From: an uncultured Pyrinomonadaceae bacterium
Lineage (GTDB): Bacteria > Acidobacteriota > Blastocatellia > Pyrinomonadales > Pyrinomonadaceae
DNA length: 54,070 nucleotides
Assembly (NCBI GenBank): GCA_965365505.1
Contig: CBDUBY010000001.1
Coordinates: 1 to 54,070, forward strand
Direction of reading: 5' to 3'
Shown: one piece after another, positions 1 to 54,070 of the stretch
How positions within the stretch are numbered: the first letter of the stretch is position 1
How the letters are laid out: each line of letters opens with the position of its first letter
The notes under the pieces: model-generated
Database searches by the model: none
What the model was told of the DNA's origin: nothing
Seen by the model: the letters and a program-made list of their open reading frames with translations, nothing else
Made by a program: the position numbers and the translations under genes

Positions 1-1252
1 CGCCCTTTTTACCTTTCCACCATTCGGCGAGCGCCGGATTCTGGCTGATACGCTCCTGCATAATGCGCTGCGATTCCGCAAGCGATTCGGTTAAGTTCGG
101 CAGTGCCGCGTAGAAAACTGTATTCTCAGGAAGGACATCCACGAACTTGGAAGAGTAACGCACGCCGGGACGCGCCACTTGTTGATTAATGTCGTGTCGC
201 AGCTTCGCTAACTCCGAAACGAGATTCGCGTAACGCGCGGCATTGCGGCTCCACGCGACCGTCTGCTGCACCGGAGTTTTGTCCAAATTACGGTTCGTCG
301 TCGTCTGGTCGCCGGGAAGCAAAGTTTCGTCTTTGCCCGAATGATTGACCTCGACTTCGCCCTCAACTACCGAAACGCGCGAACCTTTCGTGCCGCTTTC
401 GACCGCGAAAATCGTGCCTTTAACTGAAACGAGCGAATCGGGCGTTTGAACATACAAGCGACCGTTATGCTGTTTGGCGGCTTCGACGATTACATCACCG
501 CGTTCGAGATTGACAGTTACGCCGCGCCTGTTTTCGCTAACCGAAAACTCAGAGCGTTCGCGCATTTCAACCGTCGAACCGTCCGCGAGTTTCAGCACGG
601 CGTTTGAGTCCCTCGCCGTCCGCACGCGCTCGCCTTTTTGAAGCTGCTCGCCTGCCGCCAGTTGGCGACTCTGAGCGTCCGAAACCACATAAACCGCGCC
701 GTTCGCATTCTCGACCGTCGCCGCCAACGTGCTTCCCGACCAATCAAAACGCTCGGAAACGAACAATCCGACAAATCCTAAACAGATGACGAGCGCTGCG
801 GCGACGCCCCAGCGCGCAACATTGGTTCTGCTCCATCCATTTACAAATGCCCGTTTTTGCGGCGCGAGTTGAGGAGAGCCGGTCGTCGCGGACTTTGGTG
901 TCTGGTCTGCGCTTTGGAATTTTAGTGCGCGGCGACACGGAATGCATTCGTTCGTATGGTCTTTGAAAAGCAGCGTACGAGCCGTCGAAAGTTTCCCGTC
1001 GAGATACGCCGGAATGAGCGATTGAAAATCCGCGCACCCGTTAATTTGTTCAGAATTGCTTGTGTTCATTGTATTAAAATCTCCTAAATATGAATCTGCG
1101 GACAAAGAACTTTCGTCCGTCTTATGTTGACTGATTCGCGCCCAAACTTGCGTCGCGGATTGTTTGACGATTGATTCGTCAATTTGCTCGTCGCGTATTT
1201 CACGCGCGGCAGCGTCAATAATTGCGTCCAAATTTTGTTTATTATGCTTCAT
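1..1252 (-). CDS. anti-sigma factor (zf-HC2 N-terminus, TM helix, FecR-like domain); C-terminus runs off the window
   Basis: Manual minus-strand translation from ATG 1252-1250 gives [23 protein letters not shown]...[17 protein letters not shown] (H-x3-C-x2-C anti-sigma zinc motif). This is followed by a hydrophobic [18 protein letters not shown] segment and a FecR-like [26 protein letters not shown]. The frame stays open to position 2. It is absent from the ORF track because there is no in-window stop. Its start overlaps the stop (1242-1244) of the upstream ECF sigma gene. Confidence 0.7.
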
Positions 1253-1856
1253 TATGTTTCTCCAAATAATTGCCGATTTCTTTACGCAGGCGTGTTCTGG
1301 CGCGGTGCAGCGTGACCGCGACGACCATTTGTGACGTGCCTAAAACTTGTGCGATGCGAGCATTGTCGTAGCCTTCAAAATAGCGCAGCGCGAACGCGGT
1401 CGCGGCGCGTCCTTCGAGTTTGGCGACCGCGTGACGAATAAGCTCGCGCAGCTCAACGTCTGCAAAATCGTCTTCGGGACTATTGATTGAGAACTTTGAA
1501 CTTTGATCGAAATCTATGACATCCAAAGAAACCGAATTGGTGCGCGTGCGACTTCTTATCAAGTCGAGCGAGGCGTTGACCGCCGCGCGATGCAGATAAC
1601 CTTCCGGGTTCGGCGAAAGGTCGCGCCGGTTGGGAGTAAGCCGCAGGAAGATAGTCTGCAAAACATCCTCGGCATCGCTGCGGCTGCCCGTAATACGATA
1701 CGCGATGCGAAAAATTGGTTTATGATAATCACGAAAAAGACCCGCGAGTTCTTCAAGCTCCGCGTTTCCCGCGAACGCTTTATCGGGCGTCGCGCTTTTC
1801 GCGGAGTCTGTTAAATCGCTGGTTAACGGCATGATGTTGGCTGCGGCGGTGTTCAC
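1242..1856 (-). CDS. ECF (sigma-70 family, group 4) RNA polymerase sigma factor
   Basis: Region 2 (FRDYHKPIFRIAYRITGSRSDAEDVLQTIFLRL) and region 4 (FALRYFEGYDNARIAQVLGTSQMVVAVTLHRARTRLRKEI) are present. The track start at 1994 is probably too long. GTG at 1856 is preceded by AAGGAG with a 6-nt spacer, and ATG at 1832 is an alternative. Confidence 0.85.
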   Translation of the reverse strand: MNTAAANIMPLTSDLTDSAKSATPDKAFAGNAELEELAGLFRDYHKPIFRIAYRITGSRSDAEDVLQTIFLRLTPNRRDLSPNPEGYLHRAAVNASLDLIRSRTRTNSVSLDVIDFDQSSKFSINSPEDDFADVELRELIRHAVAKLEGRAATAFALRYFEGYDNARIAQVLGTSQMVVAVTLHRARTRLRKEIGNYLEKHNEA

Positions 1857-2000
1857 GTTTATCTCCTTAGATTCGACTTCTACAAATATAAACGTGCGCG
1901 GCGGCGGATTATTAACAACGAGGTGAAATAAATTTTCAAATTTGATGAAAGAATTATATTTTCTCCAGATAGAGTCCCAATTCTGGTTGTTCAAAAATAG

Positions 2001-2483
2001 TTAATCGTCTTTGTTTGTTTTGGAAAACTCTTTCTCAATTTTACCCGGAACAATTTCAGCGGTGAAATAACCTTCAGCTCGAACAGGCACGCCGGCAACG
2101 CGACGCAGCATTACAATTTGTCCGATGTGTGTCAAGGCATCGGAAACCGGACCTTGCATAATTTTCTCGATTGGTTGACCGAGCGGCGTATCAGCAGCCA
2201 GGTAAGAATCAAAATCTTTTGCAGCGGTGAAAAACCTCTCTACTTCTTCATTCCAGGGAAGAGGTGCGGAATTTAATTGAACAAATTCACCTTTCATCAA
2301 ATAAAGCGAACCTTCGAGTAAATCTCCGATATGCGCCAGAATCTCGCCGGGAGTTCTGATGGCTTCACCAATTTTGAATGCCGCAAAATTTTCCGGCGCA
2401 TCTAAAATAGCTACTTTTAAGCGATAAGCTAAAGTTGCTATCAAATGTCGGAGCAATTCTCGTTTCAAATCACGTTTCATCAT
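2001..2483 (-). CDS. DinB-superfamily-like four-helix-bundle protein
   Basis: About 160 aa, helical, with spaced His motifs (ILAHIGDLLEG ... ALTHIGQIVMLRR) typical of DinB/YfiT-like proteins. Start moved to the ATGATG at 2483-2478. Confidence 0.45.
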   Translation of the reverse strand: MMKRDLKRELLRHLIATLAYRLKVAILDAPENFAAFKIGEAIRTPGEILAHIGDLLEGSLYLMKGEFVQLNSAPLPWNEEVERFFTAAKDFDSYLAADTPLGQPIEKIMQGPVSDALTHIGQIVMLRRVAGVPVRAEGYFTAEIVPGKIEKEFSKTNKDD

Positions 2484-2918
2484 TTTAATCTCGCAATAAT
2501 TTAGTTTTACAAAGGCACAACAGGACAATCCAGTACACTAATCTTCACTGAGGCTGCATTGAAATGCCAATCTGTGCCGGACAATCGTGCCGGCAGACTT
2601 AACGAAACTCACATAAGTTCCCGTTCATTTACGAAAGCATTAAAATTATCTTTTAATTTTCAAGCAACTTTTATTGTTGATATTAGTAATTGTAAGGTGT
2701 ATATTTGTCCAACAAATTCAGCAATCAGGTTAAATTTTCAGTTTTCAATAAAATTTGACACCTGACAAAAATTAAGTTCTTTTTAGAAAATTGTTGCTAA
2801 ATATTTTCAAAAAAAGAACAAACAAACTTTCCGGCGGCAATCTCAAAATATATCAATTTTATTGATTGCTTCCGCGTTCTTATTCTCTATCAGAGTAATC
2901 TGGCTTTTACCAAATAAT

Positions 2919-2947
2919 TTGACACTCGGAATAAATACTTTTATCAA
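2919..2947 (+). promoter_or_regulatory. candidate sigma-70 promoter for the kinase gene (near-leaderless)
   Basis: TTGACA (2919-2924), 17-nt spacer, TATCAA (2942-2947). The ATG is at 2960 with no Shine-Dalgarno sequence in between. Confidence 0.35.
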
Positions 2948-2959
2948 ACCGAAATAATT

Positions 2960-5900
2960 ATGATTTCTGTCGGCAATCAAATCGGACGATACAAAGTTCT
3001 AAAAACCATCGGAGCGGGTGGAATGGGCGAAGTTTTTCTAGCTGAAGATACAGATTTAGGACGGCTTGTCGCTTTGAAAGTTTTGCTGTCGGAAGTATCT
3101 CACAGCAAGGAACGTATCAGACGATTCATTCAGGAAGCAAAGGCAGTTTCCGCATTAAATCACCCGAACATATTGACCATTCACGAAACCGGCTTTTTAG
3201 ACGGCACCCGTTTTATAGTTTCGGAATTCGTCAAAGGCGTAACCCTGAGAGATAAATTAAAAGACGGACCGCTGAACTTATTTGAAACTTTGGAAATAGC
3301 TGTTCAAATTTCGTCGGCGCTTTATGCCGCGCATTCGAGCCAAATTATTCATCGTGATATTAAACCGGACAATATAATGATCCGCGAAGATAATCTGGTG
3401 AAAGTGTTGGATTTCGGACTGGCAAAACTTTCTGTTGCGGAACCTGAATCAATCAACAGCGAATCTCCGACACGCGACCAAATTAATACTATACCGGGTG
3501 TGATTATCGGAACAGTCGGTTATATGTCGCCGGAACAAGCCAGAGGCAAAACAGTTGACCACCGAACGGACATTTTCAGTTTCGGTATTGTTCTTTATGA
3601 AATTCTCACTGGAATTCAACCGTTTTACGGCGAAACACGAAGCGATGTCATTGCGGCGATTTTAACGAAAGAGCCGCAAAATCCCTGTTTGCTAAATGCT
3701 GAAATTCCCTTTGAACTCGAACGTATTATTAGTAGAATGCTTTGCAAAGATCCTGCGGAGCGTTATCAAAATGTCGGACATTTGCTGGAAGATTTCAAAG
3801 AAATTAAACGGAATTTAGAATTCAACTCAACAAACGAATTCAAAGCTCAGGCAAAAGCACGGTTAGAAGCTAAAACCGAAATATTGAAAGCCGATACGGG
3901 CAACACCGTCAACGTTACAACCCAATCAATCGCCGGATTTTCTTCTAATAAAATTCCGCTTCCTAAATTAACAAATAAAGTAAAGTCTATTTCTAAATCG
4001 AAATTTTCTCTGCTTTTGGCGCTCGGTTTATTTACCGTTGCCGCGATATCGGCGTATCTCCTGTTACCTAAGCTGGCTGCCAATCAACCCAAACCCGAAG
4101 CAGTGAATTTATACAATCTCGGTACCGAAGCGCTGCGCGACGGGACATCTTATAAAGCCAGTAAAATGCTCGAAGATGCCGTCAGTCTGGACAATAATTT
4201 TACAATCGCACACGCTAAACTGGCTGAGGCTTGGGCGGAATTGGATTATCTCGGACGCGCCCGAAATGAAATGCTGAAAGTTCGAGAATTACAGCAGAGG
4301 CAATCTTTTCTGTCTTCTTTTTCTAAAACGGAAGACTCGCTTTATATTGACGCGATTAGTGCCACCGTGCTTAACAATTTTACCCAAGCCGCCGGAATTT
4401 ATGAAACTATCGCGCAAAAGCGTCCGAACGATGCATTCGTTTACTTGGATTTGGGTCGAGCTTACGAGAAAAACGAGCAGATAGACAAAGCGATTGAGTA
4501 TTACGAAAAAGCTATCGGGTTAAATGCTCAATACGGTGCCGCTTACCTGCGTCTGGGAATTTTAAGAAGCCGCAAAGCCGAATACGAAAAGGCTGCGTCG
4601 GCTTTTGATCAAGCCGAAAATATCTATGACCGTTTGAGTAACGACGAAGGAATCGCCGAAGTAAAGATTCAGCGCGGCACCTCGCTCAACCATCAAGACC
4701 GGCTTAAACCGGCACTCGAACAGTTTGAACAAGTTATCCGCCATCCGAGAACGAGTAAATACCAACAAATTAAGGCAATGCTGCAAATCAGCAGCGTTTT
4801 GTGCAGCAAGGGGAAAACCGAACAGGCGCAGGTCTATGCCTCGGACGCGATCAAACTGGCGCGAGATGAAAGAATGGACAATCTCGCCACCAGCGGTTTG
4901 ATTGATCTCGGCTACGCTTTCTTCGTTGGGACAGATTACGAGCAAGCCGAGCAGCATTTTCGCCAGGCAATCGAATTCGCCCGCAAAGACGACGGACGCA
5001 GAAACGAAGCCCGCGCCTTGCTCTCGTTAAGCAGTTTATTTGTGAATAGCGGCAAACCGGACGAGGCGTTGCAGTATGTTAACCAAGCATTCCCGTTTTA
5101 CCTGCAAGGCGGTTATCAGCAGGAAATTTCGCAGGCTTATCTGTTGCTCGGTTTCGCCAGCCAAATGAAATCCGATTATTCGACGGCTGTTGAATCGTTT
5201 GAAAAAGCCTTGCAGTCGGGCGAGATAATGCAGCGCGCTCAGGCTTTAACCGGACTCGGAACCGTCTTAAGCAGTCAGGAACAATATCCGAAGGCTTTAG
5301 CGTATTTTGAACAAACCGATAAATTATATGAAGCGATGCAGAGCAATTATAATCTCGGCTTTAGCCAGTATAATACCGCTGATATACTGTCAAAATTAGG
5401 TCGGCTTGAAGAAGCGAAACAAATCATCGCCAAAGTTGAAAAGATTTTTGCCGACGATAAAACCGATCATTCGGAATTGCAGGCGAAGTATTCCTTGTTG
5501 AAGGCTCGATTGGCTCTGAGTGAAAATAATTTCCCGGAAGCGATTAAAATCACCGAACAAATAACTTTACTAAAAGACCCGGAAATTGCCGCTGAAACAT
5601 ACAGATTGATGGGATTGGCGAAAGTTCTCTCTCGGTCGAAAAGCGGCGACGGCATTCAAATCTGCGTCAAATCAGTTGAAACGGCTCGACAGACGGATAA
5701 TCTACAAACCGTCAAACAGGCAAAGTTAGCCCTCGCCGAAGCGTATTTGAGCAGCGATAAAAACAAATTAGTTACAGAGGAAATTCTGGAAATCAAGAAT
5801 TACTTCATTTCCGCAGGACAAAAAGAAACAGGCTGGCGCGCGTTGCTCGTCCTGGCAAAGGCTTACCAACAAAAAGGCGATTTGCTGTCGGCAAAAGAAT

Positions 5901-6025
5901 CCGTCAAAGAGGCACTCGAAACGCTTGCCGAACTTGAAAAAGATTGGGGAGCGGAGAGTTTCAAATCTTATTCAAACAGACCCGACATTAAAATTTATTC
6001 GGAACAGGCAAAGGAATTGAGTTAA
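2960..6025 (+). CDS. Ser/Thr protein kinase with TM segment and long C-terminal TPR array
   Basis: Hanks kinase motifs are present: GAGGMGEVFLAED, ALK, HRDIKPDNIM, DFGLAK, GTVGYMSPEQ. A TM helix (LLLALGLFTVAAISAYLLL) is followed by about 600 aa of TPR-like repeats. Confidence 0.95.
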   Translation: MISVGNQIGRYKVLKTIGAGGMGEVFLAEDTDLGRLVALKVLLSEVSHSKERIRRFIQEAKAVSALNHPNILTIHETGFLDGTRFIVSEFVKGVTLRDKLKDGPLNLFETLEIAVQISSALYAAHSSQIIHRDIKPDNIMIREDNLVKVLDFGLAKLSVAEPESINSESPTRDQINTIPGVIIGTVGYMSPEQARGKTVDHRTDIFSFGIVLYEILTGIQPFYGETRSDVIAAILTKEPQNPCLLNAEIPFELERIISRMLCKDPAERYQNVGHLLEDFKEIKRNLEFNSTNEFKAQAKARLEAKTEILKADTGNTVNVTTQSIAGFSSNKIPLPKLTNKVKSISKSKFSLLLALGLFTVAAISAYLLLPKLAANQPKPEAVNLYNLGTEALRDGTSYKASKMLEDAVSLDNNFTIAHAKLAEAWAELDYLGRARNEMLKVRELQQRQSFLSSFSKTEDSLYIDAISATVLNNFTQAAGIYETIAQKRPNDAFVYLDLGRAYEKNEQIDKAIEYYEKAIGLNAQYGAAYLRLGILRSRKAEYEKAASAFDQAENIYDRLSNDEGIAEVKIQRGTSLNHQDRLKPALEQFEQVIRHPRTSKYQQIKAMLQISSVLCSKGKTEQAQVYASDAIKLARDERMDNLATSGLIDLGYAFFVGTDYEQAEQHFRQAIEFARKDDGRRNEARALLSLSSLFVNSGKPDEALQYVNQAFPFYLQGGYQQEISQAYLLLGFASQMKSDYSTAVESFEKALQSGEIMQRAQALTGLGTVLSSQEQYPKALAYFEQTDKLYEAMQSNYNLGFSQYNTADILSKLGRLEEAKQIIAKVEKIFADDKTDHSELQAKYSLLKARLALSENNFPEAIKITEQITLLKDPEIAAETYRLMGLAKVLSRSKSGDGIQICVKSVETARQTDNLQTVKQAKLALAEAYLSSDKNKLVTEEILEIKNYFISAGQKETGWRALLVLAKAYQQKGDLLSAKESVKEALETLAELEKDWGAESFKSYSNRPDIKIYSEQAKELS

Positions 6026-6072
6026 AATCAATCTCTTTAAACTCAATAAAACTAAAACTTGGAGGAAAAATT

Positions 6073-6771
6073 ATGGATTTAGAAAAACAAGAGCAAAATC
6101 AAGAGCGCGGTATTGTTTCAGACCTAATCATCGGCGGGATGGCTGCCGGAATCATTATTTCTCTGTTAGTGAAATACAAAAAAAAGATAAAGATTCTTCC
6201 AAATCCCACAATACCGCCAATAATTATTAAGCCTAAAAGCAAACAACTGGAAATTGTATATGGTCTGGAGATGAAGGAGACTAAAAATACGCAGACCAAG
6301 GTTTATGAAATATCCGACTTTGATTGGGTTCAAAATATCGGAGTACACTATTTCAATCCAGATAGCAAAAATCATTTTCACGATCCATACCCATCCCGAC
6401 GGGGTGTTAAAGTAGAAATTTACTTGCAGAGGAAACCCACGAATAGTGGGGGATGGGACTGGGTAGAGGATGATGATCACTCTCAAATTACTATTCTAGG
6501 AAATCAAGAAAATTTTCAACTAATTGTGAAAACGCCCGGTCATTACTTATCAGAAGAGGATAACAATTACGATGGCGACCAAAGATTTAAACGCAGTTAT
6601 GTAGGAGAGGTTGGCTTTGATTATCGAATGGGCAAAATGGCAATTCTTGTATACAACGATGTCGTAAAACCTACTAGACCATATATATCTAAACCTTTGA
6701 ATCAGGATAGTTTTAACGATCAATACTCATTAGCTTTGCACCACAAGTCATCTGTAAAATCCAGGTATTGA
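6073..6771 (+). CDS. hypothetical membrane-anchored protein (AT-rich orphan)
   Basis: GGAGG RBS at 6061-6065. N-terminal TM helix (LIIGGMAAGIIISLLV) and a Pro/Ile-rich linker. I recognise no family. Two hand-counted lines give about 32% G+C. Confidence 0.6.
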   Translation: MDLEKQEQNQERGIVSDLIIGGMAAGIIISLLVKYKKKIKILPNPTIPPIIIKPKSKQLEIVYGLEMKETKNTQTKVYEISDFDWVQNIGVHYFNPDSKNHFHDPYPSRRGVKVEIYLQRKPTNSGGWDWVEDDDHSQITILGNQENFQLIVKTPGHYLSEEDNNYDGDQRFKRSYVGEVGFDYRMGKMAILVYNDVVKPTRPYISKPLNQDSFNDQYSLALHHKSSVKSRY

Positions 6772-7248
6772 TTAAATTTCATGCAGGTTTTTTCTATAAA
6801 ATTTTCTCTTGTGTTGCGGTGCAAGTCAGAACTGTTCTAAAGTTGGAGGCAATTTATCTTTATAGAAAATTCCCGTCCTGTAAGAAAAGAGTCGGGTTGA
6901 AATTTTTCTAACCCGGCTTTTTTCTTTGGTTTATCTTCTTGATTAAATTCTTTTCACATTATTCACCCTCAATCCGAAAGTGAAGGGCAAATATTTAAAG
7001 TTCAATTCCTGAACGTCAGCGACACGCTGCCTTTTCAATTAGAACAATGGATACGAAGCCTCTCGCGCCAAGAAATGCTGCGCGCGGATTTTTTTCAAGA
7101 AATCCTGCGATTCCAAAATTTTACTTTCCCTTTCCTAACCGAACGGTTAAAATAGTATTCGAGCGATATTTCCGACGCTCTTCTGCAAAACAATTTCTGC
7201 ATTTTCAATCTACTCTAAATGATATTTACGTTAGCTTCCTTTGAAACG

Positions 7249-8106
7249 ATGACGGGTTTGCCTGAATTCATCGCTTATACGTTTATTTTTATTATCGGCG
7301 CGGCGGTCGGAAGTTTTTTGAACGTCGTAATTCACCGCGTGCCAAACGAAGAATCAATTGTTTATCCGAATTCCGCTTGCCCGCAGTGCGGCAAATCAAT
7401 CAAGCCTTACGATAATATCCCGATTTTGAGTTGGCTGATTTTGCGCGGGCAATGTCGCAACTGCCGCAAACCGATTGCGTGGCGTTATCCGGCGGTTGAA
7501 CTTTTGACCGCGCTGCTGTTCGTTCTGGTTTATGGGCAAATCGGATTCACGGCGTTTCTGCCGGTCGCTTTGATTTTCGCGGCGACGATGGTTGCGCTGA
7601 TTTTTATTGACGCGGAAAATATGATTCTGCCGAATGTGATAACTTATCCGCTGCTTGTTTTCGCGCTGCTAGTGCGGGTGATTTACCCGCTTTTTTTCAG
7701 CGTGACGTTTTCCGATTCTAAAATCTTTCCGCTGACTTATCTGCTGGAATATCCCGTTTGGCTAGTTTCGCTCGTTGGCGCGGTTCTCGGCGGATTGATT
7801 GGCGGCGGCTCGTTATGGCTGGTCGGCGAGATTTGGAAGCGTCTGCGCGGCGTTGACGCGATGGGTTTGGGCGATGTCAAAATGATGTTTGCCGTCGGCG
7901 CGCTTTTGGGCTGGCAATTGACGCTGTTATCAATTTTTCTCGGCGCGTTCTCCGGCGCGGTAATCGGTGTCTTCCTGATTTCTCGTCAAAAAGAAAAGGA
8001 TATGCAGACGCAGATTCCGTTCGGAATTTTTCTCGGCATCGGTTCGGTTATCAGTCTGCTGTTCGGCGAGCAGATCGTTAAATGGTATCTTTCGATGTTC
8101 GTTTGA
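7249..8106 (+). CDS. pilD: type IV prepilin leader peptidase / N-methyltransferase (A24 family)
   Basis: GSFLNVVIHRVP, the zinc-binding CPQCG...CRNCRKPI pair, IPILSWL, multi-TM body, GLGDVKMM and IPFGIFLG motifs. Start moved to MTGLPEF (ATG 7249). Confidence 0.9.
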   Translation: MTGLPEFIAYTFIFIIGAAVGSFLNVVIHRVPNEESIVYPNSACPQCGKSIKPYDNIPILSWLILRGQCRNCRKPIAWRYPAVELLTALLFVLVYGQIGFTAFLPVALIFAATMVALIFIDAENMILPNVITYPLLVFALLVRVIYPLFFSVTFSDSKIFPLTYLLEYPVWLVSLVGAVLGGLIGGGSLWLVGEIWKRLRGVDAMGLGDVKMMFAVGALLGWQLTLLSIFLGAFSGAVIGVFLISRQKEKDMQTQIPFGIFLGIGSVISLLFGEQIVKWYLSMFV

Positions 8107-8121
8107 GCGAGCGAAAACCAG

Positions 8122-8412
8122 CTAAACTTTCGCCGGTGTTTCCAGACAGACTTTTGAGCAGTAGAAAATCCCCGAACGCAAATTTAACGCTTTGTTTTGC
8201 GGAATCCACGTTCCGCATTTAGCGCATCTGACGAGCGCGGCATCTTTGCTGTCGGTCTGTTTTTCGATTTGCTTTTCGTCGGTTTTTCCAACCTGCCGCA
8301 TCTTGCGAAACATCCGCCAAACGTATATCGCCATTTTGATTTGCTGCCGAAATCGCATCGCCACCAGCACCAAAATAACAATCAATATTCCTAATACAAT
8401 TAACCACTTCAT
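8122..8412 (-). CDS. small membrane protein with C-terminal zinc-ribbon (PP0621-family-like)
   Basis: N-terminal TM helix, basic linker, then VRCAKCGTWIPQNKAL...FYCSKVCLE. From memory this resembles PP0621-family proteins. The ATG overlaps the stop of the upstream TPR gene (TAATG). Confidence 0.55.
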   Translation of the reverse strand: MKWLIVLGILIVILVLVAMRFRQQIKMAIYVWRMFRKMRQVGKTDEKQIEKQTDSKDAALVRCAKCGTWIPQNKALNLRSGIFYCSKVCLETPAKV

Positions 8413-9155
8413 TATTTTGGCGAGTTTCCTTTTATCTGCGAGAGGCGCGACTCCAACTCTGCCAGATATTGATTTGCGGAATTTACTTCTTTCAGTTTAG
8501 CGACATATTTTTCGGCTTCGGCGGCGTTGTTCTGGGCAAGAAGTGTTTCCGTCATTACCTGCAAAGTTTTTTCGTGTTTCGGATTTATTTGCAGAGATTT
8601 TTGAAATTCGACAATCGCCCGTTCGTTCTCCGGCGGATTGGTCAAAAAGTATGTCAATCCCAGATCGGTTCTAACATCAATATCATTTGGTTTCTGCTGC
8701 AAAGCCTGCGAATAAAAATCACGCGCTTTCTGGAACGGCGCGTTATCTTTTTTAAAGTAAGCGATGTCGAAATAGATATTTCCCATTGCCACGACGACAT
8801 CGTAATCCTGTTTGTTGCTTTCGTAGGCGCGGTTCAAAACTCGTCCGACTTCTGCAAGTAAATCCGCGTCCTGCTTCATCGCCGCGTAACGATAAAGCGC
8901 GAGTCCGAGATCCTTTTGAAACTCTATGTCCTTCGGATTGCGGTCGGCTTCGGCGATTCGCTGACGAATTTCATCGTCGCTTAAAGCTGATCCCGACTGC
9001 GTTTGATTCGGTTGACTTTGAGCAGTTTTCAGCCGTTCATTATCTGTTCGCAAAGTGTTCAGCTCGGTTCTGTTCAGCGCGTTCGCCATTAGAAATCCGC
9101 CGACGAAACTGACGATAACTGCGATAATTGAAAGTCCGAATACTTTTCCATTCAT
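8412..9155 (-). CDS. membrane-anchored TPR repeat protein
   Basis: Signal anchor (MNGKVFGLSIIAVIVSFVGGFLMANA) followed by TPR-like repeats (e.g. ARDFYSQALQQKPNDIDVRTDLGLTYF, AIVEFQKSLQINPKHEKTLQ). Start set at ATG 9155. Confidence 0.75.
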   Translation of the reverse strand: MNGKVFGLSIIAVIVSFVGGFLMANALNRTELNTLRTDNERLKTAQSQPNQTQSGSALSDDEIRQRIAEADRNPKDIEFQKDLGLALYRYAAMKQDADLLAEVGRVLNRAYESNKQDYDVVVAMGNIYFDIAYFKKDNAPFQKARDFYSQALQQKPNDIDVRTDLGLTYFLTNPPENERAIVEFQKSLQINPKHEKTLQVMTETLLAQNNAAEAEKYVAKLKEVNSANQYLAELESRLSQIKGNSPK

Positions 9156-9241
9156 TGAAAAAATTCTAACAAACCTCAGTTTAAAAAGCGACGAGCGTTG
9201 ATTTTCAAGGAAATCAACGCTCAAAACTTATTAATCACAGT

Positions 9242-9514
9242 TTATTTTTTCTTGTTCTCAGGCGCGATATACGGTAAATCTTCGGCGCGGCGGCGCGGCG
9301 TCGGGTCGTCGGCGCGGCGGCGCGGAATCGTCGCCGAACCGCCGCGACGGTCAACGCTGCCGGTGGGCAGACCTTTACCGTGAACGGCTTCGACTAAAAT
9401 GCGCGTAATTTCTTGTGAGAGCGTTCGATGTTCGCCCGCCGCCCGGCGACGCAGCGATTCTTTTAATTCGTTCGGAACATACGCCCCAATAAAAACACCT
9501 TTACGGTTTGCCAT
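9242..9514 (-). CDS. ribbon-helix-helix (CopG/Arc-like) DNA-binding protein with Arg-rich tail
   Basis: The N-terminal pattern (VFIGAYVPNELKESLRRRAAGEHRTLSQEITRILVEAV) fits beta-alpha-alpha RHH. The tail carries a duplicated PRRRA(D/E)D encoded by a 17-nt direct repeat (9282-9298 and 9309-9325). Confidence 0.6.
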   Translation of the reverse strand: MANRKGVFIGAYVPNELKESLRRRAAGEHRTLSQEITRILVEAVHGKGLPTGSVDRRGGSATIPRRRADDPTPRRRAEDLPYIAPENKKK

Positions 9515-9569
9515 AAAAAATTTTATTTCTCCTTTGATTAAATTACTGCCAAAAAAAGTGCCGTGCAGA

Positions 9570-9966
9570 GTGGAGCAAGTCTATAAGCCGAATTTTGTAT
9601 TCGCCCCGAAAGGCAAACGGTAATCATTCATCTAGGCTCGTCGTTACCGAAAAGCTCAAGCGACCTACCCGGAAACGCTGTTTGAATCGCTTCAAACATA
9701 AGAGCGGGCAGCTCTTAAAATGTCGTTTCCCTATTTGGTCTTGCACCGCGAGGAGTTTACCCAGCCGCGCCTGTTACCAAACGCGCTGACGCGCTCTTAC
9801 CGCGTCGTTTCACCCATCACCTTTCGGCTGGTCTGTTCTCTGTTGCACTTGTCGTCATCCGATTAAAAATCAAATGCCCGGACGTTATCCGGCTCGCCGC
9901 CCTGTTGGTGTTCGGACTTTCCTCTGCCGATTTTTCAATCGAAAGCGATTACCCAACTTGCTCCGC
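9570..9966 (-). ncRNA. rnpB: RNase P RNA, bacterial type A
   Basis: The reverse complement reads GGAGCAAGTTGGGTAATCGC...CGGCAGAGGAAAGTCCGAACACC...ACAGAGAACAG...GGGTGAAACG...GGTAAACTCCTCGCGGTGCAAGACCAAATAGG...CTAGATGAATGATTACCG...ACAAAATTCGGCTTATAGACTTGCTCC. It contains the universal GAGGAAAGTCCG core. P1 forms between GGAGCAAGT (5') and ACTTGCTCC (3'). Ends are accurate to about 5 nt. Confidence 0.93.
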
Positions 9967-10035
9967 TGCAAGGCTCACATATCTTAGCAAAAATTGTTCA
10001 ACATTTACAATTTAGGTTTTGAGTTTGGAAATGAG

Positions 10036-11088
10036 TTAATTGACGATTTCAATCGTATCTCCGGCTTTAATCTGCGGATCAGGCTGCTTGCCGCCTTTTA
10101 TTAAATCCAAATCGAATTCCATCGGCGAGAGCAGTCCGACTTGATTTTTTCGGCGAATAATCGCCTTTTTAATACTGGCTTTTCGCAAACCGCCCGAAGC
10201 TAAAATTGCCTGCGTTAAGGTCAAGCCCGCATGAAAATCCTTCTGTCCGGCTGAGACGACATTGCCGCCGATAAAATAAAACTGCCGATTAGAAGTTGAT
10301 TCACCGTCGCTGCTGCCAGAAGACTTAAATTCGAGAATGTCGCCCGGGAAAATCAAAACGTCTTCGGATTTCGCGTCCATTAAATCTATTTGCTCGGTTT
10401 CCGCATTGGCGCGTTTGATAAAAAGCAAATCGGCTTTCGGCTGGACAATGGCTTCGGCGCGAATCATAAACAGCGGCACGGCTTCGCGCGGCAGATATTT
10501 TTCGCCCGGTTTTTCTACCAGACCGAAAACCGTAATCTGGTGGCTGGCGTGTTCGCGTACTTTGACGGAAATTTGCGGATTTTCATACAGCTTAATTTTC
10601 TCGCGCATCAAATCTTCAATCTCTTCGACCGTCAAACCGCTGACCGCAATCATCTCGCCCGCGAGCGGATAATCAATCGTGCCGTTATTCAAAACCGTGA
10701 AATATGTCGAATCTTTTGAAGGCGCGTTTTGCAGGCTAATGAATAAAACATCGCCGACGCCGACTTTATAAATTTCTGTGGGTGATATGGCGTTTTTGTT
10801 CGCCCGCTTCACGACTTCGAGCGTTTTGCTGGCGACCGAACGGCTCTCAAATTCTTTATTTTCAGCCGAGATGTTATCCGTGTCGGGTTCAGTTTGATTT
10901 TCCGCAATCAAAGGGACTTCGGTTTTTGTTTCGGAATTAACGGATTTGTTTTTTGTTTTCGGGTTTTGAGAGTATCCGAAATTTATTTTTTTAACCGTTT
11001 CCGGTTCTGACTGCGCCGCTGTGCTGCCAACGAATGTAAAGCCGGTCATCAAAATCAAAGCGAATAATTTTACGGGCTGAGTTTTCAT
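10036..11088 (-). CDS. polysaccharide export protein (Wza-like: Poly_export + SLBB domains)
   Basis: Signal peptide MKTQPVKLFALILMTGFTFVGSTAAQ, YKVGVGDVLFISL, PLAGEMIAVSGLTVEEIEDLMREKI, ITVFGLVEKPGEKYLP, and a C-terminal SLBB-like AGDTIEIV. Confidence 0.8.
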   Translation of the reverse strand: MKTQPVKLFALILMTGFTFVGSTAAQSEPETVKKINFGYSQNPKTKNKSVNSETKTEVPLIAENQTEPDTDNISAENKEFESRSVASKTLEVVKRANKNAISPTEIYKVGVGDVLFISLQNAPSKDSTYFTVLNNGTIDYPLAGEMIAVSGLTVEEIEDLMREKIKLYENPQISVKVREHASHQITVFGLVEKPGEKYLPREAVPLFMIRAEAIVQPKADLLFIKRANAETEQIDLMDAKSEDVLIFPGDILEFKSSGSSDGESTSNRQFYFIGGNVVSAGQKDFHAGLTLTQAILASGGLRKASIKKAIIRRKNQVGLLSPMEFDLDLIKGGKQPDPQIKAGDTIEIVN

Positions 11089-11261
11089 AAACATATTAAA
11101 GCAGATCACTGTAACAGTGCAGCTTGCTCGTCAATTGAAAATTTGCTCGGAGAACTCAAAGATAAAACAGATTCTCGATTTGAGCAAGTTTTTACGGCTC
11201 ATCACGCAGGATTTAGCCGACGCTTTAATAAAAGATTAAAAACTCTCTAATTCTAAAAACT

Positions 11262-13112
11262 TTAAAATTTAAATTTTCTTTTCGGCGGAAAAATTTCTTT
11301 CGGAAATAAATGCGACCATTTCTTCTGATAAAAAATCGAAACCGCCGCCTCAACTTCGTCAGCCGTCCGGCACGATTCCAAATTTCCGATTAGTTCCCGC
11401 GCTTCTTCAAAAGCGATTGCCGCAACGATTTTTCCGACACGCGGAATCGAGTTCACATTCATACTGATCTCCGTCGCACCCAAGCCAATCAGAATCGGAA
11501 TATAAACCGGCGAGCCAGCCATCTCGCCGCAAATTATCACCGGAATTCCTTTTTTATCAGCCGCCTGCAAGACCGTTTTGATTGCTCGCAAAACCGCCGG
11601 ATGAAGCGTCTGAAACGAATCGGCGACCGATTCGTTATCGCGGTCAGCCGCCAGCAAATACTGCACCAAATCGTTTGTGCCGAGACACAGACAATCAACC
11701 TCGGCAACAATCTCGTCAATCGTAAAAACCGCCGAAGGAATCTCTATCATCGCGCCGAGTTGCAGATTTCCATATTCGATTTTTTTCCGCCGCAGCGCGT
11801 CTTTTTCTCGCTGAAGAATTTGTTTCGTCCGAATAATTTCCGCCACATCGGAAATCATCGGCAGCACGATGTTGATATTATTGCCGTTTGACGCCTGAAG
11901 CAGAGCGCGCAGTTGAACACGAAATTCTTTCGGATACAAAAGCCCTAAACGAATGGCGCGAAGTCCGAGCGCGGGATTTTTTTCGCGCTCTTCGGTTTCG
12001 TCGGCAAGCTGCTCGATGCCCAAATCGAACGTGCGAATCCGCACGCCGTCCGCGCCGACGACGGCGGCGATTTTCCCGTAGGCTTCGATTTGCTGCTGCT
12101 CGGTCGGGAAACCTTTGAACTGATTAAATAAAAATTCCGAGCGGTAAAGCCCGATACCTTTTGCGCCGTAACGCTTCGCCTGAGCGTAACCTTTTGGCAA
12201 ATCGAGATTTGCCCTAATGATAATTTTGCGCCCGTCGAGTGTCGTTGATTCGCCGTTTGATGTTTCGGCTTCGCCGGATTCCGAACGGCGAATTTTTTCG
12301 GCGGCGCTTTTATAATTTTCGATGGTTTTTTTTTCAGGATTCAAAAAAATCTGTCCGGCGAATCCGTCAACGATTACTTGGTCGCCGTTTTTCACCTGCC
12401 GCAGAATTCTTTTCACGCCGGTCACGGCGGGCAAATTCATTTCGCGCGCCAGAATAAAAGTGTGCGAAGTCCAGCCGCCGTTTTCAGTGATAATCGCCTG
12501 CGGCTGACTGCTCATCAGTTCAATTAAAGTCGAAGGCAAGACTTCTTTAGCGACGATAATCGAGTTTTTTTCGAGCGCGACGGGCGATTTCCCGCTGCCG
12601 CCGAGAGCCGTCAAAATCCTATCGGCGACATCTTCCAAATCAATATATCGCTCGCGCAAATTCGCGTCTGAAATTGTTTTGTATTTGGCAATAAACTCTT
12701 CGGTCACGGTTTTCACCGCCCATTCCGCGTTCACTTTTTCAACTTCGATAAAAGTTTGGATTTTTGAATGCAGCGATTTATCTTCGAGAATCAAAAGGTG
12801 CGCCGAAAAAATATCGGCTTTCGTTTCTTTAATTTTATCGCTTTTTCGTGAACTGAGTTTTTTCAACTGATTAACGGAAAATTGGACTGCGGCGCGAAAT
12901 CGGCGAAGTTCCGATTTGATTTGCGAATCGCTAATCGCAAGGCGGTAAAACTGCTGCTTGCGCCCATGCAGACAAACGATTCTTCCAATCGCCAAACCTC
13001 TCGAAACCGCGCGTGCGTTGAGTCGTTGTTCGGTTTTAGTTTCCGGCGAGTTGAGAATTTGCTTTTTCTTATTCAAAGCATCCGCATTTGGAGTTCTGCC
13101 TTCAGGCGTCAA
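11262..13112 (-). CDS. ptsI: phosphoenolpyruvate-protein phosphotransferase (PTS enzyme I family)
   Basis: Phospho-His motif GGWTSHTFILAREMNLPAV, plus CLGTNDLVQYLLA and CGEMAG. The track start is a TTG, so the N-terminus is uncertain. No HPr or EII gene is adjacent. Confidence 0.85.
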   Translation of the reverse strand: MTPEGRTPNADALNKKKQILNSPETKTEQRLNARAVSRGLAIGRIVCLHGRKQQFYRLAISDSQIKSELRRFRAAVQFSVNQLKKLSSRKSDKIKETKADIFSAHLLILEDKSLHSKIQTFIEVEKVNAEWAVKTVTEEFIAKYKTISDANLRERYIDLEDVADRILTALGGSGKSPVALEKNSIIVAKEVLPSTLIELMSSQPQAIITENGGWTSHTFILAREMNLPAVTGVKRILRQVKNGDQVIVDGFAGQIFLNPEKKTIENYKSAAEKIRRSESGEAETSNGESTTLDGRKIIIRANLDLPKGYAQAKRYGAKGIGLYRSEFLFNQFKGFPTEQQQIEAYGKIAAVVGADGVRIRTFDLGIEQLADETEEREKNPALGLRAIRLGLLYPKEFRVQLRALLQASNGNNINIVLPMISDVAEIIRTKQILQREKDALRRKKIEYGNLQLGAMIEIPSAVFTIDEIVAEVDCLCLGTNDLVQYLLAADRDNESVADSFQTLHPAVLRAIKTVLQAADKKGIPVIICGEMAGSPVYIPILIGLGATEISMNVNSIPRVGKIVAAIAFEEARELIGNLESCRTADEVEAAVSIFYQKKWSHLFPKEIFPPKRKFKF

Positions 13113-13122
13113 AGAATGGTGC

Positions 13123-13689
13123 CTAAAGGCGCGATTCCAAACTTACTCCTTTTGATTTTTCGATGATTAGGCGGCAGGCGGCTTCGGCGGTTTCGGCAAA
13201 GTCGAGCAGCGCGACATCCGCGTCGCTGACGACCAGATTTTCCTGCCAGCAGTCAACGACTTTCCGCCAGCAATCGCCGACCAAAACTATCGGTCGCCGA
13301 TCAATCACGCCGGTTTGCAGTTTGTTCCAAACCAGGGAAATTTCCGTCACCGTTCCCATTCCGCCGCGCAGCGCGACGAAGCCGACCGAGCGCATAATCA
13401 GATTTTGCAGTCGTTCGTAAAAATGCTGGGAAGCAACTTTATCGGTTAGATAACGGTTCGGCTCTGTTTTGAATTCGTTCATTAGAACTCCAAAAACGCG
13501 CCCGCCTTTATCTCGCGCGCCGCGCGAAGCCGCTTCCATCACGCCCAAATAGCCGCCGGTGCAAATGGTAAATCCGGCTTCCGCTAATGTCGCGCCGATT
13601 TCTCTTGCCTCACGATATTCGGCGGTATTTTCGCCGCACCTCGAACCGCCAAAAATGGTTACGATTTTGTCTTTGTTTTCGTTAATCAC
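13123..13689 (-). CDS. LOG/TIGR00725-like Rossmann-fold protein
   Basis: IFGGSRCGE...CTGGYLGVMEAASRGA...RGGMGTVTEI resembles the LOG-family GGxGT-E signature. GTG start. Confidence 0.7.
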   Translation of the reverse strand: MINENKDKIVTIFGGSRCGENTAEYREAREIGATLAEAGFTICTGGYLGVMEAASRGARDKGGRVFGVLMNEFKTEPNRYLTDKVASQHFYERLQNLIMRSVGFVALRGGMGTVTEISLVWNKLQTGVIDRRPIVLVGDCWRKVVDCWQENLVVSDADVALLDFAETAEAACRLIIEKSKGVSLESRL

Positions 13690-13804
13690 AATTTTTTCAG
13701 ATTATTTATTTCGGAAAAACTCAAAATCTATTATACCCGAATCCGACAATCTGCCAAAAAGTCGCGGAAACTTGCCGGTAGAGAATCAGGCAGTTTGTCA
13801 ATTT

Positions 13805-15172
13805 TCATCCGGCGGCAGTTGCGGCTTCCTCGGGCGTTAAGTTTCCCGCTTCGTGAATCGCGCGTTTCGTATCGGTAAAAATCAGAATCAAGATTCCGGC
13901 AGCGAAAAATAAGATCATTGAAAGAATCGCCTGCCGAAACGAGCCGGTCGCGCCGACGACGATGCCGAAAACCAGAGAACCGACGAGCGAAGTCCCCTTT
14001 TCGGAAATTTCGTAAAGCCCGAAAAACGAAGACTCGCGTCCGTTTGGAATCATCTGCGAATAAAGCGAACGCGAGAGTGCCTGCGAGCTGCCGAGTACCA
14101 GCCCAATACAGGCTGCCATCGCCCACGCCTGCGCCGGTGTCTGCAAAAACGCGTAGGCATAAATGACGATTAAAATCCAAACGCCGAGCGAAATCAGCAA
14201 AGTGTATTTTGTTCCGATAATGCGCGCCAGCCGCTCGAATAAAATCGCGCCGATTAGGGCGCAGATTTGCGAGACCAGAAAAATTCCGAGCAGAAACGAT
14301 TGACTCGCTTCCTCGCCGCGCGCCACGAAAAGTTCCTGCGCGAGAAAAACCGACGCGCTCGTGATGACCGTCTGTATGCCGTTGTTGTAACAAAAACAGG
14401 CGAGCAGAAACCGCGCCGTTTGCCGCAGCCGATTCAATTCCCGAAATGTTTTGCCGAGTTCGCCGAAACCGACCGAAACGATGTTCACGTTTTCGGGCAA
14501 TGCCTTGGTCGCGCCGCGCGGCTTGAGCGCGAAAAACGCAAACAAAGCGAAAAATCCCCACCAGAGTGCCGCCGCCAGAAACGAAAGCCGCACCGCGAAG
14601 CCCGTTGAAAAACCGTATGACTCGGCGTTTTGGACAAAAATAATGTTCAAAATCAACATCACGATTCCGCCGAGATAGCCGCACGCGAAACCGTAACTCG
14701 AAATCGAATCGCGCCGGTCTTCGGTCGTAATGTCAACCAGATAAGCGTTGTAGAAAATGTTCGCCGCGCCGAAACACAAATTGGCGGCGATCAGCAAAAT
14801 CGCGCCGTAGAGATACGCGCCGCCTTCGATAAAAAATAACAGCGCGCTCGCCAACGCGCCGCAGTAACAAAAAATTGTCATCAGACGCTTTTTCAAATTC
14901 GTGTAGTCGGCGATGCCGCCGAGAACGGGCAGCAGCAAAACCTGGCAAAAAACCGAAACGGAAATCGCAAACGACGGCAGGCTTTTCGCCGTTACCGCAC
15001 CGAGCCAGCCGAAACTCAACACAACGCCGTTCTCGCCGACCTGCGCCTGCGCCAGCGAAGTCAGATACGGCGCGATTAAAACGCCGATGACGGTCGTGTA
15101 AAAAGCCGAATTCGCCCAGTCATACGCCAGCCAGCCGAAAATTTCGCGGCGGTCGTTTTTCTTCAATTCCAT
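13805..15172 (-). CDS. MFS transporter (UMF1/Atg22-like)
   Basis: MELKKNDRREIFGWLAYDWANSAFYTTV at the N-terminus and about 12 TM segments. Start moved to ATG 15172, which sits just after the upstream gene's stop at 15178. Confidence 0.8.
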   Translation of the reverse strand: MELKKNDRREIFGWLAYDWANSAFYTTVIGVLIAPYLTSLAQAQVGENGVVLSFGWLGAVTAKSLPSFAISVSVFCQVLLLPVLGGIADYTNLKKRLMTIFCYCGALASALLFFIEGGAYLYGAILLIAANLCFGAANIFYNAYLVDITTEDRRDSISSYGFACGYLGGIVMLILNIIFVQNAESYGFSTGFAVRLSFLAAALWWGFFALFAFFALKPRGATKALPENVNIVSVGFGELGKTFRELNRLRQTARFLLACFCYNNGIQTVITSASVFLAQELFVARGEEASQSFLLGIFLVSQICALIGAILFERLARIIGTKYTLLISLGVWILIVIYAYAFLQTPAQAWAMAACIGLVLGSSQALSRSLYSQMIPNGRESSFFGLYEISEKGTSLVGSLVFGIVVGATGSFRQAILSMILFFAAGILILIFTDTKRAIHEAGNLTPEEAATAAG

Positions 15173-15177
15173 AAAAT

Positions 15178-16074
15178 TTAATCGCTCAATAAATTTATGA
15201 TTGTGGGCGTTATGTCGCTCAAATCTTTTATCGTCGCGGAAATTTCTTCGCCGCGTCTGCCCCAAACAATGGTCGGGACGTCGTTTAAAGTGTGTGTTCG
15301 GATTGACAAATCTTCGATGTTTCCGTGGTCGCTTGTCAAGATGACGGTCGTTAATTTCAAATCAACTTTCTTAATCGTTTCTCTCATAAAGGCGGCAAGC
15401 GGCGGCAGATATTCGGCGGCTTTCTCGAAACTCTGCGCGTGTCCGATTTTGTCGGTGATAAAATATTCGTAAAGCGTGAAACGATTTTTCGTCGTTAAAT
15501 CGGCTAAAATCTGCGCCGCGTCCGACGGCGAAAAAGGCGGCACGTCGAAATTCATTTCAATCAAATGTTGATTTGAAAAATCGTGAAAAATCGCTGCGCG
15601 TCCGAGCAAATCGGGCAGTCGGCGAAACGACATTTCAGCCGCTTCGACCGCGCAGGTCGTCGCCGATTTCCAGCGCGGCGGTTCGTTAAAAAAACGCGGC
15701 GTGTAAGCGTTGGCAAAAACATTCGGCTCGATGCCGCGCTGTTTCAATTGCAGAAAAATCGAATGTTCGGCAATCACGTCGCGCAGTTTTTGATTGGGAA
15801 ATCCCTGCTTGTGATTGCCCAAAATCTGCGGCGCGTTGATGCCGGTTAAAATTGTGGTCTGTCCCGACGCGCTTTGCGGGCGACCTTCGATGCCGAGTCG
15901 CGGGTCGGTCGGAATTAAAACGCCGTCGAAAATAATTTTCGCCGATTCATCCTTAAAATGCGCGAGCGGTTCAATGTCGGCGATGCCGGCGAGCGGATTC
16001 GATTCGCCGCGTTCGCCGATGCCCAAGCCGTCAATGAAGAACAGCAAAACGGAAGATTGTCGGTCGGATTTCAC
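15178..16074 (-). CDS. alkaline-phosphatase-superfamily metalloenzyme (iPGM/phosphopentomutase-like core)
   Basis: FIDGLGIG (N-terminal metal Asp), SASGQTTILTG, DKIGH and TSDHGNIED motifs. The GTG start overlaps the upstream stop (GTGA). Confidence 0.6.
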   Translation of the reverse strand: MKSDRQSSVLLFFIDGLGIGERGESNPLAGIADIEPLAHFKDESAKIIFDGVLIPTDPRLGIEGRPQSASGQTTILTGINAPQILGNHKQGFPNQKLRDVIAEHSIFLQLKQRGIEPNVFANAYTPRFFNEPPRWKSATTCAVEAAEMSFRRLPDLLGRAAIFHDFSNQHLIEMNFDVPPFSPSDAAQILADLTTKNRFTLYEYFITDKIGHAQSFEKAAEYLPPLAAFMRETIKKVDLKLTTVILTSDHGNIEDLSIRTHTLNDVPTIVWGRRGEEISATIKDLSDITPTIINLLSD

Positions 16075-16838
16075 TTATCCACTTTAGCAATTTTATCCGT
16101 GCGAAATAAAACCGCGTGTTTGAAATCGTGTTCTTTGAGCATCTGAAAAAGATTGCCGTCAATGGCGGAAACTTTTATCTCCGATAAAAGTTCGGTTAAA
16201 GGCTTACTGCCGAAAACGTATCTCAGATGAATAAAATCCGTTGGCGCGGTGAACACAAACTCGTCAATCGCGCCGCCTGCGAGCAAAGTTTTCATTCGGG
16301 CAACTTCGCTCGTGTCAGAAATTTTTATTTGATAAACCGGCAGTTCTTCAACCTTTGCTTTTTCCAGTTTCAGTTTCTCGACAAGTTCGATTTGGTGCGA
16401 ATCTTCCTTAGGAATGAGAAACTTTAAATCAGCTAAATTGTCCGCGCCGATATAATCTTTCAGCGACGATAAAATCGTTTCCGCCTCAACGCGACTCGGA
16501 ATAACGTCGGTATGCAGTTGAACGAAACGCAGTTGGTCGGCGACCTGTTCGCCGAAGGCGCAAAAGCGCAGCGCGTCGAGTTCGAATAAATCCGTTTCGT
16601 TCGCGGCTAAAATTTGCAGAAAAAAATCTACCGCCAAAACATCCGGGAAAATCAGCCAATCGAAACTCTCTATTTTCTTCGCAATTTCCGCCGCATTTTC
16701 GTCCGGCACAATCGTTTCCGATACAATCGGCGAAAATTTAAAGACTTTCGCGCCTGTCGTTTCGAGTTCGAGGATGAGTTTTTTACTCGCGGGATTGTCG
16801 TAAACGGCGAAAGTTTTTCCGGCGGTTTTTTCGGACAT
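16071..16838 (-). CDS. uroporphyrinogen-III synthase (HemD)-fold protein
   Basis: Two-lobed HemD-like pattern (WLIFPDVLAVDFF ... FVFTAPTDFIHL). No other heme genes are nearby, so the function is uncertain. Confidence 0.45.
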   Translation of the reverse strand: MSEKTAGKTFAVYDNPASKKLILELETTGAKVFKFSPIVSETIVPDENAAEIAKKIESFDWLIFPDVLAVDFFLQILAANETDLFELDALRFCAFGEQVADQLRFVQLHTDVIPSRVEAETILSSLKDYIGADNLADLKFLIPKEDSHQIELVEKLKLEKAKVEELPVYQIKISDTSEVARMKTLLAGGAIDEFVFTAPTDFIHLRYVFGSKPLTELLSEIKVSAIDGNLFQMLKEHDFKHAVLFRTDKIAKVDK

Positions 16839-16971
16839 ATCTACAAATTCTAAACCGCTCGCGAAAATCCGCAAGTTTGCAATTAAGTTTCAAAATAAAG
16901 TAAGGTTTGACGTGCGTAAAACGGTTTCGGATATTTACCGACGCCCGTTTTTCCCGATTGATTTGTCCGCT

Positions 16972-17979
16972 ATGAAAGCAATGATTTTAGCCGCCGGTTT
17001 CGGAACGCGGCTTTTTCCGTTAACCATTGACCGCACCAAACCGGCGATTCCGTTTCTCGGCAAACCGCTGGTCGGCTACGTCGCCGAATACGTGGCGCGG
17101 TTCGGTTTCGAGCAAGTCGTCGTTAATCTTCATCATCAGCCCGAGTCCGTTAAAAAGGCACTCGGCGACGGCGAAAAGTTCGGCGTTACTATTTCTTACA
17201 CCGAAGAAACGCCAGCCATTCTGGGAACGGCGGGCGCGCTCGACAACGCGCGGCATCTGCTCGAAGACGAAACTTTTTTAATCATCAACGGTAAAATTAT
17301 CACCGATATAGACATTGCCGCCGCGCTCGTAACGCACCGCAAATCGGGAGCGCTGGCGACGATGGTTTTAAAGCCGAACACCAACCGTGAACGATTTACC
17401 ATCGTCGAAACCGAGAATGATTTAATAAAAGGGTTCGGCGATTTCCCTGAACTTTACACTGTCGAACAACTTTCCACTCACAATTCTCCGCCTTCCACGC
17501 CCTTAATGTTCACGGGCATTCACATTTTGGAACCGCGAGTTTTCGACTACATTCCGCGCGGCGTTTATTCGGACATTGTGCCGACGTTTTATCGTCCGGC
17601 GATTGAAAAAGGCGAGAAGATTGCGGCGCACGTTGCCGACGGAAATTGGTTTGAACTCTCGACCATTCCGCGCTATCTGGACATTTCGCTGGCGATGCTC
17701 GATGGTCAGGCGGAGAGATTAGTAAAAGGTGAAAACTGCGTAATCTCTAACAGCGCGACGGTAAAAGATTCGGTCGTCTGGGACGATGTTCGCATCGAAG
17801 ACGGCGCGGAACTCTCGCACACGATTATCGCCGACGGCGTGCGAGTCAAAAGCGGCGAGCGATTTGAAAACGTCGCCATCGTGCGTGCTGAAATGCTTTC
17901 CCACTGCGAGGAAATTCCGCCGAAGGCTCTCAAAGGCTTTATTCAGGACGAAAATTATGTCGTTCCGCTCAATCAATGA
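16972..17979 (+). CDS. sugar-1-phosphate nucleotidyltransferase with C-terminal left-handed beta-helix (MurU/GCD1-like)
   Basis: MKAMILAAGFGTRLFPLTIDRTKPAIPFLGKPLV signature, and C-terminal hexapeptide-like repeats (VISNSATVKDSVVWDDVRIEDGAELSHTIIADGVRV). Confidence 0.85.
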   Translation: MKAMILAAGFGTRLFPLTIDRTKPAIPFLGKPLVGYVAEYVARFGFEQVVVNLHHQPESVKKALGDGEKFGVTISYTEETPAILGTAGALDNARHLLEDETFLIINGKIITDIDIAAALVTHRKSGALATMVLKPNTNRERFTIVETENDLIKGFGDFPELYTVEQLSTHNSPPSTPLMFTGIHILEPRVFDYIPRGVYSDIVPTFYRPAIEKGEKIAAHVADGNWFELSTIPRYLDISLAMLDGQAERLVKGENCVISNSATVKDSVVWDDVRIEDGAELSHTIIADGVRVKSGERFENVAIVRAEMLSHCEEIPPKALKGFIQDENYVVPLNQ

Positions 17980-19012
17980 TAAAATTTCACCTCATAAAAG
18001 TATGAGCCGAGTCTTTACCGAAGCCGCCGCTGCCAGACTGCAAAACTTTCTGGCGGACAATAATCAAAAAACCGAAATTGAAGTTTTAACGCCCGACGCC
18101 TCGACGCGCGAATATTTTCGCGTAACCTGGAACGACCAATTGGCAATTGCGTGTGTCTATGCGGAAACATTCCGCGCCGCCGAACATTCTTACCTTGATG
18201 TTACCGCGCTTTTTCTCGCCAATGAACTGCCCGTCGCCGAGGTTTATCAATTCGATGAAAACTTAGGGATCGTTATTCAGGAAGATTTCGGCGATTTGAT
18301 TTTGCGCGACTTGCTTCATCAATCGAATGACGAAACGCGCGATGATTTTTTGAATCGAGCGATTGCTTTGATTGCTAAAATCCAGTCAGCCACGGCGAGT
18401 GCTTTTGAAAGAAATTCGATTGCCGCACGACTTAGATTCGACGAAGAAAAACTTTTATGGGAACTGAATTTTTTCAAGACTCACTATTTTGAAACTTACC
18501 GACAGACGAAACTTGCCGAAGCCGACGAGAAAAATTTAAACGTAGAATTCAATGATCTGGCGCAAAGGCTGTCGCAGCGGGCGAGCGTTCTGTGTCATCG
18601 TGATTTTCACGCGGCGAATTTAATGCTCGACCGCGAAAATCGTCTGCGAATCATTGACCATCAGGACGCGCGAATCGGCGCGGCGAGTTACGATCTGGTA
18701 TCTTTGCTGCTCGACCGAATCACGGAAATTCCCGACGACGACTGGCTCGACCGAAAGAAACGATTGTTTCTTGCCGAGCGCGAAAAACTCGGTTTGGAAT
18801 TTATTGACGCGGAAAATTTCGATGCCGAATTTCAATTGCAGACGATTCAACGCTGCTTAAAAGCCGTCGGCACGTTTTCGTTTCAGTCGGTCAATCGCGG
18901 CAAAACTTATTTTATTCCATATATCCGACCGATGCTGAAAATCGTTTTACAGGCGGCACGCAAATCAAATGAATTTCCGCATCTGCAAAGAATTATCGAA
19001 TCTGAAGTTTAG
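17957..19012 (+). CDS. APH-fold sugar kinase (AmgK-like N-acetylmuramate/GlcNAc kinase candidate)
   Basis: HRDFHAANLML catalytic loop and IIDHQDARIGAASYDLVSLL (DxQDA...YDL motif). The start is ambiguous: ATG 17957 overlaps the upstream gene, and ATG 18002 is the alternative. Confidence 0.7.
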   Translation: MSFRSINDKISPHKSMSRVFTEAAAARLQNFLADNNQKTEIEVLTPDASTREYFRVTWNDQLAIACVYAETFRAAEHSYLDVTALFLANELPVAEVYQFDENLGIVIQEDFGDLILRDLLHQSNDETRDDFLNRAIALIAKIQSATASAFERNSIAARLRFDEEKLLWELNFFKTHYFETYRQTKLAEADEKNLNVEFNDLAQRLSQRASVLCHRDFHAANLMLDRENRLRIIDHQDARIGAASYDLVSLLLDRITEIPDDDWLDRKKRLFLAEREKLGLEFIDAENFDAEFQLQTIQRCLKAVGTFSFQSVNRGKTYFIPYIRPMLKIVLQAARKSNEFPHLQRIIESEV

Positions 19013-19182
19013 AAAAATACCGCTTGCCGCAAACTCAAGATAAAAATCACGAAAATAATTTCGTCCGCCTGTTAACCTCGTCTTCGATTCAGCCGTTATA
19101 AAAGCAAATCGAACAAAAAGCCGAAAACAAAACCGACTTTTCCGCTCCGGTTTATTCATTAAATTAAAGAGGAATAATATTT

Positions 19183-19695
19183 ATGGACGACCAAATGCTG
19201 CATCATTTTATGCAAGACCTGATTGCAATCGTTGTGTTTCCCAGTTTAATTTTCGCTTTCACGTGGATTATCGGCATGATCATCCACGCCTTTCGCCATC
19301 GCGCGACTTTGCGGGCGCAAGCCGAATTTCATAATCGAATACTGGAAAAATTCAGTTCCGCCGCCGAGTTCACCGATTATCTGAAATCTGAAGCCGGACG
19401 AGATTTCTTTGAAAGTCTCGGCAGCGAACCGGCAACGCCGATGACCAGAATCCTCAGCTCGATTCAGCGCGGCATAATTTTAACTTTGCTTGGCGCAGCA
19501 TTTTTCCTGACCCGTTTCGTTATCGGAACGGCGGACAGTTACAGCATTATGATTATTATCGCCACAGTATTGGTAATGCTCGGCATCGGCTTTTTAATCT
19601 CTTCGGTGGTTTCCCACCGGCTGGCAAAATCCTGGGGCTTAATTCAGAATGACAAGGGAAAAATTTCCGTGCCTTCCACCGCCACATCAATATAA
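19183..19695 (+). CDS. hypothetical multi-pass membrane protein
   Basis: AAAGAGG RBS. Three or four hydrophobic helices. Lies immediately upstream of an ECF sigma/anti-sigma pair. Confidence 0.6.
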   Translation: MDDQMLHHFMQDLIAIVVFPSLIFAFTWIIGMIIHAFRHRATLRAQAEFHNRILEKFSSAAEFTDYLKSEAGRDFFESLGSEPATPMTRILSSIQRGIILTLLGAAFFLTRFVIGTADSYSIMIIIATVLVMLGIGFLISSVVSHRLAKSWGLIQNDKGKISVPSTATSI

Positions 19696-19713
19696 TTATT
19701 CGCTGGTGTCAAT

Positions 19714-20265
19714 ATGTTCCGAACAGAATTAACAATCGAAGGTTTGTTGAAACTCGATATTCGGACGCGGCGCGAAACTATTCGCACGACGATGATGGAC
19801 GAAACCGCATTCGAGAATTTTTACAACGAGCATTCGCGCCCGCTCTGGAGCTACGTCCGCCGTCTGGCAAACAGCGCGGAAGTTGCCGACGACGTTGTTC
19901 AGGAAAGTTTTCTGCGGTTTCTCGGAGCAGCGATGCGCGATGACACGAATCGGCGAGCTTATCTTTACCGCATCGCCACAAATCTGGTTTATGACAATTT
20001 CCGGCGCGGCACACGCGAAAAGAGTCAACCGATTTCCGATACGGAAATCGAATCGGGTTATGAACCGTTCGCGCCGAAAAGCGACATCGGCAAGGTCTTT
20101 GATAAACTAAAAACGCAGGAACGCGCGCTTTTATGGCTGGCTTATGTCGAAGGCTACGACCACAAGGAAATCGCCGCGACGCTCAGTTTGCAATCGTTGA
20201 GCGTTCGCGTTCTTTTGTTTCGCGCCCGCCGCAGGCTCGTCAGATTACTGGATGAAAAAATTTGA
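19714..20265 (+). CDS. ECF RNA polymerase sigma factor
   Basis: Region 2 (PLWSYVRRLANSAEVADDVVQESFLRFL) and region 4 (LWLAYVEGYDHKEIAATLSLQSLSVRVLLFRARRRL). Alternative start at ATG 19792. Confidence 0.85.
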   Translation: MFRTELTIEGLLKLDIRTRRETIRTTMMDETAFENFYNEHSRPLWSYVRRLANSAEVADDVVQESFLRFLGAAMRDDTNRRAYLYRIATNLVYDNFRRGTREKSQPISDTEIESGYEPFAPKSDIGKVFDKLKTQERALLWLAYVEGYDHKEIAATLSLQSLSVRVLLFRARRRLVRLLDEKI

Positions 20266-20268
20266 GAG

Positions 20269-20742
20269 GTGTGTAATTTTATGTTGACAAAAAACTTTTG
20301 TGAATTTGAAAACCGCATCGTCAAATCGTCGAAATCGGGCGCGGCGACCGAAGAAATTTCCGCTCATCTCGAAACCTGTGCCGATTGCCGTGAAGCGGCG
20401 CGAATCGTTTCGCTGTTTCAAAACGAACTAAAAAACACAATCGCTCCGCAACATCTGCCGACCGCCGGACTCATCTGGTGGAAATCGCGTCTGCGCGAAA
20501 AACAACGGCGCGCTGCTCAAGTCGGTCAGCCAATTTTAATCGTTCAAATAGTCTCGGTGATTGTCTTCGGCGGCGCGCTCGTCTGGTTGTTCAATAACGG
20601 CTGGTTGAAATCTTCGGCAATCGGCAAACTGCTCGACTCGATTGATAAAATCTTCGTGCCGCTGCTTGCCGGGACAGTCGGCTTTTTGTTCCTCTGTTTG
20701 ATTTTAATTTTCACATTGCGCCGTTATCTGCTGGAAAAATAA
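20269..20742 (+). CDS. anti-sigma factor (zf-HC2) with two TM helices
   Basis: HLETCADCREAARIV (H-x3-C-x2-C). Directly follows the sigma gene. The track start is GTG 20269, and ATG 20281 is an alternative. Confidence 0.75.
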   Translation: MCNFMLTKNFCEFENRIVKSSKSGAATEEISAHLETCADCREAARIVSLFQNELKNTIAPQHLPTAGLIWWKSRLREKQRRAAQVGQPILIVQIVSVIVFGGALVWLFNNGWLKSSAIGKLLDSIDKIFVPLLAGTVGFLFLCLILIFTLRRYLLEK

Positions 20743-20764
20743 TTTCGCTGAAAAGCAATTTCCA

Positions 20765-20799
20765 AAAAGCCTTCCAACGGCGGAAGGCTTTTTATTTTG
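20765..20799 (+). terminator. intrinsic terminator after the anti-sigma gene
   Basis: AAAAGCCTTCC-aacggc-GGAAGGCTTTT followed by TATTTT. Confidence 0.75.
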
Positions 20800-20871
20800 A
20801 CGGGCGGCGCGAATCGCAAATTTCTAAGTCAATCGAATTTATTGTATATTTTCAGTAGCATCAAAAATTTT

Positions 20872-22185
20872 ATGAACCAAACTTATATCAACGAATTAAA
20901 AAATCACATCGGCAGTGCGGTCACGTTAAAGGGCTGGCTTTACAATTCGCGTTCGAGCGGCAAACTGGTTTTCGCGCAACTGCGCGACGGCACGGGCATC
21001 GTGCAATGCGTCGTTTTTAAAGGCAACTCGGAAGAAGTTTTTGAAAAGGCGAAAGCCCTGGGACAAGAATCTTCGTTAATCGTTCACGGCACGGTTAAAG
21101 AGGACACGCGCTCGGCAATCGGCGTGGAAGTTGATGTCACCGACATCGAAGTTTTGCAAAACGCTTCGGATTATCCGATTACGCCGAAGGAACACGGCAC
21201 GGAATTTTTGATGGACAACCGGCATTTATGGATTCGGTCGAAAAAGCAGAACGCGGTTTTGAAAGTTCGCCACACGGTCGTCAAAGCGACGAGAGATTTT
21301 TTCGATAATAATGGTTTTATATTAGCCGACACGCCGATTTTTACGCCCGCCGCCTGCGAAGGCACGACGACGCTTTTCGAGGTTGATTATTTTGAAGACG
21401 ACAAGGCTTATTTGACGCAAAGCGGTCAGCTTTACAACGAAGCGACCGCCGCAAGTCTTGGCAGAAGTTATTGTTTCGGTCCGGTTTTCCGCGCCGAAAA
21501 ATCAAAAACCAGAAGACATTTGACGGAATTTTGGATGGTCGAACCGGAAATGGCTTATGCGCAGCTCGACGATGTGATGACGCTGGGCGAAGGTTTGATA
21601 AATTTTATTGTCGAAAGAGTTTTGAACGACCGGCAGGAAGAATTAATAATTTTAGAGCGCGACGTTTCAAAACTGGAAGCGATTCCGCAGAACAAATTTC
21701 CGCGCGTTCATTACGACGATGCGGTGAAAATTTTGCAAAGCGGATTTGAAAAAGGCGAACTCGAACAAAATTTTGAATGGGGCGGCGATTTCGGCGCGCC
21801 CGACGAAACTTATATCTCCAAACAATACGACGCGCCCGTTTTCGTTCATCATTTCCCTGCCGTCATCAAAGCGTTTTATTTCGAACGCGATGCCGAACGC
21901 CCCGAACTCGCGCTCGGCGCAGACCTGCTCGCGCCCGAAGGTTACGGCGAAGTCATCGGCGGCGGCGAACGCGCGATGAATCTGGAATTTTTAGAAAAAC
22001 AAATCGAAGCGCATAATTTGCCGAAAGAATCTTTTGAATGGTATCTCGACCTGCGGCGTTTCGGCTCTGTTCCGCACGCCGGTTTCGGAATGGGCATCGA
22101 ACGCTGCACGGCTTGGATGTGCGGCATCGAGCACGTCAGGGAAACGATTCCGTTTCCGCGAATGTTGTATCGCTTGAAACCCTGA
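20872..22185 (+). CDS. asnS: asparaginyl-tRNA synthetase
   Basis: Class IIb architecture: an OB domain ([26 protein letters not shown]), motif 2 [24 protein letters not shown], motif 3 GFGMGIERC, and an AsnRS-like length of about 437 aa from ATG 20872. Confidence 0.9.
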
Positions 22186-22199
22186 AAATAAATTTAAGA

Positions 22200-23465
22200 A
22201 TGCGAAAAACAAAAAGCAGATTTTTTCTCGCGTCTTTGCGCGTCTGCGTCATAGGGTTAATTTTTTCCTTTGCCGCTGCCGCGCAAAAGCCAATCAAAGA
22301 CCTCAAACTAACCGTGATTTTAATCGCGCTCGACGGTTTTCGCGCCGATTATCTCGATAAATATCAGCCGCCAACTTTGAATAAACTGGCAAGCGAAGGC
22401 GTGCGGGCAAAATGGCTGATTCCGTCTTTTCCGACGAAAACTTTTCCGAATCATTATACGGTCGCTACCGGACTTTACCCGGACAATCACGGCATCATCG
22501 AAAATAATATGTATGACGCGATGTTCGATGCCGAGTTTCATCTGGACAATGAAGCGGTGCGCGACGGTCGCTGGTGGAGCGGCGAACCGATTTGGGTAAC
22601 GGCTGAACGGCAAAATCAACGCGCCGCTTCTTTCTTTTATCCCGGCACTGAAGCCGATATTATGGGCGTCAGACCGACTTTTACCCGTGAATACAACGGG
22701 AAAGTTCCGAATGAATTGCGTGTGGATACGATTCTTGAATGGCTCGATTTACCGGCGAGTAAACGACCGACGATGTTCACGATTTATTTTAGTTTGATTG
22801 ATGATGCGGGACACGAATTTTCCGGCAACGCGGTTGAAACCCGTTACGATGTTTTGAATATTGACCGCACCGTCGGGCGATTGGTTGACGGCTTAAAAAA
22901 GCGAAAAATTGACGAACAGGCGAATCTGATATTTTTTTCCGACCACGGAATGTCAACTTATACGCGGCGCAACGCGATTATTCTCGATGAGATGTTTGAC
23001 GAGAATCTCGCCGAGCGCGTTTTTTATGTCGGCGAGTTTGTGCAGATTTTCCCGAAAGCCGGAAAGGAAGACGAAATCTACCAAACGATAAAATCGAAAT
23101 TGCCGCCGAACGCGAAAATCTATCGCAAATCGGAACTGCCCGCCAGATTCAAATTCGGCAAGCACCCGCGAATCGCGCCGCTGCTTGTTTTGCCGGACGC
23201 AGGCTCGATTGTTATGAAGCGAAAGGATTTCGACAAGGCGAAAAAAGACGGCACGCTCGACAAACCGCGCGGCGCGCACGGTTACGACAATCAAGATGAA
23301 TCAATGCGTGCGACCTTCATCGCGCACGGCGCGGCGTTTAAAAATGGAATAATTGTCGAGCCCTTTGAAAATATCCACATTTACAATTTGATGACGAAAA
23401 TTTTAGGCTTGACTCCGGCGAAAAACGATGGCGATTTTGAAAGAGTAAAGGGATTTTTGAAATAA
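22200..23465 (+). CDS. secreted nucleotide pyrophosphatase/phosphodiesterase (ENPP family)
   Basis: Signal peptide, then LDGFRADYLDKYQPPTLNKLASEGV, the nucleophile motif FPTKTFPNHYTVATGLYPDNHGII, DDAGHEFG-like and SDHGM motifs. Real start is ATG 22200, since the track ORF overlaps asnS. Confidence 0.88.
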   Translation: MRKTKSRFFLASLRVCVIGLIFSFAAAAQKPIKDLKLTVILIALDGFRADYLDKYQPPTLNKLASEGVRAKWLIPSFPTKTFPNHYTVATGLYPDNHGIIENNMYDAMFDAEFHLDNEAVRDGRWWSGEPIWVTAERQNQRAASFFYPGTEADIMGVRPTFTREYNGKVPNELRVDTILEWLDLPASKRPTMFTIYFSLIDDAGHEFSGNAVETRYDVLNIDRTVGRLVDGLKKRKIDEQANLIFFSDHGMSTYTRRNAIILDEMFDENLAERVFYVGEFVQIFPKAGKEDEIYQTIKSKLPPNAKIYRKSELPARFKFGKHPRIAPLLVLPDAGSIVMKRKDFDKAKKDGTLDKPRGAHGYDNQDESMRATFIAHGAAFKNGIIVEPFENIHIYNLMTKILGLTPAKNDGDFERVKGFLK

Positions 23466-23471
23466 ACAAAA

Positions 23472-24350
23472 TCATTCGGCGCGAATGGTCAGCACCGCAA
23501 TCTCCGGCGGCACGAGAAACCGGAACGGCAAAATGCTCGTGCCTATGCCCGTGGTGACGAACATATCAACATTATTTTCCTTTAGATGTCCGAAAGCATA
23601 TCGCTGTCCATAATTGGACGGAACAAATGGCGAGCCGATAATCGGCAGCCAGACTTGTCCGCCGTGGGTGTGTCCATTGATAACAAGCTTTAAATCTGAT
23701 TGATTCGGCATAGCCATTTGGATTAAATATAAAAGATCGGGACTGTGTTCTAAAACAATTATATCGCCGGCTTGCTCAACGTTTTCCAAAGCACTTCTGA
23801 TTTCTCTTGAAAAACCATCCTGAGTTTTGATTTCCATATGGTCTTTCACGCCTAAAATACGCAGCTTTTGTCCGTCTTTTTCGATAAAGGCGACTTCGGT
23901 TTGCAATACCTGATAACCGACGCGCTTGAATTCGGCGGCAATTTCATCGCCGCCGTGCCAAACATCGTGATTACCTAAAACAACGAAAACTCCATACTTT
24001 GCTCGAAATCCGCGAAGATTGTCGGCGATGATCGCCACCGCCATTTTGAGTTTCTTTCGGTCGGCATCTTGCTGCGAAACATAATCGCCGATCAACACGA
24101 TAATATCCGCGTTTTGCTCGTTTGTTTTCTCGACGATTTGCCGGAGTTTTTCTTTCGTCACACCGTTTGAGCCGCCGTGAATATCGGAGATGGCAACGAT
24201 TTTCAAATTATCAAAAGCCGGATTCCAATTTTTTATTTTGATAACAGTTTCGTTGATGACCAGCCGATTAGGTTCGATAAAAAAAGCGTAAGCCAACATC
24301 AACAATCCCAAAATGAAGACAACCGCGATAATCGGCAAATACTTTTTCAT
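23472..24350 (-). CDS. membrane-anchored metallophosphoesterase (YaeI-like)
   Basis: [17 protein letters not shown] and GHTHGGQ motifs, with an N-terminal TM helix. Confidence 0.88.
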
Positions 24351-24360
24351 TGCATTTTGA

Positions 24361-26121
24361 TTACTTATTCACCGGAAAATACTCGCGCCAGCGGTCGTCA
24401 ACTAATTTCACAATATCGTCGCGCGGCTCGACTTCTTTCGGATACCACGGTTTCATTCTGGCATCAATAACAACGGGCGCGTCATAAACGATATGATTAT
24501 TTTTGATTTCGGCTTTTCCGGCGTATATGTCGGTCGAAGGATTAAAGCGCGTCCAGGTCGCCCATAAAAATTTATCCGTAGATTTGGCGAATTCGACCGA
24601 ATCGTGCAGCACGACGATTTGCCAGTCGGCGAATTTTCCCGATTGAGCAATCTGCCCGGCGAGCTGCTCATTTTGTTTGTAACTTTCACCCTCGACGACC
24701 AAACAACCGCCGCAGAAAACTTCGGCGCGACTTAAATAGCTCGGCAAGTCGCCTTTGAATTCGCGCTGCAATTTTCTTTTCGCTTCGCCCACGCCGACGA
24801 GCATCGCCTTGCTGCCGTGATTTATTTTGCCGCTGGCGTAGTCCAAAGTGTCGAACGCGGTGCGGTCGAAAATAAAGAAATCGCTCGCCCAGTCAACTCT
24901 TTCGAGAATGTATTCAAACAGTGATTTGAAGTCGCGCAAATTTTGCGGCTTGTCGGTTAAGAGTAAAAATTTAGTCAGCGATAATTGACCTTCGCCCAAA
25001 ATCCGAAAGCCTGCTCCGAGTGCTTCTCTCGCGTATCTTTCTTTGACGACCGCCGCCGCGAGCGAATGAAAACCGGTTTCGCCGTAGCTCCATAAATCCT
25101 TCACGGCAGGCATCACGAGCGGAAAAAGCGGCGACAGCAATTCCTGTAAATAATCGCCGATGTAAAAATCTTCCTGTCTCGGTTTGCCGACGACCGTCGC
25201 CGGATAGATCGCATCTTTGCGATGGAAAACCGCTTCGGCGTGAAAAACCGGATAATCGTGAATCAGCGAATAATAACCGTAATGGTCGCCGAACGCGCCT
25301 TCGGGTCGCCGCTCTTTCGGCGGAACTCGACCGCAAATCGCGAACTCGGCTTCGGCAATCAAGCGATGATGATTTTCAATCGGATTGGCGACGGTTTCGA
25401 TTTTCCCATCAGCCAGAACCGAAGCCAGCACTAATTCGGGAACGTCTTCGGGCAACGGCGCGATTGCCGACAAAATCATCGCGGGCGCGCCGCCTAAGAA
25501 AATCGTGACGGGCAAAGATTCGCTGCGCTGTTCGGCTTCCTGATAATGAAAACCGCCGCCTTTGTGAATCTGCCAGTGGATTCCGGTTGTTTGTTTATCG
25601 TATCGCTGTATGCGATACATACCGAGATTGTGTTTGCCGTTCGTCGGGCTTTCGGTGTAAACGAGCGGCAAGGTAATGAAATGTCCGCCGTCTTCGTGCC
25701 ACAATTGCAAAAGCGGCAGTTCTTCGAGATTCGCGGGTTTGTCGCAGACTTCCAGAATCGGTGCGCGCCTGACCTTTTTTGTTCCTAACTTTAAAGCCGA
25801 AAAAGCCAAATCTCGAAACTGCCACAGTTCCTTCGGTTTCGGCGGCAACAATACTTCAACAGCTTCGACCGCTTTTTTCACCAGTTCCTGTGGTTTTTTC
25901 CCAAACGCCAAATCTATCCGTTTCGCCGTGCCGAAAAGATTTGTCACGACACGATAAGGCGAATTTTTCACCTGATTGAACAGCAGGGCTTTTCCCTTTT
26001 CTTCAATCGTGCGGCGATGAATCTCGGCAATCTCCAAATACGAATCAACTTCGGTTTCGATTTCAATTAAATCCTGTTCTTTTTTCAGCGTCTGGATAAA
26101 CGAACGCAGGTTTTTGTGCAT
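24361..26121 (-). CDS. UbiD-family (prenylated-FMN dependent) decarboxylase
   Basis: The N-terminus [34 protein letters not shown]...VVTNLFG and overall length fit long UbiD homologues. No UbiX gene is in the window. Confidence 0.85.
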
Positions 26122-26176
26122 CTCTTGATTTATTAACTTAGCAAACGACTTTTTTTAATTGAATCAAATTTTAACA

Positions 26177-27466
26177 ATGAAAACAAACAAGTTATTTTTC
26201 TGCTTCGCGCTAATCGCCATTAGTGTCCTAAATTTCAAAAGCTATTCCCAGACCGCCGATGAAATGAGCCGCAGCCGTCAATTTGAAAAACAGGCGAACG
26301 CCCATTACAAAGCGAAAAACTTTGCCGGTTTTTTATCGAATATCAAACAAGCCGCCGATTTGCGTCCGAATCATTCGCGTCTGCTTTATAATTCTGCGGT
26401 CGGTTACGCTCTTAACAACCAACCTGACGCTGCGCTCGAAACTCTCGAACGGCTTGCAGTGATGAATCTTTATTTCGACGTTGTGGCGGATGAGGACTTT
26501 GCCGCTCTGAAAAAACTCAAGCGATTTAAAGAAGCGCAGATAAGATTCGACCGCAACCGACAACCGATTAATAAAAGCGTCAGGGCGTTTTCACTGCCCG
26601 ACAAAGATTTAATTACCGAAAGCGTGGCATTCGATCCCAAATCAAATAGATTTTTTGTCAGCAGCGTTCATCAAAAAAAAATTTTCGCCGTTGACAAAAA
26701 TAAAACAGTCAGCGAATTTTCCGCCGAATCCGACGGTTTATGGAGCGTTCTCGGAATGAAAGTTGACGAACGCCGACAAATTTTATGGGTTTGCAGCGCG
26801 GCGTTTCCGCAGATGCGCGGATTCAAAAAAGAAAACGACGGCAAATCAGGAATCTTTAAATACGACTTGGCAACGGGCAAATTATTGGGAAAATACCTGC
26901 TCGGCAACGAATCGGAAAAACACGCGCTCGGCGATTTAATCGTTAATACGCGCGGCGATGTTTTCGCCACCGACAGTGTTTCCGCCAAAATTTATTCGAT
27001 AGATTCGCAGACCGATCGGCTGGAAGTTTTCCTCGAAAACGACTTTTTTGAATCGCCGCAAGGTTTGACTTTCACGCCCGATGAAAAATTTATGTATGTT
27101 GCCGATTATTCAAAAGGCATTTTCAAAATCGAGATAAAAACCAGAAAGATGATTCAACTCGCACCGGCAAACGATGTTACGGTTTTAGGCATTGACGGGC
27201 TTTATTTTCATCGCGGAAAACTCGTCGCCATTCAAAACGGCACCAATCCGCCGCGCGTTTTGCAGTTGTCATTCAATGAAAATCAAATTACGAAATCCAA
27301 AACTCTCGAAACCAACCACGCCGATTTCAATGAACCGACGCTCGGCGTTGTGGTCGGCGAAGACTTTTACTTTATCGCCAACAGTCAATGGAATAACGTA
27401 AACGAGAAAGGTGAACTCGCCGTTGAAAAATTACGCGAGCCTTTAATTTTGCGGTTAAAATTGTAG
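26177..27466 (+). CDS. secreted TPR + six-bladed beta-propeller (SMP-30/gluconolactonase/LRE-like) protein
   Basis: Signal peptide MKTNKLFFCFALIAISVLNF, TPR-like N-terminal region, and repeated blade motifs (ESVAFDP, GDLIVNTRGDVFATD, PQGLTFTPDEKFMYVAD, IDGLYFHRGKLVAIQ). Confidence 0.6.
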   Translation: MKTNKLFFCFALIAISVLNFKSYSQTADEMSRSRQFEKQANAHYKAKNFAGFLSNIKQAADLRPNHSRLLYNSAVGYALNNQPDAALETLERLAVMNLYFDVVADEDFAALKKLKRFKEAQIRFDRNRQPINKSVRAFSLPDKDLITESVAFDPKSNRFFVSSVHQKKIFAVDKNKTVSEFSAESDGLWSVLGMKVDERRQILWVCSAAFPQMRGFKKENDGKSGIFKYDLATGKLLGKYLLGNESEKHALGDLIVNTRGDVFATDSVSAKIYSIDSQTDRLEVFLENDFFESPQGLTFTPDEKFMYVADYSKGIFKIEIKTRKMIQLAPANDVTVLGIDGLYFHRGKLVAIQNGTNPPRVLQLSFNENQITKSKTLETNHADFNEPTLGVVVGEDFYFIANSQWNNVNEKGELAVEKLREPLILRLKL

Positions 27467-27471
27467 CGGTA

Positions 27472-27507
27472 TAAAAATCAAAAGGGCGAAAATCGTTTCT
27501 CGCCCTT
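27472..27507 (-). terminator. intrinsic terminator after the hbd-like gene
   Basis: On the minus strand: AAGGGCGA-loop-TCGCCCTT followed by TTGATTTTT. Confidence 0.6.
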
Positions 27508-27515
27508 CAAACAAT

Positions 27516-28364
27516 TTATTGATATTCGTAAAAACCTTTACCTGATTTTCTGCCGAGCCAACCTGCGTCAACCATTTTTACAAGCAGCGGACACGGACGA
27601 TATTTTGAATCGGCAAAACCCGTGTGCAAAACATTCATAATTGCCAGACAAACGTCCAAACCGATAAAATCGGCGAGCGTTAAAGGTCCCATCGGATGAT
27701 TCATTCCGAGTTTCATCACTTCATCAATAGCCTCGCGCGTCGCCACGCCTTCGTGAAGCGCGAAAATGGCTTCGTTTATCATCGGCATCAAAACGCGATT
27801 TGAAACAAAACCCGGAAAATCGTTGCACTCGTGCGGAACTTTGCCGAGTGTTTCGGTCAATTCTTTCACTTTCGCGTAAGTTTCATCGGAAGTAGCAATG
27901 CCGCGAATAATCTCGACTAATTTCATCAGCGGAACCGGATTAAAAAAGTGCATCCCGATAACCTTGTCGGCGCGATTTGTCACGCCCGCGATTTTCGTAA
28001 TCGAGATTGACGAAGTATTGGAAGCCAAAATCGTTTCCGGCGGGCAAGCCGCGTCGAGCGTTTGAAAAATCTGTTTCTTGATGTCGAAGTTCTCGGTTGC
28101 CGCTTCGACGATTAGCGAACAGTACTTCAAATCTTCAAGATTTGTCGTTGTTCTAATCCTGCCCAAAGCCGAGTTTTTATCCTCTTCGGTCATCGTTTCT
28201 TTTTTGACGAAACGGTCAAGACTTTTCCCGATACTACTGATCGCCTTTTCTAAAAATTCGGCTTTTATATCACAGACGATAACATCAAACCCTTTTGTTG
28301 CGGCAGTCTGCGCGATGCCGTTGCCCATTGTGCCGGAGCCGACGACTCCGATTTTTTCACTCAT
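27516..28364 (-). CDS. hbd: 3-hydroxybutyryl-CoA dehydrogenase
   Basis: [15 protein letters not shown] Rossmann motif, [22 protein letters not shown] and a C-terminal [11 protein letters not shown]. Confidence 0.92.
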
Positions 28365-28450
28365 ATTAAATAGTAGTCCTTTTTGATATTTTACTGATAA
28401 AACTTGCTATAGAATTTATCTAAAATCCGCCCGCAAAACAAACACGCGAA

Positions 28451-28492
28451 CTATAAAGAAAAAGGCAAAAGCGATTGTTCAGCCTTGCCTTT
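28451..28492 (-). terminator. possible intrinsic terminator after membrane protein gene
   Basis: AAAGGCAA / TTGCCTTT 8-bp stem with a large 16-nt loop, then TTCTTTAT on the minus strand. Confidence 0.35.
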
Positions 28493-28514
28493 GCCCTTCA
28501 ATTTCGCTGCTTGT

Positions 28515-28973
28515 TTATCTCCAATTGTGCGGTTGTTTCTCCCGGTAGTCATTGAATTGAAAATCATTGACCGCGTTCGCTTCGCCGAGTTGTTTTTGGT
28601 TCGTCCAATTACCGTAGAAATTATTTCCTTCGTCACCAAAAAGAAAAATTAAGGCGAAAACTCCGGCAGCAGTTCCGAGCGGCATACTCATACAGGCAAT
28701 AATCGCGCCCGCGATTCCCCAATTTTTGGCGTTCGGATGTTCCTTATACATTTTCCATCCGCCGATAATTTGAGGAGCGACAAAAACGGCGGCAAAAATT
28801 GCTATAAAAGTCACCATAAAGCCCACAAACGCTTTCGGAAAGCTGGGATCGGCACTGAAAACGACGGCGAAAAAAGCAAGCATTAGCAAATACATCAATC
28901 CTAAAAAACCGCCGTGCGCCATTAAGAAAATTCCAGCTAACTTATTTTTTTCCCTTGCCGTCATTATCTTCAC
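28515..28973 (-). CDS. hypothetical 4-TM membrane protein
   Basis: Four hydrophobic helices and a Gln/Asn-rich tail. Sits between the hbd and thiolase genes. Confidence 0.6.
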   Translation of the reverse strand: MKIMTAREKNKLAGIFLMAHGGFLGLMYLLMLAFFAVVFSADPSFPKAFVGFMVTFIAIFAAVFVAPQIIGGWKMYKEHPNAKNWGIAGAIIACMSMPLGTAAGVFALIFLFGDEGNNFYGNWTNQKQLGEANAVNDFQFNDYREKQPHNWR

Positions 28974-29039
28974 CTTATAGAAAATGCAGTCAATGTTTTA
29001 TTCGAGATTACATTGACTACATTAAAATGTCCGTAAAAA

Positions 29040-30224
29040 TTAATTTCTTTCGACCGCCAGCGCGACTGAATTGCCGCCGCCTAAGCAAAGTGCGGCAACG
29101 CCTTTCTTCGCGTCGCGGCGTTTTAATTCGTGCAGCAGCGTCGTTAAAATCCGTCCGCCGGAATTTCCAATCGCGTGACCGAGGGCAACCGCGCCGCCGT
29201 TGACGTTGACGTTTTCGCCGTTCATTCCGAGTTCCTTCATCACGCCTAAAGCCTGAACGGAAAATGCTTCGTTAAGTTCAAATAAATCAACTTCCGACAT
29301 TTCCCAACCGGCTTTTTTCAAAACTCGTTTCACGCCTTCGACCGGCGCGAGCATAATGAATTTCGGCTCGATTCCTGATTGCGCCGAAGCGACGATGCGC
29401 GCGAGCGGCTCGATGCCCAACTCTTTTGCTTTCTCTGCCGATGTCACGACAATCGCCGAGCCGCCGTCGTTCACGCCCGGCGCGTTTCCCGCCGTCACGC
29501 TTCCGCCGTCTTTTTTGAATGCCGGTTTTAACTTACCTAAAATCTCGACGGTCGTTTCGCCGCGCACGGTTTCATCATAATCCAAAACAATCGGGTCGCC
29601 TTTTTTCTGCGGAATTTCGACCGGGACGATTTCGTCCTTGAAGCGTCCGGCAGTTTGCGCTTCGTGCGCTTTGCGGTGCGAATTGTAGGCATAATCGTCC
29701 TGCGTTTCGCGCGTAATTTGATGTTTGTCGGCGACGAGTTCGCCCGTGTTGCCCATATGCCAATTTTCAAACGGACACCACAAACCGTCGTTGATCATCA
29801 AATCAACCGCCTGCTGATTGCCCATTCGCATTCCGTCGCGCGCCGTCGGCAGCGCGTATGGAATGTTCGACATTGATTCCATTCCGCCCGCAACGACTAC
29901 TTCCGCATCGCCGAGCATCACGGCTTGCGCGGCGAGCGCGACGGCGCGAAGTCCCGAACCGCAAACCATATTTATCGTGAGCGCCGAAACTTCCGGCGGC
30001 AAGCCCGCTTTTAACGCTGCTTGTCTCGCCGGTGCTTGCCCGATTCCGGCTTGCACGACGCAGCCCATAATCACTTCGTCCACCTCTTCAGGCTTAATTC
30101 CGGCTTTTTCAACTGCCGCTTTAATTGCGATTGCGCCCAACTCAGGAGCGGTAAAGCCTTTGAGCGCACCCTGAAACTTACCGGTCGGCGTTCGCATCGC
30201 GCTGATAATTACTGCATCTCTCAT
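29040..30224 (-). CDS. acetyl-CoA C-acetyltransferase (thiolase II)
   Basis: VCGSGLRAV (active-site Cys), [17 protein letters not shown] and [15 protein letters not shown] motifs. 394 aa. Confidence 0.95.
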
Positions 30225-30329
30225 AATGTTTATCGAATAATTCTTCCTCTTTAAAAAATCTATAATTTCATAATATCAAAAAAATAAATGACTGGCATTT
30301 GATTGACGAATTAAACCTCACTGGAGTGT

Positions 30330-30361
30330 AAAAAGGCTGGGCTTAATCGCCCAGCCTTTTT
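30330..30361 (-). terminator. intrinsic terminator after FG-GAP gene (hairpin flanked by A- and T-runs)
   Basis: AAAAAGGCTGGGC-ttaatc-GCCCAGCCTTTTT. Confidence 0.85.
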
Positions 30362-30384
30362 ACGCTTCAATTCTCATTGAAAAA

Positions 30385-32022
30385 TCAGTGAGAATTATAG
30401 TTTGCCGCCGGATAATCACCGTTTTGTCCCCATTGCTGACCAACCGATGCTCCGTCGCTCGACCTTCTCCAATAGAAAGAAGTAAGAGCAGGATCGGCGT
30501 TAGTTCGATAGACGCTGATGTCGGTCACGCCGTCGCCGTCATAATCTCCTTGAGTCGAAAAATCGGTTGCTGATACGCCAAAAATGAAATGCTGCGTCGC
30601 GCCGTTGGTGCTGTTGCGGATAAACCAATTGATACTGCCGCCAATCGAGCGTCGAACCGCAATATCGGTTTTACAGTCGTTGTCATAGTAGCCGGGCACA
30701 ATCACGTCACTTGGTTGTCCAAACAAAAAGCTGGTTTGTCCGGCAGTCGTTTGGTTCAGGAAAAACTGTCCCGAGCCGCCGCCGCCGTTTCGTTGCACGA
30801 CAAAATCGTATCTGCCGTCGCCGTCATAATCGCCAGGCGCCGGAAAATCTCCGTTTTGTCCCCATTGATTATAAACGATTTGTCCTGATAAAGGTCCGCT
30901 GCTGGCGCGATAGAACCAGAAACTCGGATTGCCGGTATTTGTGCCTGCGCGATAAACCGCTGGGTCAACTTTACCGTCGCCGGTGTAATCGCCGATGACT
31001 GTCGGGTCATCGCCCGTTTGACCGAAAATATCCTCTCTAAATGTATTGGTTTGACTTTGCAGAATATAAAAATATCCCTGCGGTGCCTGGACAGTTCCGC
31101 CTCGCCAAACGGCAATATCGGATTTTCCGTCGCCGTCATAATCTGCCGGCACGAAATCATCGCCTACTTGTCCCCATTGACGAGTTGTATTGAACGGCAT
31201 ACCACTGCTGTTTTTGATATACCATGTAATCGCTCCACTTGGTCCGCCGCCCGTGTTGCGAACAACTGTGGGGTCGGTTTTGCCGTCGCCGTCAAAATCG
31301 AGCGGGCGCTTGGCGGTCGTGCAGCCGCCGGTCGGCGCTCCCGTATCTATTTCCAGCGTCCAGCCGCCGGCAATGCTTCCGCCGTCGCCGGTTATAAAAT
31401 CTCTGGTAAATAAATTCCACGTTCCGTTCGGATTAGTTCCACCGAAAACCGAAGAAAATGTTGCCGTTCCGCCGCTTGCCGGACCCGGATTCGCATAAGC
31501 GGTCAATGGTCCCGGAGCCGGAAAACTATCGCCCAGAAAATAAGACGTCGGCTTATAAGTTCCGGCAGTCCAACTAGTTTCAGGCAAAAAAGTTGCGCCC
31601 GTATCGCTCAAAGTATAAGTAACTCCGCTGACCGGATCTTCACCACCCGCGACATCCTGTATCAGAAATGCCGCGCCCGTCGGACCGACCAGCACAAAGC
31701 CTACGTCACTTGCGAAAGTATGACTGAAGTTGTTAATGGTAACTTTAATGCTGCCCGGCGTGGTGGGAATGTTGCCCGACAAACCGGTCACGTTAATCGG
31801 CGAAGGATACAAACTTCCGTTATTCGGTCCTCCGGTGCCAAAGGTAATCTCAGCGGAATTAGTAAATACCGCCTGCGGCGCGTCTGATTCAGAGACTGAC
31901 GGCGCGCTCTGGGCTTTCACTGCTAAAGTCGAAAAAAGCACTGCGACTAGAGCCGCGAAAGCCGTCATCCCATCAAGGATTTTTTTCAAATCCTTTTTTT
32001 CAATATTTATTTTTTCTTTCAT
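30385..32022 (-). CDS. secreted protein: proprotein-convertase P-domain-like module + FG-GAP/VCBS beta-propeller
   Basis: AGGAG RBS and a signal sequence. P-domain-like VTINNFSHTFASDVGFVLVGPTGAAF...GTWNLFTRDFITGDGGSIAGGWTLEI. Six DxDGDGKxDxxVxR-type repeats follow (DFDGDGKTDPTVVR, ADYDGDGKSDIAVWR, GDYTGDGKVDPAVYR, GDYDGDGRYDFVVQR, GYYDNDCKTDIAVRR, GDYDGDGVTDISVYR). Confidence 0.8.
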   Translation of the reverse strand: MKEKINIEKKDLKKILDGMTAFAALVAVLFSTLAVKAQSAPSVSESDAPQAVFTNSAEITFGTGGPNNGSLYPSPINVTGLSGNIPTTPGSIKVTINNFSHTFASDVGFVLVGPTGAAFLIQDVAGGEDPVSGVTYTLSDTGATFLPETSWTAGTYKPTSYFLGDSFPAPGPLTAYANPGPASGGTATFSSVFGGTNPNGTWNLFTRDFITGDGGSIAGGWTLEIDTGAPTGGCTTAKRPLDFDGDGKTDPTVVRNTGGGPSGAITWYIKNSSGMPFNTTRQWGQVGDDFVPADYDGDGKSDIAVWRGGTVQAPQGYFYILQSQTNTFREDIFGQTGDDPTVIGDYTGDGKVDPAVYRAGTNTGNPSFWFYRASSGPLSGQIVYNQWGQNGDFPAPGDYDGDGRYDFVVQRNGGGGSGQFFLNQTTAGQTSFLFGQPSDVIVPGYYDNDCKTDIAVRRSIGGSINWFIRNSTNGATQHFIFGVSATDFSTQGDYDGDGVTDISVYRTNADPALTSFYWRRSSDGASVGQQWGQNGDYPAANYNSH

Positions 32023-32480
32023 TGGATTCTCCTATTTCGAATTTAACTTAAAAATTAAGAATTGGATTTTCACGGTATGGTTGATAATCAACCTAGAAAG
32101 CGGCAACTGCCCCAATACCCATTTCAAATTATTAACAATCAATTTCTCCGCAGCAGAGAAATCTCATCCTAATCAATTTGAAGAAAAAACCGGCTGTTCG
32201 TATCATCGGATCAATACTTTTAATAGATGGCAATTGCGCGAGAATTGTATTTTATTCGGCGTCTAAAGTCCATTGTGCCTGACTATTTTTCAAACAGAAA
32301 TCTCCGATTTGAAAAGTCAATTTGCCGCAGCCATAATAGAGCAAAAAATATATTTTCATTTCGTCATTTATCTGCAAACTTTAAAACGAATCGGTTCTTA
32401 TAATTTTTGTAACGTAAGATACCGAAATAAATAATTCACAATCAAGCCTCGAAATGAGGTCTAGGAACAAGGAGAAAACT

Positions 32481-33056
32481 ATGCTAATTGCGTTAGAAGG
32501 CAGTTCGCCGACCATTCGCGGAGAAAACAATCGTAAATACTATGTCTGGGAAGTCTATCAAAACACCAGCCACGCCGGAATATATGTTCCGGGACCGGCG
32601 GCTATTTCCTGGGGACCGAGCGGCATTAACATCAGAAAAATGGCAGATAAAGCGACGACTTATATCAAAGCCAATTCGGGACCGATTTTCTTAGTCGGCT
32701 GGAGTCGCGGCGCGGCGGCGTGTGTGCAGACCGCGCTCGATTTGTATCGTTCGGGTCACGGACAAAATATCGAAGCGATGTTTTTATTCGACGCGGTTGA
32801 CCAGGACGGTTCGACCAACGATTTTTTAAATTTCATTCCGGGCAATGTCAACAACGCATATCACGCGATTGCCACCGACAAAAGCTGGATGGACAGGCAA
32901 ATTTTCCCGACCTGCGCGAAAACCGCCGCGCCAAGCGTTAATCTCGTCCCAAAAACATTTCACGCCACGCACGGCGGAATTGCGGGTGCCGGAGAAACCG
33001 ACGGCGGCTCGAAAGAATGGATGTGGAATCACCTGCGAACGCACAATGTTCTCTAA
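32481..33056 (+). CDS. minimal alpha/beta-hydrolase, DUF2235/Tle1-like (GWSRGA nucleophile elbow)
   Basis: AAGGAG RBS 6 nt before ATG 32481. LVGWSRGAAAC (GxSxG in the GFSRGA-like form), LFDAVDQ (Asp) and FHATHGGIAG (His). Only about 191 aa and no signal peptide. Confidence 0.5.
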   Translation: MLIALEGSSPTIRGENNRKYYVWEVYQNTSHAGIYVPGPAAISWGPSGINIRKMADKATTYIKANSGPIFLVGWSRGAAACVQTALDLYRSGHGQNIEAMFLFDAVDQDGSTNDFLNFIPGNVNNAYHAIATDKSWMDRQIFPTCAKTAAPSVNLVPKTFHATHGGIAGAGETDGGSKEWMWNHLRTHNVL

Positions 33057-33074
33057 TCAAATAATATTTACGAA

Positions 33075-33112
33075 TAAAAAAGGCGCGTTCACAAACGCGC
33101 CTTTTTTATTTT
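33075..33112. terminator. bidirectional intrinsic terminator between convergent genes
   Basis: AAAAAAGGCGCGTT-caca-AACGCGCCTTTTTT. Confidence 0.85.
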
Positions 33113-33119
33113 GCGGCTT

Positions 33120-33566
33120 TTACTCGCCGATGTCTTCGTTCCAAATCTTCGGGTTTTCCCTGATATAATCGCCGAGCATCTTTTTACATTCCGGCGAATC
33201 GAGATTGACAACTTTCACTCCATTTTCTCTCAGCCATTCGATTCCGCCGTCAAAATTTTCGGTCTCGCCGACGATGACTGTGCCGATTTTGAATTGCCTG
33301 ATTAACCCCGAACAATACCAGCACGGCGCGAGCGTCGTCGCCATAATCGTCTGTCGGTAATCGCGCTGCCGCCCGCTTTTGCGAAACGCATCGGTTTCGC
33401 CGTGAATCGAAGGATCGTTTTCCTGCACACGACGGTTGCGACCGCGACCGAGCAAATTTCCCGAAGCGTCAAAAAGAGCCGCGCCGATTGGAATGCCGCC
33501 TTCGGCTAAACCGATTCGTGCTTCTTCAATCGCCACGTCTAACATCTGGTGAAAGTTTTCGTTCAT
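33120..33566 (-). CDS. CDA-fold cytosine deaminase, yeast Fcy1-type
   Basis: HGETDA (H-x-E zinc/catalytic motif), TLAPCWYCSG (PCxxC), and the C-terminus ENPKIWNEDIGE closely matching yeast Fcy1 ...WFEDIGE as I recall it. The ATG overlaps the upstream stop (ATGA at 33563-33566). Confidence 0.8.
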   Translation of the reverse strand: MNENFHQMLDVAIEEARIGLAEGGIPIGAALFDASGNLLGRGRNRRVQENDPSIHGETDAFRKSGRQRDYRQTIMATTLAPCWYCSGLIRQFKIGTVIVGETENFDGGIEWLRENGVKVVNLDSPECKKMLGDYIRENPKIWNEDIGE

Positions 33567-34315
33567 AAATTTTTCAATCTAATGCGAATCAGCAAATCGT
33601 TCAAATCATTTTTAGCGTTCGCCGCATCCGGCAAATCGCTTCGCTGCATTTCCTTTTCCAATTCAGCGACCAGCCGTTCGTATTCTTTCTGGTAAAAATT
33701 CAAATCTGCGCCGGGCAAAATGTCGCGTTCCGCGCCGGATGTTTTGCGCTCAATCAATTCGGGCACGTAAGGCAGATTAAATTTCTCGTTCAGCTTCGGC
33801 AGATTCGCTTCGATTTCGCCCGTTTGCATCAGATTGATGCCGGTCAGAAGCACGCGAAGGATATACAGCAGCGGCTTGACGCGCGGCTGCGGTTCTTTCG
33901 AGAAAAGTTTCCATTCGGTTTTGGCGAACCCGAAATAATGATGCGCGTGATAGCGCGTGATACACCGCTTGCCGATGCTTTTTAACTCGTCGTGTTCCGG
34001 CGTAGTCAGCACAATCAGCGGCGAAAACAGTTGTTCGAGAACATAACCGTTTTTCTTGAGCATCAGCGCGAAAAACTTCCTCGCGTCGTGCGTCACCAAA
34101 TCGAGTTCCAATCCGTCACGAATCTCCTCAACCTGAACCGTCTCGCGCCCGACATCCAACCCGACGACATCAGCCAGCGGCAAAACGTGAACGCCGCGCA
34201 AATCATAATCCGAATCCGCCGACGGAAATCCGTAAAGATGCGCCCCGCTGACAGTCGCAAAAACTAGCGGAAAAGGATGTTCGAAAGCTATTTGTTTGAG
34301 CTTTTCTTCGATCAT
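33563..34315 (-). CDS. Pol-beta-superfamily nucleotidyltransferase, YcgL/PF10127-like (paralogue 1)
   Basis: FPLVFATVSGAHLYGFPSADSDYDLRGVHVLP matches the GSHLYGFxSxxSDxDxRG signature I recall for B. subtilis YcgL-type proteins. Start set at ATG 34315, 1 nt after the upstream TAA. The track start at 34351 would overlap by 35 nt. Confidence 0.7.
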   Translation of the reverse strand: MIEEKLKQIAFEHPFPLVFATVSGAHLYGFPSADSDYDLRGVHVLPLADVVGLDVGRETVQVEEIRDGLELDLVTHDARKFFALMLKKNGYVLEQLFSPLIVLTTPEHDELKSIGKRCITRYHAHHYFGFAKTEWKLFSKEPQPRVKPLLYILRVLLTGINLMQTGEIEANLPKLNEKFNLPYVPELIERKTSGAERDILPGADLNFYQKEYERLVAELEKEMQRSDLPDAANAKNDLNDLLIRIRLKNL

Positions 34316-34316
34316 T

Positions 34317-34778
34317 TTAATCTCTAAGTCTTGAGTTCCAACCGCGTTCAAGCGAAGCTTTAAATTCTTCTGGCGTTTCCAGCGAAAGCCAGTAAAGATA
34401 TGTTTTTCCTCTTTGCTTTGCTTCTTTATCCAATGGTTCTGCTAACAGTGACTCAACTTCTTTGCGAACTTGTTCAATACCTACAACTTCCGCAAAATAC
34501 CAAGGAAGTTCTTCTATACTCACATCCCAATTTTTCAGTGAAAGTCTAATATCTTCGCGCAAATTTCTATTGTATTTAGGTTTCAATTTCCACAATAGCC
34601 CACCTGCCGCTGCTTGATAGGGATATAAATTATCAAGAAAGAAAATTTCAAGAAGCCCTTCAAGAACAATATCAGAGTCCTCTTTTTTCAATCTGAGCAT
34701 TAGATGGCGAACACCTTGCCAAGCATTCTGTCCGCCCACAACTTTTATTAATTCAAGTCTTATTTGTTCTGGTTTCAT
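34317..34778 (-). CDS. hypothetical helical protein (AT-rich insert between the two NTase genes)
   Basis: 153 aa, predicted helical, no recognisable family. Hand-counted lines give about 32-38% G+C, against about 55% for a neighbouring NTase line. Confidence 0.6.
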   Translation of the reverse strand: MKPEQIRLELIKVVGGQNAWQGVRHLMLRLKKEDSDIVLEGLLEIFFLDNLYPYQAAAGGLLWKLKPKYNRNLREDIRLSLKNWDVSIEELPWYFAEVVGIEQVRKEVESLLAEPLDKEAKQRGKTYLYWLSLETPEEFKASLERGWNSRLRD

Positions 34779-34781
34779 TTT

Positions 34782-35717
34782 CTAAACAACTGACCGTCTG
34801 GCTCGAATCAAAAACTCATTCGCCCTTTTGTAATCGGAATTTTCCGGTAAATTCGTTCGGGCGAAGGCTTCGTCAAATTCCCTGTGCAGATTGACGCGCC
34901 ACTCGTTGACTTCGCGCCATTCGAGTTCGGCGTTTTTTATCGCCAGCAGTTTCGGGCGATGTTCGGCGGTGACGCGCACGATTAAATCAGCTTCGCGCAG
35001 AATTTCGATGCCCTGCACGAGCAGTCGTATCAAGTGCATCGCGTGTTTCCATTTAACCGTGCCGGCGGTGCGCAAATCCTGTTCGAGCTTTTTGAACTGC
35101 GACATCACATAGCCGTTGTAAGTTTGATAAACGAGCTTCGACAAAAAGATTTGCCTGATCGAAAGCAGCTCGGCGGCAAGCTCGCTTTGGTATTCGACGA
35201 GCGGCGTGAAAAGACATTCCAAAATATTCGGATTCGCTTTGAGCGCGAGCGTCAGAAACTTTTTCAATTCCCAGTAACATTCTTCCGTGTCTTTGTTCTC
35301 AAGCTGTTCCGGCACGCCGAACAAAGACCAATGCACATCGGCGGGCGGCAGATAAATCCCGCGTAAATCGGTGTCGGAATTCTCATCGTCCAGCCCGAAC
35401 GCCTTTGAACCGACGACGCAGCGGTAAATCACGAAATCATACAAATCGAAGTCTTCGAGCGGCGAAATCAAACCGCTCTGCTCGGTCTGAAATTCCTTGC
35501 GAATCGAAAAACTTTTACGGTTCGCCATCGCGCATCTGCCGTCGGGAAACTCGATTTTGTAGGCATGAAAAGCATCGGCTGGTGTTTCAACGACTTTGCC
35601 GACCGTTCCCTTCGCGTAAAAAGAATTTTCGTTAAAGACTTTTGTTTCGTTGAGCAGAACAATCTGCGTCCCTTTCGGAATTATCAGATTAAAATCCGTG
35701 TCTTTCGCATTTTTCAT
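34782..35717 (-). CDS. Pol-beta-superfamily nucleotidyltransferase, PF10127-like, with extra N-terminal beta-rich domain (paralogue 2)
   Basis: VIYRCVVGSKAFGLDDENSDTDLRGIYLPPADV gives the same G[SG]...D-x-D-x-RG signature. About 95 additional N-terminal residues (IIPKGTQIVLL...GTVGKVVETP...YKIEFPDGR). Confidence 0.7.
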   Translation of the reverse strand: MKNAKDTDFNLIIPKGTQIVLLNETKVFNENSFYAKGTVGKVVETPADAFHAYKIEFPDGRCAMANRKSFSIRKEFQTEQSGLISPLEDFDLYDFVIYRCVVGSKAFGLDDENSDTDLRGIYLPPADVHWSLFGVPEQLENKDTEECYWELKKFLTLALKANPNILECLFTPLVEYQSELAAELLSIRQIFLSKLVYQTYNGYVMSQFKKLEQDLRTAGTVKWKHAMHLIRLLVQGIEILREADLIVRVTAEHRPKLLAIKNAELEWREVNEWRVNLHREFDEAFARTNLPENSDYKRANEFLIRARRSVV

Positions 35718-35822
35718 TCATAAGATTTTAATAATTAAACCTCGCTTTATACTAATGTAACGAGGCGCGGAAACACCTTTACGCAATAATTTGGAATGTG
35801 AACGATTTGTTAAATTTTCTGC

Positions 35823-35852
35823 TTGACACTAAAAATTTCCTTTTGCTATATT
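35823..35852 (+). promoter_or_regulatory. sigma-70-type promoter for the repeat RNA
   Basis: TTGACA (35823-35828), 18-nt spacer, TATATT (35847-35852). The predicted start near 35859 coincides with the 5' end of the outer stem. Confidence 0.6.
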
Positions 35853-35873
35853 AATTTTAGTTCGTGGTTGTTT

Positions 35874-35904
35874 GTTAGTTAGTTACTTAGTTAGTTAGTT
35901 AGTT
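35874..35904 (+). repeat. tetranucleotide tract 1: (GTTA)3 CTTA (GTTA)3 GTT
   Basis: Read directly from the sequence. Confidence 0.95.
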
Positions 35905-35928
35905 TGTAACTATTTCGGTAGTTACTTT

Positions 35929-35955
35929 GTTAGTTAGTTAGTTAGTTAGTTAGTT
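35929..35955 (+). repeat. tetranucleotide tract 2: (GTTA)6 GTT
   Basis: Read directly from the sequence. Confidence 0.95.
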
Positions 35956-35976
35956 CATTTGCAACCACAACTAAAA

Positions 35977-36020
35977 AGCCCGTTTAGCCGTCAAAAGCTA
36001 AACGGGCTTTTTCTTTTTTT
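35977..36020 (+). terminator. strong intrinsic terminator
   Basis: AGCCCGTTTAGC-cgtcaaaa-GCTAAACGGGCT followed by TTTTCTTTTTTT. Confidence 0.9.
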
Positions 36021-36078
36021 CCGGTAATTTACGAATTAAAACAACGGTTGTGTTAATTTATTGTAAGGAGAAACCTTT

Positions 36079-36438
36079 ATGTCACAAGATTTTCAGCCCG
36101 GCGATTTTTTAATTTTTCAGATTGAAAGCGGTTACGGCTTGCTGCGTATTCTGGCAATTGACCAAACCGAAACGGGAACAATCTGGCATCTGGCAGCTTA
36201 TAATGAAATGTTTCTCGATATTGAGATGGCTGACGCGGCACTTGAAAATTATCACACATTAACGAAAAGCTATCAGCATCTGGCACTGACGACGCGGGCT
36301 TTTGAAAGCACACAGGTTGCGCGAATGAAAAACGAGCCGTTGTCTGATGACGAACTCGAAAACGTCGCGCATTGGCGTGTCAATGAACAGAGCGAAGTTT
36401 CCGATTTGTCGGTCAGGTTGCTGCTCGGATTGCGATGA
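36079..36438 (+). CDS. hypothetical small acidic protein
   Basis: AAGGAG RBS at 36065-36070, 8 nt before the ATG. 119 aa, with about 19 D/E against about 8 K/R by hand count. Beta-rich N-terminus (GDFLIFQIESGYGLLRILAID). No family recognised. Confidence 0.6.
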   Translation: MSQDFQPGDFLIFQIESGYGLLRILAIDQTETGTIWHLAAYNEMFLDIEMADAALENYHTLTKSYQHLALTTRAFESTQVARMKNEPLSDDELENVAHWRVNEQSEVSDLSVRLLLGLR

Positions 36439-36441
36439 CTT

Positions 36442-37620
36442 TTATCTTAACTTTCTTCGGTCCAATTCCTTTTTTATTAAATCCAGTTCACGGCTAACCT
36501 GTCCCGCGACGCTCGTGTTTTCCTGCGCCCGCCGTATCAAATACGGCACGACCTCCTGAACCGCGCCGTATGGAACGTATTTCGAAACGTTGTATTCGTG
36601 TTTGGCAAGAACGTAGGAAAGATTGTCGCTCATTCCGTAAAGCTGTGAAAAGAAAACGTGCGGGTGATTGTGTTTGATTCCCTTTTGATGAAGTTTTTCC
36701 GCCAGACGGCAAACGCTTTCCTCGTTGTGCGTTCCGGCGACAAACGCGATTTCTTCGATATTACTCAGGCAATAATCAACCGCTGCGTCAAAATCGCGGT
36801 CGGTCGCCGCTTTGTCCGCGTGAATCGGCGACGGGTAATTCATTTCTTCGGCTCGTTCACGCTCTTTTTCCATATACGCGCCGCGCACTAATTTAACCGC
36901 CAGCAGATAATTATTTTCCTTAGCTTTGCGATGCGACTCTTTGAGAAATTCAAGACGATCGTGGCGGTAAAGCTGAATCGTGTTGTAAATAATCGGCTCA
37001 TCCACGTTGTATTTTTCCATCATTTCCGTTGCCAGATTATCAATCGCCTCTTGTATCCAGGATTCTTCGGCATCAATAAAAACCGGCTGATTGATGGAAT
37101 GAGCATATTCGCAAATTTCATTGACCCGCGCTCTGGTTCGATCCCACTCCGCTGCTTCGCCCTTCAGCAATTCTTTGCCGTCGTTGATTTTTTCCAGAAG
37201 TTCGATTCGCGCCACGCCGGTAACTTTAAAGACGGCGAACGGAACATATTCGTCTTCTTTGGCGCGCGTGACGGTACGGATAATTTCGTTTTTCGTGCTT
37301 TCAAAAATCGTTTCCAAAGATTTGCCCTCGACCGAATAATCGAGAATCGTCCCGATGCGCGACGCGCCGAGTTTTTCAATCGTCGGCTGACACTCTTCAA
37401 TCGTTTCGCCGCCGCAGAATTGACGAAAAACCGTTTGCTTGATAATGCCTTTCACCGGCAAATGTATTTTCAGAAACAATTGGGTCAAAGTCGTTCCGAT
37501 GCTCGTCAAAATCGGCGAGTTCATCAATCGAAAAAGCGCGTATTTGCGTTTCAACTCGCCGTCGGTTTTATCGGCGAAAGCGGTCGCCGTATCCTGGAAA
37601 TTTATTTTGAATTCGCTCAT
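36442..37620 (-). CDS. proline dehydrogenase (monofunctional PutA-like)
   Basis: TIM-barrel PRODH pattern: FCGGETIEEC, ILDYSVEG, VKLVRGAYMEKER, and a C-terminal YGAVQEVVPYLIRRAQEN. Confidence 0.85.
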   Translation of the reverse strand: MSEFKINFQDTATAFADKTDGELKRKYALFRLMNSPILTSIGTTLTQLFLKIHLPVKGIIKQTVFRQFCGGETIEECQPTIEKLGASRIGTILDYSVEGKSLETIFESTKNEIIRTVTRAKEDEYVPFAVFKVTGVARIELLEKINDGKELLKGEAAEWDRTRARVNEICEYAHSINQPVFIDAEESWIQEAIDNLATEMMEKYNVDEPIIYNTIQLYRHDRLEFLKESHRKAKENNYLLAVKLVRGAYMEKERERAEEMNYPSPIHADKAATDRDFDAAVDYCLSNIEEIAFVAGTHNEESVCRLAEKLHQKGIKHNHPHVFFSQLYGMSDNLSYVLAKHEYNVSKYVPYGAVQEVVPYLIRRAQENTSVAGQVSRELDLIKKELDRRKLR

Positions 37621-37755
37621 TAATTATTAACAATCGCCATTTATCCGCCGCAGTTTACCTAACAATAATTTAACTACACTTTCCCCAAAAAATAAATGCC
37701 GATTGTTTCCCGGCGCAAATTGCTTTATCATTTTTATTTTTGTCAAAGGTAATTT

Positions 37756-39231
37756 ATGAGTAAAGCACTTCCAAAGCGTTCGGAGAATTATTCCGAATGG
37801 TATAACGAACTCGTCAAACGCGCCGATTTAGCCGAACATTCGGCGGTTAAAGGCTGTATGGTCATCAAACCTTACGGCTATTCTATCTGGGAAAAAATGC
37901 AGCGCGCGCTCGACGATATGTTCAAAGCGACCGGACACAGCAACGCATATTTTCCGTTGTTCGTGCCGAAAAGTTTTCTTGAAAAAGAAGAAGAACACGC
38001 CGAAGGTTTCGCCAAAGAATGCGCCGTCGTGACGCATTACCGCCTTAAAAACAATCCTGACGGCAAAGGCTTGATCGTTGACCCGAACGCCAAGCTCGAA
38101 GAAGAATTAATCATTCGACCGACCAGCGAAGCCGTCATCTGGAACACCTACAAAGGCTGGATTCAGTCGTGGCGCGATTTGCCTTTGCTAATAAATCAAT
38201 GGGCAAACGTCGTGCGATGGGAAATGCGAACGCGCCTGTTTTTGCGAACCACTGAATTTCTCTGGCAGGAAGGACACACCGCGCACGCGACCAGCCAGGA
38301 AGCGGTCGAGGAAACGGAACTAATGCTCGGCGTTTACGCGACTTTCGCCGAAGATTGGATGGCTTTGCCGGTTCTCAAAGGTTTGAAATCGGCGAATGAG
38401 AGATTTGCCGGTGCAATCGAAACCTATTGCATCGAAGCCTTAATGCAGGACGGAAAGGCTCTGCAATCCGGCACGTCGCATTTTCTCGGGCAAAACTTTG
38501 CGAAGTCATTCGACGTGAAATTCGTTAATAAAGAAAATCAACTCGAATACGCGTGGGCGACGAGTTGGGGCGTTTCGACGCGGTTAATGGGCGCGTTGAT
38601 TATGGCGCATTCGGACGATAACGGCTTGGTTTTGCCGCCGAAACTGGCGCCGATTCAATGCGTTATCGTGCCGATTTTCCGCAGCGATGAAGATTTATCA
38701 GAGATTTCGCACAAAGTTTTCAATGATATTTTACCGAAATTAGAAGCTCGTGGAATTTCGGTAAAATATGATAATGACGACAAATACAAGCCTGGATTTA
38801 AGTTTGCCGAATATGAATTAAAAGGTGTCCCGATTCGTCTCGGAATCGGTATGCGCGACCTCGAAAACGGCACGGTCGAAGTCGCTCGGCGCGATACATT
38901 ATCGAAGGAAACCGTTGCGCTCGACGGCATCGAAAACGTCATTGCCAATTTGCTCGACGAAATTCAGCAGAACATTTATCAAAAGGCGTTAAAGTTCCGC
39001 GAGGAAAACACTTTTCGAGTTGATTCGTGGGACGATTTCAAAATGCAGATCGAAAAGGGCGGCTTTATCGAAGCGCATTGGGACGGCACAAGCGAAACGG
39101 AGGAGAAAATTAAAGCCGAAACAAAAGCGACGATTCGCCTCATTCCGCTCGAACCGTCCGCAGAATCGGGAACCTGCGTTTATTCGGGCGCACCGTCAAA
39201 ACAGAGAGTCGTGTTCGCCCGATCTTATTAA
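37756..39231 (+). CDS. proS: prolyl-tRNA synthetase (archaeal/eukaryote-like type)
   Basis: N-terminus [19 protein letters not shown]...[14 protein letters not shown], class II motifs ([24 protein letters not shown]), and the conserved C-terminal Tyr (..FARSY). Confidence 0.93.
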
Positions 39232-39244
39232 ACACAAAGGGCGT

Positions 39245-39303
39245 AAAAACAGGAAACGGCACGAAAAAGAATTGAATTTTTCGTGTCGTTTCCTGTTTTT
39301 TTT
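39245..39303. terminator. bidirectional intrinsic terminator (about 20-bp stem) between proS and the uvrC-like gene
   Basis: AAAAACAGGAAACGGCACGAAAAA-gaattgaa-TTTTTCGTGTCGTTTCCTGTTTTTTTT. Confidence 0.9.
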
Positions 39304-39307
39304 GTGG

Positions 39308-40846
39308 TTAATGATCATTCATTTTCGATGAATTCGGTTTTTCAATTTTTCGGCGGCTGTTTTTCGTTTTCAGAATAATTTCTCCTGCCTGGGTCATTGA
39401 ACGAATCGGCGACAAATCTCCGGCGTTGCCGCCGCGTTCGGCATACCGCGTCGGGACGAGCAGGTATTTTACTTGCGGCGTAGTTTCGTTATTAGAGAAA
39501 ATCTGGACGAGCGAATGCAGTTCGCGGTGCGTTTCGTTGGCGAGCGTGTGCGCCGCGTCGCGCAGACTTTGCAGGAAATTCATTGCCGCCGAACGCCGGT
39601 CGAATTCGATGCGCGAATTTTTCCGGATTAGAAAATGACTGATTTGATTGTGCGCTCGCGGCGGTTTGACCGCGCCGATGACGGTTAAATTTTCCAAATC
39701 AAACGCTGCAAAATTTTTTTCCGCCGCATTGATTTGCGGTTTCGCGCCGTCCACGATTACTAAATCAGGCAAATCTTTTTTCGCGGGCAAAAGACGCAGC
39801 CGTTCGCTGACGGCGGCAGCGAGCGCGGCGGTTTCCGAGAGGTTTTCAAATTCCCAGACCAAACCGTCTTCTCTTTGCAAAACACCATCGGCGGCAATGA
39901 CGCGGGCGGCGACGATTTCTTTGCCCGCTAAGTGCGCGACATCGAAACACTCGATGCGGCGCGGCGGTTTGCGCAATCCGAAGAGGATTTTAATTTCTTC
40001 GAGCAATTCGTTTTTTCCGGCGGTTGATTGACCTTTTTTATAATTGAAAGCGTGCGGCGCGAGCGTCTGTGTTTTGGCGATTGACGGCGGCAATCGGTCG
40101 GGCAGTTGAGCGACGATTTTTATTTTATGTCCGAAGTCTTCGGTTAATTTGTTTTCTAAAGATTTCCTTTCGGGAAAATCAAGCGGCACGAAAATTTGTT
40201 TCGGCGCATAAAAACGATAAAAGTTTCGGATAAAACCGGCGATGCTTTTTTCATCAACCGCGTCGCCTTCTGTTTCAAAATTTAATCTGCCGACCGACTT
40301 CCCGCGCCGCAAAGTTGTTACATAAATTCTCGTCGTATTTTCCTCGCGGCTCAGCGTGATGACATCGTTCATCTTCGAAACGTGAACTTGCCATTTGGCG
40401 TTGGCGGCGATTTCTTCAATCGTCAATCTGATGTCGCGCCATTCGGCAGCCGATTCGTATTCGTAATTTTCGGCGAGCATTTCAATTTTTCGGTCAATCT
40501 TCGTTAAAGCAAGTTCGGTTTGATTCGATAAAATTAAATGAACGATTTCGACCGATTCGAGATAAGTCGGGCGGTCGCAAATCGAAGCGACGCACGGCGC
40601 GAGACAGCGGTGCAAAAAGTATTCGGGACACGGCGCGTCAAAGTCGCCGCGAATATCGAGTTCGCACGGGCGCAGGCGAAAAGTTTTCGCCAGTAAATCG
40701 AGCATTCGCCGCACCATTCCGGTCGGCAAAAACGCGCCGTAAATGTTTTGTTCGGGCGTTTTGTTTTCCGGTCGGCGCGTGATTAAAAGACGCGGGAATT
40801 TTTCGTCCGTTGTGAGTTTTAGAAATGGATAACTTTGATTTTCCAT
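39308..40846 (-). CDS. UvrC paralogue lacking the N-terminal GIY-YIG nuclease and C-terminal (HhH)2 domains
   Basis: It aligns by eye to E. coli UvrC from about residue 90. Shared motifs are NQSYPFLKL..FPRL, the Cys-rich RPC...APCPEYFLHRCLAPCV, a UVR-like YEYESAAEWRDIR, and the C-terminal RNase-H-like nuclease motifs ECFDVAHLAG, DLVIVDGAKPQ and LRDAAHTLA. No GIY-YIG and no GIG/HhH motif are present. Start is ATG 40846, or 40864 inside the repeat arm. Confidence 0.75.
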   Translation of the reverse strand: MENQSYPFLKLTTDEKFPRLLITRRPENKTPEQNIYGAFLPTGMVRRMLDLLAKTFRLRPCELDIRGDFDAPCPEYFLHRCLAPCVASICDRPTYLESVEIVHLILSNQTELALTKIDRKIEMLAENYEYESAAEWRDIRLTIEEIAANAKWQVHVSKMNDVITLSREENTTRIYVTTLRRGKSVGRLNFETEGDAVDEKSIAGFIRNFYRFYAPKQIFVPLDFPERKSLENKLTEDFGHKIKIVAQLPDRLPPSIAKTQTLAPHAFNYKKGQSTAGKNELLEEIKILFGLRKPPRRIECFDVAHLAGKEIVAARVIAADGVLQREDGLVWEFENLSETAALAAAVSERLRLLPAKKDLPDLVIVDGAKPQINAAEKNFAAFDLENLTVIGAVKPPRAHNQISHFLIRKNSRIEFDRRSAAMNFLQSLRDAAHTLANETHRELHSLVQIFSNNETTPQVKYLLVPTRYAERGGNAGDLSPIRSMTQAGEIILKTKNSRRKIEKPNSSKMNDH

Positions 40847-40850
40847 TATT

Positions 40851-40955
40851 CGGAACGCCGACATCTTGTCGGCATTTTGCTTTGGAAAAGCGAGTATATT
40901 TTTGCAAACTGAATCTCGGAGTAACGCTCATTGCCGACAAGATGTCGGCGTTCCG
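40851..40955. repeat. split copy of the double-hairpin palindromic element (variant GCCGACA arms, 57-nt insert)
   Basis: CGGAACGCCGACATCTTGTCGGCA (40851-40874) and its reverse complement TGCCGACAAGATGTCGGCGTTCCG (40932-40955). Confidence 0.9.
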
Positions 40956-40957
40956 AG

Positions 40958-42562
40958 TTAGCTGTCGGCTTCAAGCATTTGATGAATCGCGTCGAGCGTG
41001 TCGGCATCTTTCGGCAACTTATCCTCGCGCCATCTCAAGATTCGCGGGAAGCGCACGGCAACTCCTGATTTGTGGCGCGTGGATTTTTGGATGCCTTCAA
41101 AGCCGAGTTCAAAAACAAGTTTCGGTTCAACGCTTCGCACGGGTCCAAAAGTTTCGAGCGTGTGGCGGCGCACGAAATTATCCACGCGGCGAATCTCCTT
41201 GTCGGTCAAACCCGAATACGCTTTGGCAAACGGCACGAGTTCGCCGTTCGACCAAACGGCGAAAGTGTAATCGGTGTAGAGACTGGCGCGTTTGCCCGTG
41301 CCGCGCTGCGCGTAAATCATCACCGCGTCAACGGTCAGCGGTTCGATTTTCCATTTCCACCAATCGCCGCGCGGACGACCGACGCGAAACGGCGAGGCGA
41401 GCCGTTTGAGCATAAAACCTTCGACTTTGCGACTGCGGCTTTCCTCACGAATTTTTGCTAAATCTTCCCAACTTTCGGCTTCGACGGTCGGATAATAAAT
41501 TAAATTTTTCTTTGCTTCGTCAGGCAGATTGTCCAAAATTTCAATCATCTTCGCGCGTCTGAAACTCAACTCTTTCTGGCGAATATCTTCGCCTTCAAAT
41601 TCGAGCAAGTCGTAACAAAGCAATACGACCGGAACTTCTTCCAACAATTTTTTGCCGACGGTTTTGCGCCCGATGCGTCTTTGAAGCTGCGCGAACGGCA
41701 TCACCGCATCGTTCATCCAGGGCAAAATTTCGCCGTCCAAAACCGTGCCTTCGGGTAAAGCGAAACTCGCGTTTGTGATTTCAGGAAAACGCTCGGAAAC
41801 CAAATCTTCGCCGCGCGACCAGAGAAAACTTTCGCCGCCGCGCCTGATGAGTTGCGCTCTGATGCCGTCCCATTTCCACTCGGCTTGCCAGTCTTTGATG
41901 TCGCCCAATTCTTCGAGCGGAAAATCCAATTGATGCGCCAGATGAAACGGATACGGGCGCGACAAATCCGCGTCTTCACTCGATGCTTCCAATAAATTCA
42001 AATAAAAATCGGCGGTCGGCGACCAGGTTCCCATCAAACGATGCGCGATAATTTCCTTTTCGATTCCCGAAACTTGCGCCAAAGCTCTGGTTACGAGAGA
42101 TTGCGACACGCCGACTCGAAAACTGCCCGTCACCAATTTGTTCCAAACGAAACGCTCATTCGCGTCGAGTTCGTTCCACGCCTGAGCGACCGCTTCGCGC
42201 TGTTCGGTTTCGTCCAATCCGCGTAAAGGAACAGTTCGATTTTCAACCCAGTAAGCCAGCGGCAATTCGCTGCCCGTCGCGTTCGTATCAGGCAAAAGCA
42301 GCGCAATCGTTTCGCCCAAATCGCCGACGGCATCATAGGAAAGTTCAAACAGCCAATCGGGAATCTCCGAAATCTCCGCCGCCCACATTCTAAGTTTCGC
42401 CGTCGGAATAATCTGACGCGGTTTGCGCCCGCTCAGAAAATAAATCGCCCACGCCGCGTCCGCCGCGTCCGCGTTTTTGAAGTATTCGACTATCGCCTCG
42501 ACTTTTTCGTTGGTCTTATTCGTCTGGTCGAGCGCAAGATATAAATTGGTGAATTTTTTCAT
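40958..42562 (-). CDS. ATP-dependent DNA ligase (ligase-associated DNA damage response cluster type)
   Basis: Motif I adenylation lysine in AEWKWDGIRAQL (KxDG), an EGFMLKR-type motif, and a C-terminal OB region. 534 aa. Sits directly after the MBL-fold exonuclease gene. Confidence 0.85.
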   Translation of the reverse strand: MKKFTNLYLALDQTNKTNEKVEAIVEYFKNADAADAAWAIYFLSGRKPRQIIPTAKLRMWAAEISEIPDWLFELSYDAVGDLGETIALLLPDTNATGSELPLAYWVENRTVPLRGLDETEQREAVAQAWNELDANERFVWNKLVTGSFRVGVSQSLVTRALAQVSGIEKEIIAHRLMGTWSPTADFYLNLLEASSEDADLSRPYPFHLAHQLDFPLEELGDIKDWQAEWKWDGIRAQLIRRGGESFLWSRGEDLVSERFPEITNASFALPEGTVLDGEILPWMNDAVMPFAQLQRRIGRKTVGKKLLEEVPVVLLCYDLLEFEGEDIRQKELSFRRAKMIEILDNLPDEAKKNLIYYPTVEAESWEDLAKIREESRSRKVEGFMLKRLASPFRVGRPRGDWWKWKIEPLTVDAVMIYAQRGTGKRASLYTDYTFAVWSNGELVPFAKAYSGLTDKEIRRVDNFVRRHTLETFGPVRSVEPKLVFELGFEGIQKSTRHKSGVAVRFPRILRWREDKLPKDADTLDAIHQMLEADS

Positions 42563-42626
42563 TTAAGAATTATTTGTCTAGCGACGAACGCAGATAAAAC
42601 CCGGCATCATTTTTTCAAATCGGTGT

Positions 42627-43673
42627 TCACCCGTTTTCATCTGTGGACAATATCTCTTCTTCGTCAACCTTTAATTTTTCCATCTCCGGCGAATCGCCGA
42701 CGAATTTAGTTTCGAGCGGACGAGCATCTTTGCCGACGCTTTTTAAGTATTTGACAACCGTGTCAATACTGCCGTGCGTCACCCAGATTTGTTCGGCTTC
42801 GGTGGCGTCAATCGCGGTCATTAGTTCTTCCCAATCGGCGTGGTCAGACAAAATTATTCCGCGGTCAACCGCGCGGCGGCGACGCGCTCCGCGAATCCGC
42901 ATCCAGCCCGACGCAAAGCCGGTTGACTGGCTGCCGAATCTTCGCGTCCAAGGCGTGTCCTGCGCGGACGGCGGCGCGATAATCAGCGAGCCGATAAAGT
43001 CTTTTTTATTTTCAACTTCACCGACATACGTCGTCGGCGGAAGTTCAACGCCTATTTCACGGTAATCTCTGGTTAATCTTTCAACCGCGCCGTGCGTGTA
43101 AATTCGTCCGATTGAACGGTCAACGCTTTTCATAATCCTTTGCGCTTTACCCAAAGAATAAGCGAAAATCACCGTCGCTTTTCCCTTCTCGACATTGCCG
43201 CGCCACCACTGATTAACTTCTTCAAATAAAATCTCCGGTTTCGTCCAGCGGTAAATCGGCAGCCCGAACGTGGCTTCAGTGATAAAGGCGTGACATTTGA
43301 CCGGCTCAAACGCGGCGCACGTCGGGTCGCAGGTTAATTTATAATCGCCGCTCGCCACCCAAACTTCGCCTTTGTATTCGACGCGAACTTGCGCCGAGCC
43401 GAGAACGTGACCCGCCGGATGCAACGAAACTTTCACGCCGTTAATTGTCGTGGATTTGCCATATGGAAGCGTTTCGATATTTCCTTCGTTATAAAGCCTG
43501 GTGCGAAACAGCAGTTCGCCTTCCTTACTGACCAGATAATTTTTCGAGCCGCGATAAGTGTGGTCGGCGTGTGCGTGAGTTAAAACCGCGCGCGTCACAG
43601 GCAGCCACGGGTCAATATAAAAATTGCCGGGTTCGACGTAAAGACCGCGTTCGGTTGGTTTAATAAGTCGCAT
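42627..43673 (-). CDS. metallo-beta-lactamase/beta-CASP-like exonuclease (ligase-associated DNA damage response EXO)
   Basis: THAHADHTYRG (HxHxDH), with later GDY...ATFG and SDHADW motifs. Real start is MRLIKPTERG (ATG 43673), because the track's N-terminal extension is a translated palindrome. Confidence 0.75.
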   Translation of the reverse strand: MRLIKPTERGLYVEPGNFYIDPWLPVTRAVLTHAHADHTYRGSKNYLVSKEGELLFRTRLYNEGNIETLPYGKSTTINGVKVSLHPAGHVLGSAQVRVEYKGEVWVASGDYKLTCDPTCAAFEPVKCHAFITEATFGLPIYRWTKPEILFEEVNQWWRGNVEKGKATVIFAYSLGKAQRIMKSVDRSIGRIYTHGAVERLTRDYREIGVELPPTTYVGEVENKKDFIGSLIIAPPSAQDTPWTRRFGSQSTGFASGWMRIRGARRRRAVDRGIILSDHADWEELMTAIDATEAEQIWVTHGSIDTVVKYLKSVGKDARPLETKFVGDSPEMEKLKVDEEEILSTDENG

Positions 43674-43679
43674 AATTTC

Positions 43680-43731
43680 GGAACGCCGGCATCTTGCCGG
43701 CAAACATTTGCCGGCAAGATGCCGGCGTTCC
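43680..43731. repeat. 52-nt double-hairpin palindromic element
   Basis: GGAACGCCGGCATCTTGCCGGCA-aacatt-TGCCGGCAAGATGCCGGCGTTCC, filling the 60-nt gap between two minus-strand genes. Confidence 0.95.
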
Positions 43732-43733
43732 AT

Positions 43734-44879
43734 TTAATCTTTCAAAATTCCGCGTGAAATAACGATTCGCTGCATCTCGCTCGTGCCTTCATAGATGGTT
43801 GTGATACGAGCGTCGCGGTAGTATTTTTCGACGTTGTAGTGTCGAGAGAATCCGTTGCCGCCGTGAATCTGGACGGCTTCGGCACAAACCTTATTTGCCG
43901 TTTCCGACGCAAACAGTTTTGCCATTGAAGCGAACACGCCCGATTGTTTATGTCCTGCGTCCTTCATCGCCGCGGCGCGTAAAGTCAAAAGTCTGGCGGC
44001 TTCTATTTCCGTCGTCATATCGGCGAGCTTGTGTTGAATCGCTTGAAACTCGCTGATTGGTTTGCCGAATGCAACGCGGTCTTTCGAATAATTTTTCGCT
44101 TCGTCGAGTGCCGCCTGCGCGATGCCGACCGATAAAGCGGCGATGCCGATTCTGCCGTTATCCAAACCGCCAAAGGCAACTTTTAACCCTTTTCCGAGTT
44201 CGCCCAGAACATTACCCTTCGGAACTTTTACGTCGGTTAAACTCATCTCGCAGGTTTGCGAAGCACGTTGTCCCATTTTGTGTTCAACCGACGAAACCGC
44301 CAAACCTTCCGTGTCGCCTTCGATTAGAAACGCCGTGATTTCCTTGCGCCCGTCCGCTTCGCCCGTCACGGCAATCGTCAAATAAACTCCGGCTTCGCCG
44401 CCGTTCGTGACCCACGATTTCGTGCCGTTCAAAATATAATTGTCACCGTCCTCAAGGGCGCGAGTTTTTTGATTCGTCGCGTCCGAACCGGCTTGCGGTT
44501 CACTCAAACAAAACGCGCCGAGCTTTTCGCCTCTCGCCAGCGGCACGAGATATTTCTGCTTCTGTTCTTCTGTTCCGTGACTCAAAATCGGATAACAACA
44601 AACCGAATTAGTCACGCTGACGATGACCGCAACCGACGAATCGGCTTTGGCGATTTCTTCGAGCGCGACGGCGTAAGAGACCGAATCAAATCCTGCGCCG
44701 CCGTATTCTTCAGGAATTATCATTCCCAACAGTCCGAGTTCGGCGAGACCGGCAAGCTGCTCGCGCGGAAATTTTTCCTGTTCGTCATACTCGCGGGCGA
44801 CAGGCGCGATTTCGTTTTGCGCGAATTCGCGCACGGCGTTTCGCACCATTTGCTGTTCTTCGGTTAATTCAAAATTCAT
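43734..44879 (-). CDS. acyl-CoA dehydrogenase (short-chain/butyryl-CoA type)
   Basis: FCLSEPQAGSD, and YRDARITTIYEGTSEMQRIVISR at the C-terminus. 381 aa. Confidence 0.93.
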   Translation of the reverse strand: MNFELTEEQQMVRNAVREFAQNEIAPVAREYDEQEKFPREQLAGLAELGLLGMIIPEEYGGAGFDSVSYAVALEEIAKADSSVAVIVSVTNSVCCYPILSHGTEEQKQKYLVPLARGEKLGAFCLSEPQAGSDATNQKTRALEDGDNYILNGTKSWVTNGGEAGVYLTIAVTGEADGRKEITAFLIEGDTEGLAVSSVEHKMGQRASQTCEMSLTDVKVPKGNVLGELGKGLKVAFGGLDNGRIGIAALSVGIAQAALDEAKNYSKDRVAFGKPISEFQAIQHKLADMTTEIEAARLLTLRAAAMKDAGHKQSGVFASMAKLFASETANKVCAEAVQIHGGNGFSRHYNVEKYYRDARITTIYEGTSEMQRIVISRGILKD

Positions 44880-45047
44880 AAGTTAATTTTAATTAAAACT
44901 TAAACTATTTGAAATCGGAAATCAAAAATTTCAACTTTCAAAAGAAACGGGAAAATGATGCGAATTTCGGCTGGCATATCGTTTGCAAAATATCTGCTTT
45001 GTCCAAACAAGTTCGTATGTTTTTGATTCAGAAAAGGAGAGAATAAA

Positions 45048-45164
45048 ATGAGAGATTTGTTTCGAGGAGCGATTGCAGGCGCGGCTGCGTGGAAATTCGG
45101 CGGCGGGCTGATTTCTACTATTTTAATTTTTGTGCTGGTGTTTTGGCTTTTAGGAAAATGTTAA
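45048..45164 (+). CDS. 38-aa small hydrophobic protein (below the ORF-track length cutoff)
   Basis: AAAGGAGAG RBS 7-8 nt upstream of ATG 45048. Translates to MRDLFRGAIAGAAAWKFGGGLISTILIFVLVFWLLGKC with stop at 45162-45164. Confidence 0.5.
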   Translation: MRDLFRGAIAGAAAWKFGGGLISTILIFVLVFWLLGKC

Positions 45165-45225
45165 TTGAAGAAAGTCGAACAGTGGAAAAGTTGTGAGAAT
45201 TTAATCGAACTTGATTTTTCACTTT

Positions 45226-45765
45226 CTACTCTTCTTTCTTTAAAAGTTTAGTTGTATTTTCGATAACGCTGCCCGGTCGGGAAAATTCGCCGGTATCGGG
45301 TGCTTTCCACGAATTTACGGGCGGAACGTAGCTTTGCGCCGGCTGTGATTGCTGCGGCGGCAATCCTCTCGCGCCGGCTCCGTGAAGTGCGTTTATATTT
45401 GCGGTCGGCAGTTCATTCGCCGGAAATGAACCGGCATTTGAGCTTTTCAGAAAAACGAGCGAGCCAATTAATAACATTAAGCCGCCAAAGATGCCAACAA
45501 CTGCTGAAACGGCAGCCAGTTCATCAACATTAACAATTCCCCAAAACGGTGCCATAATCAGCACGAAAAATATCATCCACATTATGCTGAAGACAACGCC
45601 GTTCTTTTTGGTCATCCATTTTTTCGATTTATATAATTCGGCAAGCTGCGGCAGAAAACCGCCGTGCGCGAGAATCTCGGAAATTAAGCTGAGCGGAAAC
45701 CCGCAGCGCGAACAAAATTTCGTTTCCTCAGATACTTGCTGTTGACCACAACGCGGACAGTGCAT
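45226..45765 (-). CDS. zinc-ribbon membrane protein
   Basis: MHCPRCGQQ...FCSRCGFPL zinc ribbon, two TM helices and a Pro/Gln-rich tail. GGAGA RBS before ATG 45765. Confidence 0.65.
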   Translation of the reverse strand: MHCPRCGQQQVSEETKFCSRCGFPLSLISEILAHGGFLPQLAELYKSKKWMTKKNGVVFSIMWMIFFVLIMAPFWGIVNVDELAAVSAVVGIFGGLMLLIGSLVFLKSSNAGSFPANELPTANINALHGAGARGLPPQQSQPAQSYVPPVNSWKAPDTGEFSRPGSVIENTTKLLKKEE

Positions 45766-45855
45766 AATTTCTTTCTCCAACTCTAAATAATAGCTTTCGT
45801 TTAAATCTCTTGTCAGCTACGAATTATAATTCGCATTAGTTCAAAAGGAAATCGC

Positions 45856-46332
45856 TCACCGGCGCGGCATTTTTTCGTCGGAAAACATTTGGAAAATCGC
45901 AAAAGCGCGACCCTGAAAATGTTCGGCGCGAGCGATTGTTTCAATCAGAATTTCAAATATTGATTTCATTTTTTCGGGCGCGGGCATTTCGCGGCGTAAA
46001 TCCGTGTCCGACTCAAAAAGCGCGAAACCTTTACGCCTGGTTGCTTCCACTTCCGCCAAATGTTCCGTCATCAAACGAGTTGTCGAAAGTTCTTCGGGCA
46101 GCGTCCATTCAAACGGGTCGTCCCACAATCTGGTCATAATGCCGCCGAAAGTTTGCTCGACTGCGCCCGCGCTTCGCAGAATGTATTCGCCGATTGAGAA
46201 CATCTGAAAGGTCTGCGGCAATTCACGCGGTCGCCAAAACAATTTATCGTCGCTCGTGAGTTTCAATAAATCGGCAGAGCGCGAGTGCAAAGCGGAAAAT
46301 TGCTTGTCAAAAGTTTCTATCTGCGATTTCAT
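45856..46332 (-). CDS. hypothetical helical protein (DinB_2-like?)
   Basis: About 158 aa and helical. Weak resemblance to the DinB-like bundle. Start set at MKSQIETF. Confidence 0.4.
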   Translation of the reverse strand: MKSQIETFDKQFSALHSRSADLLKLTSDDKLFWRPRELPQTFQMFSIGEYILRSAGAVEQTFGGIMTRLWDDPFEWTLPEELSTTRLMTEHLAEVEATRRKGFALFESDTDLRREMPAPEKMKSIFEILIETIARAEHFQGRAFAIFQMFSDEKMPRR

Positions 46333-46402
46333 AAAATAAAAAGCGAGCATCAGGATTTTAACCCGACGCTCGCCGCTTGTCATTGATGCTGACTGTTATT
46401 TT

Positions 46403-46774
46403 TTACTTGCCCTGAACTCTTCGGTCTTCCTCGATCATTCCCAGACCGTAATTTTTCCCGTTGTAATTCACGCCGTTCTGGATTTTGCCCTTTACGCCAA
46501 TCTTCGTTCCCTTCGACGGAACGCTAGACTGCGTGACAACCCAAATTGAACCCGTTCCGTCGTCAACTTTATACACGCCGCCGCGAATCTGCGTCAGCGG
46601 AATGTTCAAACCGTAACTGTCGCGCACCGTTCCCGCAATACCGACTTCTTTGTTGTAATACTTCGACGGATTGGCTTCGATAGACGCGATGCTCTCGCGC
46701 TTCGGACACGCCGCCGTTATCAAACCGAGCGTCAAGACCAGCCCGATTAAAATAGTCTTCGTTGTTTTTTTCAT
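46403..46774 (-). CDS. lipoprotein with OB-fold-like beta domain
   Basis: Lipobox LGLITAAC after a signal peptide, GGAGA RBS, and a beta-rich body (VGIAGTVRDSYG...GSIWVVTQSSVPSKGTKIGVKGKI). Confidence 0.6.
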   Translation of the reverse strand: MKKTTKTILIGLVLTLGLITAACPKRESIASIEANPSKYYNKEVGIAGTVRDSYGLNIPLTQIRGGVYKVDDGTGSIWVVTQSSVPSKGTKIGVKGKIQNGVNYNGKNYGLGMIEEDRRVQGK

Positions 46775-46921
46775 ATTTTCTCCTGTTTATCTTTTGAAAA
46801 TGCGGGAGAGCCGTTTGTCGTGACTTAGACAGCGAACGCGCAGGTAAAAGTTTGCCATTATTTTCGTTTTCTGCGATTCTTTTAGCGTTCAATTTTGTCA
46901 AGCGGCACGCAAAATACATTT

Positions 46922-48043
46922 ATGGGGACGGCAACAGGGCAGGCAACGAACGAGAGGTTTTCGTTTTCATCGAGCATCGCGGCTGATGTGTGGCATCCGA
47001 AACAAAGTTCGCAGGCGTTCGAGTGGTGGTATTTCGATGCTTTGAGCGAAGACGGGCGCGATGCGGTCGTGATAATTTTTCTCGACAACTTTATCTTTTC
47101 GCCGCGCTACAACTCGACGAATCGAAAGATAAGTAAAATAGCGGCAAGGCTGCGCTCTAATAAAGATTCGCAGTGCCGGAAATGTTTTCCCGCCATCGCT
47201 TTTACTTATTACCGCGACGGCAAGCCAAAATATCGCGCCATCAACGAATTTCTGCCCGAAGAGTTTTCCGCCGACGAAGATAAGCCCGCGTGCGTCATCG
47301 GCGACAATCATTTTCGCATCGAGAAAGCTCCGTATGGTTCGGGCTATCTGCTTTCGATTAATGCCAAGCTGCGAAACAATAAAAACTTAAAAGCCAACTT
47401 TGAATGGCTGTCGGTCGAGAGCGATTTTCTGCCCGATAAACCGATTAACACCGAAGATTCGCACAGTTGGAACTTGGTCGTATCGCGCGCCGACGTGACC
47501 GGCAGAATCAATATCAACGACGACACAGGCAAGTCGCTCGATGTCGTCAATTTTCGCGGCACGGGTTATCACGACCACAATCTCGACAACCGCTGGATGC
47601 CCGATACGGTCAGCGATTGGCAATGGGGACGCGCTCATTTCGCCGACGCGACCGCCGTCTTTTATCGTTACAAGGAAAACGGCGCAGCAAACCCGACGAC
47701 GAAACTTTTTATCGTTCGCAACGACGAGCTGCGCGACCGCGATTCGACTTATGAAGAAACGAATTTCGCCCGCGACGTTTTCGGCATAAAATACCCGCAG
47801 CGTCTGAAGCTGCAAACCGAAGACGATATGCGTCTGCGCGTCAAGCAGACAAAGATAATTGACGCGAGTTTCTTTTATCTGCGCTTTCAAAGCGAGATGA
47901 CGCTGACGCTGCGCGACGGAAAACCGCGCAAGACCATCGGCATCACGGAGCTTCTCAAGCCGAAGGCGTTAAAATACAAATGGCTCGACTGGCTGACGAA
48001 TATGCGAATCGGACGCAACGGCAAAGGTTCGTTTCTGCCGTGA
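46922..48043 (+). CDS. CrtC (carotenoid 1,2-hydratase)/AttH-like lipocalin-fold protein
   Basis: FEWWYFDALSEDGRDAVVIIFLDNFIFSPRY resembles the CrtC N-terminal signature (WWYxDAxSDDG...F.GSVFSPYY, from memory). ATG 46922 is preferred over the track's TTG 46895. Confidence 0.55.
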   Translation: MGTATGQATNERFSFSSSIAADVWHPKQSSQAFEWWYFDALSEDGRDAVVIIFLDNFIFSPRYNSTNRKISKIAARLRSNKDSQCRKCFPAIAFTYYRDGKPKYRAINEFLPEEFSADEDKPACVIGDNHFRIEKAPYGSGYLLSINAKLRNNKNLKANFEWLSVESDFLPDKPINTEDSHSWNLVVSRADVTGRININDDTGKSLDVVNFRGTGYHDHNLDNRWMPDTVSDWQWGRAHFADATAVFYRYKENGAANPTTKLFIVRNDELRDRDSTYEETNFARDVFGIKYPQRLKLQTEDDMRLRVKQTKIIDASFFYLRFQSEMTLTLRDGKPRKTIGITELLKPKALKYKWLDWLTNMRIGRNGKGSFLP

Positions 48044-48100
48044 TGAAACTATTGTTTTCAATTTCTATATCAGCCGTTCCGGTCATCGAAGATGATAAAT

Positions 48101-48248
48101 AATATAGCGCAGGGTGAAACCCTGCGTTGTCGGCAGGAAATTTGAACGCTCGCTGAAGGCGAGCAACAACCGGCGTCGGCGTGTTCGACACTTTCAGCGT
48201 CGGGGATTTATCGTCCGATTAACGTAGGGTTTCACCCTACGCTATATT
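48101..48248. repeat. 148-bp element bounded by 28-nt imperfect inverted repeats, each arm itself a hairpin (MITE-/BIME-like)
   Basis: AATATAGCGCAGGGTGAAACCCTGCGTT (48101-48128) pairs with AACGTAGGGTTTCACCCTACGCTATATT (48221-48248). There is an internal hairpin GCTCGC-tgaag-GCGAGC. Confidence 0.85.
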
Positions 48249-48371
48249 GTTCGTCACCGTTGGCGACAAAATGCGAAACTTAATAATTCAGTAAACCTCT
48301 GAAATAAAAATTCGTTAATCGTCACTAACTATTGAAATTATTTCACAAATTCAGATTTTACGATTCCAAAT

Positions 48372-49475
48372 ATGCAAGAGAACCCGACAATAAATAAAGA
48401 AAACGTCAGCCGTTTTTTATGCGAAAACTGCGGCGCGAATATGGGCTTTGACGCGGCGAGCGGCGGCTTGGCGTGTCCATACTGCGGACACAAAAAAGTC
48501 GTTGAGCCGACGGGCGGCACGATAACCGAAAAAGACTTTCACAGCTTTTTGCGTCCCGACGCTCAACGCCTGCAGCCGATGGCAGTTAACGCAATGCAGG
48601 TAAGTTGCGAAACGTGCGGCGCGACTGTGACCTTTGTGCCGCCGGAAACTGCCGGAACGTGCGATTTCTGCGGCGGCAAAATCGTCGCTCAACCCAAATC
48701 TGCCGATCCGCTCGTCGCGCCCGAAGGCGTTCTTCCCTTCTCGGTCACAGCGCAAATCGCTTCGACCGCGCTCAAAGGTTGGATCAACTCGCGCTGGTTC
48801 GCGCCGAGCAATTTAAAAGTTTTGGCGCAGCCCGATAAAGTCGGCAGCGTCTATATTCCTTACTGGACGTTCGACGCTGACACTGACAGTCAATACGACG
48901 GCGAGCGCGGCGAACATTATTATGTTACGGAACACTACGAAGAAAACGGCGAAACGAAATCGAGACAGGTGCGTCATACGAATTGGTATGGAACTTCCGG
49001 TGCGGTCAGCCGACATTTCGACGACCTTTACATTCCCGCGACAAAATCTCTTTTGCCCGATTACGTCAAACATTTAAGTTGGGAATTTGACCGGCTAGTT
49101 CCGTATCAACCGGCTTACCTCGCCGGACACAAGGCGCAAACTTATCAAGTGTCGCTCGAAGAAGGCTTTGAGATTTTCAAACAACAGGCGAGCGGAATCA
49201 TCTATTCGGACGTGCGCCACGACATCGGCGGCGACGAACAGCGCGTTCACAATGTCCACACCGATTATTCAAATATCACCTTCAAGCATTTGCTTTTGCC
49301 CGTCTACGCGGGCGCGTATCGCTACAACAATAAGGTTTTTCAAATCGTCGTCAACGGCAGAACCGGCGAAGTGCAGGGCGAACGCCCCTACAGTTGGCTG
49401 AAAATCGGCTGCTTAGTCGTCGTGATTCTTCTCGTGCTGATAATTATTTTGATAATTGCGGGCGCGACGAGGTGA
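48372..49475 (+). CDS. double zinc-ribbon protein with C-terminal TM anchor (conserved hypothetical)
   Basis: CENCGAN...CPYCGHK and CETCGAT...CDFCGGK ribbons, with a C-terminal LKIGCLVVVILLVLIIILIIAG helix. Confidence 0.65.
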   Translation: MQENPTINKENVSRFLCENCGANMGFDAASGGLACPYCGHKKVVEPTGGTITEKDFHSFLRPDAQRLQPMAVNAMQVSCETCGATVTFVPPETAGTCDFCGGKIVAQPKSADPLVAPEGVLPFSVTAQIASTALKGWINSRWFAPSNLKVLAQPDKVGSVYIPYWTFDADTDSQYDGERGEHYYVTEHYEENGETKSRQVRHTNWYGTSGAVSRHFDDLYIPATKSLLPDYVKHLSWEFDRLVPYQPAYLAGHKAQTYQVSLEEGFEIFKQQASGIIYSDVRHDIGGDEQRVHNVHTDYSNITFKHLLLPVYAGAYRYNNKVFQIVVNGRTGEVQGERPYSWLKIGCLVVVILLVLIIILIIAGATR

Positions 49476-49480
49476 AGAAA

Positions 49481-49560
49481 GGATGAGGGATGAGGGATGA
49501 GGGATGAATAAGAAAAATCCTTTTGCTTTATTCATCCCTCATCCTTCATCCTTCATCCTT
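49481..49560. repeat. long hairpin made of tandem GGATGAG/GGATGAA heptamers and their complement
   Basis: The left arm is (GGATGAG)3 GGATGAA TAA (49481-49511) and the right arm TTA TTCATCC CTCATCC TTCATCC TTCATCC (49528-49558). The right arm encodes the last residues (MKDEG) of the YbjQ-like gene. Confidence 0.9.
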
Positions 49561-49868
49561 ATCCTCACTGCCGTGCCATACGCCAGAACTTCGGTAATCG
49601 TGGATGAAAATTCCGTCGCATCGTAGCGCATCGCAATAATCGCGTTTGCGCCGAGTTCGTGCGCGTGCTGAACCATTAAGCCAAAAGCATCCTGCCGGGC
49701 TGCTTCGCAGATGCGCGTGAACTCTTTGATGTTACCGCCGCCGAGTGCCTTTAATCCGCCGATGAATCCCGCGCCGATGCTCGTCGCACGAACCACGATG
49801 CCGCGCACCACACCTAGATATTCGACGATTTCGCCCATCGCCACATCGTTTCCCGTTGTAATTATCAT
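49539..49868 (-). CDS. YbjQ/UPF0145 family protein
   Basis: MIITTGNDV...IVEYLGVVRGIVVRA...GGNIKEFTRICEAARQDAFGLMVQHAHELGANAIIAMRYD is typical of YbjQ_1. Confidence 0.85.
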   Translation of the reverse strand: MIITTGNDVAMGEIVEYLGVVRGIVVRATSIGAGFIGGLKALGGGNIKEFTRICEAARQDAFGLMVQHAHELGANAIIAMRYDATEFSSTITEVLAYGTAVRIRMKDEG

Positions 49869-49886
49869 TTTGAATTCTCCTGTAAT

Positions 49887-51161
49887 TTATTCGTAACGCA
49901 ATGCTTCAATCGGATTCAGGCGGCTGGCGCGCAAGGCGGGCAGAACTCCGGCGATGAATGCGATTAAACAAATCAATAAAATTATCAATATCAAAGATAA
50001 CGGTTTGAAGGCAATCAAACGGTAGCCTTCAAACGATTGATTAAAATATTTGGAAGCGTATGAATTGGCGACAACGCCGACAATCATCGCCGTCACGATA
50101 CCGAGAACCGCGCCCCAAAAGCCGATTAAAATTGATTCGAGCGCGAACAAAAAGAAAACCTTGCCGCGTCCCATTCCTAAAGCCTTTTGCAGCCCGATTT
50201 CCTTGGTTCGTTCCAGAACGGCAATCACCAGAGTATTGATGATGCCGAACGAAGCCGCGAGCAATGCGATGCCCGCGAAAAGATTCATCCCGATTTGGAA
50301 AAGACCGATGGCATCGTAAAGTCGCTTGTTCTGGTCAGCCATCGTTTCGACCTCGAAACCTTTTTCGTTCAGCTTCTTTTTGACGGCGGCGACGCTTGCC
50401 GCGTCGGTCTTGGCGACTTGAAACGAAAAAGTGGCGAATTTATTATAATCAACCTCGCCGGAACGCTGGGCTTGATAGATTTGTTTCTCGGTTGCGCGGT
50501 CAATGGTCGAGAAATACGAATCCATAATGCCTTTGGTCGCCACGCCGACAATCTTTAATTTCACCGTCTGTATCTGCGGCGGCACGCCCGTTTTGTATCC
50601 AATCGTCACTTCTCTGCCGATTAAACTTTGAAAATCGTCGCTAAAGACTTTGGCGAGCGAGTAGAGTAGAATTATCTGATTTTCGCCGTCAATCTGCCTG
50701 CCCGCTTCCAGCTTTTGCGTGACGCCGACGGCGGTCGAGTTAATCGGCGAAACATATTTTTTAACGCCGTCGAGGGAAATATAAGCGGCTCTCGCCGAAT
50801 ACTTGGGCGAAGCGGCGACGACTTCGGGAAACTCGCTTGCCAGCCGTTCGATTTGCTCCGAAGTGACGGTTATGCCGTTCGGGTCAAAGCCGGTCGCTTC
50901 TTCTTTCGGTTCGGTGTATTCTTTCGGTTCGCCGTTCGACGGCGAATCGTCTTTGGGCGGCTTTTTATTGATAAACAACGTGCCGTTTCCCTCAAAATTC
51001 TTGACCTGCGTTTCGATATAATCCTTCACGCCGTCGCCCAAACCGTTGGTCAGCGTCAATGTAAAAGCCCCGACAAAGATTGCCAACACGGTCAGCAGAG
51101 TTCTCAGCTTATTGCGAAAAAGATTGCGGTTCGCCGTGATGATTAAATCTTTCAGGTTCAT
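49887..51161 (-). CDS. ABC transporter permease (FtsX/MacB/LolCE type)
   Basis: An N-terminal TM helix, a large periplasmic domain and a C-terminal FtsX 3-TM bundle (EIGLQKALGMGR...RASRLNPIEALRYE). Confidence 0.9.
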   Translation of the reverse strand: MNLKDLIITANRNLFRNKLRTLLTVLAIFVGAFTLTLTNGLGDGVKDYIETQVKNFEGNGTLFINKKPPKDDSPSNGEPKEYTEPKEEATGFDPNGITVTSEQIERLASEFPEVVAASPKYSARAAYISLDGVKKYVSPINSTAVGVTQKLEAGRQIDGENQIILLYSLAKVFSDDFQSLIGREVTIGYKTGVPPQIQTVKLKIVGVATKGIMDSYFSTIDRATEKQIYQAQRSGEVDYNKFATFSFQVAKTDAASVAAVKKKLNEKGFEVETMADQNKRLYDAIGLFQIGMNLFAGIALLAASFGIINTLVIAVLERTKEIGLQKALGMGRGKVFFLFALESILIGFWGAVLGIVTAMIVGVVANSYASKYFNQSFEGYRLIAFKPLSLILIILLICLIAFIAGVLPALRASRLNPIEALRYE

Positions 51162-51210
51162 AAATTCTGTTTGAAGTAGTCGGAGAAAATTAAATTTAAG
51201 ATAAGAATTT

Positions 51211-51312
51211 AGCCACAGATTTGCACAGATGAACTCGGATGATAAGAAAAGATGTGAAAATGCAGTTTAAAATCATAAAACATCTCGTGTTTATCTGTGC
51301 AAATCTGTGGCT
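51211..51312. repeat. hairpin element with 20-nt perfect inverted repeats
   Basis: AGCCACAGATTTGCACAGAT (51211-51230) pairs with ATCTGTGCAAATCTGTGGCT (51293-51312). Confidence 0.9.
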
Positions 51313-51315
51313 GAA

Positions 51316-51347
51316 TTTCTTAAAAATCAAATCTGTCCTATTACTTA
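51316..51347. repeat. 32-nt direct repeat, copy 1
   Basis: TTTCTTAAAAATCAAATCTGTCCTATTACTTA, matching copy 2 at 30 of 32 positions. Confidence 0.9.
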
Positions 51348-51389
51348 AGTAATCGAGCAAAATAACACTATAAATAATTTGTTGCCGAT

Positions 51390-51441
51390 GGAACGCCGGC
51401 ATCTTGCCGGCAAACGCTTGCCGGCAAGATGCCGGCGTTCC
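51390..51441. repeat. 52-nt double-hairpin palindromic element (same family as 43680-43731)
   Basis: GGAACGCCGGCATCTTGCCGGCA-aacgct-TGCCGGCAAGATGCCGGCGTTCC. Confidence 0.95.
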
Positions 51442-51473
51442 TTTCTTAAAAATCAAATCTATCCAATTACTTA
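51442..51473. repeat. 32-nt direct repeat, copy 2 (abuts and includes the ATPase stop codon)
   Basis: TTTCTTAAAAATCAAATCTATCCAATTACTTA. Confidence 0.9.
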
Positions 51474-52142
51474 TCCTTCCAAAACAATCTCGCCGTCCTT
51501 TAATAAAATCATCCGCGCGCATTTCGCCGCCAAATCTTCGTCGTGCGTGACGATGACGATGGAAATCTTTGCTTCCTGATTTAATCTAAAAAGCGTGTCT
51601 TCGATCATCTTGCCCGTCGCCGAATCGAGATTGCCGGTCGGTTCGTCGGCGAAGATGATTTTCGGCTCGCACGCCAACGCTCTGGCGATGCAGGCGCGCT
51701 GCTTCTCGCCGCCCGATAAATCTTTCGCCTGTTTTTTCGCCAAACCTTCCAGCCCGACCGTCTGCAAAAAGCTCATCGCCTTATCGCGTCGTTCGGCTGT
51801 TGCCAAACCGCGAATTTTCAGCGGAAGCGCGACGTTTTCCAAAACCGAATCTCTGCCGTTCAAAAAGAATTGCTGAAAAACAAAGCCGAAGGTTTCGTTG
51901 CGAAATTTGTTCAGACGACTTTGCGAAAACTCGTTGACGTTTTCGCCGTCGAAAAATATCGTCCCGCTCGTCGGCGTGTCGAGACAGGCGAGCAAATGCA
52001 TCAAAGTTGATTTCCCGCTGCCGGATTTCCCCACAATCGCCAGATTATCGCCCTGTTCGATTCGCAGATTGACGCGCTTTAACGCTTCGTAATCCGTGCC
52101 GCCGCTGGTGTATGTTTTGGAAAGGTTCGTGGCTTCAAGCAT
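51471..52142 (-). CDS. ABC transporter ATP-binding protein (MacB/LolD type)
   Basis: Walker A GKSGSGKST, signature LSGGEKQR, Walker B IIFADEPTGNLD, and the H-loop VTHD. Confidence 0.95.
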   Translation of the reverse strand: MLEATNLSKTYTSGGTDYEALKRVNLRIEQGDNLAIVGKSGSGKSTLMHLLACLDTPTSGTIFFDGENVNEFSQSRLNKFRNETFGFVFQQFFLNGRDSVLENVALPLKIRGLATAERRDKAMSFLQTVGLEGLAKKQAKDLSGGEKQRACIARALACEPKIIFADEPTGNLDSATGKMIEDTLFRLNQEAKISIVIVTHDEDLAAKCARMILLKDGEIVLEG

Positions 52143-52279
52143 ATTCGTTTCGGAAATGACGGAATCGCTAAATGATGTCGCGATTCATACGTCGAAGCAA
52201 AACGGGTTTGTTGCAAATAAATGCAGCCGCTCAGGTTGAGCCGCCGCATTTTTTTGTTTTATTCGATTCGATGAATGAT

Positions 52280-52765
52280 TTATTTCATCATCTCCTCCGG
52301 CTTCATCTCCATATCAGTGTGATAAACCACCTGCCACGATTTTCCGTTTTTGCGCCAGACGGAGACGGTTCTTATATTCTCTGTTTCCGTCTTTCCTTCG
52401 GGATTTGCGCCTTCGACTTTAACGATTGCCGTTACAATAGCCGCGTCTTTGTCTATCCACGCGACTTTTATATCCGAAAGCTCTGCGTTTGTCAGATTGG
52501 CTTTCGTTATATTAGCCAGCGTCGCAGTTTTATTGCTGATGCCGTCGGCAGAAACGCCCTGATAATCGTCGGCGAGCATTTTCCCGAAATCTTCCCAACG
52601 CTTTGCCTTTATCGCGCTCCAAGCCATCTGCTCCTGATTCATCAACATTTGGTCGGGAGTCATTTTCTTCGACATTTTATCGTCCTTCTTCATCTCGTCC
52701 TGAGCGAAGGCGGACAACGCCAAACACAAAATAAACGCCAAAACTAACGTCATTTTTATTTTCAT
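52280..52765 (-). CDS. secreted NTF2-fold (SnoaL/DUF4440-like) protein
   Basis: AGGAG RBS, signal peptide MKIKMTLVLAFILCLALSAFA, and W...DF...L..DY.GV...G pattern typical of DUF4440. Confidence 0.6.
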   Translation of the reverse strand: MKIKMTLVLAFILCLALSAFAQDEMKKDDKMSKKMTPDQMLMNQEQMAWSAIKAKRWEDFGKMLADDYQGVSADGISNKTATLANITKANLTNAELSDIKVAWIDKDAAIVTAIVKVEGANPEGKTETENIRTVSVWRKNGKSWQVVYHTDMEMKPEEMMK

Positions 52766-52899
52766 ATATTTATCTCCTGAATTTACTTTTGAACTCGATT
52801 GACTAATACGATTAACCGAGCCGACCGGCGACGAATGGCGCGTCTTTCGGCTCAGAATATGTTTTGCCGACGAACTGCTTCGGAATTGAAAAGATTTTT

Positions 52900-52950
52900 C
52901 ACCAAAAGAATAACCGCAAAGTTATGTTTTTGACAACATAATTTTGCGGC
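52900..52950 (-). terminator. intrinsic terminator after 52981-53346 gene
   Basis: A 15-bp stem, CCGCAAAGTTATGTT / AACATAATTTTGCGG (one G-U pair), followed on the minus strand by TTATTCTTTTGG. Confidence 0.6.
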
Positions 52951-52980
52951 TTGACTTGGGAATCAATAAATTCTGACTGA

Positions 52981-53346
52981 TTAATCCTCGACGGGCGGAG
53001 TTTTCTTCTTGCGCGTCAAACCGGATTTGCGAGCCGATTTGCGAATGTAGCCCATCGCTTCATAAAGCGCGCTGTCCGAGCCTTCGGTCGGGTCGGCGAT
53101 GACACCGGCGACGATCATCTCGACTTCGGCGAGCGTTATCTGATCTTCCGATTCGCGCGTGGCGATTTTCTGAATTTCCTCGTCCTTGATGGTCATCAAC
53201 TCCTGTCGCGGCACGAGACTCTTGTCAACCTGCGCTTCGTATTCGGCGACTGATTTTCCGGCGAATTTCTTATCGGGCGCGAGCGTTTTCCACGCATTTA
53301 AGACTTTCAGCATTTTTTCTTCGTTTCCTTTGGGATTATACGGCAT
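52981..53346 (-). CDS. hypothetical protein
   Basis: AAGAGGT RBS 6 nt before ATG 53346 (MPYNPKGNEEKMLKV...). Helical with a Lys-rich C-terminus. The track start at 53433 is probably too long. Confidence 0.55.
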   Translation of the reverse strand: MPYNPKGNEEKMLKVLNAWKTLAPDKKFAGKSVAEYEAQVDKSLVPRQELMTIKDEEIQKIATRESEDQITLAEVEMIVAGVIADPTEGSDSALYEAMGYIRKSARKSGLTRKKKTPPVED

Positions 53347-53866
53347 ATTTTTACCTCTTAAATTGTTGCGAGAATTTTGACAGCAGATAGTTGAGAGCCT
53401 AAGCGGGTAATTCAAGGCGGGAACGAAGCGCACGACAAATCGGTTCAGATTCTCTCGCCAATCAAACGTCTGCCGACGCGCATTTCGTCAACAGTTATTA
53501 TCAGACACAGTTAAACATTAGTCAACATTTTTTTATTTTTAGTTTGACAACTGATTGTTTATCCGAAATTAAACGCTGAACGGTGAACTCAAAACGCATT
53601 TTTCGAATAAAAAACCGCGATTTGGAATTGGGCAATCCGGTGTTATGGCTTTTTAAATGCGTTTGTAAAGATTCAAAATGCGTTTGAAAACACATAATTC
53701 GCGGTTTATGTTTTCGGAAATCCTTTTGAGAATTGATAAATCATAATTTGGATTTTTAGATTAGCGGATTTAACTGTTTGAATCAGGTTTGCGGCGTTTT
53801 ATTTTGTGATTTAGCAGTTAAATCCGCGTCTTTTCGTTTGAGCGAATAGTTTTTTTGCGTTTTTCT

Positions 53867-54027
53867 GCGGCTAAGCCGCCTGATATTCGGAAAGTCTGTG
53901 CCTTTCCGACAAGCATCTTAAAATGAACCGAGTCTGCGCCTCGAACGGCGACAGAGCCGAGCCGTTTTAGAGAGAGAACTTTTACCGGAAAGGCTGACGC
54001 TTTCCGCACATCAGGCGGCACAGCCGT
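53867..54027 (+). ncRNA. about 160-nt long imperfect hairpin, 6S-RNA-like shape (identity and strand tentative)
   Basis: There are four nested stems: GCGGCU/AGCCGU, GCCGCCUGAU/AUCAGGCGGC, CGGAAAG/CUUUCCG and GCCUUUCCG/CGGAAAGGC. Internal loops follow, then an apical UCUGCGCC/GGCGaCAGA. Two G-U pairs occur only in the plus-strand fold. No conserved 6S sequence motif was verified. Confidence 0.3.
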
Positions 54028-54070
54028 CAAAAATCAGTTAATTTCTTTTTCAACTTTTACCAAAAATATC

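Follow-up and report, generated by a model that had tools for sequence, protein, structure and literature searches.

The four tightly packed minus-strand open reading frames (ORFs) at 33120..35717 of the window, by which we mean the whole 54,070-nucleotide stretch of Pyrinomonadaceae DNA analysed here, probably form a composite locus: an orphan pair of RlaP-family nucleotidyltransferases and incidental co-transcribed neighbours, with three independent histories, brought together in one transcription unit. The nucleotidyltransferases, RlaP-L and RlaP-S, would be a two-gene unit that in many bacteria lies between Hen1 and Pnkp of a ribotoxin-damage RNA-repair operon and that has been orphaned here; ORF2 would have been inserted at the L-S junction in the sub-lineage of the window; and the deaminase ORF4 would be an older resident of a deaminase-p200-thiolase-3HCDH block. 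The ATGA coupling of deaminase and RlaP-S would then reflect operon compaction or co-transcription rather than a shared mechanism. An earlier note on this DNA had thought it plausible that the four genes make up a single module dedicated to conflict or to the modification of bases or nucleotides, a reading not supported by comparison with related loci, where the deaminase persists without the pair and ORF2 homologues are not RlaP-associated.

In the order of transcription, the minus-strand ORFs are RlaP-L (ORF1; 34782..35717, 311 aa), a long RlaP-family Pol-beta nucleotidyltransferase; ORF2 (34317..34778, 153 aa), an all-alpha protein unassigned in function; RlaP-S (ORF3; 33563..34315, 250 aa counted from ATG 34315), a short RlaP-family nucleotidyltransferase; and ORF4 (33120..33566, 148 aa), an Fcy1-type cytosine deaminase of the CDA fold. 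Reading the sequence confirmed the 3-nt, 1-nt and ATGA-overlap junctions described previously: TAG 34784-34782 is followed by aaa and ATG 34778 between ORF1 and ORF2, TAA 34319-34317 by a single a and ATG 34315 between ORF2 and ORF3, and the ATGA at 33566-33563 makes the deaminase start overlap the RlaP-S stop. The mechanical ORF list runs ORF3 to TTG 34351; the start at ATG 34315 yields 250 aa, which fits the orthologues (250-252 aa). Because each of the four ORFs has many homologues at 60-88% identity, we regard them as genuine genes and not chance ORFs.

Pfam searches returned the families that had been expected, PF10127 twice and PF00383 once. PF10127 was matched by RlaP-L over residues 96-305 (6e-43, 147.7 bits) and by RlaP-S (6e-54, 183.8 bits), both against a cut-off of 23 bits, and PF00383 by ORF4 (5e-16). 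The window nucleotidyltransferases also matched PHROG nucleotidyltransferase families 388 and 14344, and neither had a PDB match by sequence search, in which the PfRlaP structure was likewise not found. The additional beta-rich N-terminal domain reported for ORF1 proved to be real: it is a conserved SH3-like beta-barrel at about residues 10-74 (window 35496-35690), followed by a disordered linker (residues 75-89) and by the PF10127 nucleotidyltransferase and helical domain (residues 96-305, window 34803-35432). The RlaP-L model (pLDDT 83.8 overall, >90 over the helical domain) drew Foldseek matches to SH3 domains and to the two-domain KNTase/ANT(4')/HalB nucleotidyltransferase architecture, and it also resembles AAD(9), AadA and LinB. 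The SH3-like domain would serve as an RNA- or partner-binding module. The catalytic GS...DxD motif of RlaP-L (G103-S104, D115/D117; third carboxylate unmapped) is invariant in 83/83 orthologues, and the SG...SDYD (SG...DxD) motif of RlaP-S is invariant across 52 orthologues; judged by these motifs, the catalytic carboxylates are retained in both window paralogues.

The two paralogues are strongly diverged, as had been noticed at the outset, and share 24% identity. RlaP-L adjoins RlaP-S in 21/21 well-flanked metagenome loci, and L precedes S in 49 of 51 loci. Between the distance matrices of L and S the correlation is r=0.73, a value that 0/500 permutations reached, and mean divergence is the same for both (L 0.60, S 0.60). 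By gene order and covariation, RlaP-L and RlaP-S are a conserved, co-evolving two-gene unit, and we infer that they would act jointly, either as a heteromer or sequentially. Members of the RlaP family add one or two NMPs to RNA 3'-OH ends, as demonstrated for PfRlaP and PaRlaP, and those characterised label RNA and not protein or DNA (PMC12776372); by analogy with these relatives, NMP addition to RNA 3' ends is the predicted activity of the window RlaPs.

Three Deinococcus plasmids carry a Hen1-L-S-(hyp)-Pnkp operon, to whose long RlaP orthologues RlaP-L is 53% identical over its full length; the short RlaP of Deinococcus shares 54% identity with RlaP-S. Hen1 and/or Pnkp occur in 29/80 metagenome loci, which are spread among many of the deep branches in the L tree. 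The pair is orphaned from Hen1/Pnkp in 13 of the 21 well-flanked loci. RlaP family membership (PMC12776372), together with orthologous L/S pairs inside Hen1-L-S-Pnkp operons, makes the nucleotidyltransferases attributable to a named system, where the earlier note could assign the locus to no named defence, toxin-antitoxin or RNA-repair system. Within the 54 kb of the window, tblastn (Hen1 and Pnkp queries from Deinococcus) detected no Hen1, Pnkp or Thg1, and a domain scan of the 20 other large window ORFs revealed no RNA-repair domain, only an ATP-dependent DNA ligase. At least over these 54 kb, then, the window pair is orphaned from its Pnkp/Hen1 partners, although the genome may encode Pnkp, Hen1 or RtcB elsewhere.

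ORF2 had been called helical from its letters, and its AF2 model (pLDDT 95.9) agrees, being all-alpha with nine helices in an ARM/HEAT-like arrangement. It had no match in Pfam, NCBIfam, PADLOC or PHROGs, and Foldseek comparison of the model with the PDB gave nothing at E<0.1, the likeness being to alpha repeats in general. Its close homologues number 49, clustering at 50% identity gives 289 clusters, a Pfam scan of members fused to extra regions found no informative domains in them, and four distant loci were recovered when genome contigs were scanned with ORF2. These homologues are either solitary or lie in small-ORF arrays alongside SUKH, Imm7 or DUF6869 genes (3-4 of 6 contexts), and RlaP is absent there. 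By gene neighbourhood, the homologue context resembles polymorphic-toxin immunity islands; ORF2 matched no Imm family, and no toxin gene adjoins it in the window or in the inspected loci. Elsewhere the L-S junction often holds unrelated genes (YidC, peptidase C69, a TPR protein, DUF6717 and membrane proteins), while the L-ORF2 arrangement is common only to the window and its close relative L097. Since unrelated genes occupy this junction in other loci and ORF2 homologues occur elsewhere without RlaP, ORF2 is, on its distribution, a roaming alpha-repeat gene whose place between RlaP-L and RlaP-S is due to lineage-specific insertion.

The assignment of ORF4 to the Fcy1 type rather than to TadA was upheld. 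ORF4 and yeast Fcy1 (1UAQ) can be aligned from end to end (phmmer E 7e-31, residues 8-148 against yCD 14-158), against a TadA match of only 5e-10, and the ORF4 C-terminus forms the WxEDIGE lid found in Fcy1. The HGE and PCWYC motifs are invariant in 8 orthologues, the equivalents of yCD N51, F114, W152 and D155 are aligned and conserved, and several sources name its homologues (78-87% identity) cytosine deaminase. The C-terminal lid of yCD has a structural role that bears on substrate type, and the retention in ORF4 of both lid and free-base-binding residues disfavours a polynucleotide or nucleotide substrate. ORF4 is therefore predicted to be an Fcy1-type housekeeping deaminase that converts free cytosine to uracil in pyrimidine salvage. 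The label 'MafB19-like toxin deaminase' was rejected: the Pfam match behind it overlaps that to PF00383, and every other match falls about 20 orders of magnitude or more short of the one to Fcy1.

Conservation of the neighbourhood, which the earlier note had suggested testing for the nucleotidyltransferases and the deaminase together, held for the former and failed for the latter, which adjoins the pair in no more than a single shallow clade of Pyrinomonadaceae (the window, L011, L012, L013 and L017). The deaminase is missing from sister loci L021 and L102, and a deaminase stands beside the pair in 0/21 well-flanked loci, all of them outside that clade. Conversely, the deaminase lies in the same synteny block (deaminase-p200-thiolase-3HCDH in Pyrinomonadaceae) in L100 and L101, where the RlaP pair is absent, and in L099, where RlaP has decayed to an RlaP-S remnant beside IS1595; it is fully intact in these three loci, which constitute the deaminase-side sampling. 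On this sampling the deaminase is independent of the pair, being intact in loci where the pair is missing or decayed and linked to it in one clade only; its persistence there is among the outcomes that the earlier note had named as refuting its reading. In the five clade loci, however, it is co-directional with and directly adjoins an RlaP gene in three gene orders (L-S-D, L-S-X-D and D-L-Y-S), and its start overlaps the RlaP-S stop in three of them (the window, L013 and L017), an adjacency that somewhat exceeds the prediction from passive synteny. It is on this contiguity and overlap that a real functional module of RlaP-L, RlaP-S and deaminase in the clade could be argued, whether RNA-end repair or tailing coupled to the processing of released or added cytosine, or action of the nucleotidyltransferases on a small molecule that contains cytosine and is subsequently converted by the deaminase. 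We consider such a module unlikely given the intact deaminases of L099-L101, the confinement of the association to the shallow clade, the Fcy1 lid and free-base-binding residues, which speak against a polynucleotide or nucleotide substrate, and the readiness with which the L-S neighbourhood takes unrelated genes. That the RlaP pair, having lost Pnkp/Hen1, has re-partnered with the deaminase and with variable small cargo (ORF2) in this one clade seems to us improbable; if true, it would constitute an undescribed RNA-end/nucleobase module, for example one of damaged-RNA tailing and cytosine turnover or, alternatively, one in which a metabolite or toxin bearing cytosine is nucleotidylated and deaminated.

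The surroundings of the operon bear on readings that invoke conflict. The divergent intergenic region (35718..36078) presumably holds the operon promoter; promoter-like sites were located there on both strands (weak, minus strand, 35813-35786; strong, plus strand, 35823-35852), together with two plus-strand hairpins, the first of (UUAG)n and the next resembling a terminator; the fold score obtained was z=-7.7. Beyond it lies the divergently transcribed p119 (36079..36438, plus strand, 119 aa), a conserved hypothetical protein with no family match in Pfam, PADLOC, NCBIfam or PHROGs. Copies 50-83% identical to p119 stand beside the module in L011, L012, L013, L017 and L097 and also in L100; because it persists in this RlaP-less locus, the idea of p119 as part of the RlaP module was rejected, and p119 is probably a syntenic neighbour outside RlaP function. 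The flanks are housekeeping chromosome in conserved synteny with no defence island, and the six local proteins yielded no defence, toxin-antitoxin or named-system match in PADLOC, NCBIfam or PHROGs. An anti-phage or toxin-antitoxin locus, with an MNT/AbiEii-like or signal-producing nucleotidyltransferase (Hailong HalB, CBASS), ORF2 as effector or immunity protein and a nucleotide-depleting deaminase, would gain some colour from the presence of HalB (E 1e-4) among the best PDB matches of the ORF1 model, from the immunity-island-like arrays of ORF2 relatives and from a weak similarity between ORF4 and the deaminase domain that anti-phage dCTP deaminases carry. The HalB likeness, however, is that of a generic KNTase-like architecture (TM 0.3-0.5), the nucleotidyltransferases belong to PF10127 and not to MNT or AbiEii, and their orthologues sit with Hen1 and Pnkp. 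ORF2 had no HEPN or AbiEi profile match, and its translation showed no Rx4-6H motif by eye, its sole His lying at a position that is not conserved in the family alignment. The PADLOC check that the earlier note had suggested for a defence system matched no model: ORF1, ORF2, ORF3, p119 and p200 gave nothing, and ORF4 gave a 15.7-bit local match to a dCTPase deaminase domain, the dCTP deaminase matches falling well short of their cut-off (15.7 bits; 13 against 400). Given these results and the housekeeping flanks, a defence or toxin-antitoxin role is very improbable. We give scarcely any credence to an antibiotic resistance cassette, in which ANT/Lnu-like nucleotidyltransferases would be joined by a deaminase detoxifying a cytosine-nucleoside antibiotic: the ORF1 model does resemble ANT(4')/KNTase, AAD(9), AadA and LinB by Foldseek, but profiles place both nucleotidyltransferases firmly in PF10127 and not in ANT families, characterised RlaPs act on RNA (PMC12776372), the genes that accompany the family at large encode the RNA-repair enzymes Hen1 and Pnkp, and the deaminase is of the Fcy1 and not the blasticidin-S-deaminase type.

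Under the preferred reading, an orphan RlaP pair with incidental neighbours, the conflict module that had been flagged mostly dissolves, sparing effort on a false lead, and the locus illustrates that tight translational coupling alone does not demonstrate shared function. For RNA-repair specialists, the window offers a member of a subfamily, both large and widespread, whose two diverged RlaPs, catalytically intact by motif and one of them with an SH3-like domain, travel as a co-evolving pair, in many loci between Hen1 and Pnkp. Successive nucleotide addition by L and S, or an L/S heteromer, would if shown extend the model in which nucleotides removed by ribotoxins are restored.

Compared with known systems, the window nucleotidyltransferases share with characterised RlaPs (PF10127) the GS...DxD motif, a nucleotidyltransferase domain with a C-terminal helical domain, and orthologues in RNA-repair operons. 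Characterised RlaPs, however, have so far been only single enzymes, encoded by single genes in RtcB-RtcA operons (PMC12776372), whereas the window holds two 24%-identical paralogues as a pair, its long form has the extra SH3-like N-domain, and the family-wide partner of L/S is Pnkp/Hen1 and not RtcB, the window itself being without any ligase partner. With bacterial Pnkp/Hen1 repair, the link is through L/S orthologues (53-62% identity) that Hen1 and Pnkp flank on the Deinococcus plasmids and at many of the metagenome loci, and the difference is that neither Pnkp nor Hen1 is present in the 54-kb window. The split CC- and A-adding tRNA nucleotidyltransferases, for example those of Aquifex and Deinococcus, offer an analogy only, as two diverged, paralogous Pol-beta nucleotidyltransferases possibly sharing short template-independent RNA 3' addition; they belong to a different family (class II CCA), and a division of labour between RlaP-L and RlaP-S would be conjectured from that analogy. 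The polymorphic-toxin immunity arrays (SUKH/SMI1_KNR4, Imm7) recall the ORF2 homologues found among small co-directional ORFs with SUKH and Imm7 genes in a cyanobacterium, a Bacteroidota-like contig and a 4.2-Mb genome, but ORF2 belongs to no described immunity family and has no adjacent toxin, and one homologue stands by itself in unrelated surroundings. Finally, ORF4 keeps the zinc ligands, catalytic Glu, substrate-contact residues and WxEDIGE lid of yeast Fcy1 (yCD, PDB 1UAQ/1P6O), and differs from it in being bacterial, in its activity being predicted, and in being co-transcribed, in one clade, with RNA-repair nucleotidyltransferases.

The four minus-strand ORFs described in an earlier note on this DNA are all present, namely RlaP-L (ORF1, long, 34782-35717), ORF2 (34317-34778), RlaP-S (ORF3, short, 33563-34315) and a deaminase (ORF4, 33120-33566). 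Sequence reading bore out their three junctions: TAG(34784-34782)-aaa-ATG(34778) between ORF1 and ORF2, TAA(34319-34317)-a-ATG(34315) between ORF2 and ORF3, and an ATGA overlap at 33566-33563 between ORF3 and ORF4. The start of ORF3 is likely ATG 34315, because the resulting 250 aa fits the orthologue lengths of 250-252 aa. Pfam gave the anticipated profile matches, with PF10127 in both ORF1 (residues 96-305, 6e-43) and ORF3 (6e-54) and PF00383 in ORF4 (5e-16), and no match for ORF2; PADLOC, NCBIfam and PHROGs returned no further defence or named-system match. The two PF10127 proteins share 24% identity. The surrounding window is housekeeping chromosome (PtsI, aminoacyl-tRNA synthetases, UbiD, 3HCDH, thiolase, ProDH, ProRS, UvrC) that also carries an ATP-dependent DNA ligase and RNase P RNA (bacterial class A, 9568-9964, minus strand, 275.7 bits), and no Hen1, Pnkp or Thg1 gene was found within its 54 kb.

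We consider that the locus is probably an RlaP-L/S pair for RNA-end repair, here orphaned, that has taken up a lineage-specific insert and is transcribed together with a cytosine-salvage deaminase resident at this site. ORF4 matches yeast Fcy1 from end to end (E 7e-31, versus only 5e-10 for TadA) and keeps the zinc ligands, the catalytic Glu, the N51, F114, W152 and D155 equivalents and the C-terminal WxEDIGE lid, so that it is most likely a free-cytosine deaminase, as judged from its sequence. In searches from RlaP-L, the deaminase adjoined RlaP genes in the window and in four comparison loci (L011, L012, L013 and L017), in three kinds of gene order (L-S-D, L-S-X-D and D-L-Y-S). Because this adjacency persists through three rearrangements, a real functional trio of RlaP-L, RlaP-S and deaminase in this clade keeps some plausibility, but we regard it as unlikely, the deaminase also persisting independently of RlaP. 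The deaminase-bearing loci form one shallow clade on the RlaP-L tree, the sister loci L021 and L102 (the latter a Pyrinomonadaceae MAG, 65% identity) are without deaminase, and Hen1/Pnkp contexts are dispersed over its deep branches.

Deaminase homologues (78-87% identity) were all acidobacterial, and in the three loci surveyed from the deaminase side the gene was fully intact (3/3). L100 reads ProRS-ProDH-p119-CNNM-(remnant of a 241-aa gene)-deaminase-p200-thiolase and L101 reads deaminase-p200-thiolase-3HCDH, both lacking RlaP, while in L099 all that is left of the pair is the C-terminal half of RlaP-S beside an IS1595 transposase, followed by deaminase and thiolase. Since the deaminase is intact where RlaP is absent or decayed, it is, across these three loci, the stable resident of the synteny block, and the RlaP pair is accessory and repeatedly lost. 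Thus the earlier proposal of a module stands only in part: the RlaP pair was upheld, whereas the deaminase as its dedicated partner was not, being intact in the same block without the pair (L100, L101), an outcome that the earlier note had itself listed as counting against the module. The 'lipase-like' 200-aa p200 (32454-33056, plus strand), which carries the motif GWSRG and weakly matches a thioesterase (E 0.009), also neighbours the deaminase, in opposite orientation, in L012, L100 and L101.

ORF2 is read as an incidental insert. Its close homologues number only 49, a profile search gave 289 clusters at 50% identity, and the L-ORF2 arrangement recurred only in the close relative L097. Its confident model (pLDDT 95.9) is a 9-helix alpha-repeat with no significant structural match in the PDB. 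Homologues from Leptolyngbya, a Segetibacter-like contig and a 4.2-Mb genome belong to small-ORF arrays, together with SMI1_KNR4/SUKH, Imm7 and DUF6869 genes, and one is solitary, after an ABC transporter; a distant homologue occurs in Pseudoalteromonas luteoviolacea (L002, 1-16291), in an array where about 25 small ORFs run in the same direction over 16 kb. From gene context an immunity-type role for ORF2 is possible. The L002 ORFs (93-339 aa) almost all lack a Pfam match, and the array resembles an extensive island of immunity or orphan genes. Elsewhere the L-S junction holds unrelated genes, encoding YidC, peptidase C69, a TPR/peptidase-MA protein, DUF6717, and 129-aa and 241-aa membrane proteins. 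The gap is a recurrent insertion site (window, L011, L017, L025, L028, L042, L043, L050, L053, L055, L081), its contents including YidC in three loci and one 4.8-kb block.

Upstream of the operon, 35823-36020 (plus strand) contains a near-consensus sigma-70-like promoter (TTGACA-18-TATATT with TG) before two (UUAG)n tracts, which pair mutually by U-A and G.U around a small GUAACUA/UAGUUAC hairpin and are followed by a strong terminator-like hairpin (35973-36012) with a U-run. Only the plus-strand RNA can form this fold (-51 kcal/mol, z=-7.7), which matched no Rfam family at threshold; (TTAG)4 was matched 9 times when up to 1 mismatch was allowed, with 0 matches expected. The region may encode a small RNA or form a leader, and it lies upstream of p119, a 119-aa conserved hypothetical protein (36079-36438, plus strand) with no family match, divergent from ORF1 and syntenic in all close relatives including RlaP-less L100. 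A similar (CTAA)n tract pair lies just downstream of RlaP-L, not upstream, in the close relative L017 (3610-3676) and is absent from L011, L012, L013, L097 and L100, which suggests a mobile or MITE-like element.

RlaP-L and RlaP-S are one unit. A metagenome scan with the RlaP-L alignment, with ORF calling and BLAST labelling, yielded 80 loci (55-91% identity), 29 of them with Hen1 and/or Pnkp. RlaP-S was near RlaP-L in all 21 well-flanked loci (at least 1.6 kb upstream and at least 3.5 kb downstream), in one of which ORF overlap had hidden it in the labelling table; Hen1 and Pnkp flanked the pair in 8/21, the pair stood alone in varied contexts in 13/21, and a deaminase occurred in 0/21. Where both genes were full-length (51 loci), the order was L then S in 49 and adjacency was tight in about 35; mean pairwise identity was 0.60 for each protein, and the L and S distance matrices correlated at r=0.73, a value reached by 0/500 label permutations. 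Because L and S are co-inherited, they may act jointly, as a heteromer or by successive additions.

Known systems offer close counterparts. In tblastn against plasmids, full-length ORF1 orthologues, N-domain included (53% identity), were found on three Deinococcus megaplasmids, each with an operon Hen1 - RlaP-long - RlaP-short - (hypothetical) - Pnkp; ORF3 is 54% identical to the Deinococcus short RlaP. The ORF1 AF2 model (pLDDT 83.8) has an SH3-like barrel (~residues 10-74), a disordered linker, and an NTase plus helical domain resembling KNTase/ANT(4')/HalB, and conserved N-domain residues recur in the Deinococcus orthologues. The operon on a Deinococcus ficus plasmid (L015) has a translationally coupled gene between RlaP-S and Pnkp (9706-10419), whose uncharacterised 237-aa product has no Pfam match; the D. 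gobiensis operon lacks this gene. On a Deinococcus taeanensis plasmid (L014, 4444-5699) the Hen1-L-S operon is closely preceded by genes for a Thg1-family 3'-5' polymerase and an AAA ATPase, and a Thg1 homologue adjoins the pair in L048, which hints at a wider nucleotide-restoration toolkit. [quoted passage not shown] Two Pseudomonas RlaPs add 1 or 2 NMPs onto an RNA 3'-OH, require Mn2+, have little preference among NTPs, are inactive on DNA and protein, and favour broken-tRNA mimics (2025 preprint, PMC12776372). With both NTases placed in this biochemically studied family, the earlier statement that these genes were not assignable to a named RNA-repair family no longer holds.

Follow-up and report, generated by a model that had tools for sequence, protein, structure and literature searches.

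A predicted small RNA of Pyrinomonadaceae whose direct-repeat arms pair into a wobble rod

The stretch of DNA analysed here (54,070 nucleotides, called the window below) contains at positions 35823-36020 what is probably a stand-alone small RNA gene, with a putative product of ca 160 nt. Its two (GTTA)n arms are predicted to pair with each other in the RNA, and we put the probability that this is a genuine structured small RNA gene with paired arms at about 0.9. Transcription is suggested by the promoter and the terminator alone, as read from the sequence. The gene belongs to a previously undescribed family, referred to as the rod RNA, whose members have up to now come from Pyrinomonadaceae (Acidobacteriota) and from soil metagenomes. 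The rod RNA is a structured bacterial small RNA, and its wobble helix built from repeats is unprecedented.

To our knowledge, the regulatory RNAs of Acidobacteria, which are among the most abundant soil bacteria, are almost unknown. The rod RNA family provides a testable candidate, being small, with strong expression signals and a simple, unusual design. Its long helix derives from one direct repeat and has hardly any pairs other than tandem G·U and A-U, so that it can form in RNA alone, and there from just one of the strands. The family illustrates how a structured RNA gene can arise from a microsatellite, and how the register of a repeat helix can be locked by clamp helices together with mirrored mismatches. 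Should a partner come to light, the periodic wobble helix would represent a new recognition mode in bacterial ribonucleoprotein biology, and also a length-tunable RNA rod for engineering.

All elements of the gene lie on the plus strand. The promoter scan identifies a -35 hexamer TTGACA (35823-35828), followed after an 18-nt spacer by an extended -10 box TGcTATATT (35844-35852, with TG at 35844-35845 and TATATT at 35847-35852). This promoter has an 11/12 match and the top score of a 2-kb scan, and the predicted transcription start is A35859 or G35860. The whole GTTA tract (35870-35955) is detected by TRF as 21.8 copies of a period of 4 with the consensus GTTA, the top TRF score anywhere in the window. 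With at most one mismatch, GTTAGTTAGTTA occurs 12 times in the window, every time at the rod RNA locus, where 0.05 occurrences are expected. Taken together with the promoter and the terminator, the tract and these counts indicate that the region is far from chance. No open reading frame of at least 20 aa runs across the repeat, the sole exception nearby being a 22-aa TTG frame over the terminator. The rod RNA is present in the window as a single copy, with a score of 108 bits using the covariance model R1.

These results confirm a good part of the first-pass annotation of this DNA, which had described a self-contained RNA gene running from promoter to terminator, with a near-consensus promoter having an 18-nt spacer, an outer stem, two (GTTA)n arms, a terminator with a U-run, and a tract that does not code for protein. 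Promoter, RNA and terminator are conserved together in 35 members of the family.

For the 163-nt transcript, RNAfold gives an energy of -50.9 kcal/mol, compared to -26.9 ± 3.4 kcal/mol for shuffled sequences (z = -7.0). In the predicted fold, both arms are zipped into one continuous rod composed of the helices P1, P2 and P3, after which the terminator P4 follows. P1 is the outer clamp helix, in which the 5' strand UAGUU-C-GUGGUUGU (35858-35871) is paired with the 3' strand GCAACCACAACUA (35961-35973), leaving one bulged C; RNAfold, covariation and RNAalifold all support it. P2 is formed by the 5' arm (GUUA)3 CUUA (GUUA)3 GUU (35874-35904) and the 3' arm (GUUA)6 GUU (35929-35955), both evident from the sequence and from RNAfold, the former also from TRF. 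In the window it has a single C·U mismatch, where C35886 is opposite U35946. The apical helix P3, GUAACUAU/GUAGUUAC (35906-35925, pairing 35906-35913 with 35918-35925; RNAfold and covariation), is capped by a UUCG tetraloop (35914-35917) that is closed by a U·G pair. This hairpin had been assigned 7 bp and a 6-nt loop in the annotation, while it actually has 8 bp and the tetraloop. Finally, P4 is an intrinsic terminator (35974-36020; RNAfold and terminator scan), whose stem pairs 35974-35988 with 35997-36011 around an 8-nt loop, CGUCAAAA, at 35989-35996. Directly 3' of the stem comes UUUUUCUUUUUUU, and the U-run extends to 36020.

Pairing of the arms in the RNAfold structure follows from the match of 5'-GUUA-3' with 5'-UAGU-3' (as G·U, U·G, U-A and A-U), such that (GUUA)n is self-complementary in RNA. 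This pairing is impossible in DNA and in the antisense RNA. The earlier statement ruling out pairing between the two arms is thus true of the DNA and of an antisense transcript only, and it is wrong for the RNA. Since the P2 helix contains only G·U and A-U pairs, it would be easily melted.

The design can on this basis be pictured as follows. An extended -10 promoter of the housekeeping type would start transcription at the first base of the structure, and the RNA would fold into one rod of ca 50 bp, comprising P1, P2 and P3, followed by P4 and the U-tail. P1 would serve as a clamp helix containing G-C pairs, P2 as the long central helix in which the (GUUA)n arms are paired as repeating G·U / U·G / U-A / A-U quartets, P3 as the apical helix under the UUCG tetraloop, and P4 as a terminator hairpin with a conserved A-rich loop. 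A repeat helix of this kind is slippery, and when unlocked it could slip in 4-nt steps or pair between molecules. P1, P3 with its UUCG loop, and the mirrored mismatches would lock its register.

The family was assembled from two kinds of scans. A scan of a genome collection for two GTTA runs 8-38 nt apart returned at least 120 loci, mostly plain (GTTA)n microsatellites of Bacteroidota. Among the matches listed, the full architecture is found in four Pyrinomonadaceae MAGs (L024, L035, L054 and L076), the last of which is a variant whose apex differs and which is not counted in the family statistics. A metagenome scan anchored on UUCG gave 95 loci, ca 30 of which are true members. In total, 35 distinct members were analysed, namely the window, three Pyrinomonadaceae MAGs and ca 30 soil-metagenome contigs. 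It is important to point out that the metagenome pattern required perfect GTTA runs and TTCGG, so that the UUCG loop and the arm sequence owe part of their conservation to ascertainment; independent support for these two features comes only from the window and three of the four genome matches. The conservation of P1, of the arm matching, of the promoter and of the terminator is independent of this search pattern. The covariance model R1 also gives 35-64 bits to plain (GTTA)n microsatellites, and the limits of the family were set by inspection of the architecture and not by the R1 score.

Two scans of viral contigs yielded no member of the family, only an unrelated GTTA-rich phage element. Scanning the window against Rfam 15 gave a match to RNase P and none at the rod locus. 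With permissive settings, the best match within 35700-36100 is the trpB motif, with 29.3 bits against a threshold of 59, a score that is driven by the terminator. Eight other members were also scanned with Rfam, without any match at the rod RNA, and our search of the literature found no description of such an RNA. The assessment that no described RNA family has this architecture is therefore upheld by Rfam, at gathering as well as permissive thresholds, and by the literature.

That the arms are paired is supported by comparison of the members. The two sides of the rod, counted from P1 to the loop, vary between 30 and 51 nt across the family, with a mean difference between the sides of 0.86 nt and a Pearson correlation of r = 0.95 (n = 35). 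With sequence anchors that are independent of the fold, the correlation is r = 0.91. In L192, a close relative of the window, the sides measure 50/51 nt as compared to 42/43 nt in the window, that is, two units have been gained per arm. The earlier suggestion of a freely slipping contingency tract is not supported by this behavior, since the repeat number changes only in both arms together.

The sequence of the arms leads to the same picture. When the two sides are anchored at P1 and compared without gaps, 85% of the arm positions fall into standard pairs at register 0, and only 12-51% do so at shifts of 1-3 nt; register 0 is the best one in 30 of the 35 members. Departures from the GUUA periodicity (CUUA, ACCUAG, AGAUAG, UGAU and others) face each other in 64% of cases, compared to 36% in permutations, although the members are phylogenetically related and the permutation and shuffle statistics given here accordingly overstate the significance. 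The opposed breaks result in symmetric internal loops, from 1x1 to 5x5, and in one clade the internal loop has a U·U plus a tandem G·A pair. Furthermore, in all 35 members the sense strand has a more stable fold than its antisense counterpart (mean energies of -32.2 and -18.1 kcal/mol, respectively), a difference that vanishes once G·U pairs are forbidden. The proposal that the arms are displayed as single strands is not supported, as they are matched in length, are in pairing register and have mirrored interruptions.

For the clamp helices, classical covariation could be used. In the alignment A1, 15 of the 20 pairs of P1 and P3 have changed on both sides, with 90% of the cells paired, a level that none of 500 shuffles reaches; slid controls give 27-58%. 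For P1 separately, 9 of 12 pairs have changed on both sides, and for P3 the number is 6 of 8, with 94.6% of its cells paired. RNAalifold independently recovers P3 and the core of P1, and nothing else, as the repeat arms are not alignable in the MAFFT alignment on which it was run. It is for this reason that the pairing of the arms was examined sequence by sequence, and the support for P2 consists of the length, register and mirror statistics together with the thermodynamics. Classical compensatory substitutions are absent in P2. Outside the interruptions, C is almost absent from the arms, and where it does occur it mostly creates a mismatch rather than a G-C pair. We infer from this scarcity that selection keeps the G·U pairs instead of strengthening the helix, which suggests that the wobble pattern is recognized, that the helix has to melt easily, or both.

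The expression signals are conserved along with the structure. TGnTAnnnT is present in 31 of the 35 members, and TTG is found 16-19 nt upstream of the -10 box in 29 of the 35. In 29 of the 31 members having TGnTAnnnT, the -10 box lies 11-14 nt from the P1 core, and with such a fixed spacing transcription would start at the base of P1. Thirty of the 35 members have a terminator hairpin with a U-tract, the remaining ones being cut by contig ends. The 8-nt terminator loop has the sequence C[CG]U[CU]AAAA in 25 of these 30, while the stem sequence varies. A conserved loop is unusual for a terminator, and the pattern suggests a second functional site, where the RNA may make another contact. As a side observation, the UCAAAA(C/G) of this loop (window 35989-35996) is complementary to a T-rich GTTTTGA that directly precedes the -10 box in many members, for example in the promoters of L128, L135, L155 and L192, which is probably a coincidence.

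Turning to the genomic context, the rod RNA of the window is located next to a divergent operon (33120-35717, minus strand) that encodes an RlaP nucleotidyltransferase, a 153-aa protein, a second RlaP and a cytidine/dCMP deaminase. The other neighbors are a 119-aa protein (an unannotated ORF) and proline dehydrogenase. The RlaP homologues place the source organism in Pyrinomonadaceae. Through RlaP, the loci of seven relatives whose RlaP is 75-88% identical were fetched, six of them with a gene order like that of the window, plus the short L007. None of the seven (L001-L007) has the rod RNA, and in L001 and L005 there are only 50-60 bp between the 119-aa gene and RlaP, where it would sit. Some rearrangements were also seen within the operon of the relatives: the deaminase is found at the upstream end instead, and in place of the middle gene there are unrelated ORFs of 186 aa, of 241 aa, or of 56 aa together with a 341-aa TPR protein, or, as in L001, none.

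Comparison of the junctions with L128, L001 and L005, together with blastn, shows that the whole RNA cassette is contained in an insertion of ca 285 bp (35758-36040) compared with the 50-60 bp found there in relatives, flanked in the window by a degenerate duplication of AAACCGTTGTTTATGCTAAT of ca 20 bp. The cassette at 35810-36011 is 89% identical to positions 2283-2486 of L128, where it is found on the other side of RlaP1, and in L135 it adjoins the deaminase. In the clade of the window the cassette thus always lies within an RlaP locus of ca 5 kb, but at three different positions (the window, L138, L155 and L192; L128; L135). Outside this clade, tblastn finds no homologue of RlaP, of the deaminase or of the 119-aa protein in the flanks (at most 4 kb) of ca 30 members. 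An all-against-all BLAST of the flanking ORFs reveals no universal neighbor gene that would point to a partner protein, with sharing only within the clade of the window. The neighbors elsewhere, identified by eye from the translations, are presumably argininosuccinate lyase, methylmalonyl-CoA mutase, a methyltransferase, PPK2 and a NUDIX protein.

Two further observations concern the neighborhoods of individual members. In L054, an SRP RNA and two tRNA-Ser genes lie beside the rod RNA and form an RNA-gene cluster (5687-5785, 6260-6349 and 7568-7657); this bona fide SRP RNA is separate from the rod RNA, at a distance of 600 nt. In two clades, an unannotated protein of ca 130 aa is encoded ca 140 nt from the rod RNA (L054 5223-5615; L194 2689-3087, and also L167). 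The copies of the two clades are 42% identical and match no Pfam family, and, relative to the rod RNA, one clade has the gene in divergent and the other in co-directional orientation. This protein was not found in the flanks of other members.

These contexts bear directly on three alternative explanations. The annotation had proposed the RNA as a substrate or primer for the neighboring nucleotidyltransferases, and a partnership with the divergent RlaP enzymes and the deaminase, in which the RNA would be substrate, primer or activator, would be in line with the constant presence of the cassette at the RlaP locus in the clade of the window and with the activity of RlaP enzymes, which add 1-2 nucleotides to damaged RNA 3' ends (PMC12776372). 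However, L001/L002, L005, L006, L003 and L004 share the operon and the synteny and lack the RNA, with 50-60 bp of intergenic DNA, and no such genes are found in the flanks (up to 4 kb) of the ca 30 members of other clades. Judged from this comparative context, the partnership appears largely refuted, and we consider it highly improbable. A cis-acting 5' leader or attenuator of the downstream 119-aa gene could be envisaged from the window, where the terminator ends 60 nt upstream of the co-directional ORF at 36079-36438. The 119-aa gene occurs in L001, L005 and L128 without such a leader, though, no predicted structure competes with the terminator, and the gene downstream has a convergent orientation in 17 of 29 members, which means that the rod RNA is not a leader. 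The orientation statistics already contradict this alternative, and its likelihood is practically negligible.

The third explanation is that the cell gains no function from the locus, which would then be a microsatellite, plain or of the contingency type, or else a hairpin cassette that is selfish or mobile. (GTTA)n microsatellites are indeed common in bacteria, the position of the cassette differs in close relatives, it looks like an insertion of 285 bp with a degenerate flanking duplication, and one member (L181) adjoins what we take, by eye from the translation, to be a transposase-like ORF. With respect to a MITE, the observations point both ways: the cassette is at different positions in close relatives and has the ca 20-bp degenerate flanking duplication in the window, but there is one copy in 54 kb, and P1 is internal to the promoter and the terminator and not at the ends of the cassette. 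Against the third explanation as a whole, promoter, P1, P3, terminator and terminator loop are conserved across diverged members with compensatory changes, the repeat numbers of the arms change only jointly, the architecture was not found in viral contigs, and the tract lies outside any ORF or promoter spacer. An element without cellular function is consequently very unlikely.

With regard to function, our preferred reading is tentative. The rod RNA would act in trans and might dock, titrate or scaffold a factor that recognizes the periodic wobble helix or the internal loops within it. A sponge or scaffold had also been put forward in the annotation, for single-stranded arms; such a role is conceivable for the paired rod rather than for single strands. 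A more far-reaching and equally tentative reading is a new class of bacterial riboregulator derived from a microsatellite, in which a tetranucleotide repeat that is self-complementary only in RNA yields a periodic tandem-wobble helix with a length tuned by concerted slippage of both arms. This helix would be either a polyvalent array for a factor that reads G·U pairs (a protein or a metal ion) or a reversible switch from rod to single strands gated by temperature or a helicase.

Two other modes of action have to be weighed against the docking reading. In the first, the arms would stay unpaired and present ca 13 UAGU/GUUA units, in the manner of a sponge, to an oligomeric protein that binds single-stranded RNA, similar to TRAP, HutP or Hfq. 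The UAG motif is indeed repeated ca 13 times, P2 has only meltable G·U and A-U pairs such that a protein could capture the open form, and the rod loses ca 14 kcal/mol when G·U pairs are forbidden. On the other hand, nothing in this scenario needs the length match, the common register or the mirrored interruptions, the UAG triplets have 1-nt spacers rather than the 2-3 nt of TRAP sites, and the scores with the Rfam Trp_leader and trpB models are far under the thresholds (18-29 bits against gathering thresholds of 41-59), which makes the single-stranded form quite unlikely. Alternatively, the RNA could act by base pairing with target mRNAs, possibly with Hfq bound at the terminator and U-tail, with the rod as a stabilizing or decoy body and the terminator loop CSUYAAAA or a transiently opened arm as the seed. 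A hairpin followed by a long U-tract is the typical 3' module of Hfq-type small RNAs; in the window the terminator is followed by a U-tail of 6 nt or more, and the conservation of the loop in 25 of 30 members while the stem varies would fit a seed. However, the 54-kb window contains no site complementary to the arms, that is, no (UAAC)n-like target elsewhere, a loop seed of 6-7 nt is too short for an enrichment test in one window, and the conserved, length-matched wobble rod of 35-50 bp would be left unexplained. We therefore regard this option as rather unlikely.

Among known systems, the rod RNA may in its working most resemble, by analogy, the eukaryotic repeat hairpins that trap proteins, such as r(CUG)n sequestering MBNL1. 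Both have a self-complementary short repeat that forms a long hairpin with periodic non-Watson-Crick pairs, and r(CUG)n-type hairpins act as polyvalent protein traps. The latter are pathological expansions inside mRNAs, without clamps and without a fixed length, whereas the rod RNA is a dedicated bacterial gene with register-locking helices, matched arms and its own promoter and terminator. The CsrB/RsmY/RsmZ sponges are likewise stand-alone small RNAs with a repeated short motif and an intrinsic terminator, and they titrate a protein by means of GGA motifs in the loops of many small hairpins. In contrast to these, the rod RNA is a single rod plus terminator, and GGA is absent from 35858-36020. 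The leaders recognized by TRAP and HutP share with it the tandem UAG triplets upstream of a terminator. In the TRAP-regulated trp leader there are 9-11 (G/U)AG triplets with 2-3 nt spacers, and antiterminator and terminator compete; in the rod RNA a UAG recurs every 4 nt, leaving a spacer of 1 nt and not of 2-3 or 4 nt, the repeats are paired and not wrapped around a ring, and the gene is not upstream of trp or hut genes.

A number of other RNA classes were considered and rejected. With 6S RNA and 4.5S/SRP RNA the rod RNA has in common a promoter of the abundant type and a single long imperfect hairpin of 100-180 nt. There is no central bubble as in 6S RNA, the internal loops being small and symmetric, and no Rfam match; for SRP RNA, the domain IV loops, a GNRA loop and a match to RF00169 at the locus are all absent. 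The antitoxin RNAs of type III toxin-antitoxin systems (ToxI, CptI) are also non-coding tandem-repeat RNAs with their own promoter and terminator. The units of ToxI are ca 36 nt long (34-40), are processed by the adjacent toxin and are not self-paired; the unit of the rod RNA is 4 nt, and a conserved adjacent ORF is absent. A retron msr-msd RNA is not indicated either, as no reverse transcriptase is present among the neighbors in the window and the contexts of the other members vary. A phase-variable contingency repeat was rejected since the tract lies inside its own non-coding transcript and the arms change their copy number jointly. Finally, the likeness of the variant unit GUUCGAAUU in L054 to a tRNA T-loop was put down to chance, the closing stem being absent.

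Some additional observations were made on other GTTA arrays. Bacteroidota (Flavobacterium, Chryseobacterium, Sphingobacterium and Pedobacter) commonly carry long, pure (GTTA)n arrays, with between 8 and more than 60 units, and such arrays occur also in some gamma-proteobacteria (Colwellia, Psychrobacter and Salmonella diarizonae). Examples among the genome-scan matches L011-L127 are L012 (6777-6900), L046, L072 and L094. Several of these arrays have a terminator-like hairpin directly after them, and a continuous (GUUA)n would, if transcribed, likewise be self-complementary through G·U pairs. In five loci of Flavobacterium/Chryseobacterium (L020, L039, L073, L094 and L118), the array is followed by a T-rich stretch and then, ca 50 nt downstream of the array, by the motif TTTTGGCCGG[CT]GA[AT]GG. 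Short contigs of the MAG 'bacterium isolate Bpl_12' (L040, L079, L091 and L098) have higher-order repeats of ca 100 nt made of GTTA-like units.

The phage element encountered in the viral contigs is recurrent, consisting of direct and inverted repeats of the TTAACTAA/GTTAGTTA type that have the hairpin tgcgtgtaaacgca on one side and a conserved gggcgcatacgcccgac hairpin on the other. It is carried by L229, L232, L239, L241-L243, L251, L254, L263, L265, L266, L270, L276, L287, L292, L295 and L296; it bears no relation to the rod RNA of Pyrinomonadaceae, and its role may be that of an origin or a regulatory region. In the window itself, the RNase P match corresponds to a bacterial RNase P RNA of class A (9568-9964, minus strand, 275.7 bits in Rfam), and two heptamer arrays, (GGATGAG)3.9 at 49481-49507 and (TTCATCC)5.1 at 49531-49565, lie 24 nt apart and are approximately reverse-complementary to each other.

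What the first reader, a model, noticed from the sequence alone, without database searches (positions are those of the whole stretch)
39308..40955. UvrC paralogue without GIY-YIG or HhH domains, appended to an EXO-LIG repair pair and capped by a palindromic repeat
Seen in sequence: the 512-518-aa product aligns by eye with UvrC from the SYPF(I/L) motif (about residue 90 of E. coli UvrC). The alignment runs through the Cys-rich region, the UVR-like motif and the RNase-H-like 5'-incision domain, with catalytic-type residues retained (CFDVAH, DGA, RDAAH). The whole N-terminal GIY-YIG 3'-incision nuclease and the C-terminal (HhH)2 are missing. Nothing upstream can supply them, because the ligase stop is at 40958. 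The 5' end of the ORF abuts or overlaps a 105-nt split palindromic element (40851-40955). Established knowledge: Cho is the reverse case, having GIY-YIG but lacking the C-terminal nuclease. Inference: either this is a dedicated single-incision nuclease recruited to a ligase/exonuclease repair module, or it is a uvrC copy truncated by rearrangement at the repeat.
Basis: partly seen in the sequence, partly recalled or inferred. Interest (0 to 1): 0.65.

Follow-up and report, generated by a model that had tools for sequence, protein, structure and literature searches.

The report
UvrC paralogue with one nuclease site
This gene is a conserved, working-looking copy of the DNA-repair nuclease UvrC that has kept only one of its two cutting sites and always sits behind a DNA ligase and an exonuclease gene in a group of soil Acidobacteria, which suggests a cut, chew back and seal repair route that has not been described.

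Summary
ORF 39308-40846 (-) encodes 512 aa matching UvrC model positions 90-535 of 574. It has no GIY-YIG and no (HhH)2 domain. It keeps the four Fe-S cysteines, the UvrB-type UVR motif and the RNase-H-like DDH triad (D302, D366, H433).

It is not a truncation accident. About 35 clusters (50% identity) form a monophyletic family (200/200 bootstraps). In all 22 related loci with upstream DNA the order is exo, ATP-ligase (LigB type), uvrC-like, often with overlapping stop and start codons. dN/dS is 0.13-0.32.

Longer relatives keep an N-terminal GIY-YIG remnant. Its catalytic Lys, Arg and Glu are replaced in 13 of 13, so the 3' nuclease is dead family-wide and was deleted in the window's clade. 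(HhH)2 was lost stepwise.

The family shares an insertion (VKPP) and a C-terminal tail with canonical Pyrinomonadaceae UvrC, its probable ancestor.

The palindrome is a dispersed REP-like hairpin with three copies in the window. It was inserted between genes that abut in most relatives.

Most likely function (inferred): a single-nick endonuclease that feeds the SNM1-like exonuclease and the ligase.

Not shown: a canonical uvrC in the same genome, or any activity.

The parts
39308..40846 (-). uvrC-like CDS, 512 aa (stop codon 39308-39310). Domain order: UvrC_M (beta motif plus Cys cluster), UVR-like four-helix region, inactive RNase H1, active-type RNase H2, C-terminal tail. No GIY-YIG and no (HhH)2.
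40577..40666 (-). Cys cluster C61, C73, C81, C85 (plus C90). These are the UvrC [4Fe-4S] cysteines and are invariant in 29 family members.
   Evidence: The Fe-S role comes from the literature as cited in PMC10085695.
40403..40510 (-). UVR-like UvrB-interaction motif (IEMLAENYEYESAAEWRD). E131 and A133 are invariant. Pfam UVR is detected in several relatives.
40109..40366 (-). Central RNase-H-like domain (PF22920), the non-catalytic platform domain of UvrC.
   Evidence: PMC10085695
39539..39985 (-). RNase-H-type 5'-incision endonuclease domain (PF08459). Triad: D302 (39941-39943), D366 (39749-39751), H433 (39548-39550).
39401..39463 (-). Conserved C-terminal tail motif LLVPTRYAERGGNAGDLSPIR. 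P465, G473, A475, L478 and P480 are invariant. It is homologous to the tail of canonical Pyrinomonadaceae UvrC (DPEGDAEDLQPIR).
40850..40956 (.). Split REP-like palindrome in the lig/uvrC-like spacer. The arms GGAACGCCGACATCTTGTCGGCA are separated by a 57-nt loop. As RNA it folds into a hairpin of -55.8 kcal/mol.
40958..42562 (-). ATP-dependent DNA ligase of the LigB / 'cisplatin damage response' type (TIGR04120, 653 bits).
42627..43673 (-). Ligase-associated beta-CASP/MBL exonuclease (TIGR04122, 475 bits). The probable start is ATG 43673.
43680..43731 (.). Compact copy of the same palindrome between the acyl-CoA dehydrogenase stop and the exonuclease start. A variant with compensatory stem changes lies at the same position in L002 and L003.
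39249..39296 (.). Bidirectional terminator-like hairpin between the convergent uvrC-like and proS genes.

Best explanation
The gene encodes a conserved, functional paralogue of UvrC, derived from the canonical UvrC of Blastocatellia/Pyrinomonadaceae. In this paralogue the 3'-incision (GIY-YIG) nuclease was first inactivated and then deleted, and the (HhH)2 domain was lost. The Fe-S cysteine cluster, the UvrB-type UVR motif and the RNase-H-like DDH active site for 5' incision were kept. It is the third gene of a three-gene operon: SNM1/Apollo-like beta-CASP exonuclease, LigB-type ATP-dependent ligase, uvrC-like.

Proposed mechanism (inferred, not shown): the protein makes one nick on the damaged strand, probably 5' of a lesion or at a single-strand/duplex junction. 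It may be positioned by UvrB through the retained UVR motif. The 5'-3' exonuclease enters at that nick and degrades through the damaged stretch. A polymerase fills the gap and the ligase seals it. In this lineage the UvrC-like nuclease would take the place that the Lhr-Core helicase and the MPE/PdeM endonuclease occupy in the usual four-gene LigB cluster.
For: Shown.
- Domain content and retained residues. The AF2 model matches UvrC C-terminal-half structures 2NRT, 2NRZ, 8B0Q and 3C65.
- Family size and monophyly: about 35 clusters at 50% identity score above every canonical UvrC. NJ monophyly is 200/200, and the family is sister to Blastocatellia UvrC in 142/200.
- Synteny: exo-lig-uvrC-like on one strand in all 19 genome loci with upstream DNA. 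The same order holds in three further loci of members only 33-39% identical to the window protein. In one clade (L010/L348/L349) a 257-aa ORF lies between lig and uvrC-like. A 4-nt stop/start overlap is seen in L017, L141 and L142.
- Purifying selection: dN/dS is 0.13-0.32, against 0.06-0.16 for the neighbouring genes.
- The N-terminal remnant in long members is homologous to GIY-YIG (E = 1e-8 to 2e-5). The catalytic Lys, Arg and Glu are replaced in 13 of 13 long members, and one or both Tyr are replaced in all of them.
- Shared derived VKPP insertion and tail with canonical Pyrinomonadaceae UvrC.
- No Lhr or PdeM in the window or in the flanks that were annotated.

From the literature.
- LigB clusters normally carry Lhr-Core, MPE and an uncharacterised exonuclease predicted to be SNM1B/Apollo-like (PMC7470946).
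- UvrC 5' incision needs the DDH triad, and does not need the UvrB-UvrC interaction once a 3' nick exists (PMC10085695).
Against: - No activity, expression or interaction data exist for any member.
- In studied UvrCs the 5' cut normally follows a 3' cut, and it is reduced or lost without (HhH)2 (PMC10085695). An enzyme lacking both domains may therefore need a different substrate or partner.
- The second acidic position of the RNase H2 domain (DD/ND in canonical UvrC) is SE in the paralogues.
- dN/dS is 2-3 times higher than for lig and exo, so constraint is looser.
- I could not show that a paralogue-bearing genome also has a canonical uvrC, uvrA or uvrB. The scans were capped.
- The direction and polarity of the exonuclease are predicted only.
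Confidence: 0.55

Rival explanations
1. UvrB-independent structure-specific nuclease. The RNase-H-like domain has been retargeted to flaps, gaps, nicks or RNA-DNA junctions produced during LigB/Exo repair. It would stand in functionally for MPE and Lhr, and the UVR-like helices would now serve another partner or only the fold.
For: - The fold is related to EndoV, Argonaute PIWI and RNase H.
- (HhH)2, which anchors canonical UvrC for the 5' cut, is gone.
- Paralogue-specific changes lie near the active site: SE in place of DD, LAN in place of RFA.
- MPE and Lhr are absent from the cluster.
Against: The UVR motif (FE.AA..RD) is as well conserved as in canonical UvrC in nearly all members. That would be unexpected if UvrB binding had been abandoned.
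Confidence: 0.22
2. Dedicated 5'-incision partner of a separate 3' nuclease (canonical UvrC, a Cho-like protein or a stand-alone GIY-YIG protein). This would be a split or back-up NER nuclease, with exo and lig being merely co-expressed.
For: - D. radiodurans UvrC split into N and C halves works in trans, and the C half cuts 3'-pre-incised DNA without contacting UvrB (PMC10085695).
- Canonical UvrC is widespread in the lineage.
Against: - No GIY-YIG gene lies in the window or within 10 kb of 29 related loci.
- The strict operon linkage is to exo-lig, not to any NER gene.
- A canonical UvrC already supplies its own 5' site.
Confidence: 0.13
3. Non-catalytic adaptor or damage sensor. The protein would use its Fe-S cluster and UVR motif to bring Exo and LigB to UvrB-DNA complexes, with the nuclease site vestigial.
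For: - The family already contains one pseudo-nuclease domain.
- dN/dS is relaxed relative to the partner genes.
- One member (P0011) has VVG in place of VDG at the second triad position.
Against: D302 and H433 are invariant, and D366 is conserved in at least 90% of 29 members spanning 33-100% identity. A vestigial site would not be kept this way, especially since the GIY-YIG site in the same proteins decayed completely.
Confidence: 0.07
4. Pseudogene or assembly artefact: a uvrC copy truncated by rearrangement at the palindromic repeat, or a hidden upstream GIY-YIG segment.
For: - The ORF start abuts a repeat.
- One relative (L016) is frameshifted, and one database protein (P0085) is a lig::uvrC-like fusion.
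Against: - The same N-terminus occurs in more than 50 independent assemblies.
- Orthologues without the repeat abut the ligase gene.
- dN/dS is well below 1.
- No GIY-YIG coding potential exists in any frame of the window.
- In L016 the neighbouring acad gene is frameshifted too, which is consistent with sequencing or assembly error (inference).
Confidence: 0.03

Closest known systems
Canonical UvrC (excinuclease ABC subunit C; TIGR00194). The nearest are Blastocatellia/Pyrinomonadaceae UvrCs such as P0148 and P0315.
   Same: - UvrC_M region with the four Fe-S cysteines.
- UVR motif.
- Inactive RNase H1 platform.
- RNase H2 domain with the DDH triad.
- The VKPP insertion and C-terminal tail seen in Pyrinomonadaceae UvrC.
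- About 31-32% identity over the shared region.
   Different: - No active GIY-YIG: the domain is deleted here and catalytically dead in longer members.
- No (HhH)2 in this clade.
- SE replaces the DD/ND motif, and LAN replaces RFA after the catalytic His.
- Scores below the TIGR00194 cut-off.
- Encoded in an exo-ligB operon rather than on its own.
Cho (UvrC homologue of E. coli, the SOS-induced 3'-incision nuclease)
   Same: A UvrC-derived paralogue that keeps only one of the two nuclease activities and is thought to extend the range of NER (own knowledge; PMC1839093).
   Different: It is the mirror image. Cho keeps the GIY-YIG and UvrB-binding parts and lacks the C-terminal nuclease. This family keeps the C-terminal nuclease and lacks a working GIY-YIG. 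No Cho-type operon with a ligase is known.
Ligase-associated DNA damage response cluster (LigB, Exo, Lhr-Core, MPE/PdeM; TIGR04120-04123; Ejaz & Shuman 2018)
   Same: The ligase and exonuclease are clear members: TIGR04120 at 653 bits and TIGR04122 at 475 bits, adjacent and co-oriented.
   Different: The Lhr-Core helicase and the PdeM endonuclease are absent from the cluster and from the 54-kb window. A UvrC-derived nuclease is present instead. The papers I could search do not mention this variant.
Eukaryotic XPF-ERCC1 plus SNM1A (incise, then digest past an interstrand crosslink)
   Same: By analogy only: a 5'-incision nuclease paired with a beta-CASP 5'-3' exonuclease. The bacterial Exo is predicted to be SNM1B/Apollo-like (PMC7470946).
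   Different: The incision nucleases are not homologous. No biochemical evidence exists here.
REP/BIME-type intergenic palindromes
   Same: Dispersed copies, all intergenic, forming very stable hairpins, with compensatory stem variants between copies and between genomes.
   Different: The sequence is unrelated to enterobacterial REP. No RAYT transposase was looked for. Only three copies are visible in 54 kb.

Membership tests
UvrC (excinuclease ABC subunit C, TIGR00194) | N-terminal GIY-YIG 3'-incision nuclease | tested here: not met
   No Pfam GIY-YIG. A lineage-specific HMM finds nothing in the window. Long relatives carry a remnant with the catalytic K, R and E replaced in 13 of 13.
UvrC (excinuclease ABC subunit C, TIGR00194) | Cys-rich UvrC_M region (four Fe-S cysteines) | tested here: met
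   PF27096 UvrC_M is precomputed for the family. C61, C73, C81 and C85 are invariant.
UvrC (excinuclease ABC subunit C, TIGR00194) | UVR (UvrB-interacting) motif | tested here: inconclusive
   The motif FE.AA..RD is conserved. Pfam UVR passes only in some relatives, not in the window protein. Binding to UvrB was not tested.
UvrC (excinuclease ABC subunit C, TIGR00194) | RNase-H-like 5'-incision domain with the DDH triad | tested here: met
   PF08459 at E = 1.8e-27. D302, D366 and H433 align to Tma D367, D429 and H488. The fold matches 2NRT and 2NRZ.
UvrC (excinuclease ABC subunit C, TIGR00194) | [quoted passage not shown] | tested here: not met
   No Pfam HhH. The HhH HMM finds none in the window, but finds remnants in the long relatives L143, L141, L142, L018 and L144.
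UvrC (excinuclease ABC subunit C, TIGR00194) | Score at or above the curated equivalog cut-off | tested here: not met
   239.8 bits against a cut-off of 285.45.
Cho | GIY-YIG nuclease present and C-terminal RNase-H nuclease absent | tested here: not met
   The architecture is the opposite.
Ligase-associated DNA damage response cluster (TIGR04120-04123) | LigB-type ATP-dependent ligase next to the MBL/beta-CASP exonuclease | tested here: met
   TIGR04120 at 653 bits (cut-off 400). TIGR04122 at 475 bits (cut-off 325). The genes are adjacent on the same strand.
Ligase-associated DNA damage response cluster (TIGR04120-04123) | Lhr-Core DEXH helicase and PdeM/MPE phosphoesterase in the cluster | tested here: not met
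   Neither is adjacent here or in the annotated relatives. Ten large ORFs in the rest of the window are unrelated to either. The only metallophosphoesterase in the window is YaeI-like, with a PdeM score of 19.6 against a cut-off of 150. Their presence elsewhere in the genome is untested.
REP-like intergenic palindromes | Multiple dispersed intergenic copies forming stable hairpins | tested here: met
   Six half-sites make three elements, against 0 expected. Hairpin energies are -53 to -56 kcal/mol, z = -8 to -11. All copies are intergenic.
REP-like intergenic palindromes | Associated RAYT-type transposase or genome-wide high copy number | not testable with these tools
   Only 54 kb of this genome is available.

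The most novel reading that the evidence does not exclude
The exo, ligB and uvrC-like genes form a self-contained bacterial pathway for lesions that dual-incision NER handles badly, such as interstrand crosslinks or cisplatin adducts. A UvrB-guided single 5' nick by the UvrC paralogue would be followed by SNM1-like exonucleolytic digestion past the lesion and then ligation. This would be a prokaryotic analogue of XPF-ERCC1 plus SNM1A unhooking. The conserved C-terminal tail shared with the lineage's UvrC would be a docking peptide for a common partner.
Probability: 0.15. Interest if true: 0.8.

Novelty: new variant of a known kind. Interest (0 to 1): 0.6.

Why it matters
- Bacterial UvrC is the textbook two-active-site excinuclease. 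The only recognised natural single-site derivative is Cho, which keeps the 3' site. This family is the missing mirror image: the 5' site only, with a fossil pseudo-GIY-YIG domain that documents how it arose.
- The family is fixed in an operon with the LigB ligase and its SNM1-like exonuclease. The substrate and order of action of that pair are an open question (PMC7470946, PMC10140301). A nuclease of known ancestry and predictable chemistry in that operon gives a concrete hypothesis to test: nick, resect, seal.
- It also gives a natural experiment on which UvrC domains are needed for 5' incision.
- Annotation pipelines currently call these proteins either 'excinuclease ABC subunit C' or 'hypothetical protein'. 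The first name is misleading as to function and the second says nothing.

Tried and rejected
1. Finding a canonical uvrC in a genome that carries the paralogue. None of these attempts gave a same-genome answer.
- A single-protein genome scan found nothing.
- A scan with a canonical Pyrinomonadaceae alignment returned more than 582 genomes, but the 80 best kept were all high-GC relatives and none of the 21 target genomes.
- A scan with the low-GC 'type A' alignment was swamped by the generic IIY[IV]GKAK pattern.
- Protein searches with P0148 and P0295 list only the top 120 hits.
- P0064 and P0383 share a contig length of 11351, but this proved to be coincidence.
- P0295 and P0298 lie in MAGs outside the target set.

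2. Sequencing runs. The best run holds only 7% of the words, so there are no usable reads or RNA-seq data for this organism.

3. Rfam. Only sub-threshold miRNA-like hits to the long hairpins.

4. PADLOC. No defence-system match for any of the three proteins.

5. Sigma-70 promoter scan. Not above shuffled expectation, so the operon promoter is undefined.

6. Palindrome as an operator specific to the repair operon. Rejected as the main reading, because an identical copy lies between ABC-transporter genes. However, a compensatory variant at the same place upstream of exo in L002 and L003 keeps a cis-acting role possible.

7. Paralogue nested inside 'type B' UvrC. The NJ distance tree does not support this (4/200), although the shared insertion and tail suggest it. 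Rate acceleration probably blurs the tree.

8. The first tree script timed out.
Full report
What is in the sequence.

The finding's ORF is real. It runs 39308..40864 on the minus strand (518 aa), with a second in-frame ATG at 40846 giving 512 aa. NCBIfam's uvrC equivalog TIGR00194 matches at E = 6e-71, but only over model positions 90-535 of 574. The score of 239.8 bits is below the curated cut-off of 285.45. Pfam finds the two RNase-H-like UvrC domains (PF22920, PF08459) and neither GIY-YIG nor HhH.

I built HMMs of the GIY-YIG and (HhH)2 domains from canonical UvrCs of the same lineage and searched all six frames of the window. Neither gave a hit. No hidden upstream or split segment can therefore supply the missing domains.

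The 512-aa form is the likely product. Orthologues start at the aligned Met, the public gene call is 512 aa, and the ATG at 40864 lies inside the palindrome.

The two genes immediately upstream on the same strand are a LigB-type 'cisplatin damage response' ATP-dependent ligase (TIGR04120, 653 bits) and the ligase-associated beta-CASP exonuclease (TIGR04122, 475 bits). A bidirectional terminator-like hairpin at 39249-39296 separates the gene from the convergent proS.

What is retained.

An alignment of 29 family members spanning 33-100% identity shows the following:
- The four cysteines that bind the Fe-S cluster in UvrC (C61, C73, C81, C85) are invariant.
- The UVR-type motif FE.AA..RD is conserved.
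- D302 (CFDVAH) and H433 (RDAAH) are invariant, and D366 (VDG) is nearly so.

HMMER alignment to the T. maritima UvrC C-terminal half places these three residues on D367, D429 and H488, the DDH triad. An AlphaFold2 model (mean pLDDT 79) finds UvrC C-terminal-half structures 2NRT, 2NRZ, 8B0Q and 3C65 as its best PDB matches.

Paralogue-specific changes are SE in place of the DD/ND motif and LAN in place of RFA after the catalytic His.

It is a family, not an accident.

A word-indexed search returned more than 100 proteins of about 500 aa, from 83% down to 32% identity. All lacked GIY-YIG (PF01541). Those that carry an organism name are Pyrinomonadaceae or Acidobacteriota MAGs. An exhaustive phmmer search of 1.84 billion cluster representatives places about 35 clusters (50% identity) of this type above the first canonical UvrC. 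That first canonical UvrC is from Chloracidobacterium.

In an NJ tree on 449 columns the family is monophyletic in 200 of 200 bootstraps. It is sister to the canonical Blastocatellia UvrCs in 142 of 200.

A scan of GTDB species genomes gave 21 loci with the paralogue. In every one of the 19 that include upstream DNA, tblastn finds exo, then lig, then the uvrC-like gene on the same strand. Three further loci, of members only 33-39% identical to the window protein, show the same order. In L017, L141 and L142 the ligase stop and the uvrC-like start overlap by 4 nt. In one clade (L010/L348/L349) an extra 257-aa ORF lies between lig and uvrC-like.

Pairwise dN/dS among the window and six orthologous loci is 0.13-0.32 for the uvrC-like gene. 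The values for lig, exo, acad and proS are 0.06-0.16. Selection is therefore purifying, but two- to three-fold looser than on the neighbours.

One frameshifted copy (L016) lies in an assembly whose neighbouring acad gene is also frameshifted. That pattern is consistent with sequencing or assembly error rather than gene decay.

How it arose.

Longer members (550-670 aa) keep about 90 N-terminal residues that the lineage GIY-YIG HMM recognises weakly (E = 1e-8 to 2e-5). Pfam does not recognise them. I took the six catalytic positions of the UvrC GIY-YIG domain: T. maritima Y19, Y29, K32, R39, E76 and N88 (this residue set is from my own knowledge of Truglio et al. 2005). At these positions the Lys, the Arg and the metal-binding Glu are replaced in all 13 long paralogues examined. 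One or both Tyr are replaced in every one of them, and only the Asn is kept.

The 3' nuclease was therefore dead in the common ancestor of the family. The window's clade then deleted the domain cleanly at the YPF/LKLT boundary. (HhH)2 is still recognisable in several long members (L143, L141, L142, L018, L144) and is gone in the window's clade.

The paralogues share two derived features with the canonical UvrC of Pyrinomonadaceae ('type B'). One is a VKPP..H..SH insertion where other UvrCs have AK(R/K)EE. The other is a C-terminal tail (VP.R....G.A.DL.PI, matching canonical TRL.DPEGDAEDLQPIR), often followed by a basic NPF/NPH motif. This points to duplication of a tail-bearing Pyrinomonadaceae UvrC. 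The distance tree does not nest the fast-evolving paralogues inside type B (4/200).

The palindrome.

The element in the lig/uvrC-like spacer is one of three copies in the window built on the core GGAACGCCGRCATCTTGYCGGCA (6 half-sites against 0 expected).
- A compact copy fills the spacer between the acyl-CoA dehydrogenase gene and exo.
- Another compact copy lies between two ABC-transporter genes.
- As RNA, each copy folds into a hairpin of -53 to -56 kcal/mol.

In most orthologous loci the ligase and uvrC-like genes are 2-6 nt apart. The 111-nt spacer in the window is therefore an insertion of this element, not a rearrangement scar that created the gene.

Two related genomes (L002, L003) carry a variant (GCCAGC...GCTGGC) at the same place upstream of exo, with compensatory stem changes. 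The hairpin is thus maintained and could affect mRNA stability or translation. I found nothing tying it to repair specifically.

Mechanism.

What is shown is the anatomy: one intact nuclease site of the UvrC 5'-incision type, a retained UvrB-type motif and Fe-S cysteines, and obligatory operon linkage to an SNM1/Apollo-like exonuclease and LigB.

What is known from the literature:
- The LigB cluster normally holds Lhr-Core, MPE and this uncharacterised exonuclease, and its substrate is unknown (PMC7470946, PMC10140301).
- UvrC's C-terminal half can cut 5' of a lesion on 3'-pre-incised DNA without contacting UvrB.
- 5' incision is weakened without (HhH)2 (PMC10085695).

I infer a nick, resect, fill and seal route. 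The paralogue nicks the damaged strand, possibly guided by UvrB. The exonuclease degrades from the nick through the lesion, and LigB seals after resynthesis. Neither Lhr nor PdeM is in the window or the annotated flanks, so the UvrC-like nuclease may replace them here.

The rival readings are a UvrB-independent structure-specific nuclease, a 5' partner for a separate 3' nuclease, and a non-catalytic adaptor. None is excluded. A pseudogene is excluded.

What remains open.

I could not show that a paralogue-bearing genome also has a canonical uvrC. Canonical UvrC is present in more than 582 GTDB genomes of the lineage. Several complete chromosomes that carry it were not hit by the paralogue scan, so the paralogue is probably confined to a subset, mostly low-GC clades with loci of 43-57% GC. 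The capped scans never returned the target genomes. No reads from this organism are available.

I found no paper describing a UvrC paralogue without a functional GIY-YIG domain, or a UvrC-like partner of LigB. Only open-access literature was searched.

Verdict.

This is a new architectural and contextual variant of the UvrC family. It has a clear evolutionary history and a testable mechanism, but a narrow taxonomic range and no experimental data.

Noticed in passing
window 40850-40956, 43680-43731, 51390-51441; L002 7222-7274; L003 7180-7230; L144 10013-10033: A REP-like palindrome family with half-site GGAACGCC(G/A)(G/A)CATCTTG(C/T)(C/T)GGCA, each half itself a 7-bp hairpin. Stem variants (GG/CC, GA/TC, AG/CT) are compensatory. 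In three cases the start codon of the downstream gene lies 5-7 nt after the hairpin (GTTCCGAAATTATG, GTTCCGAATAATG, GTTCCAAATAGTATG). The element also creates spurious upstream in-frame ATGs that lengthen the ORF calls for exo and uvrC-like.
   Followed up: partly
L061-L109 (for example L061 3001-5151); alignment A3: Many canonical Pyrinomonadaceae UvrCs are about 700 aa, not about 610. After (HhH)2 they carry a conserved extension: a variable linker, then TRL.DPEGDAEDLQPIRSVD, then a basic RKRGERSTNPHGVKREK end. They also have a VKPPRRHNEVSH insertion in the RNase H2 domain. The function is unknown. Other Pyrinomonadaceae, including P. methylaliphatogenes K22, lack the tail.
   Followed up: partly
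L349 7298-8071 (= L348, L350, L010): In one clade a 257-aa ORF with no Pfam, NCBIfam or PADLOC match is inserted between the ligase and the uvrC-like gene. It may be a fourth component of the operon.
   Followed up: partly
protein P0085 (643 aa, 2.9-kb NCBI contig): An in-frame fusion of ligase residues 1 to about 292 to the uvrC-like protein from about residue 150 onward. It is either a 1.2-kb deletion allele or a misassembly.
   Followed up: no
L144 16690-18087 (-): An XPB/ERCC3-type helicase (XPB_DRD, ERCC3_RAD25_C) lies about 5 kb downstream of the exo-lig-uvrC-like operon in one MAG. This is a single instance and could be coincidence.
   Followed up: no
window 33563-35717 (-): Two adjacent paralogous ORFs (262 and 311 aa) share a DxDLRG..(L/V)P motif, with a 153-aa ORF between them. 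Neither of the two paralogous ORFs has an NCBIfam match. By eye they resemble nucleotidyltransferase-type proteins.
   Followed up: no
L016 10001-11499 and 6137-7280: Both the uvrC-like gene and the acad gene are frameshifted in this long-read MAG, which points to indel errors rather than gene decay.
   Followed up: partly
window 23472-24350 (-): A YaeI/LpxG-like metallophosphoesterase lies 15 kb from the operon. It is not PdeM: TIGR04123 scores 19.6 bits against a cut-off of 150.
   Followed up: yes
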